From Octopus vulgaris (lineage: Eukaryota): a DNA stretch of 64,000 nt. The stretch covers positions 71,052,001 through 71,116,000 of the forward strand of contig OX597819.1 in the NCBI GenBank assembly GCA_951406725.2, in the 5' to 3' direction. The notes below the pieces were generated by a model. It had not been told where the DNA came from, searched no databases, and saw only the letters and a list, made by a program, of their open reading frames with translations. Of this stretch, positions 1 through 64,000 are shown piece by piece. The position numbers and the translations under genes were made by a program. Position 1 is the first letter of the stretch. The number at the start of each line of letters is the position of its first letter.

Positions 1-115
1 ATGATCGTCTGCATGAATTAAAATTCTCTTATATTTTGTAACAACTTATCTTCTCCACTTTTAACTAAATTGAAGACTTCTATGGGATTTCTTTCCATAG
101 ATTCACCACACATCA

Positions 116-241
<126 letters not shown>

Positions 242-424
242 TAAATAAATGGTACAACAAGGCATCGATATTTACTGGAAAATAGCAATCGTAATAAATA
301 CGACGCTATTGTATAGTTTCACTGCGTAAATACTAGCAAAGACGCGTGTGTGCAACAAACATGAAAGAAATTTGTCTTACTTCCAGGAAGAACATCTGAA
401 AAATGGAAAACCTAGAATCGGATA

Positions 425-495
425 ATGCAGGACCAGCTTCAGACTCTTCAAATACGTTTGACAACGTAGATTTGATTTGTCTTCATCAGCTGCAT
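425..495 (-). ncRNA. Type I hammerhead ribozyme, family A copy 1 (GAAG variant of GAAA)
   Basis: atgcag-CTGATGA-agac...gtct-GAAGC-tg-GTC-ctgcat; stems I and II pair. Confidence 0.65.
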
Positions 496-665
496 ATACC
501 TAGACAATATTTCAAATGTTGCCACATCTATGCCATTTATTACGATTGCTATTTTCCATTAAATATCGGTGCCTTGTTGTACCATTTATTTACTTTTATA
601 TGTATAATTTTACCCTTACGGGCTATCTTTTACTGGAAAGCAATATTCTCGTATTGCATTATTAT

Positions 666-728
<63 letters not shown>

Positions 729-766
729 TATATACACGCACACATAAATACATGCACACACACAAA

Positions 767-811
<45 letters not shown>

Positions 812-875
812 GCATGCTTACATACATACATACATATATGCAGACATACATACACACGCATATGCTTACAAACTT

Positions 876-1379
876 ACAAAGAATACCATATTAGTATTTA
901 CAAACTTACAAAGAATACCATATTAGTATTTGCTTACAAAGAATACCATATTAGTATGGCGATAACTATTATTTTCCGGGAACGCTGCCGCTGTTCTCTT
1001 TTAGAGAGACTTAGTAATTTTAATATTTCTATTATTGAAAACAAGTGGATGTATTCCACCGAAACTAGTAAATAAAACCATCGAACAGAGATTGTCAGAA
1101 GCGACACATACTGGCTGGCTACGCTGCATTGAAAAGGGACAATACCCCGAAACGCGTCTGTAGCTGCCGGTCAAGTTGTGGAGCGAGACCTCCCTTGTTC
1201 GAAGGTTATAGTACAGTTTGTGTATCAAATAGCTAACTTAAGGCGATCTCATGGAGCTAATAAGCGGACAGCTTTATTCTTATTTTTATAAGAATACCAT
1301 ATTAGTATGGCGATAACTATTATTTTCCGGGAACGCTGCCGCTGTTCTCTTTTAGAGAGACTTAGTAATTTTAATATTT
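876..1379 (+). mobile_element. 351-bp unit plus about 90 bp terminal duplication, with a partial hammerhead-like motif
   Basis: aagaataccatattagtatggcg... occurs at 939 and 1290; gtgg..ccac-c-GAAAC-ta-GTA near 1045-1070 without a canonical CTGANGA. Confidence 0.45.
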
Positions 1380-1636
1380 ATATATATATATATATATATA
1401 TGATCAGTCATGACCGAAGTGGTCTCAGCATATATATATATATATATATAAGTAAATAAATGGTACAATAAGGTACCGATATTTACTTGAAAATAGCAAT
1501 AGTAATAAATACGACGCTATTGTATAGTTTCACTGCGTAAATACTAGCAAAGACGTGTGTGTGCAATAAACATGAAAAAAAATTTGTCTTACCTCTAGGA
1601 AGAACATCTGAAAAATGGAAAACCTAGAATCGGATA

Positions 1637-1707
1637 ATGCAGGACTGGTTTCAGACTCTTCAAATACGTTTGACAACGTAGATTTGAATTGTCTTCATCA
1701 GCTGCAT
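1637..1707 (-). ncRNA. Type I hammerhead ribozyme, family A copy 2
   Basis: atgcag-CTGATGA-agac...gtct-GAAAC-ca-GTC-ctgcat. Confidence 0.8.
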
Positions 1708-2240
1708 CTAACTTGACAATATTTCAAATGTTGCCACATCTATGCCAGTACACTCGTCTGAACGCCAAAACGTTAACAGAACGATAACAGTGAAGAAGTT
1801 TCAATGAAAATAATAATGCAATACGAAAGTATTGCTTTCAAGTAAAGAGTAAAATTATACATATAAAAGTAAATAAATGGTACAAGGCACCGATATTTAC
1901 TGGAAAATAGCAATCGTTATAAATACGACGCTATTGTATAGCTTCACTGCGTAAATACTAGCAAAGACGCGTGTGTGCAACAAACATGAAAAAAATTTGT
2001 CTTACCTCCAGGAAGAACATCTGAAAAATGGAAAACCTAGAATCGGATAATGCATCTTCATCAGCTGCATATACCTAGACAATATTTCAAATGTTGTCAC
2101 ATCTATGCCATTTATTACGATTGCTATTTTCCATTAAATATCGGTGCCTTGTACCATTTATTTACTTTTATATGTATAATTTTACTGTTACGGGCTATCT
2201 TTTACTGGAAAGCAATACTTTCGTATTGCATTATTATTTT

Positions 2241-2311
<71 letters not shown>

Positions 2312-2859
2312 GCATGCTTAGATACAAACATACATATATATATGCAGACATACATACACACGCATATGCTTACAAACTTATCTTTGTCCAAGAAACCATA
2401 TTTGTGAATAGAATGTGATTAATGTATGTATGTATACTATATACATGTGTGTGTATGTGTATGTTTCTGTGTGTGAGTTTGTGTCTGCGTTTCCCTTGGA
2501 TAAAAATTAAAGCGCGGCCTCGCAAATGTGGGATTTCCCGCTCAGAATTCCCGCCCAATTCCAACAGGCATGGCTAAGTGTTTAACCTCAGTTGAGCCTC
2601 CATAAAAGCACGCTTGCGTACGTAAATGGTTATATGCCAATCAATATTTGCTGACGTGTCAATCAGCAGCAGCAAAGCTTCAACGACCCTCGGCAAAACA
2701 TTTTGGCAGGAATTCACATAACCAAATCTAATGTTGTGCGAGCACGCACGCACTCACACAGACACATACACGTATGTTCGCACGCTCACACACACGCGCA
2801 AAGAAACATTCATGCAAACGGTATAGATACATAGATACATACACACATACATTCATATA

Positions 2860-2909
<50 letters not shown>

Positions 2910-3138
2910 CAGTCATGACCGAAGTGGTCTCAGCATATATATATATATACATAAGTAAATAAATGGTATAACAAGGGACCGATATTTACTTGAAAATAGC
3001 AATAGTAATAAATACGACGCTATTGTATAGTTTCACTGCGTAAATACTAGCAAAGACGCGTGTGTGCAACAAACATGAAAAAAATTTGTCTTACCTCTAG
3101 GAAGAACATCTGAAAAATGGAAAACCTAGAATCGGATA

Positions 3139-3209
3139 ATGCAGGACCGGTTTCAGACTCTTCAAATACGTTCGGCAACGTAGATTTGATTTGTCTTCAT
3201 CAGCTGCAT
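3139..3209 (-). ncRNA. Type I hammerhead ribozyme, family A copy 4 (intact)
   Basis: atgcag-CTGATGA-agac...gtct-GAAAC-cg-GTC-ctgcat; 6-bp stem I, extended stem II, palindromic stem III ACCGGT. Confidence 0.85.
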
Positions 3210-3422
3210 ATACCTAGACAATATTTCAAATGTTGTCACATCTTTGCCATTTATTACGATTGCTATTTTCCATTAAATATCGGTGCCTTGTTGTACCATT
3301 TATTTACTTTTATATGTATAATTTTACCCTTACGGGCTATCTTTTACTGGAAAGCAATACTTTCGTATTGCATTATTATTTTCATATATACACACACACA
3401 CACACACACACGCAGACACAAA

Positions 3423-3477
<55 letters not shown>

Positions 3478-4052
3478 AAACACACACACATATATATATA
3501 TATATAAATGCATGCTTACATACATACATATATGCAGACATACATACATACGCATATGCTTACAAACTTATATTTGTCCAAGAAACCATGTTTGTGAATA
3601 GAGTGTGATTAATGTATGTATACTATATACATGTGTGTGTATGTGTATGTTTCTGTGTGTGAGTTTGTGTCTGCGTTTCCCTTGCATAAACATTAAAGCG
3701 CAGCCTCGCAAATCTGGGAATTCCCGCTCAGAATTCCCGCCCAATTCCAACAGGCATGGCTAAGTGTTTAACCTCAGTTGAGCCTCTATAGAAGCACGCT
3801 TGCGTACGTAAATGGTTATCAGCCAATCAATATTTGCTAACGTGGCAATCAGCAGCAGCAAAGCTTCAACGACCCTCGGCAATACATTCTGGCGGGAATT
3901 CACATAACCAAATCTAATGTTGCGCGAGCACGCACGCACTCATACACACACATACACGTACGTTCGCACGCTCACACACACGCACAAAGAAACATTCATG
4001 CAAACGGTATAGATACATAGATACATACACACATACATACATTCATATAAAC

Positions 4053-4091
<39 letters not shown>

Positions 4092-4343
4092 CAGTCATGA
4101 CCGAAGGGGTCTCAGCATATATATATACCCTCCCAGGCACAAGTGTTATTCAAGGGAAAGGCAAACGGACCGACACTGCCGATACACCACTGTGACGTCG
4201 AAACTCATTTCTAGTGCCGAGTGAACTGGAGCAACATGAAATTAAGTATCTTGCTCAAGAACACAATACGCAGCCCGGTCCGGGATTCGAACTCACAACC
4301 TCACGATCGTAAGCTCGACGTTCTAACCACTGGGCCATGCGCA

Positions 4344-4407
<64 letters not shown>

Positions 4408-4618
4408 ATAATAAATCTCTAAACGAGATATAAACAGTAACTGCTCTATAACATAAGGGGCATCAGCCATCTGAATGTGGCCAGGGACAGGGCAGGGCGG
4501 TGGGGTGTTACTGATGCATTTAGCCCCAGGCGATCATCAACGTCACCAGGAGGGCTGACACCATCTCGGTGTCCTCTAGCCTGCAAAGGGAGATCATTCC
4601 CCGAAGACGCGGATGCTA

Positions 4619-4662
4619 CATACGGACCAGGTTTCAAGGTATTTGCCTATTATCAACGCATG
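4619..4662 (-). ncRNA. Minimal type I hammerhead, U3-A8 variant
   Basis: catgcg-TTGATAA-tagg caaata cctt-GAAAC-ctg-GTC-cgtatg. Confidence 0.7.
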
Positions 4663-4947
4663 GTAAGCACCGCTCTCCGACGAATAACTCTCTGTACAGG
4701 CTATATATTTAAGGATTTTCACAGTAAACACATTTACTGATGTAGAAAAACCGTTCGAAAGCAATAATAAATCTCTAAACGAGATATAAACAGTAACTGC
4801 TCTATAACGTAAGGGGCATCAGCCATCTGAATGTGGCTAGGGACAGGGTAGGGCGGTGGGGGTGTTACTGATGCATTTAGCCCCAGGCGATCATCAACGT
4901 CACCAGGAGCCTGTACAGAGAGTTATTCGTCGGAGAGCGGTGCTTAC

Positions 4948-4991
4948 CATGCGTTGATAATAGGCAAATACCTTGAAACCTGGTCCGTATG
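4948..4991 (+). ncRNA. Minimal type I hammerhead, U3-A8 variant
   Basis: Same sequence as 4619-4662 on the opposite strand. Confidence 0.7.
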
Positions 4992-5479
4992 TAGCATCCG
5001 CGTCTTCGGGGAATGATCTCCCTTTGCAGGCTAGAGGACACCGAGATGGTGTCAGCCCTCCTGGTGACGTTGATGATCGCCTGGGGCTAAATGCATCAGT
5101 AACACCCCCACCGCCCTGCCCTGTCCCTGGCCACATTCAGATGGCTGATGCCCCTTATGTTATATATATATGTATGTATATATATATAACAGAAATACGT
5201 TTGAAAAAAAATATAGAAACAACACGTGGAAAAATATGGGGAAAGTAAGAATAAATAAACAGAAAATGCGCATTGAACACCAAAAAGATAAATAAAGACT
5301 TTTTTAAAATGAAAATTAGCGATAAATAAATACAATTAGATGAAATGAGGTAGAATTAAGAGGAATTAAACTCATTATTTTGAATTGTTAAAGAGATTCA
5401 AAGTTAAACCGGTGTCATCATTCATAATACATACATTCATACATGCATGCGTACATACATAGATATAATTGTCTTACTG

Positions 5480-5529
<50 letters not shown>

Positions 5530-5657
5530 GTAGTAGTAGTAGTAGTAGCAGGAGTAGTCAGGTCACTGGAATCGGACTCGGAATCTTGGGCTTAGTAGCC
5601 CGCACTCTAACCACTACGGCATATGCCCGTGGGCAATTATGGAATGAATTTTAGGGC

Positions 5658-5903
5658 TTATAAATCCAATATCTTCCTATCCTTCCTTAATACCGGTTCC
5701 CACATGCTACTCATATTTGCACTCAGTCTGCTTAGGAGGTTGTGGTGTCCTAGCATATGTGCTGCTTCTTTTAGTGTTCGTATTTTCCATTGGTATTCTC
5801 TGTCTATTATTTTAACTTCATCCTACAGGAGGAGGTGGTCTCCATTTTTCCACACATGATCAGCTATACCCGATTTATCAATATCTCCACGTGTCACAGC
5901 TTT
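5658..5903 (-). pseudogene. 3' fragment of a Penelope-like element ORF (C-terminal part of the GIY-YIG endonuclease region)
   Basis: Manual translation KAVTRGDIDKSGIADHVWKNGDHLLL*DEVKIIDREYQWKIRTLKEAAHMLGHHNLLSRLSANMSSMWEPVLRKDRKILDL*, with one internal stop. Confidence 0.7.
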
Positions 5904-6051
5904 GAAACTTGATGGAAATGTTGACCTTCTGTGTAGAGACTACCTACTTCATTATGGACACTTATATATATATCGACAAGAAGTGGGTTTTATGAACAAA
6001 TATCCGTAAAATGCAAATAATGTAAATAATGTAAATAATTCCTCATCTCTT

Positions 6052-7590
6052 ATTATATTTACTACTTCTCTTTCTTCTCACCTAACTTTCTTCTCTTCCT
6101 GCATTCTTTCCTTTCTTTCTTCCTTTCTTTCTGGCCTTTCCCGTTCAAAATAAAACCTTACTCATCAGATTTTCGAACAATTTTAGGAAAGAGTGAATTT
6201 TTGATTCGCTCTTCCAATTTTGTTATTATCTATTTTTTTTATTCATTTATTTCCTGCAATCTTTGTTTATTATTTGATTGAGCTATGTGTTTGGACGACA
6301 AGCAAAGAAACCCGAGAAGTCCTGTCATTTTATGTTTGGACCACTTCTCCCTGAAACTAATCTAAGTCTCTACGTAACTGCATACACACCTTCCAATGAC
6401 GTAAACTAGTAAACAGCAGTTGTGTCTCATTTGTGAAATGATTGGGAATGTACATGCGTATGATTTTTCTTCGAGGTTTGTTTAAATCAGGTGTTCTAAG
6501 GCATTGTTTCCCCTATGGACACCTTTGATCATTATTCTATTCTGGTAGACACTAGAGCCATTCCATGATTAAAAATAAAACTAGTTTTACAGAAACTTCT
6601 TTCAAAATTCCTATTTCGTTTTTCACACATTCACTTGTGTAGGTTGAACACTTTAACATGTTAGAGAAAGGAACCTGGCTGTTTCTTGCAATACATAACC
6701 AATACATACATCTAAAGCAAATTATTTTCAGGGTCCCTTCAAAGAACATTTAAGTTCTCTACCTAAGACTTTTTGAGTTCTCTGTGTTTGCAAATGTATG
6801 GTTGATTTGGTGTCTTGACCGAGGAGTGCCGGCTGTGTGCATCTATTCATCTAAAGAATCTCAGATCAAGAATCTTTAGAATGTCTTACAGACCTTCACT
6901 GTGCCGCTAATAGATCGGATCTACAGAATCTGCATCAGTCTCGTTTGGACTTTCTTGAAAAAGAAAAACAAGTATTTCTAGGTTTTCGTATATGTATGTA
7001 TGTATGCATGTATGTATGTATGTATGTATGTATGTATGTATGTATGTATGTATGTATGTATGTACGTACGTATGTATGTATGTATGTATGTATGTATGTA
7101 TGTATGTATGTATGTATGTATGTATGTATGTATGTATGTATGTGCGTGCGTACGTATGTATGTGTGTCTACACCAGAGCGGCAATTAGTAACAAAACTTT
7201 TTCTTTCTCCCAATTTTTGTTTTCTTTTTATTTTTTCACTGACCGCGCCCTCTAGCTTTTGTCTTATATTTACTACTTCTCTTTCTTCTCACCTAACTTT
7301 CTTCTCTTCCTGCATTCTTTCCTTTCTTTCTTCCTTCCTTCCTTTCTGGTATTTCCCGTTCAAAATAAAACCTTCTTACTCATCAGATTTTCGAACAATT
7401 TTAGGAAAAAGTGAATTTTTGATTCGCTCTTTCGATTTCGTTATTATCTATTTTTTTTTATTCATTTCTTTCTTTCTTTATTTTTTTTATTTGATTGAGT
7501 TATGTGTTTGGACGACAGGTAAAGAAACCTGAGAAACCCGATCAGTTTATATTTGGACCCCTTCTCTCCCAAACTTACCTAAGTAACTAC
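6052..7590. repeat. Block with ~330-bp direct repeats (6052-6380, 7263-7590); inverted paralog at about 14925-17270
   Basis: 6400-6990 is the reverse complement of 14925-15442 plus 16730-16830; 7140-7590 matches the reverse of 16820-17250. Confidence 0.8.
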
Positions 7591-7753
7591 GTAAGTAGGA
7601 GAGGCTGTGTTGCGATAAGCTTGTTTCCCAACCACATAGTTCCAAGCTCAGTCTCACTGCGTGACACCTTGAGCAAGAGACTTCAACTATGGTCTCGGGC
7701 CTCCCAGAACCTTGTGAGTGGATTTGATAGACAGAACCCGAAAGAATCCCTCC

Positions 7754-7804
<51 letters not shown>

Positions 7805-7829
7805 CATATATATGTATATGTATATTTAC

Positions 7830-7876
<47 letters not shown>

Positions 7877-7891
7877 TATATATATATACAT

Positions 7892-7987
<96 letters not shown>

Positions 7988-7991
7988 TATT

Positions 7992-8469
7992 ATTAGAGAT
8001 AAAACCACTATTAGGCAACATCAAAGAAAATAAGCCAATACATAAGATTAATTAATTTATATTATTTTAAATATATATCAAAATTATTAAAAAAAGATAA
8101 TTAGTATAACACTACGATCGTTTCATGGCTGTCCAATTCGAGTTACAGTCATTCTTGGCGAGGTTTAATCATTGATTAAACCTCGCCAAGTTAAATATTT
8201 CAATCACCTGAAGAATGACTGTAACTCGAATTGGACACCCATGAAACGATCGTAGTGTTATACTAATTATCTTTTTTTAATAATTTTGATATATATTTAA
8301 AATAATATAAATTAATTAATCTTATGTATTGGCTTAAGTTTTTCATTGTATGATTTGCCTAATAGTGGTTTTATCTCTAATTTAATATAATATAATATTT
8401 TACTATAAAATTGGATTCAATCCTAAATCTGATTTTTCCCTGTAAGTTTGGATTTATTCCCTAATATTT

Positions 8470-8475
<6 letters not shown>
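7992..8475. mobile_element. Fold-back hammerhead element family C in (TA)n
   Basis: 7992-8153 is inverted relative to 8212-8380; central hairpin cttggcgaggtttaatc-att-gattaaacctcgccaag at 8154-8190. Confidence 0.8.
8205..8257 (+). ncRNA. Type I hammerhead ribozyme, family C
   Basis: cac-CTGAAGA-atg...cat-GAAAC-gatc-GTA-gtg; palindromic stem III ACGATCGT. Confidence 0.75.
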
Positions 8476-8526
<51 letters not shown>

Positions 8527-8789
8527 AATACATATATAGTAAAAAATTGAGGAAAGGAATTCCTTCAAAGGGGTGTGTAAAAGATCCAATTCAATGGTAC
8601 ATCAGTTGAATACCACATAAATAAGGGTGTAATGTAGATTACAAGCAATAAATTAAGTAGAGAGATACAATTGAGACGGTGTGTTGGGCAAAAAGTTATC
8701 CACACGTCCAAGCATCTAACGCAAGGCTTCTCAATCGAGGTCCATATGGACACCGGGTCTCCATATAAGATTTCTGGAGGTCCACAGAA

Positions 8790-9690
8790 GAAATGCTATT
8801 TTTTCTGTTTGGCTGCCAAGGTCAATTTCTGTTCGAACTGAATTCATATTCAGTGTAATGAAACATTTTTATAGGCTAATGAATGCCACGTAAATAATTT
8901 TCGCCATAAATCAATAGATAAAGAATTATTAGCTATTAACGTTTAAAAATTTTGGGTAATTTTAGCCAATCGCAAGCCACGGACACATTCATGCCGGTTT
9001 CCAAAGTAACAAGACGAACATGAGAACTCTTTTGTTTGCGAGAAAGCACGTATTGACTAATATGTTCCGGTCGTTGAGATGGTTGTTATATGTGCTAAAA
9101 ATAGCAACCAAATAGGAATAAGCCTTAAATCACGCACCCCCACAATATATTTTTTATTTTCGCATAATCGCACGAAGTCCCTCGTGTACAATAAAAAATG
9201 CTCTCAAAAACCTCAAAAACAAAAAAAGGTTATAAGAAGTTATATTCTGTGCGTATTTCATTTGTTTACAATTTCATATAAGAACACAAGTGCTATTTTC
9301 AGGATGTTGACAAAATGTGCAGTCACGCACAAAATGACAGCTTCCAAATCCTGTTTCCTAGCTGGGTGAAAAATCATCAAACTTTAAACCTCTATAACTT
9401 TTAAAAACTCCAGCAATTCAGCTTGGAAATCTACATTAATGTACCAAATTTTTAAATTTTTAATTAACTTTGATTTTTGAAATCTTGCTAGCCAAACAGA
9501 AAAGATCCATGAAATGTTGTAAATTGTAAATGCTGTAATTTTCGGGAGCCCTGGAAAATTGTGATTTACACCAGTAGTTTCTAATGAGGACCCCCTCTTG
9601 CAATGTAGGCCCTTGTACAATGGTGCATTCTGGCCAAGAAACTTGTTTAAAAATTGCACAGTAAAACGTTGTTAGAAATCCTGTCTTTAC
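8790..9690. repeat. Interspersed repeat, probably a non-autonomous DNA transposon; diverged copy at about 33450-34250
   Basis: Shared motifs aattttgggtaattttagccaatcg and gtcacgcacaaaatga..gcttccaaatcctgtt. Confidence 0.55.
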
Positions 9691-9885
9691 TAATTTATTT
9701 CCAGTTTCCGTCTACCAAATCCACTCACAAGGCTTTGGTCGACCCAAGGCAATAGTAGAAGACACATTCCCAAGGTGCCACGCAGTGGGACTGAACCTGG
9801 ACCCATGTGGCTGGTAAGCAAGCTACTTACCACATAGCCGCGCGTGCGCCTATTCTGTGTATATGTATACGTATATATGTGTACC

Positions 9886-9941
<56 letters not shown>

Positions 9942-9947
<6 letters not shown>

Positions 9948-10633
9948 ATAGAGGGCATTATTACACATAAATGCCTCACACTAAGAGGGACATAAGTCAT
10001 TACTACCAAAATTTCACTAATCGTACCTAATTCGTAATTATTTTCGAATTTTTTTCTCTTATGAGGTTTTTCACGCTAACTACCTGATAATTTCTTGTTA
10101 AGATTCCTTATTAAGAAGTTATCCTTAATTGTTAAATTTATTCCGAAGAAATACTTTTCCTACCCGACATGCAGTTCGAGAAAGCCCGCCATTTACCGAA
10201 TATAGGATTTATAAACATTTCCATGTGCTTCGCCGGAGAGAGCAGATGTCTGTTCGACTTCGCCAGGTATATTGATCGTTTATTTATGATGTGTTCAGAA
10301 TCAGTTCTACTGATGAACATAGACGTATTTGATGCGTTAAGTGTGAAATCACAGGTGATATAGAACTAAATTCATTTTTTAATTGTCCTGCTTTGAAAAC
10401 TGCATTAGGTACGATTAGTGAAATTTTAGTGAAATTTTGGTAGTAATGACTTATGTCCCTCTTAGTGTGAGGCATTTACGTGTAATAATGCCCTCTATAC
10501 AATATAAATTAATATTTTCAAAAGGAAAAAAAAATTATTTTCGAATTTTTTTCTCTTATGAGGTTTTTCACGCTAACTACCTGATAATTTCTTATTAAGA
10601 TTCCTTATTAATAAGTTATCCTTAATTGTTAAA
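9942..10633 (+). mobile_element. Retrozyme-like element family D: inverted 5' segment, ~500-bp unit and ~100-bp tandem duplication
   Basis: 9942-10030 is the reverse complement of 10404-10503; 10035-10135 is repeated at 10533-10633; (TA)n on both sides. Confidence 0.85.
10303..10367 (+). ncRNA. Type I hammerhead ribozyme, family D
   Basis: agttcta-CTGATGA-acat...gtgt-GAAA-tcac ag gtga-TA-tagaact; 7-bp stem I, 4-bp stem III, AUA cleavage triplet. Confidence 0.85.
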
Positions 10634-10894
10634 TATATATATATATAGGTCGGATCAACAAAAAAAAAAAAATATATATATTGAGAAAAAAATGTCAGAA
10701 TTTTGGAAAAAATCCTTTATTTCATTCCCCTCTAGAACTTGTCAAATATGATTTTGTGAATGTACAAACAGCTTGTTCATTTATATAAGACAGATGTTTT
10801 TGGGGTGTTTTGTTTAGAAGAGAACATTGTTTTTTTTTGGGGGGGGGGAGGTTCCAAGACAATGGAGTTGGATAGATAGGTAGATTGGCTGATT

Positions 10895-10927
<33 letters not shown>

Positions 10928-11467
10928 ATAAATAAATAGATAGATAGATAAATAGATAGATAAATAAATAAATAAATAAATAGATAAATAGATAGATAGA
11001 TCGATAGATAGATAAATAGATAGATAGATAGTCAGACAGATAGACAGATGGGTACTCCCTTGAGGGTATCAAAAATATATAACCCGGCGATTTCATAGAG
11101 ACATCAAACAATGGATCGTCTTTAAAAAAATAAATAAAAATTAAAGATAAAATATAAAAATAAAAAACAAGTGTGGTTTGGTCATCATTGAAAGTCTTGC
11201 TTTCTTTCTCCCGCTCTTTTTTCTTCCTTTCTATTCTTCTTTTCCTTTTCCTTCCTTTTTCCTCTTTTCTTTCTTTTACTCGTCTTTGAGTTATATTTAG
11301 AATATATCCCTTCCAAACATTTATTTTGGTGGGTAATTTTTTGGTAAAGTGTAGTTCTGCATGAAAATACATTAGTATAATATTTGCAAATTAACAATTT
11401 GAAAAATCAATCAGTATATAAAATAAAACGAATATATATATATATATCTGTATATATATAAGGCAGG

Positions 11468-11502
<35 letters not shown>

Positions 11503-11714
11503 TGATTGTAATTTATGCACGTCCACAAATTAGCACGCATGTCACTCCAATTTTAGGAGGACTTTCGTCAGCACCCTACTTGGGTTTTGTTAACTTATTT
11601 TTTTTCCGAGGCACCGGCGGATACCGGGAAAAATCTATTTTCAGCCATAGCTTTTACCTAATTTCAAGGTTGCTAAACATGAGTTAAGTCCCTTCTAGCC
11701 ATAGCCAAGCGAAA

Positions 11715-11750
<36 letters not shown>

Positions 11751-11887
11751 AGTTGTGTTGATGTATGTGTGTGTGTCTGTAGGGAGAGGGAGTGTTTCGC
11801 AACGTCTAACAAAACTAGTAAAGAAAAAGTATGTGTAAGGAAGAGTGGGAGATCAGCGTCTAACAGAAAAAACAAGGTAAGGACAAA

Positions 11888-11945
<58 letters not shown>

Positions 11946-12571
11946 AAGTCACAGCGTTCATAAAAAATAAAATGTAAAATGTTTTGTTTTTTCTTAAACA
12001 CGAGATATAGTGTTCAAATTTAGGATGATTTTGAAAGACCCTATATTTTATAATCAGAGTATATATACTTTCTCACACAACAATTACGATATATTTATTT
12101 TAAATCATTTATTTATTTTAAATCGTTCATCTTTCTACCCCACTCTCTCAACACATTACTTTGGGTGCGAAAGAGCTTTGTTTTTTTATTTTACGCTGAG
12201 TAAAAAAGTGTTTTGTTGACAATCCATTTATTTAACAACAAAGAAACAAAGACGTAGGTAACAGTTTGTCAGTAATATAAATGGGTACAATTTCCGAGGC
12301 TTCCACCACTGTCCACTCCGTTTCACGGACCACAAAATGGGTTTTGTAGCATATTAGGATGCCAGAGTAGTAGATTTCACGCAAAAAACAATTTTTTTTC
12401 TTAGTGAAAATCGTGCGAGTGTTAATCTACAAATTTAGCAACGTTTTTCCCATTCATTTCTGTTTATGAACATGCGTGCAAAAAACATATGCAATAGGTT
12501 TACGTACGTACGTGTGTGTATGTGTGTTCGTGTGTGTTGCCCATATATATTATATTATATTATATTATATT

Positions 12572-12678
<107 letters not shown>

Positions 12679-12769
12679 AATTTCAACGAATTTCGCCCAA
12701 ATTTGACGTCGATATTACTTAGTTTGGTTTGAAATAAAGAACTTGATTAGCTTAATAATCCTAACTTAA

Positions 12770-12798
12770 TCCCGGGCAAGGCCGGGTTATACTGCTAG
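12770..12798 (+). mobile_element. Helitron-like 3' end
   Basis: Hairpin cccgg-gcaagg-ccggg followed after 8 nt by CTAG and T; a similar motif lies at 61988-62015. Confidence 0.5.
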
Positions 12799-12802
12799 TA
12801 TA

Positions 12803-13262
12803 TAATAAATCTCTGAGCGAGGTATATACAGTAGCTGCACGACATCGTGAAGAATATTTGCCACTTAAATGTGGCTAACCCCTAAGGGTGGATGCTACTA
12901 TAGCTTGTAGCCCCAGGAAGACATATCCTCCAGCTGGCTTATAGCTCACTCAGAGATTTATTATTGCTTATTTACACTTTTTCGAGGTCAGTGACTTTTC
13001 GTCACTGGAAAAAGGATATATAGATATTTGCATTGGGAACCACTTCACATCGACAACACGCTGATGACGGGTCAATACCCAGAAACTCGGGACCGTGTGT
13101 ATCACATCAGGTTGGAGATGGGAAGGATGACTTCTCTTTGCAAATACTGATAGGGTACAGAAAGTGTGTTAATAGCCAGTTGGAGGAGATGTCTTCTTGG
13201 GGCTACAAGCTACAGTAGCATCCACCCTTAAGGGTTAGCCACATTTCAGTGGCAAATATACT

Positions 13263-13268
<6 letters not shown>
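12803..13268. mobile_element. Diverged family B element (inverted segment plus one unit)
   Basis: Shares aataataaatctctgagcgag and tagccccagg motifs with 4405 and 45920; 12845-12940 is inverted at 13170-13268. Confidence 0.75.
13056..13098 (+). ncRNA. Minimal hammerhead with canonical C3-G8 core; triplet reads GAC
   Basis: acacg-CTGATGA-cggg tcaata ccca-GAAAC-tcgg-GAC-cgtgt. Confidence 0.6.
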
Positions 13269-13302
<34 letters not shown>

Positions 13303-13460
13303 TGTGCACACTCACACACACACATACGTAAAGTTAGAACATCCCAATGCTACACATAGATATGTCTGAACATTTATAGTGATGAGCCACATATGGAATA
13401 AAGAATTCAAATTCTCCACTTTACCTTCAAGCATTTAATGTTAGGGAAGATTCCTTGATG

Positions 13461-13498
<38 letters not shown>

Positions 13499-14295
13499 TT
13501 GGGAATATGTCCAAGTTTATACAATGTAACTTCGATCACGCCTATTTTAATTCCATGATTTTGCGTTAGAGAACATTAGTATAACACTTACAAAACGTAC
13601 TGTTTCTGCTTTTCTTTCAAACATTCAACTTTTGAGAGAATTTTTTGATGAAATGTAGTTCCATTGTTTTCGGTATTGCGGATCGTCCCATGCACATTTG
13701 TAAAAGGAAAAATTTTGAATTTTCCATCGCCGCATATTTCCAGATGCTTACTTAATGGAATCTTGCGTAATTCTTCTTGTCGGATATGTTGCCTGTGGAT
13801 TCTTGCACGTTGGCAGAGGGAATCCTAATTATAATTATGCTTATAATTATAGAATTTTTGTATAAGGTAATCGATAATGGTTCTTTTACATACCGAACTA
13901 CTTGGTAAAATTATTAATTATGAATTTATTAATTAATTTTACACTTTATTATTATTGATAACATAATTCACTCCCTGAGAGTAAACTGCAGTTTCTGCGG
14001 AATTACTCGTGGCACACGTGGGTGATTGAGGAAGAATGCGAGATCTCATTCGTCTGTTTGAATTCGGAAGTACTGGTTTTTGGATATATGCTATTCGATG
14101 GCGCATGGTCAAGTACGTATGTTAATTATCAGTGTTCTCAAATTCAAAATTGAAATACTATACTGAAGAAGGGAATAAGTGAGTAAATATATGATTTTGC
14201 ATCTTTTTACATCTCTTTAACTCAGAAACGTGTATATAGTTAAATAAAGCCTGCGCACATATATATATAGATAAATATACATACATACATACATT

Positions 14296-14356
<61 letters not shown>

Positions 14357-14873
14357 ACACACACAAATACATACATGTGCATAAATTATTATTAAAATGT
14401 ATTGCTTTTTTGCCAGATTAGAGTTGTTTTATTAAATTACCAAGTTCACCCTGAAATACCTTTCGCGCCGTGTGTGTACACCTAGACACATACATATACA
14501 CGATGATTGATACATCCAAACACACATACATACATACATATATACATACATATATATATACATACATACGTACATATATGCATTACATACATATAAGCAT
14601 TACATACATACATACATACATACAAACATACATACATACTACATTACATTTCATATATACATACACGCATACAAACACATACATATACATTCATACATAC
14701 ATATACATACGTACATACACACATACATATACGTTCATACGTACATACATGTACATACATACATATACATACATACATGCATACATACATACATACATAT
14801 ATATATACACACATACATATATGTTCATACATACATACATACATGCATACATACATATATACATATACATACA

Positions 14874-14905
<32 letters not shown>

Positions 14906-15442
14906 CATACATACATTTATACATACACGAAAACCTAGAAATACTTGTTTTTCTTTTTCAAGAAAGACCAAAAGCGACTGATGCGGATTCTGCAAATCCG
15001 ATCTATTGGCGACACAGTGAAGGTCTGTAAGACATTCTAAAGATTTTTGATCTTAGTTGAATAGATGCACACAGCCGGCACTCTTCGGTCAAGACGCCAA
15101 ATCAACCATACATTTGCAAACACAGAGAACTCAAAAAGTCTTAGGTAGAGAACTTAAATGTTCTTTGAAGGGACCCTGAAAATAATTTGCTTTAGATGTA
15201 TGTATTGGTTATGTATTGCAAGAAACAGCCAGGTTCCTTTCTCTAACATTTTAAAGTGTTCAACCTACACAAGTGAATGTGTGAAAAACGAAATAGGAAT
15301 TCTGTAAAACTAGTTTTATTTTTAATCATGGAATGGCTCTAGTGTCTACCAGAATAGAATAATGATCAAAGGTGTCCATAGGGGAAAAATGCCTTAGAAC
15401 ACCTGATTTAAACAAACCTCGAATAAAAATCATACGCATGTA

Positions 15443-16729
15443 CTGGGTTGGCAACTAACTTCCCGCCGTCTTTTTAAATTTTGGAATTTATTGCGTTTTT
15501 AAATTTTGGAATCTATTTTTTCCGAGAATTCTATTTTTTGAATCATTTTGGAATCTATTTTTTTTCTAGCTAATTTTAGTTAATTTTTGTTTATTTTCAG
15601 ATCATTAAAATGGAATGTCAAGTGAAGAAAAACGAGCATTTTCGACACCTCCTTTTTGCTCTTAATCAAGGTTCTAAGGCCGCAAAAGCTACTCGCAACC
15701 GTTGTGCTTTGTATGGAGAGGGTGCCATAGCTGAAAGAACCGCTCGTGGTTGGTATGCCAAGTTAAAAAAAGTGGAAATTTTGACCTCCAAGATGCACCT
15801 CGTTCTGGCCGTCCAACTGGAGTCGATGAAGAGCGATTAAACCAAATTTTGCGCGAAAATTCTTGTCAAACGACAAGGGAACTGGCAGAGAAAATGGAAT
15901 ACTCCCACACTGCTATAGAGAAGCATCTTCACTCGATGGGAAAGGTTCAGAAGTATGGAGCATGAGTTCCGCATGCTTTAAGTGACAACAACAAAAATCA
16001 ATGAGCCACAATTTCCGCTGGTTTGCTTGCACGTCAACGCTCAACTCATGGACACAAGCAAAGATTTCTTTACCGAATCGCTATTTGCGACGAAAAATGG
16101 TGCGTGTACATCAATATGAAGCAGCGCAAGGAATGGCTTAGCCCCGGTAAACAAGTTACACCGCGTGTGAAACAATTTATTCATCCGCGTAAAACGAGGT
16201 TGTGCGTATGGTGAGACTGGGAAAGGATTATCCATTAAGAATTGCTTGAACGGAACCAAACGGTCAACGCGGAACTCTATGCTCAACAGATGGAACGACC
16301 CAACACGGCTATTCAAGAGAAAAGACCTAATCGGCAGCATGGAGTTCTTCTGCTGCACGACAACGCCCGCCCTCATATCGCCAATATGACCAAAGAAGCC
16401 ATTCAAACGCATGGCTGGGAAGTGCTGCCACACCCGCCGTACTCTCCTGATTTGGTACCAACGGATTTCCACCTCTTTCGATCTCTTTCGAATGCTATGT
16501 GCTGTGTCGTTCAATACAGATGTAGAATTGAGAGGTTGGTTGGATCAATTTTTCGAGTCGAAATCGGATGATTTCTACCAACGAGGTATTGAAAATCTTG
16601 TTGAGTGTTGGGAAGAAGTTGTAAACAACAAGGATGAATACATTATTGATTAATTAGTTGTTATTTTTTATTAAACTTTTTAAAAAATCTAAATTTTAAA
16701 AAACGGCGGGAACTTAGTTGCCAACCCAA
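15443..16729 (+). mobile_element. Full-length decayed mariner (DD34D-type) transposon
   Basis: TIRs ctgggttggcaactaacttcccgccgt / acggcgggaacttagttgccaacccaa, TA target duplication. Frameshifted transposase 15610-16653 with PRSGRP, CDEKW, HDNARPH and HPPYSPDL motifs. Confidence 0.95.
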
Positions 16730-17779
16730 TACATTCACAAACCCGGGACTTCCTAATCATTTTACAAAGAGACGTAACTGCTGTTAACTAATTTACGTGA
16801 CCGAAAGGTTATGTATACAGTTAGGAAGAGACTTAGAGGAGTTTCAGGGAAAAGTGTTCTAAATATAAAGGGCGTCTCATGTTCCTTTGCCTGCCTTCCA
16901 AGCAACATAGATCAATCAAATAATAAATAAAGTTAGAAGGAAATAAATAAATCAATAAATAATGACAAACGTTTTCCTCAAATTGTTCGAAAACCTGATG
17001 AGTGAGAAAATTTTCTTTTGAACGGGAAAGACCAGAAAAAGAAGGAAGAAAGGAAAGAATGCAGGAAGAAAGGAAAGTTAGGTGAGAAGAAAGAAAAGCA
17101 ATAAATATAAGAAAAAAGCTAGAGGGCGCGGTCAGTAAGAAAGAGGAAAAAAATAAAAAGAAAAAATTGGGAGGAAGAGAAAGTTTTGTTACTAATTGCC
17201 GCTCTGGTGTAGACACACATACATACGTGCGTACGCACATACATACATACACACACACGCGCGCATGCATGCCTACATACATACATACATACATACATAC
17301 ATACATACATACATACATACATACATACATGCATACATTCACATATACATACATGCATGCATACATCATACATATATACATGCATACATACACGCACATA
17401 TATACACATACATGCACACATACACACATGCTTACATACATACACATGCATATACCCCCATACATACATGCACATACATACACATATACAAACATGCATA
17501 GAAACACGCGAATGCATGCATAACACACACATACATACACACTTAGACATATACTCACACATATATACACACACGTAGACATACATACACACACATACAT
17601 GCATGCATACATACTTGCGCACACATACATAGATTGATACCTACATTTATGCATATATTTTCTGTCTTACACACACACACACACACTCTCTCTCTCCCTC
17701 TCTCTCTTACATCCACCTTCACACCCACACCCGCACATGAACTAATATTTTAATGAGGATTATATTTCCAGCTCTAAGT

Positions 17780-18190
17780 CATCGAGCTGGCAGAATCGTT
17801 AGCACGCTGGACGAAATGCTTCACGGTATTTCGTCTGCCGCTACGTTCTCAGTTCAAATTTCGCCGAGGTCGACTTTGCCTTTCATCCTTTCGGGGTCGA
17901 TTAATTAAGTACCAGTTAAGCACTGGGGTCGATATAATCGACTTAATCCGTTTGTCTGTCCTTGTTTGTCCTCTCTGTGTTTGGCCCTTTGTGGGTAGTA
18001 AAGAAATAAGTATTTCGTATGCCGTTACGTTCTGAGTTCAAATTCCGCCGAGATCGACTTTGCCTTCCATCCTCTCAGGGTCGATTAAATAAGTACTTGT
18101 TACGAACTGGGGTCGATCTAATCGACTTAATCTCTTTGGCTGTCCTTGTTTTCCTCCTCTATGTTTAGTCCCCTGTGGGCAATGAAGAAT
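17780..18190 (+). mobile_element. tRNA-derived SINE (family with cctttcggggtcgat core), two tandem partial copies
   Basis: gagctggcagaatcgttagc...gagttcaaattccgccgaggtcgactttgcc; further copies near 22845, 34545, 40210, 49025, 52782, 59865 and 62690. Confidence 0.85.
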
Positions 18191-18199
18191 TAAATGTAT

Positions 18200-18912
18200 T
18201 TCCCAACGCATTGAAAAACAATATATACCGCACAAGAGCATTGGAACTCTGCAGAATGTGTGGGAAGTGGGCTGAAAGTGTGACTCACATTGTTAGTGCT
18301 GGTGAAAATTTTGCGCAGAAAGAGTACGAGCGTAGACACGACAAAGTAACCCATAACTTCCACTGTCTACTATGCCGTAAGTATGGATATGAGTTTACAT
18401 ACACCGAAAAAGGTAATGGATGAAAAAGGGAAGGCACCTCCCCTCCCCCCGGGACTTTGATTTCTAGACAGACAAAGTGTTAGCGCACCGAAGGCCGGAT
18501 GTAGTAACCTTTAGCAGAGACAAACAAGAGTGCCTAATAATCGACGTGGCAGTGCCAGGAGATCAACATATCATCATGAAAGAAAGAGAAAATGTTGATA
18601 AATATGGAGACCTGAGAATTGAGATCGCTAAGATGTGGCAGCTACGAGAGTCGAACATAAAGGTTATCCCTAGTGTCATCGGAGCAATGGGTTCAATACC
18701 ACCCAATCTGATAAAACATCTGAATCTTAGAAATACCCTAGATGTATTATAAAAGTCGGCATTATTTGGAACTGCACGCATATTGCATAAAGTACTGTCG
18801 TCTGAGGTCCTTGTTGTGACTTGACAAACAGTATAAACCCCCGGTAGACACAATATCTTCAATACACAACCTCACGATATTGTATACTGTTGGACGTCTT
18901 TGATAATAATAG
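18200..18912 (+). mobile_element. 3' fragment of an R4/Dong-like non-LTR retrotransposon (zinc knuckle and restriction-like endonuclease)
   Basis: CRMCGKWAESVTHIVS, RRHDKV, RRPDVV...IIDVAVPGD...DKYGDL motifs; short (TAA) tail. Confidence 0.85.
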
Positions 18913-18919
18913 TAATTTT

Positions 18920-20933
18920 AATACGATATCCCGATTACTACTTATGTGAAAATTTATTGACTGGAACACTCGCAGAGTCAATGTACGAACATCTGGAAAA
19001 CAATGGAGTTCTGCCACATGAGCAGAAGGGTTGCAAGCGTAAGTGCAGAGATACCAAGGATCAATTCCTGGTAGACTAAACTGTACTTAGAGACTGCAAG
19101 AGGAGGAAATGTAACTTAGCCATGTCATGGATCGACTATCGTAAGGCGTACGATATGATCCCACATTCTTGGATTATGGAGTGTATGAACCTGTTTGGGA
19201 TTGCATCGAATGTTGAGTGATTGCTTGGAAAAAGTATGGCAAATTGGAGGACGGACCTGACAGTATACGGAAGAAGTTTAGGGACAGTAGAAATTAGGAG
19301 GGTGCTTGATACCACTAACACTGATTCTGAGGAAAGCAAAAGCTGGGTATGTATTCAAAAGCCGCCAGCAAAATGTCAACCATTTGTTATTCATGGATGA
19401 CCTCAAACTTTATGGCAAAGAAGAAACCCAAGTCAGTGCTCTCGTTGATACGGTGTATACCTTCAGTGCTGATATCAGGGCGGAGTTCGGACTGAGAAAG
19501 TGTGATATGTTAGTCTTGAAGAGAGGCAAAATCAAATGTATGGGCGGGCTAACGATACCGTCGAGGTATGTTATGAAGCAGATAGAAGAAACGGGCTATA
19601 AGTACTTGGGGATTTTGGAAATGGATAAATTGATGGAGGAAGAAATAACAGAAAAATTTAAGGTGGAGTACTTGCGCAGACTGAGACTGATCCTTAAGTC
19701 GAAATTAAATGGACAGGATAAGATCGAAGCTATCAAAACCTCGGCGATTTCACTCCTTAGATATGGAGCAGAGGTAATCTCATGGACAGTAGACGAACTA
19801 AACAGCTTAGACAGAAAGACAAGGAAGTTGCTAACTAGATATGGGTCACTCCACCCAAAAGGTGACTCAGACAGACTGTATGTACCAAGAAAAAGAGGGT
19901 GAAACGGACTTATTGGATGCGAACACAGCATTAGAGCAGAAGAAAGCAACATAGCATGGTATGTAAAAAATGCCACAGAATCGCTATTATTAGATGTAGG
20001 AAGGTCAAGCTTGTGTAGAATGAAAGATTGCAAAGATAAAGCACTATACAAGAAATTGAAAAAATAGGTGGGTAAAGAAAAGAATGCATGGTCAATTTCA
20101 TAGGGATGTTGAAGATAAGCCAGATAGAGAAAAAAGATGGCTGTGAATTACTAAAAGTGATTTAAAACCGGAAATGGAGGCTCTAATCTGTGCTGCCCAA
20201 GAGCAAGCACTAAGAACAAACTCCATGAAATACAGAATTGACAACACAACAGAAAGTGATAAGTTCAGATTCTGTGGACAAAATGGTGAAACCATATGGC
20301 ATACGCCACTGGCCCAGAAGGAATATAAAAGACGCCACGGCAATATAGCCAGGCTTGTCCATTGGACACTTTGCAACAAGTATGGACTTGACAGAGCAAA
20401 AAATTGGTACGACCACAAACCTGAAGGCATCGTAGAAAATAGAAATGCGAAGATCCTATGGGCTTTTATGAGTCAGTGCGAGCATGAGATAGAGAATAGG
20501 AAGCCGGACATAGTCTTAATTGAGAAAGAAAACAAACTATGCTGGATCATAGATATAGCATGCCCAGCTGACAACATGGTATGCGATAAGGAAGAAAGAA
20601 AAGTCGAGAGATATGACAGGTTAGCTTGGGAGATTAAGCAGTTGTTGTCGATGAAAAAGGTAGCAGTAGTACCAATAATAGTCGGAACCCTAGCAACAGT
20701 GAGCAAAGATCTCGAGAAGTACGTGGAACAAATAGGGGCTGCAATAAGGGTGGAGCACTTGCAGAAAACAGCACTGCTTGGAACCGCTCGAATACTCCGG
20801 AAGGTGCTCGAAAAATAAGAGGTTCACTGGTAGTGAACAGCTGACACTGGTAGTGAACAGCTCACACTGGTACATCTCCAACGTTAGAAGCTGTGCAAAA
20901 GCAATAATAATGATAATAATTATAATAATAATG

Positions 20934-21019
<86 letters not shown>

Positions 21020-21022
21020 AAT
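18920..21022 (+). mobile_element. 5'-truncated decayed R4/Dong-like LINE (RT plus RLE) with (TAA)n tail
   Basis: EQKG, WIDYRKAYDMIPH, HLLFMDDLKLY, RLYVPRK, ICAAQEQAL, RKPDIV...IIDIACP and KTALLGTARILRKVL; internal deletions and stops. Confidence 0.92.
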
Positions 21023-21029
21023 AAAAAAA

Positions 21030-21344
<315 letters not shown>

Positions 21345-21345
<1 letters not shown>

Positions 21346-21354
21346 ATTATTATG

Positions 21355-21405
<51 letters not shown>

Positions 21406-21936
21406 GAGTGAGAGAGCAGTGCATGCCATCAAAGTGACACTGGGGTAAAATATACGAAGCCCAGTATACCCATCATGACTACCCCGTCTGATAAGGGTAC
21501 ACCAGGCACATGCATCACAACCATATGTGCGTGACATGGTGATCTCATATGAAGATAAACAGCACATGACCTTGCAGGTGGGGCCCAGTTAGAATTTTCT
21601 TCTGGTCGAGTAGCCCATCCCACTCAAAAGGTCCTTGAATAAGGGTTATTTAAGGATGTTAAATGAAACACCCATGTTTCCAGAGGTGAATTATTTAAAC
21701 CCCAAATAATCCCTCTCAACACATGGCTATGATGCTCCCCCACTACTTCTGCTCGTGATCAGAGATGCACATATCGTCAGCCACTAAGGGAAATGCTCAA
21801 CTGGTTAAGGTCAAACAACTGACAAGCAAATCTGTGGTATTGAGCAAAATATTTGCTGTAGCCCATCTTTTATACCAAGACAAAACAATGTACAGGATAA
21901 CACTTCCAATCAGTTAAGATCAGAATGCATCAGGGC

Positions 21937-21982
<46 letters not shown>
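21345..21982. repeat. Non-coding element embedded between (TTA)n tracts, probably an opposite-orientation (TAA)n-targeting retroelement segment
   Basis: Repeat polarity switches from TAA to TTA at about 21345; unique ~530-bp core. Confidence 0.4.
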
Positions 21983-23460
21983 TCAATTTTTTGCTACAAA
22001 GGCAGCTTGGTGGCGGTAGGGATGAGTCGATTACATCGACCCTTCTTTACAATGGATTTGTCAGCATTTACAGGCACTGAGAGGGAATTTGGAAAGTGTC
22101 CCCATATGTACCTAAACACTTGTCACATCCTCTGTTAAGGACGAAATAAGATTTCTTTCAGCTAGTTCATTTCCTCATTTTTTCGTTTTCATTTCTCAAT
22201 CTTGTACTTTCTTGTACTTGTTCATATTCCCCAGAATTGTTCATAAGTACTTTGACTTCTACTAACCCGTCTTATCTTAGTGATCCCTATTTTATTTTGA
22301 TACTATGCTTCACTCTCCCATCTTACCATCGCAATCTCTCCTACTATCGACGTAACCGTGTTGTCTCTCTCTGTACTACGCCTTAGTGTCATTTTATTAC
22401 TATCGCAGCTATTAGTGTCGATGGCACCACTACTACCCCCGTTACCACCACCACCACCACCTCAACAACAAGTACAACAGTAACTACAACTACTACTCTT
22501 ACCACTACTGAACTACTACAACCAATACCCCTCAAAACTACTATAATTACTAGCGCATTTAATACCACTGTCACATATTTTGAGACACTGTCACATATTT
22601 TGAGAGACCTACTCCTCGATTTTTAATCTTCTGGCTTACATCATAATCATTCTGACAAAAATAAAACCAACTGGACCAAAACGACTGACCTACATAGGTA
22701 ACCACCTACCAAAACGACAAACTTCAATGTGGAACTGAACCAACGAATTCATAGATTAGGTGCAGTGTGTAGATTTGGTGCAGTGTGACCTCGCCAGTAA
22801 GTAGATCACGTAACAAAAATTTTGTCATGTAACAAATAAACCTTACTACTCTAGGCACAAGGCCTGAAATTTGAGGGGAGTGGGGATAGTTGATTACATC
22901 GACTCTAGTACTCGACTGATACTTAATTAATCGAGCCCGAAAGGATGAATTGCAAAGTCGACTTCGGCGGAATTTGAACTGAGAACGTAGCGACAAGCGA
23001 AATATTACCAAGCCCAGAATGCTAACGATTCTACCAGCTAACTGCTTTAGATATTAATAATAATTATTATTATTATTATAGTCCTGTTGTCAAATGGGAG
23101 TGGCAAAACAAACAAGGATACGCACAGGCCTACTATGTTTGTATGTGTGTGTGTGTGTGTGTTACCACTACAGTGCTCATAGTTTGAATGTTCCATTTTG
23201 CCTTCTAACGCCGGAATAACTTATTCGCTTTACCCGCATATTTCATTCTAAATTTCCAAAATTTCCCAAGGAAATAAGCACCAATTAGTCTTGGAATATT
23301 ACCTGAAAGAGACCAACTTCATCCCGACTCAGGTGAGACATATTGTGTGTTAGAAATACATTTACGCATGAAAGTACACAACTGGTGTTATTTAACTTCG
23401 GGGTGGTAGTGATTTTAAGTTTTCCAAATGAGGCCATTTCGTATATTTTTTCACGCATAA

Positions 23461-23556
<96 letters not shown>

Positions 23557-23582
23557 CAAAATCAAATCAAAATCAATATATA

Positions 23583-23641
<59 letters not shown>

Positions 23642-23653
23642 GTATATATATAT

Positions 23654-23686
<33 letters not shown>

Positions 23687-24050
23687 AATGGATGAATGAA
23701 TTATCCTTTGTTTACAGTTAACATGGAAAATTCAATAGACAGGTACCAGGAATAAACAGTTACAAAGGAATAAGCGGTGTAAAATAATGTAATCTTCTCA
23801 TGAGGAAAGAAAGAGAACCTAACTCAACAACAAGACATTATAACAATTTTGATGACTGCATAAATGATAAACAGAACGCTATTAAGTATTTTTTAAAAAT
23901 ATAGTTAGTAGATCTGATGCCAAAGACAGACCCTAGAAAGAGAAGGGGTAAAGAAATAATTAGTAGAGAACAAATAAAGAGGGATATATTGGTTGAAAAA
24001 ATGTTCAAAGGCTTGGAGTAGATTTCTCTATTGAAGTATATATATATATC

Positions 24051-24095
<45 letters not shown>

Positions 24096-24102
24096 ATATA
24101 TA

Positions 24103-24144
<42 letters not shown>

Positions 24145-24699
24145 TCAGTAATTAAATTGTGGCCATGCTGGAGCACCGCCTTCAAGAATTTTTAGTCGAA
24201 TGGATCGATCATAATTTTCTTAAGGGTCTTACTTATTTGTCCGGCCTGCTAGCGATTCTGCCAGCTCGCCGCCTTGTATAATAAATGTATAATAAATATC
24301 ATAAATATTATATAATAAATAATATTATAATTGACAGACGCAAAGACCTACACATAGATATATATACATAAATATGGCGGGCTCCTTTCAGTTTCCGTGT
24401 ACCAAATCCGTTCACAAGAATCTGGCTGGCCCGCGGATACAGTGGAAGACACTTGTTAAAGGCGCCACGCAGTGGGATTGAACCCAGAACCATGTGGTTG
24501 GGATGCAAGCCTCTTACCACACAGTCACGATAACCAATGAAGGGTCGTTCTTTGTGTTACTTGGCCTCTTTCTTTCGCTGTTTGCGTATTGAACTCATTG
24601 TATTTCATGTTGTTTACTGTCGGTGACATCCTGTACCCATATATGTGTGTGTGCGCGTGTATATATATATACATATATACATACATACACACATAGTTG

Positions 24700-25395
24700 A
24701 AGGAGTGGCTGTGTGGTAAGTAGCTTGCTTACTAACCATATGGTTCCGGTTTCATTCCCACTGCATGGCACCTTGGGCAAGTGCCTTCTACTATAGCCTC
24801 GGGCCGACCAATCTCAGGGACAGTAGACGAACTAAACAGCTTAGACAGAAAGACAAAGAAGTTGCTAACTAGATATGGGTCACTCCACCCAAAAAGTGAC
24901 ACACACAGACTGTATGTACCAAGAAAAAGAGGGTGAAGAGGACTTATTGGATGCGAACACAGCATTAGAGCAAAAGAAAACAACATAGCATGATATGTAA
25001 AAAATGCCACAAAACCGCTATTATTAGGAGTTGATCCTTGGTATCTCTGCATTTACGCTTGCAATCCTTCTGCTCATGTGGCAGAACTCCATTTTTTTCC
25101 AGATGTTCGTACATTGACTCTGCGAGTATTCCAGTCAATAACTTTCACATAAGTAGTAATCAGGATATCGTATTAAAATTACTATTATTATCAAAGACGT
25201 CCAACAGTATACAATATTGTGAGGTTGTGTATTGAAGATATTGTGTCTACTGGTTGTTTATACTGTTTGTCAAGTCACCACAAGGACCTCAGACGACAGT
25301 ACTTTATGCAATATGCGAGCAGTCCCAAGTAATGCCGTCGATTATAAGCCTTGTGAGTGGATTTGGTAGACGGAAACTGAAAGAAGTCCGTGGCT

Positions 25396-25426
<31 letters not shown>

Positions 25427-25615
25427 ATATGTTTGTGTGTCTGACTTTGTCCCTCCAACCGATGTTGGTGTGTTTACGTCCCCGTAACCTAGTAGTTCGA
25501 CAAAAGCGACCGATAGAATAAGTACTAGGCTTACAAGCAATAAGTCCTGGGGTCGATTTGCTCGTTTAAAGGAGGTTCTCCAGCATGGCCGCCATCAAAT
25601 GACTTAGAGAAGTAA
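24700..25615 (+). mobile_element. tRNA-derived SINE interrupted by two LINE pieces in opposite orientations (24812-25030 plus, 25030-25345 minus)
   Basis: SINE head at 24700-24810 resumes at 25347; the inserts match 19778-19995 and the reverse of 18755-19065. Confidence 0.8.
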
Positions 25616-25618
25616 AAA

Positions 25619-25670
<52 letters not shown>

Positions 25671-25707
25671 CTGTAAATGTAATATGAGACAATTATTCGG
25701 TAGCCAT

Positions 25708-25768
25708 GATAAAACTCCGAGTTTCGGATGCCGAGGTGGAAATTCACGCCGCCATCTCTTCAGTTATC
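25708..25768 (-). ncRNA. Type I hammerhead ribozyme, family E, inside fold-back element 25668-25920
   Basis: gataa-CTGAAGA-gatg...catc-c-GAAAC-tcgga-GTT-ttatc; 39-bp inverted arms at 25668-25706 and 25822-25860. Confidence 0.7.
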
Positions 25769-25916
25769 CGGCCATGGGAAAAATGCTATGAAAAATGACC
25801 TGATATCGGGTACCGAATAACTGGCTACCGAATAATTGTTTCATATTACATTTACAGATAAATTCCTCTATTTACATAATATTGAGGTCTCTTTCTTTTG
25901 TTCTTACCATTTTTAT

Positions 25917-25963
<47 letters not shown>

Positions 25964-26054
25964 TTGCATATGGTATCGTATATTTATAATAATTTAAACT
26001 GTTAAACAGTCCTCACATGACAGATGATTATTACAAGCAGGTATAAGCACCTAT

Positions 26055-26092
<38 letters not shown>

Positions 26093-27602
26093 CTGTAACA
26101 AATATGGAATAATTATTTAATTAGTTAAAATTATTCAAATATTAGAAATACCCGGAAAAGCATCACTGTTGAAATATTTTTTTTTTGCTCAGTTTTTAAA
26201 CGATATATATATTTGTTTTTGTCAGAAAGTTGGTGGTTACCCCAATCACTACTTTAGGCCGTGACGATCTTGCCTGATCCGAGTCAAGCTCATCTGGCTG
26301 CACAATGAAATAGTGCTTTCATTTCATTGACGTTTAATGCACGAAGATTTACGGAAATTGACGAAAGAATGCCTAAGAAGCACGTTACAAGACAAAACTA
26401 AGGAAACACTTGAATATTAACAAAACAAATTTTAACAAAACAAATATGAACAAAACAATTATTAACAAACAATATTAACGAAGCAAATATATCTTTCTGA
26501 TAATTTTTTTTTTATCAGTGTAGAGGTTTGTTAGTTATTATTAACATATTTTTACAATAAGAAAAAAGGACAAAACGTTAAATGTTTAAAAAGTTAAAAT
26601 TATCAAGAAAAAATAAATGGTAACTACCTCATCAAGAAAACAAAGAAAAAGAAAAAAATAGGGGGAAGGGAATCAAGCAGCAGAAAATGGTGGGGAGGTT
26701 GTAAGGGGTTGTTAACTTCTGAACAAATGGCGTGTATAGCCACAAGGATCTGCTTTTCTCGTATGTGAAGAGAATTATTCCGGTCGGGCCGCTTACCATC
26801 ACCGTGGACAAGGCCTTCTGGCTCCAGTTATCATGGGAAGCCGTAACAAGTTTGTAATAAATATATAACAAACATTGTACAATGCATGTATAATAAATAT
26901 TATATAATAAATATTATATAATAAATAAATAATCCTTTCAACAATAGGCACAAGGCCTGAAATTTGTGGGGGAGGGGATGAGTCGATTACATCAACCCCA
27001 GTGTTTTACTGGTATACAATTTATCGATTCCGAAAGGATGAAAAGCAAAATCGACATCGCCTTATATAATAAATATATAATAAATATATGATAAATACAT
27101 AATAAATATCATAATAAATACATAATAAATATTATAAATATTATATAATAAATAAATATTAATATTATTATAAATAAATTATATTATAATTAATAATAAT
27201 TTATAATACTTATATACCATCACTTTTTTATCTTTCGTCTATTACTTGTTTCAGTCATTAGATCAGGGGTCGGCGAACTTTTTCTTAATCAGTTACCCTC
27301 CAAAATATATGTATTTTATGCTAATCTTACTCCCTTGATTTGAAAGGAAGAAAATCAAAAGAATTTTTGAATCTATTTATATGGAGAATACAATTATAAA
27401 TATAAAATATTTAAAACAAACGCGATAAAATAAATTAATATCCTCATTATGAAACAAAAAGATTTTTCTAGAGACTTTTTCACTTCAGGTTTTGAAGAAA
27501 GAGACTTCTTGATTGAAAGATACTTCTTACACAGCCACGCTTGCACCTATAGTCACACCAGATATTCATTTCATTTCTTTAAAATTCTAATGACAACAAT
27601 AA

Positions 27603-27758
27603 CTAATTGTATATCTGTAGAATTCTTTGGGTAACGGTTACATGTTCCTGAAGCGTCCGTAGAGTAACTAAAATGGATATTCGTCGAAGAAAAGCTGAAG
27701 CGTCTTTTCGTAAGAGAAGCCTCTCATCTACTTCTGTTTCATGAGAATCCAAAGGCAT
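27603..27758 (-). CDS. Terminal coding exon 5 (MPLDSHETEVDERLLLRKDASAFLRRISILVTLRTLQEHVTVTQRILQIYN-stop)
   Basis: Acceptor ttttttcatacatttcag|, phase 0, ends in TAG. Amphipathic C-terminal helix pattern. Lies within ORF 27603-27959. Confidence 0.8.
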   Translation of the reverse strand: MPLDSHETEVDERLLLRKDASAFLRRISILVTLRTLQEHVTVTQRILQIYN

Positions 27759-28631
27759 CTGAAATGTATGAAAAAAATATAAATTATTATAAGAGGAACG
27801 AAGTAAAAGGAAAGTAAAAGCGATGGACATTGAGGGATTCGAGTCCTGCGACTCAGGGGCTGATTGTCCGGTTTCCCGGTTTCCATGGTCTATCAGTGAC
27901 CGAGATACCAACATTTGCCCTTGAACGAGACAACAGTCCTCCGTCTGAGAGTAATTCATTCACTGTTGAGTGGACTGGAGTAAAGTGAAATGAAGTTTTT
28001 TGCAGCACACCGTTTAGGAATCGAAACCACGATGTTGCGATCATAAGCATACACATCTTAACGACTAGGCCACGCACCTTCTAAGAAGAAAACACTAACT
28101 AGTCAAAATCAACATTGCACGTATGAACAAACAGCAATTGTAGAGATAGCATTTATTCCACAACTACCAACGAATAAGCTAAATATAAAATGCATATACA
28201 TATATATAAAATTATAATTAAGGGTATCTAAAAGATACCACCATGCTAGAGATAGCAGTCAAAACTAGACACTAGTAACCAATAATTTTTTGCTAGTTTA
28301 TTTGTCTCTTTGTCTTTCTCCTGGTGCTGTATGGATAATTGATGTGGTTTTAGAGTCACGTTTTGACTGCTATCTCTAACATGGCAGTATCTTTTAGATA
28401 CCATTAATTATACTACTACTAATAATTATTGCCTATGCGGTTTTTATTCCCATACTGGCTACTTGATATGATCGGTAATTTAAATAACGATTTTATCCAT
28501 ATATATATAGGTGTGTGTGTGTGTGTGTGTGTGTGCGTGTGTGTGTGTGCGCGTGTGTATGTGTGATGTGTATGTGTGCGTGCGTGCGTGTGTGTGTGTG
28601 TGTGTGTGTATGTGTGTGTGTGTGTGTGTGT

Positions 28632-29106
28632 GAATCGTGAGTTCTATTGTGACATTTGGAAGCGTTTGAGGGAGGACATTCGGCGAGAGAGACTGTATCT
28701 GTGGAGCGTGAAAAATTGGATTCTTCACGACCACAATGCTCCCTGTCACCAAGCTCTCCTCGCTCGTGAGTTCCTCGCCAAAAACAAAATGGTATCACTT
28801 CCGGACCCACGCTATTCACCAGATTTAGCACTTGCTGACTTCCAACTCTTCCCCAAGATGAAAATGCAACTCAAAGGTCGCCGTTTTAACACCGTTGTCG
28901 AGATCCAGAGCGAATCGCAGAAGGTCCTTGACTCGCTTGTAGAAAACGACTCCCAGGCTGGACATCAATGTGGCAGGAATGCTGGGATCGGTGTATTGCT
29001 GAGCAAGGTGACTATTTTCATGGAGACGATGTTAAAACTTAGGTAAATAATTTATTATTTTTATTAAACATGGCGAGTCCGGGAATCTTTTGACACCATT
29101 TCGTAT
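28632..29106 (+). mobile_element. 3' fragment of a mariner transposon
   Basis: WILHDHNAPCH...PRYSPDLALADFQLFPKMKMQLKGRRF. Confidence 0.85.
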
Positions 29107-29344
29107 ATATAGACACGCACTCTAAACCGAGCTTCATTATAATTTCCGTCTCCCGAATTTCACCTAGAAGATATTGCTTCATCCGAAGCTATGAGTGAGT
29201 ACAATCTCCCAATGTGCTGAGCAAGAGAATCGAACCTGTATCATCGTGCCTGAGAAGCGAGGTTCATAACCACTCATATCAATCCACTTACGACTATATT
29301 CAATAGAGAAGACACCAAGAAATGATTGCAATATCGATACTTAC

Positions 29345-29563
29345 CAGCAGATTCAGGTCAGTTAGATAGGATTCAACAAATCTCAAATAGCAATAACGCA
29401 TAGCCTTTGAATCAGCAGTAAGCTTAGAACAGGCAGCCGGATAATGACACGGCACTGCTATGACTTTGGCAGGAGCACATATACGGTCACGTTCTATCTC
29501 AAGTTGGTTCTTAATCAGGACAGCATATTTCCTGAGTGTGGTAGAGATGTTGACTAGGGCCAT
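29345..29563 (-). CDS. Coding exon 4 (MALVNISTTLRKYAVLIKNQLEIERDRICAPAKVIAVPCHYPAACSKLTADSKAMRYCYLRFVESYLTDLNLL)
   Basis: Acceptor tctttcattacag| and donor CTG|GTAAGT. 219 nt, phase 0-0, within ORF 29300-29563. Confidence 0.8.
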
Positions 29564-30370
29564 CTGTAATGAAAGATTTCAGAGAAATCATATATTTCAT
29601 ATTTATTGACAATTCAATGAAATATATCAACAGATTTAGAAACGAATAAGGAATTAATGGATCTTCTTCAAATCTACCCGCCATCGGAAATTGTCTTCAT
29701 TTTCTACCGAACGTAAAATATGAAAAAAATGTTGCCTGCCTTTAAAATTTGGGATTTTGCCCCAAAGCCTCTATTGCAGACATATCAGAAGTCACGATTG
29801 TCTGTTTTTATGAGAACAACATTAACATTATCATAATCACAACACTAACTACATGTCGTCTGTTTACTGTTTCCAGCCAAGTTCTTTGAACCAGTGCAAC
29901 AAACCGTTTATTTTTGTTTTGTTTTTTAAATACAAAGTTTTAATTTTCCAAAAACGAGACTTTCAAGATTGAATTTCGTAAATTTGTGCGAGAATATAAA
30001 GATGGAGGAATATGTAGTAATGTTTCTTCAAGAGATGGAAGTTGTACCTAAGTAGGAAATGTGTCATACGTGCCATATTAGGAATAATGTTAGTGTTAGA
30101 TTTAGTTATTTCTTTTCATACTTTTCTTTCCCTTTACACTTGTTTCAGTCGTTTGACGGCGGCCATGCTGGAGCACCGTCTATAGTCGAAGAAATCGACT
30201 TACTCTTTGTAAGCCTAGTACTTATTCTATCGGTCTCTTTTGCCGAACCGTTAATTTACGGGGACGTAAACACATCAACATCGGTTGTCAAGCGATGGTG
30301 GGGACAAACACAGATACACACAAATACATACATACAAATATATATATATATATGCATATACATACATATA

Positions 30371-30412
<42 letters not shown>

Positions 30413-30413
30413 T

Positions 30414-30483
<70 letters not shown>

Positions 30484-30713
30484 TTATAAAATTTTTAATT
30501 TTAACTTTAAATTTAAATAATTCAAATTTTGAATTTTATATTTTATATATTTTGTATATTATATTAATTAATTTTATTTCTCTGTTTAGGTTTAGGTTTT
30601 TCACTGTTTGATTTGCTTAATAGTGGTTTTATGTCTAATTTAATATATATATTTATACTGTAAAATTAGATTTAATCCTAAATCTAATTTTTCCTTGTAA
30701 GTTTGGATTTACT

Positions 30714-30780
<67 letters not shown>

Positions 30781-31009
30781 CATATATACATATATAATGT
30801 AACAAATGAAGCAAAAAAAGCAATTCCTTCAAAGGGGTCTGAAACACCCAATTCGCTGTTTGTGTAGTTGAATACAACAGAAATAGGGGTATAAATACAA
30901 ATTACAGATAGAGAAATACAATTGACAATATAACGATTTATTTACATTATAATATAATATACTATAAAATATAATATAAAATAACATAACCAATTAAAAA
31001 ATATATAAA

Positions 31010-31090
31010 GCCAACAATTTGTTTCGACTTCTATACATTATTAGATTTAAAACCAATTCGTATCTATGTTATACAAGTCTCTTCAGTGCC
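31010..31090 (-). ncRNA. Hammerhead ribozyme family F, left arm
   Basis: CTGAAGA-gactt...aagtc-GAAAC-aaatt-GTT; stem I imperfect. Confidence 0.55.
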
Positions 31091-31540
31091 AAAGTTCAAA
31101 CTACGAAAAATAGGGACCATCATTTGTTATTTACTTTGAATAGCGTTAACACAGCTAACAGTAAACAAATGTAGAGAGTTACTATATACGTTCTTTCGAA
31201 CAGGCATATTTATGGAATAAATATTAATTTGTATACGATTTATTACCGTTTCTAAAATTAAGTAAAACACTGATTCTTTATTTATTTATATATTTTTATT
31301 ATTATATATTATTAAAATGGGTAGTGATTATTCTCGATTTAAATACTTTCAGATTAATGTTATTGAAGGTATATAAAAACATTTTTAGCCGTTGAAAAAT
31401 TTCTTTAATTAATTATTTGAATTTTGTTGTTTATTGTACTTTTAATAAGTTTGAAATGTTAGCGCTCATGCTCCTGAGCATAGGTATTTCGAAGTAGTAT
31501 TTTGCAATCTAGCATGTATTCCGTCTGTCTTTTGAACCTT

Positions 31541-31621
31541 GGCTCTGAAGAGACTTGTATACATAGATAAGTATTGTTTATAAATCAAATAATGTATATA
31601 AGTCGAAACAAATTGATGGCT
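31541..31621 (+). ncRNA. Hammerhead ribozyme family F, right arm
   Basis: ggct-CTGAAGA-gactt...aagtc-GAAAC-aaatt-GAT-ggct; triplet mutated relative to the left arm. Confidence 0.55.
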
Positions 31622-31734
31622 TTATTTGTTTTTTTAAACTGGTTGTTATATCATATTTTATAGTACATTACATTATAATGTAAATAGATTGTTAGATTGT
31701 CAATCAATTGTATTTCTCTATTTTATTTATCATT

Positions 31735-31784
<50 letters not shown>

Positions 31785-31791
31785 TAAACAG

Positions 31792-31823
<32 letters not shown>

Positions 31824-32261
31824 GGATGATAAGGTAGTCAGAATGTTGGATGATTATATAGTTATTTTTATTTTCACATCATTTATACTTTATTTACACT
31901 TTTCGCGTTTTCTTCCGTTTTCGGATTTATGAAAAAGTGGTTTAAAGTTAGATTTCTAGGTCCTTTTAGATACAAAAAATTTTGTGGGGTTTGCCAAGCA
32001 AGGGAAAAGAAAGAAAAAAATTTTGAGAAGGAGGGGAGGTAAAGAGGCGTGGATTTTGTATTCTTTATATATAAAAAGGCCCAAAAATGTAACTTAAAAC
32101 AACTTTTTGATAAATTTGATAACGAAGAAAGCTTTAAAAGTGTCAATAAAATATAAATAAAATGTAAATACAAAATACATATAAACTTCTAACATTCTGA
32201 CTTGCTTTTTATTCTAAATATACAATATCTGAACATCACATCAAAATCTCTGTGTATATGT

Positions 32262-32292
<31 letters not shown>

Positions 32293-32871
32293 TATATCCC
32301 TTGGGGGATGTAAGGTAATAACTTATTCTTTATTCATTTTGTTATTTTTTCTCTCTATTTTCAACTTTTATTCTATTTTGATATATTTATTTTAATTTAT
32401 TCATATTTAGTTATAATTTTTATGTACCCTAACACTGAGTAAATGTTCTTATAGGCCTTTTAATTATTTCGATTTTTTAATAAGTAATTCAATGCCTTAA
32501 CTATACATTAATAACTATACACATTTGAATTAAACTCTACATTCTAAATTTATATTGATTTAATAGAATAGATATACCACAATATGACATTTTGTTACCA
32601 ATTATATCTACTTGAGCTTCATTATACTTAACACACCAGATGAATACATTGTTTTACAATACCATTATGTACAACTTGGTTTCCGATTGGCTAAAATTTC
32701 AAACTTTAAGGGCATGTAAAAATTTTATTTATTTCTACCGGAAATGAATGTAATTTTTATCATCAACATGTAAAACTATATATTGGTATAGAAAATTAAA
32801 AGAGAAACAAAAATGCCAGCGAGAAAGATTTTAGGAAGATCCGAATTAAATGTTAAGGAGTTTTTACTTAC

Positions 32872-32997
32872 ATTTAACAATTTTGTTTGGTTCTTGATAA
32901 TGTTGTCTTGAAGCGACAACCGTGGTAATGGAACGATCAGTCGGTTACGGAAATAGTCAGCAAATTGATAGCATCTACTTATGTTTTTCCATGGACA
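32872..32997 (-). CDS. Coding exon 3 (CPWKNISRCYQFADYFRNRLIVPLPRLSLQDNIIKNQTKLLN)
   Basis: Acceptor tattcttctacag| and donor AAT|GTAAGT. 126 nt, phase 0-0, no stop codon. Confidence 0.8.
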
Positions 32998-35003
32998 CTG
33001 TAGAAGAATATATTACAATACTATCTTAAATATATAAAGGGAAAAATTGTCTAGTATGTACGTAAATAAACCGAGATTTCTGTATGATTGTAGCAAGTCG
33101 TTTTGTAGCGAGGATAGTAGTTTATATAAAAATTCGACAATGTAATCAAAGATTACATTCCCATACTAAAATAATCAAATAAGATTTCATTAATTTAGAA
33201 TAAATCTAATAATTAAAATATTACGAAATGATTAGTTGTATGTAAATACCAATTTTGATATAATCAATTTATTCATTTTGAATTTTATTAAAACGTAGGC
33301 ACTATGATTTGTGTTAAGAGTAATGTGCCTCTAAGAAGCGAGTGATTTCATATTTTCAGAATTTAAAGAACAAAACGTATTTGATAATCAATGAAAATAA
33401 ACGAAACCTTTGTTGTACAACAATGCCCACTTTTCTTATGAGGCCGCTTTAATGTGTATTAGGATCTTTTCAGTTGGGCTACCACTTTTCAGTTTCTTCA
33501 ATTTTTGTTCCAGTTGATTTCATATTTAATGTATTGGTGCAGTTTTGTGTAGTAATTATTTTCATGAAATTTATTTTGCCATAAATCAATAATTAAAGAG
33601 TTAATAGCTTTTAAAGTTTGTAAATTTTGGGTAATTTTAGCCAATCGAAAGCCACAGACATTTAGTTGGCTGTTTCCATAGTAACAAGCCATGCTGTTAT
33701 CAAGCTCCTTACCCTTCTGTTGCTGTCCTATCAAGCCACGCAATCATTTTTTGCTTATTAAATGCTTAAAATATGAGGTATAAGGCAGTCGTGAGATGTG
33801 CAAAAAATAACAGCTAAATAGGCATTAATGCAAGAAGTTTTTGATTTTTGTTTTTGCATAATATTATGAATTTCCGTGTGCAGAATATAAATTCGAAAAT
33901 CCCACCAAAATAAAAGAGTTATGAAGAGCTATATGACGTGGTAAGCAGAATTCCGCGGGTATTTATTTCATTTGTTTACGGTTTCATATTAAATCATTTT
34001 TTTATTTTCGCAATGTTGACAACTCGTGCTGTCACGCACAAAATGATAGCTTCCAAATCCTGTTCTTTGACTGGGTAAAAATGATCAAAATTTAAACCTC
34101 TGTAACTTCTTTTAAGCTTTTTTCTGGGAAAAGTGAATTATCTCATGAGATTCAGTGTGGAAAATTACATCTATACACAAACTTTTAAAATTTTCATTAA
34201 GCTTTAAAATCTCCATAGGTGCAACCAAATAGAAAAGACCCATGTATTACACTATTACAGTTCCATCTATCATTTCTTGTACGTGGGCCAGCAATTATGT
34301 GCAGGATCGGGTTAATCCTTTTAAATCGATCTCAATACTGAGATTTTATCAACCTCAGAGAAATGAAAGTTAATGTTGACCTTGACGGATGTCCTCAATA
34401 CATAACAACTAATGTTTTATGATTTTTTTCTTAGTTATCACCATGGTTTGGTCTTGTGCGCTCCGTGCAGTTGTTATTGATCCATTTGTCAAACTGTAAA
34501 GTGGGACAATTTTTTTTGACGTACGGCGCTTATTCTATTCTAATCTATGCACAAGGCCCGAAATTTTGGGGGAGGGGACCAGTCGATTAGATCGTCCCCA
34601 GTATGCAACTGGTACTTAATTTATCAACCCCGAAAGGATGAAAAGCAAAGTCGACCTCGGCGGAATTTGAACTCAGAAATCAGAACAAGGCAGACGAAAT
34701 ACCTATTTCTTTACTACATACAAGGGGCTAAACACAGAAGGGACAAACAAGGACAGACAAACGGATTAAGTCGATTATATCGACCCCAGTGCGTAACTGG
34801 CACTTATTTAATCGACCCCCGAAAGGATGAAAGGCAAAGTCGACCTCGGCCGAATTTGAACTCAGAACGTAGCGGCAGACGAAATACCGCAAAGCATTTC
34901 GCCCGGCGTACTAACGTTTCTGCCAGCTCGCCGCCTTACATACCACGCGTATTAAGATGGAATAAGAATTTACTAAATCTTAGAGAACTAAGCGAAAACT
35001 TAC

Positions 35004-35173
35004 GCAAGTGTTGAAGGTATTGTTTACAGCAATCGATACTACTTTGGCGGTGTTCAATGCCAACTCGGGATCAGTTATTGTTGATTTTATAGGTGGCTCT
35101 GAGGGTTGCATTAGTACTCCATAAACCAATGTAATCCACGCAAATAAATATAGTGCAGAAGAAAACTGTAAAG
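35004..35173 (-). CDS. Coding exon 2: signal peptide and first predicted helix (LQFSSALYLFAWITLVYGVLMQPSEPPIKSTITDPELALNTAKVVSIAVNNTFNTC)
   Basis: Acceptor ttttttcatttag| (alternative tttacag| at 35165) and donor TGC|GTAAGT. Open frame overlapping ORF 34980-35192, with a hydrophobic LYLFAWITLVYG stretch. Confidence 0.8.
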
Positions 35174-35550
35174 CTAAATGAAAAAATAGCATAAATTAGA
35201 AGATGACGAAGGAAACAAGGAAATATTAATACTTTATTAATCATTCATAAGAGAAATAGTTAAGTTGCGACAGTCAATTATATTAAAGTAGCAACGGTAA
35301 ATTTATGTGGTGTAAACTGTAAGTTACACTGAGAGAATGTGATGGTAAAAGTGTAAATGTGTGCATATGTGTATGTGCATGAGGGAGAGAGAAAGAAAGA
35401 AAGAGTAGGAGAGAGAGAGAAAGAGTAGGAGAGAGGGAAAGAGGAGTGAGTGGAAGAGAGAGATAGAGTGAGAGAGAGATTCAAGCAAATGCCACCAGCC
35501 CATACTCACATCCACTCATTCACACACATAAGAATGCTATCAGCACACAC

Positions 35551-35625
<75 letters not shown>

Positions 35626-36372
35626 TATTGTTATACTTGGGATGGTAAACATTTTGCTAATTAGTGTACGTGTGTTTAATTGACAAAAATCCTCAAAGTA
35701 TAACAATAAATATAAATTAATACATACATACATACATACATACATACATACATACATACATACATACATACATACATACATACATGTGTGTAAAAGTTGG
35801 GTATTTTCAGAAAAGCATTCCACCCAAATACTGGGCTATCAATGCTGTTTTCAGGACAGTCACATAGTAATGTGGGTTTGGCGAAGAATAAATTATAATC
35901 TAAATAATATGACAACAAAAAAATTCTTTAACACATCTTTAATGATTCGTTACATTTGTTTCTGTACCAACTCTACTTGCAACGCCAGTTTACGCAAACA
36001 TTCGAAGTGGTGATTTATGTAATATTTGCGGTTTTAGACAATAGAGTGGCATTTCATCAGAGTTGCATGAAAGATGTGATATCACACTGTGCATCTTACA
36101 GACATTGTTTTTGGAATCCCAGTAGCTGAGATTATTAAAAATTTTTTTTTATTTTATCTAGTTTCAGCTCACGAGCTTTGGCCATGCTGGGGCACCGCCA
36201 TTGCTGCGTTTGCGAATATAAATTCAAAATTAAGGAACGGAGCAGAGAAAAACCAGGCTGCATATGTTTCATAGCTAGCAGAACCTCAGAAGTAGTAACT
36301 GTCCAAACGAGGGAGAATCCGCCAGCTATTCGTAGGGCCTTTTAAAAAAAAATTATTGTTTAAGGTATCTTT

Positions 36373-36456
36373 GGCCTGACGAGTAGCTATCGGATTATCC
36401 CTCGTTTGCGTAATTACCACTTCCGATGGTCTGCTAGCTATGAAACATATGTAGCC
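36373..36456 (+). ncRNA. Type I hammerhead ribozyme family G, with a degenerate inverted copy at 36256-36339
   Basis: ggc-CTGACGA-gtagcta...tagctat-GAAAC-atat-GTA-gcc; palindromic stem III ACATATGT. Confidence 0.8.
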
Positions 36457-36741
36457 TGGATATTATCTACACCGTTCCTTAATTTTGGGGATTATATATA
36501 TATATATATATTTAATCAATATAGGGTGGCAAAAAAAAAAAAATTTGTAGAATTCTTTTGCCACCAGCGGCCTAGTGGGAAAAAATTAAATAGTCATAGA
36601 CCATTTTTAAGTTCAACATCAACAATCAAGGAACGGCCATAATAGGCCATTCACCCACTAGAAATAACAGCCAAAGCTTCAACCACAAATAAAAATTAAT
36701 TCCGTAAACCAGGAGAAAATTTAAAAAACATTTACCCTGTA

Positions 36742-36848
36742 ATTTCTTATACGATATACCGTTTCATCTGCTGATTAATGGTAAACTAACCTGATTAAAT
36801 TAAATCAAGCCAATCTTCCACAGGCCCTCAGATTCTTCAGTAAGAAAT
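36742..36848 (-). ncRNA. Type I hammerhead ribozyme family H, downstream copy
   Basis: atttctta-CTGAAGA-atctg...cagat-GAAAC-gg tata tc-GTA-taagaaat; 8-bp stem I. Confidence 0.88.
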
Positions 36849-37237
36849 AGCCCAAGTCGGAACAGATATTTTCACGAGGCATTTCCGACCTTGCCAAGTT
36901 TATATCTGACCTAAAATTTTCAAATCGTCGCACTCGCGCCAAATTTATCGGCAGCAAATAAATATAAGCCGTCGATTCCATTACGGAATTAACCAGAAAA
37001 TTCATAATTAATCAATATAGGGTGGCAAAAAAAAAAAATTTTGTAGAATTCTTTTGCCACCAGCGGCCTAGTGGGAAAAAATTAAATAGTCATAGACCAT
37101 TTTTAAGTTCAACATCAACAATCAAGGAACGGCCATAATAGGCCATTCACCCACTAGAAATAACAGCCAAAGCTTCAACCGCAAATAAAAATTAATTCCG
37201 TAAACCAGGAGAAAATTTAAAAAACATTTACCCTGTA

Positions 37238-37344
37238 ATTTCTTATACGATATACCGTTTCATCTGCTGATTAATGGTAAACTAACCTGATTAAATTAAA
37301 TCAAGCCAATCTTCCACAGGCCCTCAGATTCTTCAGTAAGAAAT
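37238..37344 (-). ncRNA. Type I hammerhead ribozyme family H, upstream copy
   Basis: Same fold and core as 36742-36848, offset by 496 nt. Confidence 0.88.
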
Positions 37345-37347
37345 AGC

Positions 37348-37425
<78 letters not shown>

Positions 37426-37455
37426 AAATATATATATACATATATATATACACAC

Positions 37456-37504
<49 letters not shown>

Positions 37505-37560
37505 CATATATATATATACATATATACATACATATATATATACATACATACATACATACA

Positions 37561-37591
<31 letters not shown>

Positions 37592-37901
37592 GCTTTCGGT
37601 GCGAATGTTTTTTTATTACGGCGCCGTAATTTATAATTTGTAAATAATAATAATGCATCTTTTTAATATATATAAGCTTAAAGCTTATGGCGATCACCGT
37701 GCAATGACTAAGGAAAATAGTCTAATAAAAGGGCATATAAGCGCTCCACAGAAAAAAGAAGGCTTTGCTATCCGTGTGAAGAAAGCCTTCTTTTTTCCTG
37801 TCGAGGGCTTATATGCTCCTTTATTAGACTATTTCCCTTTGTCATTGCACGGTGATCGCCATAAGCTTTTTTTATATATATATAAGAACCCCCCCCCCCA
37901 C

Positions 37902-37956
<55 letters not shown>

Positions 37957-38648
37957 TAAAAGGAAAAGTCGATCCCTGCGGGATTTGATCTCAGAACGTG
38001 AAGACGAACGAAACATTGCTAAGCACTGCGGCCGGTGTGCTAACAATTTTGCGAGCTCGCCTTCTTTATTGGAACAATTAATATCAACAAATATAAAAAA
38101 CATAAGTATGTAGGCGGAAGAATATATCCTCAAAGAAAACACGACTAAAAAAAAAGAAACGAAAAAAAAAAAAGATAAAAAGGGCGCGAATACCTGAATA
38201 ATTTCATTCGAAACATCATATCCTTATTCTTTTAAGAAAAAAAAATTTTTAAATGCTGATTATTTTGGGTATAACGCCATTATCAATTGAATGCTAATCA
38301 GCGGATGACCATCTTGTCAATGGGCGATGTCTTGGCTCTTTCTATATTATGTCAAGTGATGTATTTACCCACAATGCTACTACAATCGTTTCCTCAATTA
38401 ATAGGAATATGGGTCATGCAGCATGCATGAGAATCCTTAAAATTTTTACTTTACCTCAGAGTAATTCTTACGTTTTACTCCTTTTCTCTTAACTGGCCGA
38501 AACTTCGATGTCACTGTCATCAATATTTTTTATAAAGAATAATAAATTTGTACCCCACAAAAGTATAGAGTAAGCCATCAGATTAATGCAAAATTGTTTT
38601 TATTATGGGCATTAATAAATGTGTGCGTGTTATGAACATTATGAACAT

Positions 38649-39121
38649 TAGGCGCAGGAATGGATGTGTGGTAAGTAGCTTGCTAACCAACCACATGGTT
38701 CCGGGTTCAGTCCCACTGCGTGGCATCTTGGGCAAGTGTCTTCTGCTATAGCCCCGGGCCGACCAATGCCTTGTGAGTGGATTTGGTTGACGGAAACTGA
38801 AAGAAGCCTGTCGTATATATGTATATATATATCAGTAATAATATATGGTGAAATTAATTAATTTGGAGAAATCATTAATTTCACCAAGTAGATTTCGGCA
38901 TGTAAAAGCCCCGTTCGAGGAAAGTTTAAGTAATACTAAGTAATTAAGGGTTTAGCAACGATTTGCTTCACCACACACCGAATTTAGAAATAGCAGTCAA
39001 AGAGTTATAGCTATTCTTTCTAGTAGAAAGAATAGCTATAACTCTTTGACTGCTATTTCTAAATTCGGTGTGTGGTGAGGCAAATCGTTGCTAAACCCTT
39101 AATTACTTAGTATTACTTATG

Positions 39122-39154
<33 letters not shown>

Positions 39155-39350
39155 TTGTCCCTCTAGCATTGCTTGACAACCGATGCTGGTGTGTTTACGT
39201 CCCCGTCACTTAGCGGTTCGGCAAAATAGACCGATAGAATAAGTACTGGGCTTACAAAGAATAAGTCCCGGGGTCGATTTGCTCGACTAAAGGCGGTGCT
39301 CCAGCATGGCCGCAGTCAAATGACTGAAACAAGTAAAAGAGTAAAAGAGA
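38649..39350 (+). mobile_element. Full-length tRNA-derived SINE with internal microsatellite, interrupted by a palindromic insert
   Basis: Head with A/B-box-like gtgtggtaag...ggttcagtccc; tail ...gactgaaacaagtaaaaga. Partial copies near 7600, 9700, 24370, 30135, 48085, 50350 and 60990. Confidence 0.9.
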
Positions 39351-39859
39351 GTATTAATGTGTGCGTATGTTTGTCTTTGTGTGCGTTTGTGTATACATAA
39401 ACATACACAATTTTATATGCATATGTACGTATACACACACACACATGTTTCTTTAAACAAGCGACCACGTTTAAATCTCATCATTTTTTTACTTTCTAAG
39501 TTTTCTTATTTTATCAGCTTTTGCAATTGGTTTGTATCGGTAGGGTTCCTTAATCTATTCCCAACGTTTCTAAATTCTCATAGTCTTATCATCAAGAATT
39601 TCCTTGCTTATATTGTTTATTATATATGGTTTATATTGTTTGTTATATAGCGAACGAATTCGTGTGGTTTTTCCCACACTTAAATAATATAAAGAAAAGC
39701 AACAAAAACTTTGACATATAAAGCTCCACAGATTCAAGAAACAGAGCAAGGGAGAGGACTCGTGTATGTTTTTTTTTTGTTGAACATTAAAATTCTCTCG
39801 TTATTTTCTGTTTTTATTCGGTCTAAGTAATTGGAAATGTTTGAGTATAAAACCACAGT

Positions 39860-40185
39860 AGTCAATGGAGCACTCTGTCGATTACGACGACGAGGGTCCC
39901 AGCTGATACGATCAACAGAACAGCTTACTCTGGAAATGTACGTGCAAGTGGCTGAGCACTCCACAGACCCTTAACGTAGTTCTCAGGGAGATTCAGCATG
40001 ACACAGTGTGTGACAAGGCTGGCCCTTTGAAATACAGGTACTACTCAATTTTTCCAGCTGAGTGGTCTGGAGCAACATGAAATAAATTGTCTTTCTCAAG
40101 AACACAACGTGTCACCGGGAATTGAAATCACGACCTTACGCTCGCCAGCCGAATGCCCTAACCACTAAGCCACGCGCCTTCACTA
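39860..40185 (-). mobile_element. tRNA-derived SINE, third family
   Basis: Reverse of gaaggcgcgtggcttagtggttagg...; plus-strand copy at 41610-41915, partial copies at 4135-4345 and 43070-43320. Confidence 0.85.
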
Positions 40186-40884
40186 GTAGCTAGTATAGAA
40201 TACTGTTTAAGGTGGCGAGCTGGCGGAATCGTTAACCGCATCAGGAAAAGTGCTTAGCTTACCACACCGGGAAAAGTAATGATGCTATAAGTTCAAATAC
40301 CGTTGTATCGACTTTGTATTTTAGCAGTGGGAGTCGATAAAATAAGTACCAGTTGAACACTGGGGGTCAATGTAATCGACTAATCCGCCTCCCCCGAAAT
40401 TTCTGGCTTTTCCACCTTCAACTGAAGGCTGTAGGTGGAAAAGTGGCAGTGTGACTTTGTCACACTTTCCTAAGTTTTATTATTATGTTTTTAAAATCAG
40501 CAATCCCAAATGATGGGATCCGGCAGCAATGCAATTTTATGCGAGAAATTACATGATAGATAAAAGTAGTAGAAGATAAAAAAGAAACGAGCAATAAAGC
40601 AAAAAAAAACAAACCCAAAACAAAAAAAAAAAGCAACAACAAAACACTAACAAAAAAACTGCAAAAACGTAAAACAAAACGAGATAAAATTATTTTGATG
40701 TTGAAAAGTTTGGCGATCTTTGGTGTTAGGGACATATATATCTGTGGTGACTAATGATGAAACCTGAACAATCCGGAAAGCGTAATTGCATAAAAGTTAC
40801 TTCTTAAAGTTATCGGGGATCATTTACCTTTTGATTACAAATAATAAATATCGTAATGAAACTAATATAAGATCTACAACTTAC

Positions 40885-40894
40885 GTATTTTCAT
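40885..40894 (-). CDS. Coding exon 1 of candidate secreted helical cytokine-like gene (ATG AAA ATA C)
   Basis: Minus strand reads ccaaatATGAAAATAC|GTAAGT. The phase-1 donor joins in frame to the acceptor at 35173, giving MKIPLQF. TATA box about 115 nt upstream. Confidence 0.65.
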
Positions 40895-41008
40895 ATTTGG
40901 TAGATTTGTTATTAGTTATGCAATAAAATATAATCTCAAGCTCACAAGAATTTTCCCATCAACTCTCTGTCAGGACTGGAAACTTCTGGAAACACATGTG
41001 ACAGCTTT

Positions 41009-41016
41009 CTTATATA
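41009..41016 (-). promoter_or_regulatory. TATA box of the candidate cytokine-like gene
   Basis: Minus strand cccTATATAAGaaag, about 115 nt upstream of the ATG and directly downstream of a (CT)n tract. Confidence 0.55.
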
Positions 41017-41018
41017 GG

Positions 41019-41121
<103 letters not shown>

Positions 41122-41481
41122 TCTATAAATAGAATAGAAATATTACTTTCTGTTTCCGAATTTCTCAGTGATTTGTTTTTTTTTGTTTTTTTTTTTTTCA
41201 ACACAGAAAGTAAAAAAATTATTGGAAGAGGGAAAAGAGTAAAGAAAGAAAATGCGAAAGAAAGGCTGACAGAAGATGTGTGTGTGTGTGTGAGAGAGAG
41301 AGAGGGGGGGAGAGAAAGAAAGAGTGAAGGAGAGAAAGAAAGAGAGTAGTCACTGAAGGACTATATAGACAGTGAGCTAAGAGAGACCGTTTGTTATGCA
41401 CAAGTGTAACTTCACGGCTGGTTGTTTTCTCCGTGCGTGTAGAGTTTTACCTAAGCGATCTAAAGCTTTCTAACTTTACGC

Positions 41482-41491
41482 GGGAATTTCC
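41482..41491. promoter_or_regulatory. NF-kB (Rel) consensus site GGGAATTTCC
   Basis: Exact match to GGGRNWYYCC about 470 nt upstream of the TATA box. Confidence 0.45.
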
Positions 41492-41609
41492 TCATACTCA
41501 CTGACTGTCCAACGCGTTTACGTTTTACTTTATAAACTTCCCATTTTGTGTAAATTTCCATACTTGCGATATTTCATATCGTATATTTGTAAGAATATCT
41601 CCTGCAGTA

Positions 41610-41915
41610 GCGAAGGCGCGTGGCTTAGTGGTTAGGGGATTTCGGCTCACGATCGTAAGGTCGTGAGCTCGATTTCTGGCGGTGTGTTGTGTCCTTGAGC
41701 AAGACACTTTATTTCACGTTGCTCCAGTCCACTCAGTTGCCAAAAATGAGTTGTCCCTCTAATTACAAAGGGCCAGCCATGTCACATTGTATGTCATGCT
41801 AAATCACGGCGAGAACTACATTAAGGGTGCACGTGTCTGTGAAATGCACAACCACTTGCACGTTAATTTCACGAGCATGCTCTTCCGTTGATTGTCGTCG
41901 TAACCGACGGAAGAC
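41610..41915 (+). mobile_element. tRNA-derived SINE, third family
   Basis: gcgaaggcgcgtggcttagtggttagggg...gtgtccttgagcaagacact. Confidence 0.85.
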
Positions 41916-43332
41916 CAGTTATCGCCAACAATGAATATTCTACAATCTTCGATTCGGCTCATTCAAAAATATATTTCAAGAAAGTTTTAGCGCCTCTTCT
42001 TTGTTTTCCTTTTTAATACACAAGCAATCACAACTAAGCTGTCATCTCCTTAAAGCTTGGTGCATTCCGTTCAGTTATAAGGATAGAAATGATTTCGATC
42101 TAAAACACTTTAAACCCATAAAGCGCTGGGATTTGCACTTACATAGCATCGACTACTAAGCACATCTTATGAAAATGAGACTACTATACACACATAAAAA
42201 ACAAAAAAAAAAAAAATAGTTAAAATATCGTCTTAGTATACAATGATGGCAAATTTTACATCTGAAAAGTCATTAGTTGAACAATTAGTCCTCTTGCATT
42301 CCAGGGGGTTTCGGACCGTTTGAGTGATATTAGACCCCAACAAATGCCCATAAATTAAATGCATCTATCTAGGCCACAATCGTGGCTTGTCGACCTGTGC
42401 CTGACGGCCACGATCGTGGCCCGTAGCACTTTACATATTAAATTGATCTGTTTAACTTCAATTTGTGGGGCGGGGTGGAGGTTTATAACGATTTCTAATT
42501 CTGACACAATGTCAGTAATTTTGAGGTGCGTAGCATGTAGATTACATCGACTCCAGAGCATGACTGGTACCTATTTCATCGATCCCGAAAGAATGAAAAG
42601 TGAAGTTAACCTCGGCAAGATTTTGAATTCTGGACGTAATAAATCAGAAGAAATGTCGATAAACATTTGACGCTCTATTCTGCCAGAGCATTATTTTTCT
42701 TTTTCTTTTTTTGTGATACTGAAGAATGTCTCTGTGGTAAAAGAGTACGCTTCAGGTTCAATCAGCACGGCACCTCGGACAAATGTCTTCTACTAAAGTA
42801 CCAGGTTCCGGGTGACGAAATGACCACGTTATTATTTTGTTAAACTGTCGTATGTCCAAATTTGGCCAAATGCGTTTTTTTCCAATATTTATTTTTGCTG
42901 GCAAAATTTTGGTCAAATTGTCATATCTCCACCTACTTCAGATGCCAAGATATCAAAAATTGCCAGTGTAATACAACGGTTTTGCTATGGAATGGTGGAA
43001 CTATTTTTCCGTTTTCTGAAAAAGCAACATTTTGAACTTACGACACTTTTGCATAACAGCAACCATTATCGTCGTCGTGGCACTCCGTCGGTTACGACGA
43101 CGTGGGTTTCAGTTGATCCGATTAATGGAACAGCCTGCTTGTGAAATTAACGTGCAAGTGGCTGAACACTCCACAGACATGAATACCTTTAACGTAGTTG
43201 TCGTGGAGATTCAGTGTGACACAGAATTTGACATGGTTGGCCCTTTGAAATGCAGGTCCAACAGAAACAGGAAGAAAGAATGAGAGAAACTTGTGGTGAA
43301 AGAGTACAGCAGGGTTCTCTCTATCTCTCTAA

Positions 43333-43443
<111 letters not shown>

Positions 43444-43490
43444 TATATATATACGTATATATATATGTATATATATGTATATATGTATAC

Positions 43491-43601
<111 letters not shown>

Positions 43602-44457
43602 TATTAAATTAGAGATAAAACCACTGTTAGGCAAATCAAACTGAGAAAATCATAAGCCAATACATAGAAATAATTAATTAGAAAAAATATTAAAAAAATA
43701 TAAAATTCCAAATTAAAATATTAAAATTTTATGAGGTTTGTATTAGTTTATTTTAGTTATTTAGGTTCTGTTTTTATTTATAGTTAGATTATATTTAGTT
43801 GTTTATTTTATTACTAGATATTTAATGGTTTATTGAATATAGAGTTTGGAAAGTTACAATTTCGTAAGTATAGGATAATTTTTTATAATGATAACTTATT
43901 CTATTATTGAATAATGCATTTGATCTATCGTTATATTAATTTACCTATTTAATTAGATTAATTTATTATTAATTAGTATCTATTTAAGTATTAATAATAT
44001 GATATATTTATCTTATAATAAAGTTAAGTTTATATATTTTGTTATATTTCTGTTATAATTTTGTTAAATTATAATTATAATTTTGTTGAATTAATATATA
44101 TGTATGTAATCTCTTTTATTTGAAATAGATTTATTTGGATGTTTATTTAATCTATTTTATTTAATATAGAAGTATAGATTAGTAAGATTGAGTATATAGA
44201 TTAAACTTAATGTTTACCTCTATGTTTGTATTGAAGTATGAATATAGACATTTATATACGTATTTATTTATATGATATATGTGTTTGTGTGTGTATGTAT
44301 GTATATATGTGTATATGTTTATGTACGTGTATATATATGTATATGTATATACATTTATTTATGTGTGTGTGTGTGGGTGTGTGTATATATGTGTATGTGT
44401 ATGTATTGCGTATTGTATGTATGTGCATGTATGTATGTGTATGTGTGTATGTATGTA

Positions 44458-44510
<53 letters not shown>

Positions 44511-46096
44511 ATTTATATATATATGTATACGCATGTATAGTTATACCTCAAATTTTGATAACTATTTTAGAGATCTTGGTTATGATCACTAGTTTTAAGC
44601 TTATAATTATAAGAGTAATTGGGTAAGAATTTATAGTACTATAAAATTTTTTTTATATATTTATTAATCATATAAGATTTTTATATATTTATTAATCATA
44701 TAAGATTTTTAAAGTATATATAATAATTAGTGGTTATAAATTATTTAATTTATTCTGTATTAAGTATTATTTATCATAGTTATTTTATTAATAAATCTTA
44801 CAGTGTAGAGCGATTCTATTCTTTATTTGTGACTTCATTCTATTTACATTTATTGATAAACCATAACTGTTCCCATTCACAATCTTCATTGATAAAGCGT
44901 ATTTGTTCCTCATGCTTAATGAATTCTTCAACAATTTATTCGTTTTTTGCTAATAATGTAATTCCACGAGTATTCTTATAAACGCTGTAAAGAGGTTTTC
45001 CGATTCAAGTATTTAGTTCATTACAAAACCTCGCTAAGCTAAGTATATATTTATATTTAAGATCTTTAGATTTTAATATTTTATAAGTCTTATGGTTTAA
45101 TAATATTGTTTTTTTATGTAAATATCGTTGTTTATGTAATGATCTAATTATCGTAATTTTCTATATAATTATTAGATATTAACTTTAAGTTTATTCGTAA
45201 GAATTTACTTAGCGATAGATATGTTGTTAGCAAGTATACGAGTTGTTTAAGTTAGGTTTATGTATATACATGTATTAATAGCATTAATTGTAGTTTTAAA
45301 TTTCTTATAAATATTATTTTAACTTATATATTGTCTTTTTAAATTGATATTTGCTAGTTTTATTATTCCCATTGATAAATATATTTATAGTATTTATTTG
45401 ATACTATATAACTACGAATTGATTATTTCTTTGAGTATTTTAAATATAAGATTTCTGAAAGTTATTATTTAGCCAACGAGATATAAAGATAATTAATTTT
45501 CTATAGCGTTCGTTTAAGATTGTTTGTTTGTATTTTTGAAATTAGCTATTTCATCTTTAAATATAAAAAATTAATTTATTAGGTCTTTATTATATGTGCA
45601 TATATATTTATTTATAGAGATTATTTTAGATCTTAATTATAATATTTATATACTTTTATATATTTTCATTGATAATTTATATATTATTTAAATTTTATAT
45701 TTTTAATAATATTATAGTTTTTTTTTTGTAAAATATTTATGTAATTAGATATTGACTATTACTGATATTAGATTATTGGTAGGCTTCTTACCTTAAAAAT
45801 TAATACTTAAAAATTAAAATTAATATTTAACATTATAATCGATGTTTTGATACAATCATAATCGTTAAGTTTCTAGTTTGATTATAGAGTTTTTTATCAG
45901 TAAAATTATTATATTATTTCATAACATAAGGGGGATCAGCCATCTAAATGTGGCTAGGGTCAGGGCGGGGTGGTGGGGGTGTTACTGATGCATTTAGCCC
46001 CAGGCGAACATCAACGTCACCAGAAGGGCTGACACCATCTCGGTGTCCTTGCCAGCCTGCAAAGGGAGATCAGCCTCCCCGAAGATACGGATACTA

Positions 46097-46139
46097 CACA
46101 CGGACCGGTTTCGAGGTTATTGCCTCTTGTCAACGTATG
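46097..46139 (-). ncRNA. Minimal type I hammerhead, U3-A8 variant
   Basis: catacg-TTGACAA-gagg caataa cctc-GAAAC-cg-GTC-cgtgtg. Confidence 0.8.
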
Positions 46140-46469
46140 GTAAGCACCGTTCTTCGTTGAGGGACTTCCCCTACAGGCTGGATATATAGGGATTTTCACA
46201 GTAACCACAGTCACTGGCGTAGAAAATCCGTTCGAAAACAATAATAAATCTCTGAGCGAGATATAAACAGTAACTGCTCTATAACATGACCCTAGCCACA
46301 TTCAGATGGCTGATCCCCCTTATGTTATAGAGCAGTTACTGTTTATATCTCGCTCAGAGATTTATTATTGTTTTCGAACGGATTTTCTACGCCAGTGACT
46401 GTGGTTACTGTGAAAATCCCTATATATCCAGCCTGTAGGGGAAGTCCCTCAACGAAGAGCGGTGCTTAC

Positions 46470-46512
46470 CATACGTTGACAAGAGGCAATAATCTCGAAA
46501 CCGGTCCGTGTG
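46470..46512 (+). ncRNA. Minimal type I hammerhead, U3-A8 variant
   Basis: catacg-TTGACAA-gagg caataa tctc-GAAAC-cg-GTC-cgtgtg. Confidence 0.8.
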
Positions 46513-46798
46513 TAGTATCCGTATCTTCGGGGAGGCTGATCTCCCTTTGCAGGCTGGCAAGGACACCGAGATGGTGTCAGCCCTTCTGGTGACGTTGATG
46601 TTCGCCTGGGGCTAAATACATCAGTAACACCCCCACCACCCCGCCCTGACCCTAGCCACATTCAGATGGCTGATCCCCCTTATGTTATAGAGCAGTTACT
46701 GTTTATATCTCGCTCAGAGATTTATTATTGTATTATATTATTTATTTCTTTAAAATATTGTTTAAATATTTCTGATTATTTATTAAAATATTACAATT

Positions 46799-46886
46799 AA
46801 CCTGAAGATTGACCATAATTCGAATTATTAATTGAATTTAAATTATCGTTATTCGAATTGGTTACGGGCATGAAACGATCGTAGTT
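46799..46886 (+). ncRNA. Type I hammerhead ribozyme family C (long stem II)
   Basis: aac-CTGAAGA-ttg...cat-GAAAC-gatc-GTA-gtt; stem I covaries with the 8205 copy (cac/gtg versus aac/gtt). Confidence 0.7.
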
Positions 46887-46984
46887 TTTTTACTCTTTAT
46901 CTTATATTAAACTTTTAATACTTTTTGATAGTTATATAATTTAAATAAAAAAAAGATATGAAAAAAAAATTAATAAATAAATAA

Positions 46985-47057
<73 letters not shown>

Positions 47058-47340
47058 ATATTATATTTAAAATTTATAAGTTTAAATTATTTAGATAATT
47101 TTAAAATTTTTACTTTAATTTAAATATTTTAATTTGGAATTTTATATTTTTTTATTTCATATTTTATATTTTTTAAAATTAATTATTTCTATGTATTGGC
47201 TTATGATTTTCACTGTTTGATTTGCCTAATAGTGGTTTTATCTCTAATTTAATATAACATATATTTATGCTATAAAATTAGATTTAATCCTAAATCTAAT
47301 TTTTCCCTGTAAGTTTGGATTTACTCCCTAATATTATTAT

Positions 47341-47403
<63 letters not shown>

Positions 47404-47520
47404 ATATATATATATGACCCGTCTTTTTTTGCCTGTCCTTCTACTTATTGTTTCTCCTGTTCACCTTTGTATCGTCTATCTTTGCGAATGTTTTATTGTG
47501 GTCTATTGCGTTTTTATTCC

Positions 47521-47621
<101 letters not shown>

Positions 47622-47650
47622 TGAGAGAGGGAGAGATGTATACACACACA

Positions 47651-47940
47651 CAGGGTGTGTAAGGTATCTGAGGACATACCTTTTTTTGGGTCATTGCTGC
47701 ATGTTTTGCTAACTCTATATAATCTTTGTTTCAGAAAATGATAATGGCAGACCCTCAGCTTAGTCAAGAAACGAAGAGGAATGCTGTTAATGTGGCTACA
47801 AAGGTTGAGCAGAGCGGTTTAGAAATATGTCGATTTTTAAAAGTCACCAGATCTTTCGTCTTGAAAGTTCGTAAGGCCTTAGAGACCGAAGATGGAAATG
47901 TATCACCAGTATCAAAGCGTAAAAAGTATACCAAACACTC
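47651..47940 (+). mobile_element. 5' fragment of a Tc1/mariner-superfamily transposon
   Basis: Starts cagggtg; ORF MADPQLSQETKRNAV...EICRFLKVTRSFVLKVRK resembles an N-terminal helix-turn-helix. Confidence 0.5.
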
Positions 47941-49309
47941 ATCATCATCATCATCATCATCATCATCTATGTGCGTGTGTGGTTTTGTATCCCATCATCA
48001 CTTGGTTTGTTTGTTTACTTCCCCGTAACGTAACAGTTCGACAAAAGACACCGATAAAATAAATATTTAGTTTCATCTTTGATCTTTTACATGTTTCAGT
48101 CATTAGACTGCGGTCATGCTGGAGTAGCACCTTTAAGGATTTTAGTCGAACGAATCAACCCCAGTACTTGTGCTTCTGTCTTCTCCCTTGCCGAACCGTT
48201 AGCTCACGGGAACTTAAGCAAAACAACACCGGTTGTCAAGCAGTAGTACGGGACAGTACAAACAAAAAGATTAAAAAAAGTGGTGATGAGGTGTCAGGGT
48301 GGACTCTCAAGAGGCAAGGTAAGTGGAAGTGAGTGGCGACAGGAGAACAAGGCTGTGTGGTAAGAAGACTACAGATCTAATCCATCACTGGAACTGTAAA
48401 AATCTTTCAGTTTCCGTCTATCAAATTCACTCACAAGACTTTAGTCGGCCAGAGCCTATTGTAGCAGACACTTGAGCAAGTTACCATTCCGTGGGACTGA
48501 TCCAAGAACAATGTGGTTGAAAAGGAAATACTTACCACTCAGCTATGCTGAATGGGGGAAAAAAAACCAACAAACAAGTAAAGTATCAATACTATTTAAA
48601 AGAGAAAGTTGCTTATTGATCAATTTGGAGTAAGTTTTATATATATAAAAAAAACAATTATTAATTTCTTATAGATTCTAATTTTAATATTTTTTTCTCA
48701 AAATGTTGTTTTCAAATTTCTTTTATTTCTGAAGATTTTAACTCCACGATTCGATCAGAAAACTAATCTTTATTCACTGAGACAAAGTCATCTTACACTG
48801 CAAAACAGCTCTTTTTTTTTGCTTCTGTTGACACTCCTGTTTATACTTATCCTGGAAAAGTCTTTGCAACGCGACTTTTTGCAGGCATATCAGTAAAAAC
48901 GCTTCTTCAAATTATTAGATTAATCCAGTGCCAGACGAATCATGTTGAGTCTAGAATCCTTTCATATTTGTTGGATGTTAATGAAAATGATAATCTGAGA
49001 AGTTTTACGTGGCTAAGTTGACCTAATCCTTTCTACTATAGGCACGAGGCCAGAAATTTGGTGGGAGGGGCCAAGTCGATTACATCGATCCCATACACAA
49101 CTGGTACTTTATTTATCGACTCCGAAAGGATGAAAAGCAAAGTCGACCTCGGCGGAATTTGAACTCAGAACGTAGCGGCGGGCGAAATACTGCTAAGCAT
49201 TACGTCCAGCGAGCAAACGATTCTGTCAAATTCTAATGCTGTCGTTGAATCCACCCGTTGTTGGTTATCTTCAACTCCTGACGTATGACACCGTTGCACC
49301 ACTCCGACG

Positions 49310-49862
49310 ACAACCTTTCAACCCATGGGTCTGTTTTGTGTAGCTGTTGCTGGCGAGGGCTTTACAGAATAGAAGTTCAAACCCTTCGACTCATGTGTCT
49401 ATTTCGTGTAGTTGTTGTTGGCGAGGGCGTCACCAGGTCGGAGTGCAGATCCTTCAACCCACGGGTCTGTTTTATGTAGTTGTTGCTGGCGAGGCTTCAC
49501 CAGGTCGGACTTCAAACCTTCAACTTATGAGTCTGTTTTGTGTAGTTGTTGTTGCCGAGGGCTTCACCAGTTCCGAGTGCAAACCCTTCGACTCATGGGT
49601 CTGTTTTGTGTAGTTGTTGCTGGTGAGGACTTTACGAGGTAGGAGTGAAAACCCGCAACTCACGGGTCTGTTTAATGTAATTATTGCCGGCAAGGGTTTC
49701 ACCAGGTCGGAGTGCAAACCATTCGACTCATGGGTCTGTTTTATGTAGTTGTTTCTGACGAGCGCTTTATGAGGTCGGAGTGCAAACCCTTCAAGCCATG
49801 GGTCTGTTTTAAATAGTTGTTGCTGGTGAGGGCTTTACGAAGTCGGAGTGTAAACCATTACC
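49310..49862. repeat. Minisatellite, about 8 copies of a 67-68 bp unit
   Basis: catgggtctgttttgtgtag-like motif at 49324, 49392, 49460, 49526, 49594, 49661, 49729 and 49797. Confidence 0.9.
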
Positions 49863-50701
49863 TCAACGTCTTTTAGTCGCGTTTTACGTCACGCAAAAGA
49901 AACGTGGTTCTGTTCTTTGACATGATGGCCACCACAGTCATTGAGTGCTTGGTATTATAAATTTATTTGAGTGAGTGACTATTATCAGATGAATAAAGAA
50001 TACAAAGGAAAATTAGATGTATCACAGTATTAAAGTTACACAAATTGGAAATCAAGTGTGTAAATATTATTTAGTGACTAGCAGAAAACCGTTTTGGATG
50101 GCGGTCATTAGTTTAGAAATAAAATTGGCTTCTTTCGGGCCTTGTGTCTAGAGTAGAAAAGAATTCTATAATTTGTCTCATGTAATATGGAATCCGGCAG
50201 GTATTTAAAAAGATAGATTGTATTTACTCCAATATTTTATGTTTTATTTCATTAGTTTATCAAGTAAGAAGCATGTATAAAACATATTTCCATAATTTTT
50301 AGTAATCCCTAAATTCCAAAAGCTATAAGGTGTCATTTATCTTTTATCTTTTATTATCTTTCAGCTATTGGACTCTGGCCATGCTGGGGCACCGCGATGG
50401 CTGTTTTCTTTTTTTGTCGAACAAATTGATTGCAGTACTTATATTTTCTTTTAGTTTGATTTTAACTCGAGAGGTCTCTCTTATCGAACGTTAAGTAAGG
50501 GGATGTAAACAAACCGACATCGGTTGTCAAGCGATGGGCGGGATTATAAGCAAAGACACAGTGACACACACACAGACATGTATGGATTTTATATAGTATA
50601 CAAAGTGTATATTTAAGACATTAAAAATAAGAACGGAGAATTTTACATCCTCAAAAGCTTGTTTATTACAGTATTATACACAAATTATTCACTTTATAAT
50701 T

Positions 50702-50794
50702 ACGTCCAACACCTATTTCTATGGCATAGATATCCTAGGATGTGGCATTGTGTTGCATCCTGTTTGTTCAATTGCATCATAACTTCAGTCACGC
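50702..50794 (-). ncRNA. Degenerate hammerhead downstream of the Penelope-like ORF
   Basis: gcgtga-CTGAAGT-tatg...cata-GAAAT-aggt-GTT-ggacgt; A9 and stem I are damaged. Confidence 0.35.
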
Positions 50795-51559
50795 TTATAC
50801 GTATCAGTGCATGTTCATTCTAAGTGTTAGCACTAAGGGCATTTGAAGCTAATCGAAGATTTCGGTGTTTGATATTTTTATTTTAGGTATAATTTAGGTG
50901 GGGGTATGTGTGTGTTTAGTGTAGAAGATAGTGGAAATTGTTGTGGAATACGGTGTGTCAATAAGGTCTGTTGTCTTTTAAGCCTAGAATGACCCAAAGG
51001 TTTTAAATATCATAGCAATAGACTTAGTATTCAGAGAAGTGTTAACTAGGTAAAGAAATGTTTTTCCCACAGACTACATATGGTACAGATAGAAAGAATT
51101 TTCAGGAGAAATGGATAAAGAGTAATTTAGAGAGTTAGAGCTGTAGGAAATATAAGGAATTGAACAAAAGAGGGTTGGAATAAACATTTAGATTGATAAA
51201 ATCTAACTATGGTAAGTCTACAATTATAATCGAAGCAATTTTTTCGTATATTGTTATGCGAGTGATGTCATATTAAAAGTTTTTGTATTGGAAATATTTA
51301 AAGACAAAAGAAAAAAAAGGATTAGTAGAAGGGGAAGCCCTCACAAGACGAAGATCTGCTTCGCCCACAGACCATAAAGATAGAAAGAATTTTATGGGTA
51401 AATACGAGAAATTAAGAGTGATGAGAATTGAAGATGAAAAGTAACAAAATAAAGGTAAGAAAATCAAAAATGTGTGAGGTTTGCCGTCAGATTATTAAAA
51501 GTTAACCATAATAAAACTACGAATTTTGTCCAGGTAAATTATTAGTGTACTTCACGTAA

Positions 51560-53230
51560 GTAATATCTTACTGAAATTTCTTATTTGTCTTACGCTTCCT
51601 TACACTTCCCTGTAAGAATGGAAGCATTTCGGGACCACATCAGGTCTATTATTCAATAACTTGTATCTAGAATTGAAAATATTGAAAATTTCCTCTAAGA
51701 GTAAAATACATTGAGAGCTCCCAATTTTTTAAGGTAAATACCCTACCAATTATTTCCCATTTAATATCAGATTTTGTGTTCTTAATTTTTTAAAGACCAG
51801 ATAAGGTCACTCAGGCGTGTACTATAGAGCCTATCTTAATTCTTGAAAGAAAATAAGTGGTTACTAAGTCTGTTCTTAAAGCTAGTAGAACATGACCCAA
51901 TGTAATAATGAAAAATTCCATCTGATGTAACAATACACCTGCAAATTGTGTTTTGGCTCAAACATTGTCCATCAAGTGGACACCTTTTGTTCTGATAGCT
52001 ACAAAGATATTTGATGAGATTAACCCCATGCCTGCTACTAGCAGGAGAATTAGGCATCTCGTCTATAATGTTACTTATTACCCCACAACTATGTTAATAG
52101 GTTGGTTCTACACTAGACTCTGTGTATTACTCAATTCTATTTTCACTACAGTTAATTTTAATGAATTTGGTATGGTACCAGATTATCTCCCTTGCTCTAT
52201 CTATCGCAGGCTCATTATCGCTTTCGCTCGCATTATTAACCTGTCAGGCGTTTATAATCCGCTACATGTGAATCGTTGCTATTATCACCTGTCGTACAAT
52301 TACTCATAATATTAGATTTTTATTATCTGCTTTTACTATGTTCTTATCTTCGAATTCTCTTGTCCTTGTAATACTGTGTGCCGCAACGATTTGAGCAAGG
52401 TTATTGCAAGTGGAATATGCAAACTCATTTGTGTGATAATAAAAAAATTGGCTATACTTAAATGGTGAAAAGTGCTTATCCAATGCGACGAAAACTTTAT
52501 ATTTCTTACTAGCTACTTTGTGAAGCCTGCATTATGCCATAGCAAAAGTCGCGATTTATTTTTTCTTTCGTGTGGGTAATTATTATTTTTGGTAGCTGTC
52601 TTATTTTTCTGTGAATTATGTTTTGCTAAGAGGTTTACCAGGACATTTGCCACTGTGTTTGCTTATACTTGCATCTTTACTTCTTATGCCACTATTCTTA
52701 TAATATTAATTCTTGGAATGGTGAGATGAAGTCACAATAACCTTGTCATGATTCTTCATTTCACATTTAATATATTATTATAGGTGGTGAACTGACAGAA
52801 ACGTTAGCGGTATTTCGTCTGTCTTTACGTTCTGAATTCAAATTCCGCCGAGGTCGACTTTGCTTTCATCCTTTCGGGGTCGATAAATTAAGTACCAGTT
52901 GCGTACTGAGGTCGATCTAATCGACTGACACCCCTCCCCCCAAATTTCAGGCCTTGTGCCTGAGTAGAAAAGAATGTTTATATTATCAATAACTATTTGA
53001 TTCGAAGCATAGAGTGTACTGACATGCGCCTTTATCCCATTTTTAGTGATATATATTAACTTACCTTTGTGCCCAGAGTCGGCAAGGGCATTTTTGTAGC
53101 ATGTTTCCTTATGTCTAAAAATCTCTTCTTTTGCTAACACTCTAAAAATAAACTTTGCTAAATAAAGACGTGAAATCGAACTAGTGTGTGTGTTTATTAT
53201 TGGCAGACTGACCCTTCCAAGATAAAACAA
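51560..53230 (-). mobile_element. Decayed Penelope-like element (RT thumb, linker, GIY-YIG endonuclease) interrupted by a SINE at 52782-52975
   Basis: EEIF...YKNALADSGHKGKLIY; ALDKHF; AYSTCNNLAQIVAAH; CPLDGQCL...YYIGSCSTSFKNRLSNH; TRLSDLIWSLK...IKWEII. Confidence 0.85.
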
Positions 53231-54285
53231 TATTTGTTCCATCACACGAGTTCACTTCAAGAATTACACATAAAAAATTAAACAAAAAAAAAAAAAGAAA
53301 TTGATTCCATTTGTAGAAAATAAAATAAATATGGGATGGGTTCTATTACAAATATCTTCAGAAATACCTGACTGCCACGAAAGAATTTGTGTGGTGTTGA
53401 TGGACCATCACTGATCGACGATAAGGATTCAGATGATTGATAATCTAAATTATCTGACACTGATTTTGAATTACAAATATTTTTTGTTGCTTCTTTTCCA
53501 CCAATGGACCACGCCTGTGTTACTTCGCCATCATCATTCCATAAAATGTGTTGACTGGGACGAAAATATTGATAAAAACATCAATACATGTGAGAGTGTA
53601 TACGAGGACGGTGGTCGTCGGATGTGCTAGAAACAACAGCCAAATTTTCTTTGAATCGTACACCTTTTTGTCTGAAATATTTACATTTTTTTTTCTTTTT
53701 ACCGAAACATCCCCACCTACGGTTTTTAAGTGCCACAAAATTGGCCAAAATCGGTCCGACGTAGGATGGTGAGGAGTGAAAAGAAAGATCAAAAATTTTC
53801 AGAACATTTTTTCATAAAAAGATGACCCCCGCCCACATCATTTTGAGGCTGCGGTGGAAAAAAATTGGAAAAGCTCCATGAAAACGGAAAAATTCCTACT
53901 TATGTAGTCTTCTTCATTCGAATCCCCGTTTTTCTGACAATCCTCTCTCCAAACCCTAAGAAAAAACTTTCCCCACAAATTTCTTTATAATCATAATCTA
54001 TGCAGTTTGAAAGGTATTTGTAAAATGTTTCATTAAAAATACCCATTTTCTTGAAAGTTATGAGGGAAAAACGTCGGGTCGTGTGAATTTTCCGAAACTC
54101 GCCTCGTCACCCACTCGGAAAAGTTCTCTGCCACAAAACTCTATATACTCTGAATCTACAGCACCTTCGCGCGCGATTTGTTGAAAATTTCGTTCAAAGA
54201 ATCCATTTTTCTGGAATTTATGAGGCAACAAAATCTGTGGGGCACATATCTGTAGTTATGCCTCTCTCACCTCACTTTCTCTAAC

Positions 54286-54345
<60 letters not shown>

Positions 54346-55204
54346 ATGGTATCATTGAGACCCAAAGGTGTCAGGAAATGCTGAATAAGTGCTATAGACA
54401 TACCACAGTTAAGTTCCAGATTCGGTAATATTGCGAATAAAGGGTTCAACGTTGGTTCTATGTCAGCGTGTGTATATAAGAATTTTTTGCGTAATAAGAT
54501 AAAAAACCAAGGCAGTATAGATATTAGAGCATTGATAGATAGAAGGTCTTACAACTGTTTCTAGGATATCAATTGATAGTATCCCTTCAAGGAGACGGTG
54601 TGAGAGTAAAAGATAAGTCATAGTTAGTTTCGATGTGATACAAAATAGAGAGTGAGGTGGAGGAAAGAAGATAGATGTACGATATGTATGGGTTCAATAC
54701 CCATACATATCGTACATCTGCTTTCATGGGGATTTTCCCCTTGTTTTTTTCCTGGGGTTTTTCCCATTGTTTTTTTTTCACTACAGCCTCAAAATGACGT
54801 GGGATAGGGATGTTTTTATGAAAAAATGTTTTGGTAATTTTTTTTATCTATCTCTTTACACCTCACCATCCCACGTCGGACCGATTTTTGCCAATGTTTT
54901 GGCACTTAAAACTTTAACCGTATCGGTTAAAAAATATTAAAAAATGTAAATATTTCAGAGACAAAGGTGTGCGATACATGGAAGATTTGGCTGTTGTTTC
55001 CAGCACATCGGAGGATCACCCTCCTCATAATCACTCTCATATATATTGATGTTTTTTTTTACAATATTTTCTTCTTCTTCTTCTACTTATTATTATTATA
55101 TTAATTTCCGAATTTGCAAAAAGAAAAAAAAATGTAAATATTTTCTGAGGAAAAAGTGTCTGATTTATGGGAGATTTGGTTGTTGTTTCGAGCACATCCT
55201 AAGA

Positions 55205-55245
<41 letters not shown>

Positions 55246-55275
55246 ACAGACACACACACACACACACACACAGAG

Positions 55276-55317
<42 letters not shown>

Positions 55318-55804
55318 TTCTAAGGGACAGGAGATTGTCCCCATTCAACTAAAATTTGATCATTTACGAAAAATAACCGGAACTTAATGTAGTATGTATG
55401 TGTTACGTGCTGTTACTGAGTTAGCTTAATGGGAAGAAACAGGAAACAACTTCTGCAATGGTCAGCGCCGTTGCTAGAAATGGCAGCCAAATGACATCAG
55501 ACATACTCTCAAGCAATTATATATTTAGCCATAACTATAGATGTGTACCCCACGGATATTGTTGCATCATAAATAGCAGAAAAGTGGATTCTTGTAAACG
55601 AAACCTTCAACAAATCTCGCGTAAATTCTGTGGATTCAGAGTACATAGGGATTTATGGTAAAGAGGGTTTCGAGTGAGCGGGGAGAGGAGTATCGAAAAA
55701 TTCACACGACCCGACACTTTTCCCTCATAACTTTCAAGAAAATGAGTATGTTTTTATGAAAGTTTATACAAAATAGCTTTCAAACTGGATAGATTGCGAT
55801 TATA

Positions 55805-56580
55805 ATGTCTTCATGTGAACGTGACCTGGGTGTTATTGTCGACAGTGATTTGCGTTGGACAAAACACATCGCTAAAATTGTCAAGAAGGCTGAGGGTGTC
55901 TTGGCATCACTCACCAAATCCTTTGTGAGCCGCTCTCCGGCTATCTATCTGCGGCTTTATATAGCTATGGTAAGACCTCACCTGGAATTTGCATTACCGG
56001 TCTGGAACCCCTATCTTGCCCAGGATATCAATCGTCTGGAAGCTGTTCAGCGACGTGCAACCAAAAGAATACCCTCCATCAGGCATTTGCCATATCCTGA
56101 ATGCCTTACTTCCCTGGGCATGGACACATTGAAACTCCGACGTCTGGCAGCTGACTTGGCAGACACCCATAAAATTATCAACCATCGTACAAACAATAAC
56201 TCTGAGCACCTTTTCAAACTCCACCCATCTAACACCCGTGGATATATTTACAAAGTAAGAAAACAGCACAGCTCCCATGACTTCAGGAAACATTTTTTCA
56301 CGCTGAGAGTTGCTGAAGCATGGAACAAACTGCCGGCATCAGTTGTTAGTTGTCGGAGCACTGCATCCTTCAAAACTTCCATGCTTCCTGAGATTCGCCA
56401 ACACTACACTTGATTTTCTCCCCTCCATACACACACAAGCATATATCTGACTCATACATTGTTCGCTTTCCAGACATTTCTACATTACTGCATGTACTTT
56501 ATATGCACTTTCTGACAAGTTGTGGTGCACCTGAGCACTGTATACAATAATTTCATTATTTATTATTTATTATTTTAAAA
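55805..56580 (+). mobile_element. 5'-truncated CR1/L2-type LINE
   Basis: ERDLGVIVDSDL...VRPHLEFA.PVWNPY...LEAVQRRATK...RRL..DL; (ATT)-rich tail; absent from the paralogous site at about 59405. Confidence 0.92.
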
Positions 56581-57176
56581 AATATATTTATAAAGAGATT
56601 TGTGGGGAAAAGTTTTTCCGAGGGTTTGGAAAGAGGAGTGTCGGAAAAATGGAGATTCGAATGAAGAAGACTACATAAGTTGGAATTTTTTTGTTTTCAT
56701 GGTGATTTTTTTCTCCATTGTTTTTCTTCACCACGGCCTCAAAATGATGTGGGCGTGGGTGGGAGGGCATCTTTTTATGAAAAAATTGTTTTGAAATTTT
56801 TTGATCATTTTTTTCACTCCATACCATCCCACGCCGGACCAGTTTTGGCCAATTTTGTGGCACTTAAAAACTATGGGAGGAGCCGTTTCGGTAAACATTA
56901 AAAAAATAAAAATAGAAATGTAAATATTTCAAAGAAAAAGGTGTGCGATACAAGAAAGATTTGGCTGTTGTTTCCATCACATCCGTGGACCACCCTCCTC
57001 ATAATCACTCTCACATGTATCGATGTTTTTTACAATATTTTCTTCTCAGTCAACACGTTTTTTGGAATGATGACACCGAAGTTGCACACGCCTGATCCAT
57101 TTGTGGGATAGAAGGAAAACAAAAAAAAAAGAAATATTTTAATTAAAATTTTTACCTCGACTTCAGTCAAGCGAGG

Positions 57177-57242
<66 letters not shown>

Positions 57243-57639
57243 GTGTGTAAGAACAAATACTTTCTACTAGAAAAGTATGCTATTAAAATGAATCATCTTT
57301 TACATACCTCTTATTTTAAAAAAATCACTGTGGGTAAATAGCAGCGAAGACTTTCTCAGGTTCTCCAGGTATTTCCTGTTCCCTCGCATTAAGTGAACTC
57401 ATTAACAACAGTATATAAAGAAATTGAACTCATTAACAACAAACAGCATGTCACACACACATACTGCATTAACTTCCATTTAGTTTTCGTAAACAACCAA
57501 ATTTTCCTTGAATGAGAATTATCTCCTGCCCCTTTCAAGTATATAGTTCCAGATTTAAGAAGAACAATTTGTAGCTGAGTCTAAGTACCTTTCATACGAA
57601 GTTTTAAGACGATTGGTTAAATGGTTTTTAAGTGCATTG

Positions 57640-58045
57640 AGAACAAACGGAAATTTATATATCAAAGAAGACCAGGAGCCATACGTTCCCTGCATAATCC
57701 AGGATCATAACACATACATACATTGTAACGCAATTTCTTTTCTTGGACAGGCCCTGCCCTATTTAACATTGTCCTGAAACAAATGAAAGAGAAAAAAGAT
57801 TCCATCATCTTGAAATGGAATTTGGATAAATTTCTTCAAGGAATACCAGATAAACCACCTACATCTGGATACAGCTCACTCAACAAGAACTCCCATCGCC
57901 TGATGCAATTAAGATCCGTGAGGTGTTCATTGAAGATTTTCCCTGCCCCACTTCCCAAGGATTGGGATAAACGAATCTCGGCATAATTATTTGTAGACAT
58001 GGTCTGGGACAATCCTTGGTCGAAACATATCTAAGTTATCTATGA
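57640..58045 (+). mobile_element. Short 3' fragment of a LINE
   Basis: GPALFNIV...LDKFLQGIPDKPPTSGY resembles CR1/L2-group ORF2 C-termini. Confidence 0.55.
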
Positions 58046-58063
58046 CATACATACATATATTGT

Positions 58064-58138
<75 letters not shown>

Positions 58139-58405
58139 ATTGGTGAATTGAAGAAATGGAGCTGTTCAATCTGAACGCAGATTGAACAGAAATCGTTTTA
58201 TAAAACGATTTCTGTTCAATCTGCGTTCAGCTCCATTTCTTCAATTCACCAATAATGTTTTAATTTCAATTATCCGCACCAACGCACGGTTGCAACACCA
58301 TATGGTTGTACCTCCAACCGTGCTGTTTACTGCTGTGATTTTTGCTACTAAGGTATCGGTTAAACTTTTGATTAATCTACTACAAGATTATTCATCTTTC
58401 TATTT

Positions 58406-58455
<50 letters not shown>

Positions 58456-58597
58456 TATGTATATATATATATATATATACATGTATATATACATTTTATA
58501 ATTTTATACGTAATTATAACAATGGCTTGGCTTGCACTTCACCACGTACTGTAAAATAGACGTCAAAAGACACTATTGCCACCATAAATTCTCCGAG

Positions 58598-58679
<82 letters not shown>

Positions 58680-58818
58680 TTCCGAATTTGTAAAAAGAAA
58701 AAAAAAATGTAAATATTTTCTGAAGAAAAAGTGTCTGATTTATGGGAGATTTGGTTGTTGTTTCGAGCATATCCTTAGACACACACACACACACACACAA
58801 ACACAGAGACACACAGGC

Positions 58819-58909
<91 letters not shown>

Positions 58910-60525
58910 TATATATATACTTTTAAGGGACAGGAGATTGTCCCCATTCAACTAAAATTTGATCATTTACGAAAAATAACCGGAACTTAATGTGGTATGT
59001 GTGTGTTACGTGCTGTTACTGAGTTAACTTAATGGGAAGAAACAGGAAACAACTTCTGCAATGGTCAGCGCCGTTTCTAGAAATGACAGCCAAATGACAT
59101 CAGACGTACTCTCAAGCAATTATATATTTAGGCATAACTATAGATTTGTACCCCACGAATATTGGTGCATCATAAACAGCAGAAAAGTGGATTCTTGTAA
59201 ACGAAATCTTCAACAAATCTCGCGTAGATATTGTGGATTCAGAGCACATAGGGATTTATGGTAAAGAAGTTTTCGAGTGAGTGGGGAGAGGAGTATCGGA
59301 AAATTCACACGACCCGACTCTTTTCCCTCATAACTTTCAAGAAAATGAGTATGTTTTTATGAAAGTTTATACAAAATAGCTTTCAAACTGGATAGATTGC
59401 GATTATAAAGAGATTTGTGGGGAAAAGTTTTTCCGAGGGTTTGGAGAGAGGAGTGTCGGAAAAATGGAGATTCGAATGAAGAAGACTACATAAGTTGGAA
59501 TTTTTCTGTTTTCATGGTGATTTTTTTCCATTGTTTTATTTTTTTTCTTCACCACACACTCAAAATGATGTGGGCGTGGGTAGGAGGGCATCTATTTTAT
59601 GAAAAAAATGTTTTGAAATTTTTTGATCCGTTTTAGTCTCCTCAAAATCCCACGCCGGACCAATTTTGGCCAATTTTGTGGCACTTAAAAACTATGGGAG
59701 GAGCCGCTTCGATAAAAAAAAATAAGAAGAATGAAAAAGTAAATATTTCAAAGAAAAAGGTGTGCGATACAAGAAAGATTTGGCTGTTGTTTCTAGCACA
59801 TCCGAAAGCCACACGCCTAGTATTCACTCACATGTTTTTGATGTATTGATGTTTTCTTCCCACAAGGCGGCGAACTGGCAGAATCGTTAGAACTCCGGGC
59901 GAAATGCTTACCGTGTATATCGTTTGTCTTTATGTTCTGAGTTCAAATTCCTCTAAGGTCGACTCTGCCTTTTATTCTTTCGCGTCGATAAATTAAGTAC
60001 CAGTTGCGTACTGGCGTCGATCTAAAATACTCACCCCTTCCACAAAGTTTCGGGACCATGCGACCATGCGGGAGTTCCGGCTTTAGTCAAACAAATTGAC
60101 TCCAGGACTTATTCTTTATAAGCCTAAAACTTATTCTATCAGACTGTTTTGATCATTTTTTTCACTCCATACCATCCCACGCCGGACCAGTTTTGGCCAA
60201 TTTTGTGGCACTTAAAAACTATGGGAGGAGCTGTTTCGGTAAACATTAAAAAAATAAAAATAAAAATGTAAATATTTCAAAGAAAAAGTTGTGCGATACA
60301 AGAAAGATTTGGCTGTTGTTTCTATCACATCCGTGGACCACCCTCCTCATAATCACTCCCATATGTATCGATGTTTTTTACAATATTTTCTTCTCAGTCA
60401 ACACATTTTATGGAATGATGACGCCGAAGTTGCACACGCCTGATCCATTTGTGGGATAGAAGGAACAAAAAAAAAAAAGAAATATTTTAATTAAAATTTG
60501 TTACCTCGACCTCAGTCAAGCGAGG

Positions 60526-60575
<50 letters not shown>

Positions 60576-60877
60576 GTGTAAGAACAAATACTTTCTACTA
60601 GAAAAGTATGCTATTAAAATGAATCATATTTTACATACCTCTTATTTAAAAAAAAATCACTGTGTGTAAATAGCAGCGAAGACTTTCTCAGGTTCTCCAG
60701 GTGTTTTCTGTTCCCTCGCATTAAGTGAACTCATTAACAACATTATATAAAGAAATTGAACTCATTAACAACAAACAGCATGTCACACACACATACTGCA
60801 TTAACTTCCATTTATTTTTCGTAAATGATCAAATTTTAGTTCAATGCGGACAATCTCCTGTCCCTTAAAAGTATATG

Positions 60878-60958
<81 letters not shown>

Positions 60959-61252
60959 ATATATATATATATATATGTATGTATGTATACATTTGTGTGT
61001 CTGTTTCTGTCCCCATCATCACTTGACAATCGATGCTGGTGTGTTTACGTCCCCGTAAATTAGCGGTTTTGGCCAAAGGGACTGATAGAATAAGTTTTAG
61101 GCTTATAAAGAATAAGTCCTGGAGTCAATTTGTTTGACTAAAGGCGGAACTCCCGCATGGTCGCAGTCTAATGACTGAAATATATATACATACATTCATA
61201 CATACATATGTATATAAATATATATATACATATACACGCATGCATACACTCA

Positions 61253-61352
<100 letters not shown>

Positions 61353-61474
61353 ATTCACATATATATATACACGCAGACACGACCCATAGATATATATATG
61401 TATATATATTTTATTTTATAGAAGGAGCTTCTACAGGACTAGAACTGTTTCATTCAAATGAAATCATCAGGAAG

Positions 61475-61523
61475 GCTTCCTGATGATTTCATTTGAATGA
61501 AACAGTTCTAGTCCTGTAGAAGC
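61475..61523 (+). ncRNA. Type I hammerhead ribozyme family I; mirrored copy on the minus strand at 61427-61474
   Basis: gcttc-CTGATGA-tttc attt gaat-GAAAC-ag ttctagtc ct-GTA-gaagc, inside a perfect palindrome at 61410-61540. Confidence 0.82.
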
Positions 61524-61610
61524 TCCTTCTATAAAATAAATTAATTTACTCTGCTATGTATTGAGTACCTTATTTACTGTGGTTAACCCCGACTCAACCC
61601 GGGACCTACA

Positions 61611-61698
<88 letters not shown>

Positions 61699-63475
61699 TG
61701 TATGTATATTGATATATATATACACACACACACACACAGGCTCACACACAATATATAATGATATGTAAAGGTAACATCCAAGGACCAAGGCGGAGGAAGT
61801 TAGTAAGCTTAAGACTAGTCCGTAGAAGATTGTAAATTTTTCCTATATCGAAGTATGATAAACTGAGATAGTTATTCTATAGTTGACGGTTAGCAGCAGG
61901 GGTTGCTGTGGATGCGAATAAAAAATCCCAAATCAGGGAGAAAAGAGTATTTCAAATTTTTGAATAAAATCTCATTATTATCTTGAACCCGGGAAACGCC
62001 GGGTAAATCTGTTAGCGTATATGTGTGTGTGTGTATGTATGCATATACACACACATACACTTGAAAAAGTACCCGCTCATCTTCTCTTCCCCCTCCAGAC
62101 ACGTTTTGGCCAATTTCTTCTTCTTTTTTCTGCACTTAAAATCTATGGGAGGAATCTTTGGGGTAAAATAAAAAAAATTATAGATATTTTCAGAGCAAAA
62201 TGTATCCGATCTACGGCAGATTTGGCTGTTGTTTCTAGCACATCCCAAGACAACCTTCTCCGTTTCTTTCTCAATCTCGCATGCATTGATATCTGTCAAA
62301 ATCTTTTTCTCACCATAAATATATTTATGTTAAAAAAAAAAATTGAGAATTTATATTTTTCAACCCCACTTCCCGAACCCTATTGTATCTGCTTATAATT
62401 TAAAATATTGAAGAACCTCAGAAGGTCATCGATGCCATTTATCCACACTGATTTCATTTAAAATACGAGGTATGTAAAAAGATAATTTCTTTTTAAAAGC
62501 ATACTTTTCTAGAAGAAAATATTTGTTCCTACAAACACACACGGCCTCGCTTGATTGAGGTTGGGGTAGAAATTTTAATTATTATTATTATTATTATTGT
62601 TTTTTGTCCCATCAATCCCACCAAAGGATTAGGCGTGCGTTACTTTGGCATCATCATTCCATAAAATGTGTTGCGTGAGAGGAAAATATTCTTTTCTACT
62701 CTAGGAATAAGGCCCGAAACTTTGTGGGAGGGGTGAGTATTTTAGATCGACGCCAGTATGCAACCGGTACTTAATTTATCGACGCGAAAGAATAAAAGGC
62801 AGAGTCGACCTTAGAGGAATTTGAATTCAGAACGTAAAGACAAACGATATACACGGTAAGCATTTCGCCCGGAGTGCTAACGATTCTGCCAACTCGCCGC
62901 CTTGGGGGAAGAAAACATCAATACATCAAAAACATGTGAGTGAATACATGTGAGAGTGAATACGAGGAGTGTGGCTTTCGGATTTGCTAGAAACAACAGC
63001 CAAATCTTTCTTGTATCGCACACCTTTTACTTTGAAATATTTACTTTTTCATTCTTTTTTTTTTTTTTATCTAAGCGGCTCCTCCCATAGTTTTTAAGTG
63101 CCACAAAATTGGCCAAAACTGGTCCGGCGTGGGATTTTGAGGAGAGTAAAAAGGATCAAAAAATTTCAAAACATTTTTTTCATAAAATAGATGCCCTCCC
63201 ACCCACGCTCACATCATTTTGAGGCTGTGGTGAAGAAAAAAAATAAAACAATGGAAAAAATCACCATGAAAACAGAAAAATTCCAACTTATGTAGTCTTC
63301 TTCATTCGAATCTCCATTTTTCCGACACTCCTCTCTCCAAACCCTCGGAAAAACTTTTCCCCACAAATCTCTTTATAATCGCAATCTATCCAGTTTGAAA
63401 GCTATTTTGTATAAACTTTAGTATAAATTTTAGTTGAATGGGGACAATCTCCTGTCCCTTAAAAGTATATATATA

Positions 63476-63513
<38 letters not shown>

Positions 63514-63866
63514 TGTCTTAGTTATTAATCAATTTCACCAATTCCTTTTACATACTGAATACTTGGTCCTTTTACCATGGTCCTTTTACATACTGAATAC
63601 TTGGTGAAATTGATTAATAACTAATTAATTTTACCCTAAATTGTTGAAATTATAATTCATTTCTCTCTGTTTATTGCCTCGGTTTTCACCGCTAAAATAT
63701 GGTGTTTGCTAGTTTGGCCCACGTGGGTGGAAGGGGAGAGCAGGAATTCTTCGCTTGCATATTTTGAATTTGTTGGCACTGTCAGTTTGAACGGGTCGTC
63801 TGAGGTGTTAAGTCGCCAAAAGGGTATGTTCCTACTTTCAGTGTTTCCAAATCCAAATTAAGAAAT

Positions 63867-63929
63867 TTTGGGCTGACGAAAGAAATGTCGAATTTTATTT
63901 GGCTGATCTAGAAACGTAACGTTCTCAAA
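63867..63929 (+). ncRNA. Type I hammerhead ribozyme family J in an element starting about 63520 and running off the window
   Basis: tttggg-CTGACGA-aaga...tcta-GAAAC-g taa c-GTT-ctcaaa; short inverted 5' segment at 63520-63625. Confidence 0.7.
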
Positions 63930-64000
63930 TAATCTTTGTTCTTGTGATTTTTTAATGCTTTTTACCCCCATACCTTCGTGGGTTATTTTGAGTAAACACT

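What the first reader, a model, noticed from the sequence alone, without database searches (positions are those of the whole stretch)
36512..37350. Complete two-ribozyme retrozyme unit (496 nt) in sense orientation inside intron 1
Seen: two near-identical hammerheads with perfect cores and 8-bp stem I lie 496 nt apart. Predicted cleavage after positions 37246 and 36750 would release an exact unit-length RNA (37245 down to 36750). Both are on the minus strand, which is the pre-mRNA strand of the candidate cytokine gene. Established: non-LTR retrozymes in animals are tandem hammerhead repeats that yield small circular RNAs. Inference: transcription of the host gene would cut its own intron 1 and produce a monomer or circRNA, possibly coupling retrozyme expression to immune induction or dampening the gene.
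Basis: partly seen in the sequence, partly recalled or inferred. Interest (0 to 1): 0.85.

Follow-up and report, generated by a model that had tools for sequence, protein, structure and literature searches.

The report
Self-cutting RNA repeat in octopus gene
A young, protein-free 496-base repeat with two predicted self-cutting RNA motifs sits in the first intron of a likely IL-6-like octopus gene, as one of roughly a thousand insertions whose ends suggest that a Penelope-type enzyme copies a likely RNA circle from two fixed start points, and nothing shows that the host gene uses it.

Summary
Observation confirmed. Two identical type I hammerheads, 496 nt apart, lie on the pre-mRNA strand in intron 1 of an intact five-exon gene for a likely long-chain four-helix cytokine. 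The copy is one member of a large, young family (1,052 exact core matches; roughly 1,000 end junctions), inserted in (TA)n. The family is more informative than the locus. Most insertions are two back-to-back arrays whose outer ends stop at two fixed unit positions 110 nt apart. In 29 of 31 two-armed loci there is one arm at each end. Arms share their haplotype in 25 of 27 loci (14% shuffled), arrays reach 9 units, and 5' ends ignore the cleavage site. This is the Penelope-like-element (PLE) twin-start 'tail' signature and fits rolling-circle reverse transcription, so far only hypothesised for animal retrozymes. A sister family about 74% identical keeps both ends and covaries in all three ribozyme helices. 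No autonomous partner was found among three intact PLE families. Cleavage, circles and any effect on the gene are untested. Sense orientation in an intron is expected, so co-option is unsupported.

The parts
36508..37351 (-). Retrozyme insertion, 1.7 tandem units, single-armed; 3' end at unit position 347, 5' end at unit position 496/1 (unit position 1 = 37350)
37238..37350 (-). Upstream type I hammerhead: stem I 37344-37337 with 37245-37238, core 37336-37330, long helix II 37329-37262, GAAA 37261-37258, stem III, predicted cleavage after 37246; predicted pseudoknot of 37350-37346 with the helix II internal loop
   Evidence: pseudoknot inferred by eye and 81 tables, not counted by a tool
36742..36854 (-). 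Downstream hammerhead, identical; predicted cleavage after 36750
36750..37245 (-). Predicted 496-nt monomer or circle
   Evidence: release and ligation untested
37114..37148 (-). Family end site 1 (unit 237, at 37114), 13 nt downstream of a hairpin (37148-37127); likely reverse-transcription start; not used as an end in this copy
   Evidence: 36 of 71 arms end at 230-239; hairpin kept in sister family
37004..37061 (-). Family end site 2 (unit 347, at 37004; its second copy at 36508 is this insertion's 3' end), 17 nt downstream of a hairpin with a compensatory change in the sister family
   Evidence: 35 of 71 arms end at 342-351
37351..37591 (.). (TA)n/(TATG)n microsatellite, target on the 5' side
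36489..36507 (.). Short (TA)n run, target on the 3' side
40885..40894 (-). Likely coding exon 1 of the host gene (3 codons + 1 base, GTAAGT donor); TATA box near 41016
   Evidence: fits the start of P0002; inferred
35004..35173 (-). Host exon 2 (signal-peptide-like start)
   Evidence: tblastn to P0002, splice sites
32872..32997 (-). Host exon 3
29345..29563 (-). Host exon 4
27603..27758 (-). Host exon 5 with stop codon

Best explanation
This is a young, non-coding hammerhead repeat (a non-LTR retrozyme) inserted into a TA microsatellite in intron 1 of a likely IL-6-type cytokine gene, likely as a passenger, and likely copied there by a Penelope-like element's enzyme from a circular RNA. Proposed cycle: tandem copies are transcribed; the ribozymes cut out unit-length RNA, which a host ligase closes (inferred from mussel, coral and axolotl). 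A PLE endonuclease nicks both strands of a (TA)n tract. Each nick primes reverse transcription at one of two internal, hairpin-marked sites 110 nt apart that end in AU. Each enzyme runs round the circle for up to nine or more turns. The two cDNA ends are joined back to back at short shared sequence. Shown: anatomy, target, fixed ends, arm pairing, haplotype sharing, helix covariation. Inferred: cleavage, circle, PLE enzyme, start sites. This copy has only the position-347 arm. Host transcription would make it one possible source of circles among many, and any loss of host splicing would be a side effect.
For: Of 71 arms with canonical ends at 40 best-matching loci (41 insertions), 36 end at 230-239 and 35 at 342-351, nearly all running into (TA)n; 29 of 31 two-armed loci have one of each (p = 2e-7). 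In 15 further chromosome-1 sites picked by position, 14 held the family: 9 clear 237+347 pairs, 2 more with a tiny 347 arm, 1 with a truncated second arm, 2 single, no same-end pair. Both arms share the haplotype in 25 of 27 testable loci (shuffled mean 14%, maximum 41% in 5,000); 44 of 53 multi-copy arms are uniform; 9 variants seen at one locus only are fixed in all of 3-7 units, 6 of them across both arms; 12 haplotypes in 39 loci. 5' ends are not enriched at the cleavage site (2 of 71 at 100-112, 1.9 expected); 163 of 164 units cross it without an indel, the exception being a fold-back edge. Either arm can be the longer one, which argues against fold-back copying. 153 of 158 complete cores are intact, 4 of the 5 changes being GUA to GUC. 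Across 26 aligned ribozymes of both families 98.5% of 338 cells pair and 6 of 13 pairs change on both sides, against 32-44% pairing when slid. The sister family keeps both end sites and the twin arms. An intact 775-aa PLE family here leaves the same signature with a 30-nt tail. PLE enzyme cuts both strands and starts at two internal sites in vitro (PMC11167929).
Against: No autonomous partner shares sequence with the unit: three intact PLE families gave no significant blastn match, and 0 of 20 position-347 junctions have a PLE ORF upstream. The 110-nt tail is three times the 30-40 nt reported for PLEs. Two loci on different chromosomes share a T-A-A-A-A-T unit pattern at position 236, 9 of 53 arms are mixed and 2 of 27 arm pairs differ, so multimeric or several templates are used at times. 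The active fold is not the predicted dominant one. In the anole PLE, uncut RNA was the main template in vitro. In one search the two pair-counting measures did not beat the shuffles (238/500 and 500/500), and most covariation is one event between two families. 5' ends within 96-118 were 8 against 3.3 expected, a mild excess near the ribozyme.
Confidence: 0.72

Rival explanations
1. Same PLE-driven twin priming, but on linear, uncut multimeric transcripts of existing arrays; circles are rare or by-products.
For: Shared T-A-A-A-A-T pattern in L034 and L035; 9 of 53 mixed arms; weak predicted stems I and III; uncut RNA is the main template for the anole PLE; 1 of 9 Xenopus dimers cleaved. Seamless cleavage junctions fit this equally well.
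Against: Copying linear arrays can only shorten them and cannot fix a new variant in every unit, yet 9 locus-private variants are fixed in 3-7 units and 12 uniform haplotypes exist in 39 loci; ribozyme cores and helices are conserved. 'Private' means among 40 loci only.
Confidence: 0.15
2. One reading: the host has recruited this copy; cytokine induction releases circles and intron cutting tunes cytokine output.
For: Both ribozymes are complete and sense; the downstream site is about 1.6 kb from the 3' splice site; a kB-consensus match lies about 475 nt upstream of the TATA box. Intronic ribozymes can lower splicing: CPEB3, and fast synthetic ribozymes (PMC10919898 passages).
Against: [quoted passage not shown]
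Confidence: 0.07
3. Single PLE terminal repeats were inserted and then expanded locally at the DNA level (unequal crossing-over), as proposed for vertebrate retrozymes.
For: Proposed in the Li et al. preprint; arrays are uniform within a locus.
Against: Both inverted arms share private variants; fixed 3' ends, random 5' ends and about 0.1% singleton divergence fit arrays made at insertion; no parent PLE with this terminal repeat was found.
Confidence: 0.05
4. The tandem duplication at this locus is an assembly artefact.
For: It sits between long microsatellites.
Against: The two copies differ at two places and the same structure recurs at dozens of loci on many chromosomes.
Confidence: 0.01

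Closest known systems
Animal non-LTR retrozymes (Cervera & de la Pena 2020, PMC7229834, parts 2-4 of 6 read; Li, Clavereau & Pollet 2026, 10.64898/2026.07.22.740005, parts 1-3 of 5 read)
   Same: Non-coding head-to-tail repeats, one type I hammerhead per unit, low GC, structured monomer, no LTR/PBS/PPT, PLEs present in the same genome, often intronic.
   Different: Unit 492-496 nt (170-400 nt in the 2020 paper, within Li's 51-972); helix II about 68 nt, missed by Rfam; (TA)n target with no discernible duplication; twin inverted arrays with two fixed ends, which the parts I read do not describe; no sequence match to a PLE terminal repeat was found, unlike 24 of 57 Xenopus families matching known TEs.
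Endonuclease-bearing Penelope-like elements, Neptune/Hydra/Naiad type (Craig et al. 2021, PMC8557442, passages; Arkhipova et al. 2013, PMC3846280, passages; Frangieh et al. 2024, PMC11167929, parts 1-2 of 4)
   Same: (TA)n targeting, 5' truncation, inverted 5' copy, a 'tail' on one end only, order hammerhead - start 1 - start 2.
   Different: No ORF; tail 110 nt instead of 30-40; both arms are multi-unit arrays; full-core ribozyme rather than the minimal U3-variant motifs seen in two of this genome's intact PLEs.
Non-autonomous Chlamys elements such as MRC1 (PMC8557442 passage)
   Same: Non-autonomous PLE derivatives with multi-copy head-to-tail insertions.
   Different: Those generally match an autonomous family at the 3' end and most Chlamys lack hammerheads; they are algal.
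CPEB3 intronic HDV-like ribozyme (PMC10919898, passages)
   Same: Self-cleaving motif in a host intron that could compete with splicing.
   Different: CPEB3 is single-copy with tested function; this is a recent copy of a high-copy mobile repeat with no test.

Membership tests
Non-LTR retrozyme | Tandem repeat with a complete type I hammerhead in at least two consecutive units | tested here: met
   153 of 158 cores intact in the family
Non-LTR retrozyme | No protein-coding capacity; no LTR/PBS/PPT structure | tested here: met
   only a 68- and a 92-codon stop-to-stop frame overlap the unit, apart from frames that are mostly microsatellite; ends are (TA)n junctions
Non-LTR retrozyme | Dispersed multi-copy family | tested here: met
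   1,052 core matches vs 49 control; 237 and 537 (forward strand) end junctions vs 0 control
Non-LTR retrozyme | Ribozyme helices supported by covariation | tested here: met
   98.5% paired, 6 of 13 pairs changed on both sides, slid controls 32-44%; largely one event between two families
Non-LTR retrozyme | Self-cleavage in vitro | not testable with these tools
   folding predictions are mixed
Non-LTR retrozyme | Expressed as linear and circular monomer RNA | tested here: inconclusive
   only contigs of runs guessed to be RNA were available; they cannot show strand, ends or circles
Non-autonomous PLE derivative | Insertion into (TA)n, inverted 5' copy, optional tail at one end | tested here: met
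   29 of 31 two-armed loci with one of each end; replicated
Non-autonomous PLE derivative | Sequence match to the terminal repeat of an autonomous PLE | tested here: inconclusive
   no match in the three intact families examined or upstream of 20 junctions; about 30 recently active Penelope families are reported in this species, most not examined
Autonomous PLE | RT plus GIY-YIG ORF | tested here: not met
   none in the unit
IL-6/IL-12a/G-CSF-type long-chain cytokine (host gene) | Four-helix fold or family match | tested here: inconclusive
   for the orthologue P0002: ESM Atlas features 0.90-0.93 to IL6/IL12/GCSF/Hormone_1 clusters and TM 0.57 to one such cluster; no Pfam hit; my single-sequence AlphaFold model failed, pLDDT 34
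IL-6/IL-12a/G-CSF-type long-chain cytokine (host gene) | Five coding exons, phases 1,0,0,0, signal-peptide-like start (family pattern recalled, from no call) | tested here: met
   exon 1 inferred

The most novel reading that the evidence does not exclude
Octopus retrozyme circles are copied by a two-headed PLE enzyme that starts at two hairpin-marked sites on one circle and rolls both ways into a TA tract; and this intronic copy is an immune-inducible source locus, so that switching on an IL-6-like cytokine both releases mobile RNA circles and cuts its own pre-mRNA before splicing, making a polymorphic damper of a mollusc cytokine.
Probability: 0.1. Interest if true: 0.85.

Novelty: new variant of a known kind. 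Interest (0 to 1): 0.52.

Why it matters
How animal retrozymes move is still a hypothesis: the 2020 paper names PLEs as candidates, and the 2026 preprint says it has limited evidence on the life cycle. This family records the mechanism in about a thousand young insertions: PLE-type target, two fixed ends paired one per arm, and arrays amplified from one monomer. It gives a concrete template (two hairpin-marked start sites 110 nt apart) and three intact PLE enzymes in the same genome to test in the existing in vitro assay. It also adds a long-helix-II hammerhead that Rfam misses. The intronic position in a likely IL-6-like gene offers a natural allele test of whether intronic ribozymes tax splicing, but is probably incidental.

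Tried and rejected
Rfam gathering scan: 0 hits in 64 kb. Partner search: GIY-YIG scan, 150 of 6,136 candidates scored; 781-aa, 775-aa and a third (frames up to 1,214 aa) PLE family had no blastn match to the unit beyond chance words; 0 of 20 position-347 junctions had a PLE ORF; flanks of single-armed and diverged copies held other repeats. One Pfam accession tried for a PLE domain was not in the library. RNA: no RNA holder listed on record; 20 runs of 9 studies hold the stretch, 14 of them guessed RNA. Three guessed-RNA runs and one large run were laid on one permuted unit plus flank; contigs cover the unit and cross the cleavage site, but give no strand, end, level, circle or locus of origin, and the junction bin was masked as repeat, so presence of this insertion in other animals is undetermined. 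The summed depth in the large run is no copy number and was not used. AlphaFold on the host orthologue without alignment failed, so no fold search was run. Fold-back self-priming was rejected as the main source of inverted arms: either arm can be longer and the two 5' coordinates are mostly unrelated, though L031 and L229 have palindromic junctions. Template jumping between linear monomers is disfavoured (no junction indels, no excess of 5' ends at 100-112). Rows dropped before the arm counts: 5 secondary or diverged hits, pieces under 60 nt, and 5 of 76 arms with other ends; L032b was left out of the haplotype tests. Depletion of sense copies in introns could not be tested without annotation. 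Earlier findings of this scan by sequence and by place: none. Not in print, as far as searched: searches listed no paper on octopus retrozymes; the 2026 O. vulgaris repeat paper has 0 mentions of hammerhead or ribozyme in its main text. I saw no supplements, and those of PMC7229834, PMC13282606 and the 2026 preprint may list this family.

Full report
1. Observation. A 496-nt unit runs from 37351 to 36855 on the minus strand, followed by 347 nt of a second copy to 36508, between (TA)n tracts. Each copy has the same type I hammerhead: 8-bp stem I, CUGAAGA, a helix II of about 68 nt, GAAA, a 4-bp stem III, and GUA with the A at 37246 and 36750. Rfam finds nothing at gathering threshold, likely because of the long helix II. 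The monomer folds better than 100 of 100 shuffles. Below, unit position 1 is 37350 and cleavage is between 105 and 106.

2. Host gene. Exon 4 matches proteins labelled Octopus vulgaris (100%), O. bimaculoides (88%, 227 aa, P0002) and O. sinensis. P0002 maps to exons 2-5. A 10-base exon at 40894-40885 with a GTAAGT donor fits its first residues, giving 226 codons and phases 1,0,0,0, with a TATA box near 41016 and a kB-consensus match at 41491. Exon 1 is my inference; the deposited model P0001 differs, but the element is intronic and sense in both. The ESM Atlas places P0002 near IL-6, IL-12a, G-CSF and growth-hormone clusters (0.90-0.93; TM 0.57). Pfam gives no hit and my fold failed. 'Likely long-chain four-helix cytokine' is as far as this goes.

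3. The family. The unit has 710 candidates in the genome; the 40 scored are nearly all 98-99% identical. The core pattern occurs 1,052 times against 49 for the control. Junctions into (TA)n number 237 at one end site and 537 on the forward strand alone at the other (the reverse count is inflated by the variable gap), so roughly 1,000 insertions including older subfamilies. All 20 such junctions sampled were family members, most 84-97% identical, with no PLE ORF. Singleton differences among units are about 0.1% (81 in 77,630 bases); at the rate quoted for octopus repeats (distance 0.09 = 25 My) that is very roughly 0.3 My, an upper-leaning figure because copying and assembly errors are included.

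4. Insertion anatomy. At the 40 best loci most insertions are two back-to-back arrays with 3' ends facing out into (TA)n. Of 71 arms with canonical ends, 36 stop at 230-239 and 35 at 342-351; 29 of 31 two-armed loci have one of each (p = 2e-7). Nine loci are single-armed, this one among them. An independent set of 15 chromosome-1 sites gave 9 clear pairs, 2 with a tiny second arm, 1 truncated, 2 single, 1 unrelated. 5' ends are scattered, with a cluster at 480-1 (9 vs 2.6 expected, p = 0.001, post hoc) at a hairpin just upstream of the ribozyme, where this copy also ends. Each end site lies 13-17 nt downstream of a hairpin and ends in AU, which could pair with a nicked TA primer (inference). 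Published PLE insertions show the same traits: (TA)n bias, inverted 5' copy, and a 30-40-nt tail at one end (PMC8557442 passages; PMC3846280 passages). The anole PLE protein cuts both strands, starts at two internal sites that define the tail, and is predicted to be a dimer (PMC11167929, parts 1-2). An intact 775-aa family in this genome shows two ends 30 nt apart in (TA)n.

5. Template. Arrays reach 9 units in my sample and one arm lists 14 cores in a row. Both arms share a haplotype in 25 of 27 loci against 14% when shuffled; 44 of 53 multi-copy arms are uniform; 9 variants private to one of the 40 loci are fixed in all of 3-7 units; 12 haplotypes occur in 39 loci. 163 of 164 units cross the cleavage site without an indel and 5' ends are not enriched at 100-112. 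A new variant fixed in every unit needs a monomer to be amplified, which a circle explains simply. Against a pure monomer-circle model: two loci share a T-A-A-A-A-T pattern, 9 arms are mixed and 2 arm pairs differ, so multimers or template switches occur. Shared haplotypes could also reflect two RNAs from one source locus.

6. Ribozyme. 153 of 158 complete cores are intact, and recurrent changes fall at tolerated positions N7 and H17 (tolerance recalled). A sister family (about 487 nt, 74% identical's hit, 2,542 candidates) keeps both end sites and twin arms and swaps base pairs in all three helices: 98.5% of cells paired, 6 of 13 pairs changed on both sides, slid controls 32-44%. Most of that is one event between two families, and two of five shuffle measures were not exceeded. 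A GGC upstream of stem I and a GCC in the helix II loop are kept in both families and could form a pseudoknot (read by eye). Folding predicts stable helix II but weak stems I and III, with an alternative pairing that hides the core, so cleavage rate is open; a two-unit dimer fold is possible, as described for other animal hammerheads (PMC4209133, part 1).

7. Partner. Three intact, high-copy PLE families were examined; none shares sequence with the unit. About 30 recently active Penelope families are reported for this species, so the search is incomplete. The enzyme is inferred from the footprint, not identified.

8. Effect on the host gene. If the ribozymes cut fast, they would sever intron 1 about 1.6 kb before its 3' splice site; fast intronic ribozymes lower splicing and slow ones do not (PMC10919898 passages). 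Nothing here shows such an effect. The copy is young, has the majority haplotype, and is one of about a thousand; twin arms make sense-strand ribozymes in introns common, and 42-44% of Xenopus retrozyme copies overlap introns. Sequencing-run contigs could not address expression of this locus.

9. Known versus new. It works like, and by the features I could test is, an animal non-LTR retrozyme (PMC7229834, parts 2-4; 2026 preprint, parts 1-3); cleavage and circles are untested. Its insertions look like those of a non-autonomous PLE derivative, with the parent unidentified. New relative to what I read: an octopus family, the long-helix-II ribozyme, the 110-nt tail, and one-of-each arm pairing combined with single-haplotype arrays. 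Searches found no description; supplements were not seen. Two unchecked notes of this scan describe ribozyme-free tandem repeats with PLE-type ends in other genomes; they agree but are not evidence.

10. Verdict. Real feature; new variant of a known kind; interest 0.52, carried by the family's mechanism footprint rather than by the cytokine intron.

Noticed in passing
window 27603-41491, minus strand: Intact five-exon gene for a likely IL-6/IL-12a/G-CSF-type cytokine, unnamed in databases and apparently mis-modelled in the deposited annotation (P0001 skips exons 2-3); kB-consensus match at 41491. A long-chain cytokine in a cephalopod may deserve its own study.
   Followed up: partly
L116-L145 (e.g. 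L118:1727-1848 minus): Older sister retrozyme family (~487 nt) whose ribozyme core reads CCGAUGA (U4 to C) in all copies tabulated, with covarying helices and the same two end sites.
   Followed up: partly
L146-L175; L100-L106; L176-L199: Three high-copy PLE families with intact frames, all ending in (TA)n: 775 aa (76 scored copies 100% identical over the query, two ends 30 nt apart), 781 aa (with an upstream ORF and direct repeats), and a third with 150 identical hits and a minimal UUGAAGA hammerhead.
   Followed up: partly
L034 and L035: Arrays on two chromosomes share a T-A-A-A-A-T pattern at unit position 236, next to end site 1; a five-unit template or common source is possible.
   Followed up: partly
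L211:1223-1791: One arm is made of short repeats of unit positions 5-245, a possible 240-nt mini-unit that keeps the ribozyme and end site 1.
   Followed up: no
window 36225-36487, 37661-37888, 38927-39119: Three MITE-like or palindromic inverted repeats in the same intron; the last has 96-nt arms, 99% complementary, 1 nt apart.
   Followed up: no
window 36130-36202: A short SINE-like piece with far higher summed depth than its neighbours in all four laid runs.
   Followed up: no
window 49312-49856: 68-bp tandem repeat, 8 copies.
   Followed up: no
window 28567-29046, plus strand: Transposase-like fragment (mariner-like, label recalled) in intron 4 of the host gene.
   Followed up: no
window 45948-46661: Two near-identical copies of a roughly 290-nt GC-richer sequence, seen as duplicated reading frames.
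   Followed up: no

Follow-up and report, generated by a model that had tools for sequence, protein, structure and literature searches.

A U3-A8 type I hammerhead in a dispersed ORF-less repeat of Octopus vulgaris with Penelope-like insertion anatomy

The 64-kb stretch of Octopus vulgaris DNA analysed here (64,000 nucleotides, hereafter the window) carries, near 46 kb, a repeat with hammerhead motifs in which core positions 3 and 8 read U and A instead of C and G. The locus raises the question whether the two positions changed as a pair while catalysis was maintained, as an initial annotation of this DNA had proposed, and what kind of mobile element has dispersed the motif.

Hammerhead cores in the window

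A motif scan of the whole window, with positions 3, 7 and 8 left free, recovered eight hammerhead motifs at six loci, each of the eight with a Watson-Crick pair between positions 3 and 8. Seven retain an intact U16.1/H17 site, where 0.1 per window is expected from 20 block shuffles. Three loci are U3-A8 (1129, 4656/4954 and 46133/46476), three are C3-G8 (3203, 13061 and 63873) and none of the six is mismatched. The cores that the initial annotation had reported by their motif edges are indeed present, namely TTGACAA at +46476 and -46133, TTGATAA at +4954 and -4656, and CTGATGA at +13061, and the reading of a type I hammerhead whose U3-A8 pair is compensatory is supported. An Rfam search of the window gave no hammerhead match at the gathering score, and no type I hammerhead model appeared among the 150 E-value matches listed of 288, which were mostly microsatellite. 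A CUGANGA descriptor does miss the U3-A8 motif, and Cervera and de la Pena (2014, PMC4209133) say likewise of their own descriptor.

Other parts of the proposal need revision. The four U3-A8 copies first counted are really two insertions, set against one C3-G8 insertion, because 46133/46476 and 4656/4954 are the arms of single insertions; mirrored arms were rejected as independent copies, with only 4 differences in 367 nt at 46 kb and 99.6% identity over 257 nt at 4 kb. By simple counting, perfect agreement of positions 3 and 8 among six loci, three of each state, has a chance of 1 in 20, or 1 in 10 when counted as five lineages, and the window alone is therefore weak evidence of covariation. 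Nor do the copies make up one family, since the 13-kb element is 66% identical to the 46-kb unit as against 87% between the two U3-A8 insertions. Stems I to III do not stay paired throughout either: the 10.1-11.1 pair reads U.U in the 4954 motif, whose stem III also carries an extra base, and C.A in the 13061 motif, which has A for U16.1; the pair closing stem II is thus mismatched at two of the three loci (46476 is paired).

The core Y3 U4 G5 A6 N7 R8 A9, G12 A13 A14, A15.1-U16.1 and H17, with a Watson-Crick 3-8 pair, is complete at 46476, 46133, 4954 and 4656. The 13061 copy, which had been taken as the canonical comparator, departs from it by the A at 16.1 (cut site GAC), lacks 13 nt of stem I, and was rejected as an intact comparator. 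At this position (13092) about 99% of the family depth in public contigs reads T (94,846 of 95,730 in run X1), that is GUC and a complete core, and the A therefore reflects decay of that copy. The C.A mismatch closing stem II (13068, 13081) is family-wide in the C3-G8 relative, with no variant at 13068 and A>T at 4-8% at 13081; a non-standard 10.1-11.1 pair has accordingly been kept in a very abundant family.

The remaining loci are observations in their own right. The motif at 1129, overlooked in the initial annotation, is a U3-A8 type I hammerhead (1105-1180, +) with core TTGAAAA, stem III ACGCGT and a long stem I; its element has no BLAST match elsewhere in the window and is weakly similar to the main family (z about 4). 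On the minus strand, a cluster of C3-G8 hammerhead repeats (376-546, 1588-1747, 2001-2121 and 3090-3260) has a long stem II and stem III ACCGGT; its copy at 3203 is intact, with a weak Rfam HH9 match (E 0.006), and the other copies show damage to the core or stem III, or deletions. A candidate at 63863-63930 (+), present as a single copy in the window, combines a hammerhead-like CTGACGA with a nearly palindromic stem III and the cut site UU.

Anatomy of the insertions

Coordinates of the 46-kb insertion and of its two relatives are collected in Table 1. In the sense motif, stem I has 6 bp (46470-75 with 46507-12) and, with its distal helix, forms the open arm of the three-stem junction; stem II has 4 bp (46483-96, G10.1-C11.1) and is followed by GAA (46497-99). 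Stem III exists only as the palindrome ACCGGT (46500-05), with a duplex of -8.3 kcal/mol and no monomer hairpin, and the predicted cut falls after C17 (46506). In all three elements and at 1129, stem I is interrupted and loop 2 is of the CAA(A/U) type; a loop 1-loop 2 tertiary contact may form there, and the loops may resemble those of Schistosoma. Folded as a circle, the unit (GC 50%) reaches -117.7 kcal/mol (z -4.5 against 60 shuffles).

Table 1. Features of the 46-kb insertion and related insertions in the window
Feature	Positions	Strand	Remarks
Target-site duplication, left copy	45907..45919	+	12-13 bp
Inverted arm, 367 nt (1.02 units)	45921..46287	-	98.9% reverse complement of 46322-46688
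Type I hammerhead of inverted arm, U3-A8	46097..46139	-	U3 at 46133
Sense arm, 1.24 units of 360-bp ORF-less unit	46287..46731	+	
Extended, interrupted stem I around hammerhead	46453..46529	+	distal helix 46453-46462 with 46519-46529; MFE and constrained folds
Type I hammerhead of sense arm	46470..46512	+	U3 46476, A8 46481
Tail, about 43 nt, at one arm end only	46689..46731	+	alignment of arm ends
Target-site duplication, right copy	46731..46743	+	
Second insertion, U3-A8 family	4406..5164		87% identical to 46 kb; period 356
C3-G8 family insertion	12802..13268		66% identical; inverted-arm and tail layout as in U3-A8 insertions

The two arms at 46 kb point away from each other. The segment 46287-46371 is repeated exactly at 46647-46731 (period 360), and the inverted arm has the short 3' end, which stops about 43 nt ahead of the tail end. 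The flanking duplication is exact over 12 nt at both ends, or 13 with an ambiguous T, and a duplication of at least 13 nt appeared in none of 20,000 random flank pairs. The sense arm and unit hold no ORF of at least 120 aa, and hence no RT plus GIY-YIG ORF of the kind that marks an autonomous Penelope-like element (PLE). At 4 kb, a minus arm with the tail (4406-4909) is joined to a plus arm with the short end (4908-5164), and the insertion is set in (TA)n on both sides; the 13-kb element, homologous to the 46-kb element along the unit (z 12.8 against shuffles), has (TA)n on one side.

All three insertions combine an inverted 5'-truncated arm with a one-sided tail of about 43 nt, as Penelope-like insertions do, and the junction from tail to unit upstream of the hammerhead is identical in all of them. 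This shared junction indicates that the unit is closed on itself, and since the sequence upstream of the hammerhead re-enters the tail in each case, the template appears to have been a closed ORF-less unit, either a circle or an uncleaved multimer. The window contains only partial tandems (1.02-1.4 units), with neither a tandem array bearing two same-strand hammerheads nor an autonomous partner sharing the tail. A read-through transcript of the 46-kb copy would form a predicted 367-bp hairpin that pairs the motif with its mirror arm; with one hammerhead per strand, and the motif locked away by the mirror arm, the insertion is a predicted dead end.

Other repeats lie in the same window. A region at about 51600-53250 (-), presumably a Neptune-type PLE judging from its RT end, cysteine linker, GIY-YIG-like and CCHH-like motifs, is decayed and interrupted by another repeat, and Pfam gave no significant hit within it. 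There is also a broken non-LTR retrotransposon ORF at 19291-20818 (+), with a weak RVT_1 match (E 3.2e-05) below the cut-off, and a 68-bp unit repeated in tandem about 8 times at 49312-49859.

Positions 3 and 8 across the families

The stretch was found in contigs of 20 of the 24 public runs listed (four organism codes, 10 studies). Contigs from four runs were aligned to the unit for the U3-A8 family, at identities of at least 80%, and from four runs for the C3-G8 relative, with about 1,500 contigs each in runs X1 and X3 on the 46-kb unit; strongly differing contigs were left out of the alignment, which favours apparent conservation. The repeat is very abundant, of the order of 10^3 copies, a rough figure taken as a ratio to the lowest-depth contigs (35-60 in X1), summed depth not being the same as copy number.

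U3-A8 is the majority state of the 46-kb family in X1 and X3. C3 takes 10.4% of the depth in X1 and 10.5% in X3, and G8 takes 14.8% and 0.9%, shares that do not match those of C3, for reasons that alignment clipping may or may not explain. The phase of the two positions was deduced by matching depth and distance to contig end to the listed records. On this basis C3 and G8 stand together in record 4 of X1 (depth 2180, 13 differences in about 105 nt) and record 12 of X19, and U3 and A8 in records 9 and 11 of X19 and record 27 of X8. Record 28 of X8 pairs C3 with A8 at depth 3.9 and a further X8 contig seems to pair U3 with G8 at depth 2.4, both below the error caution of 5; an X19 contig of depth 4.2 has G8, with position 3 unread. 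These contig sequences suggest a C3-G8 sister subfamily beside a mostly U3-A8 family. The C3-G8 relative at 13 kb shows no variant at C3 or G8 at the 1% level in any of its four runs, for which the variant listing was complete. The swap proposed for positions 3 and 8 is real, and the 3-8 pair is Watson-Crick at all six loci of the window, with two low-depth contigs looking mismatched; the passage from C3-G8 to U3-A8 is probably one compensatory event and not statistical covariation.

The proposal that catalysis is under selection finds modest support, and for the source lineages only. In the C3-G8 relative, with the copy-specific change at 13092 set aside, variants fall at 13 of 32 non-core positions and at none of the 12 core positions (Fisher p 0.009; 0.03 without CpG sites). 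In the U3-A8 family, no variant falls at the 10 other core positions among the variant rows listed (there are 6 further rows), compared with 8 of 33 other positions, a difference that is not significant (p 0.17), and dispersed copies decay. The stem I and II variants listed (46473 A>G, 46493 T>C, 46510 G>A) all keep pairing. Selection would act on source copies and not on the copies in the window.

Depth is uneven along the unit: in X1, 46336-46371 and 46588-46635 have about ten times the depth of the hammerhead region, and the tail with its preceding segment is therefore common to more abundant relatives or truncated copies. Contig joints that go back along the unit were rejected as evidence of circular RNA, as they correspond to the chosen unit boundary and are present in DNA runs too; in assembled contigs, a ligated RNA junction would look no different from the DNA. 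Runs X8 and X19 are only guessed to be RNA, and the unit in their contigs was not counted as expression. Among the loose ends listed (there are 161 further rows), copy ends did not accumulate at the predicted cut, and pattern scans of metagenome contigs returned no loci.

Identity and spread of the element

With good confidence, we read 45921-46731 as one insertion of an abundant ORF-less 360-bp repeat with a U3-A8 type I hammerhead, likely a non-autonomous retrozyme copied by Penelope-like enzymes. It is a short non-coding unit (360 and 356 bp, no ORF, in a range of about 170-400 nt) with one type I hammerhead. Non-LTR retrozymes, as described in published accounts (Cervera and de la Pena 2020, PMC7229834; Li, Clavereau and Pollet 2026, 10.64898/2026.07.22.740005), share with it an ORF-less unit of ~360 bp, a canonical type I hammerhead whose stem III is short and palindromic, a predicted circle that pairs strongly with itself, thousands-fold abundance and dispersed near-monomers, and both periods match mussel retrozymes (350-390 bp). 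The present family differs from them in its U3-A8 core and in GC (50% versus under 45% quoted), and is known here from near-monomer copies with the PLE inverted arm and tail; the main text of PMC7229834 does not use the word 'inverted', nor that of the 2026 preprint 'tail'. The PLE signature itself, as summarised by Craig et al. (2021, PMC8557442) and Frangieh et al. (2024, PMC11167929), consists of a partial tandem, an inverted 5'-truncated copy, a one-sided tail and AT-rich or microsatellite targets, and its layout and target bias are common to all three window insertions. In contrast to endonuclease-bearing PLE insertions, however, these have no ORF and a tail of about 43 nt versus the 30-40 quoted. 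In the purified PLE system the tail is stated to equal the interval between two RT start sites (PMC11167929).

The same insertion anatomy would also be expected if the unit were a 5'-truncated pseudo-LTR stub of an autonomous PLE and not a self-contained retrozyme. Most PLE hammerheads are described as single truncated motifs (PMC4209133), and the Neptune-like remnant lies in the window, without Pfam support. Yet that remnant has no similarity to the 360-bp unit, and upstream of the hammerhead, at the same junction in all three insertions, stands another copy of the tail and not the end of an ORF. Motif architecture is also canonical and not minimal. According to PMC4209133, a canonical metazoan type I motif has helix I of 6 bp, helix II of 4 bp, helix III of 1-2 bp and a palindromic loop of 2-4 nt, which is what the 46-kb motif shows (at 46476 helix I has 6 bp and helix II 4 bp, the extra base is absent and the distal stem I is long), whereas the minimal motifs of the Schistosoma mansoni Cercyon PLEs, with helix II of 7-8 bp, helix I of 4-5 bp and an unpaired base between A9 and 10.1, are of a form that 46476 does not take. 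A truncated stub is thus an unlikely source of the unit. That the motif is a chance match can be regarded as refuted, despite the empty Rfam gathering search, by the excess of intact motifs over shuffled expectation (7 versus 0.1) and by the recurrence of the motif at the homologous position of three diverged elements, whose stems compensate.

A further possibility is that the hammerhead is dispensable: drift would have fixed U3-A8 in a master copy, and mobility would depend only on a tail bound by the Penelope protein. In its favour, the two changes are transitions that probably belong to one event in the lineage, conservation of the core does not reach significance in the U3-A8 family, and the shared tail region has about ten times the depth of the hammerhead region in X1; hammerhead mutants, moreover, did not impair PLE insertion in vitro as reported in PMC11167929. 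Nevertheless, drift is an unlikely source of a double change that re-forms the core's one Watson-Crick pair while the 10 other core positions show no listed variant; stem variants keep pairing, and the barely alignable 1129 element is also U3-A8 with its core intact. We consider drift very unlikely, and retain the retrozyme copied by Penelope-like enzymes as our reading.

We found no description in the literature of U3-A8 on a canonical retrozyme scaffold, although work by Lunse et al. in 2017, which reportedly concerns short-stem-III PLE hammerheads, or by Przybilski and Hammann in 2007, said to treat 3-8 exchanges, or supplements, may cover it; among the matches listed, judged by title and abstract start, no octopus hammerhead paper dealt with the 360-bp family. 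The swap as such is no surprise. Covariation to U3-A8 in several natural hammerheads, stated to be active in vitro, was published by Perreault et al. (2011, PMC3088659), along with natural U10.1-U11.1 mismatches such as that of the 4954 copy; its passages on such variants describe no U3-A8 retroelement family with a C3-G8 sister subfamily. The same core covariation as in the 46-kb family occurs in about 1,300 Cercyon motifs, mostly single, some in opposite-strand pairs 100-700 bp apart (PMC4209133).

A scheme compatible with the anatomy would begin with transcription of tandem source loci, whose transcripts may self-cleave after C17, perhaps most efficiently as dimers joined through the palindromic stem III. 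A dimer model is given in PMC4209133, and eight of nine Xenopus retrozyme dimers are reported not to have cleaved (10.64898/2026.07.22.740005). The monomer would then be circularised or stay multimeric, and a Penelope-type RT/endonuclease could start copying it at two fixed internal positions that lie about 43 nt apart, yielding arms longer than a unit that point away from each other. U3-A8 might have arisen in the source lineage by two transitions, most simply through a U.G wobble, and have been kept, as we propose, because the Watson-Crick pair is preserved; a separate change from C3-G8 to U3-A8 may have taken place in the 1129 element. More tentatively, a retrozyme lineage with a full, tertiary-stabilised scaffold could have exchanged its catalytic pair C3-G8 for U3-A8 and then multiplied to about a thousand copies alongside a close C3-G8 sister.

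The U3-A8 swap is real but already published, and the 46-kb family is an addition to known U3-A8 hammerheads, which annotators can accommodate by allowing U3-A8 in hammerhead descriptors. Mobilisation of animal retrozymes by PLEs has been argued in the papers cited above from co-occurrence and pLTR homology, and the anatomy seen here, in which an ORF-less unit has a PLE tail and an inverted arm and is flanked by a target-site duplication, agrees with that proposal. The U3-A8 and C3-G8 sister subfamilies offer a ready pair for cleavage assays. If the proposed switch is true, they would amount to a natural side-by-side in vivo experiment on core tolerance, and the two-start insertions would be direct sequence evidence of a Penelope enzyme copying a ribozyme-made RNA circle from two fixed points.
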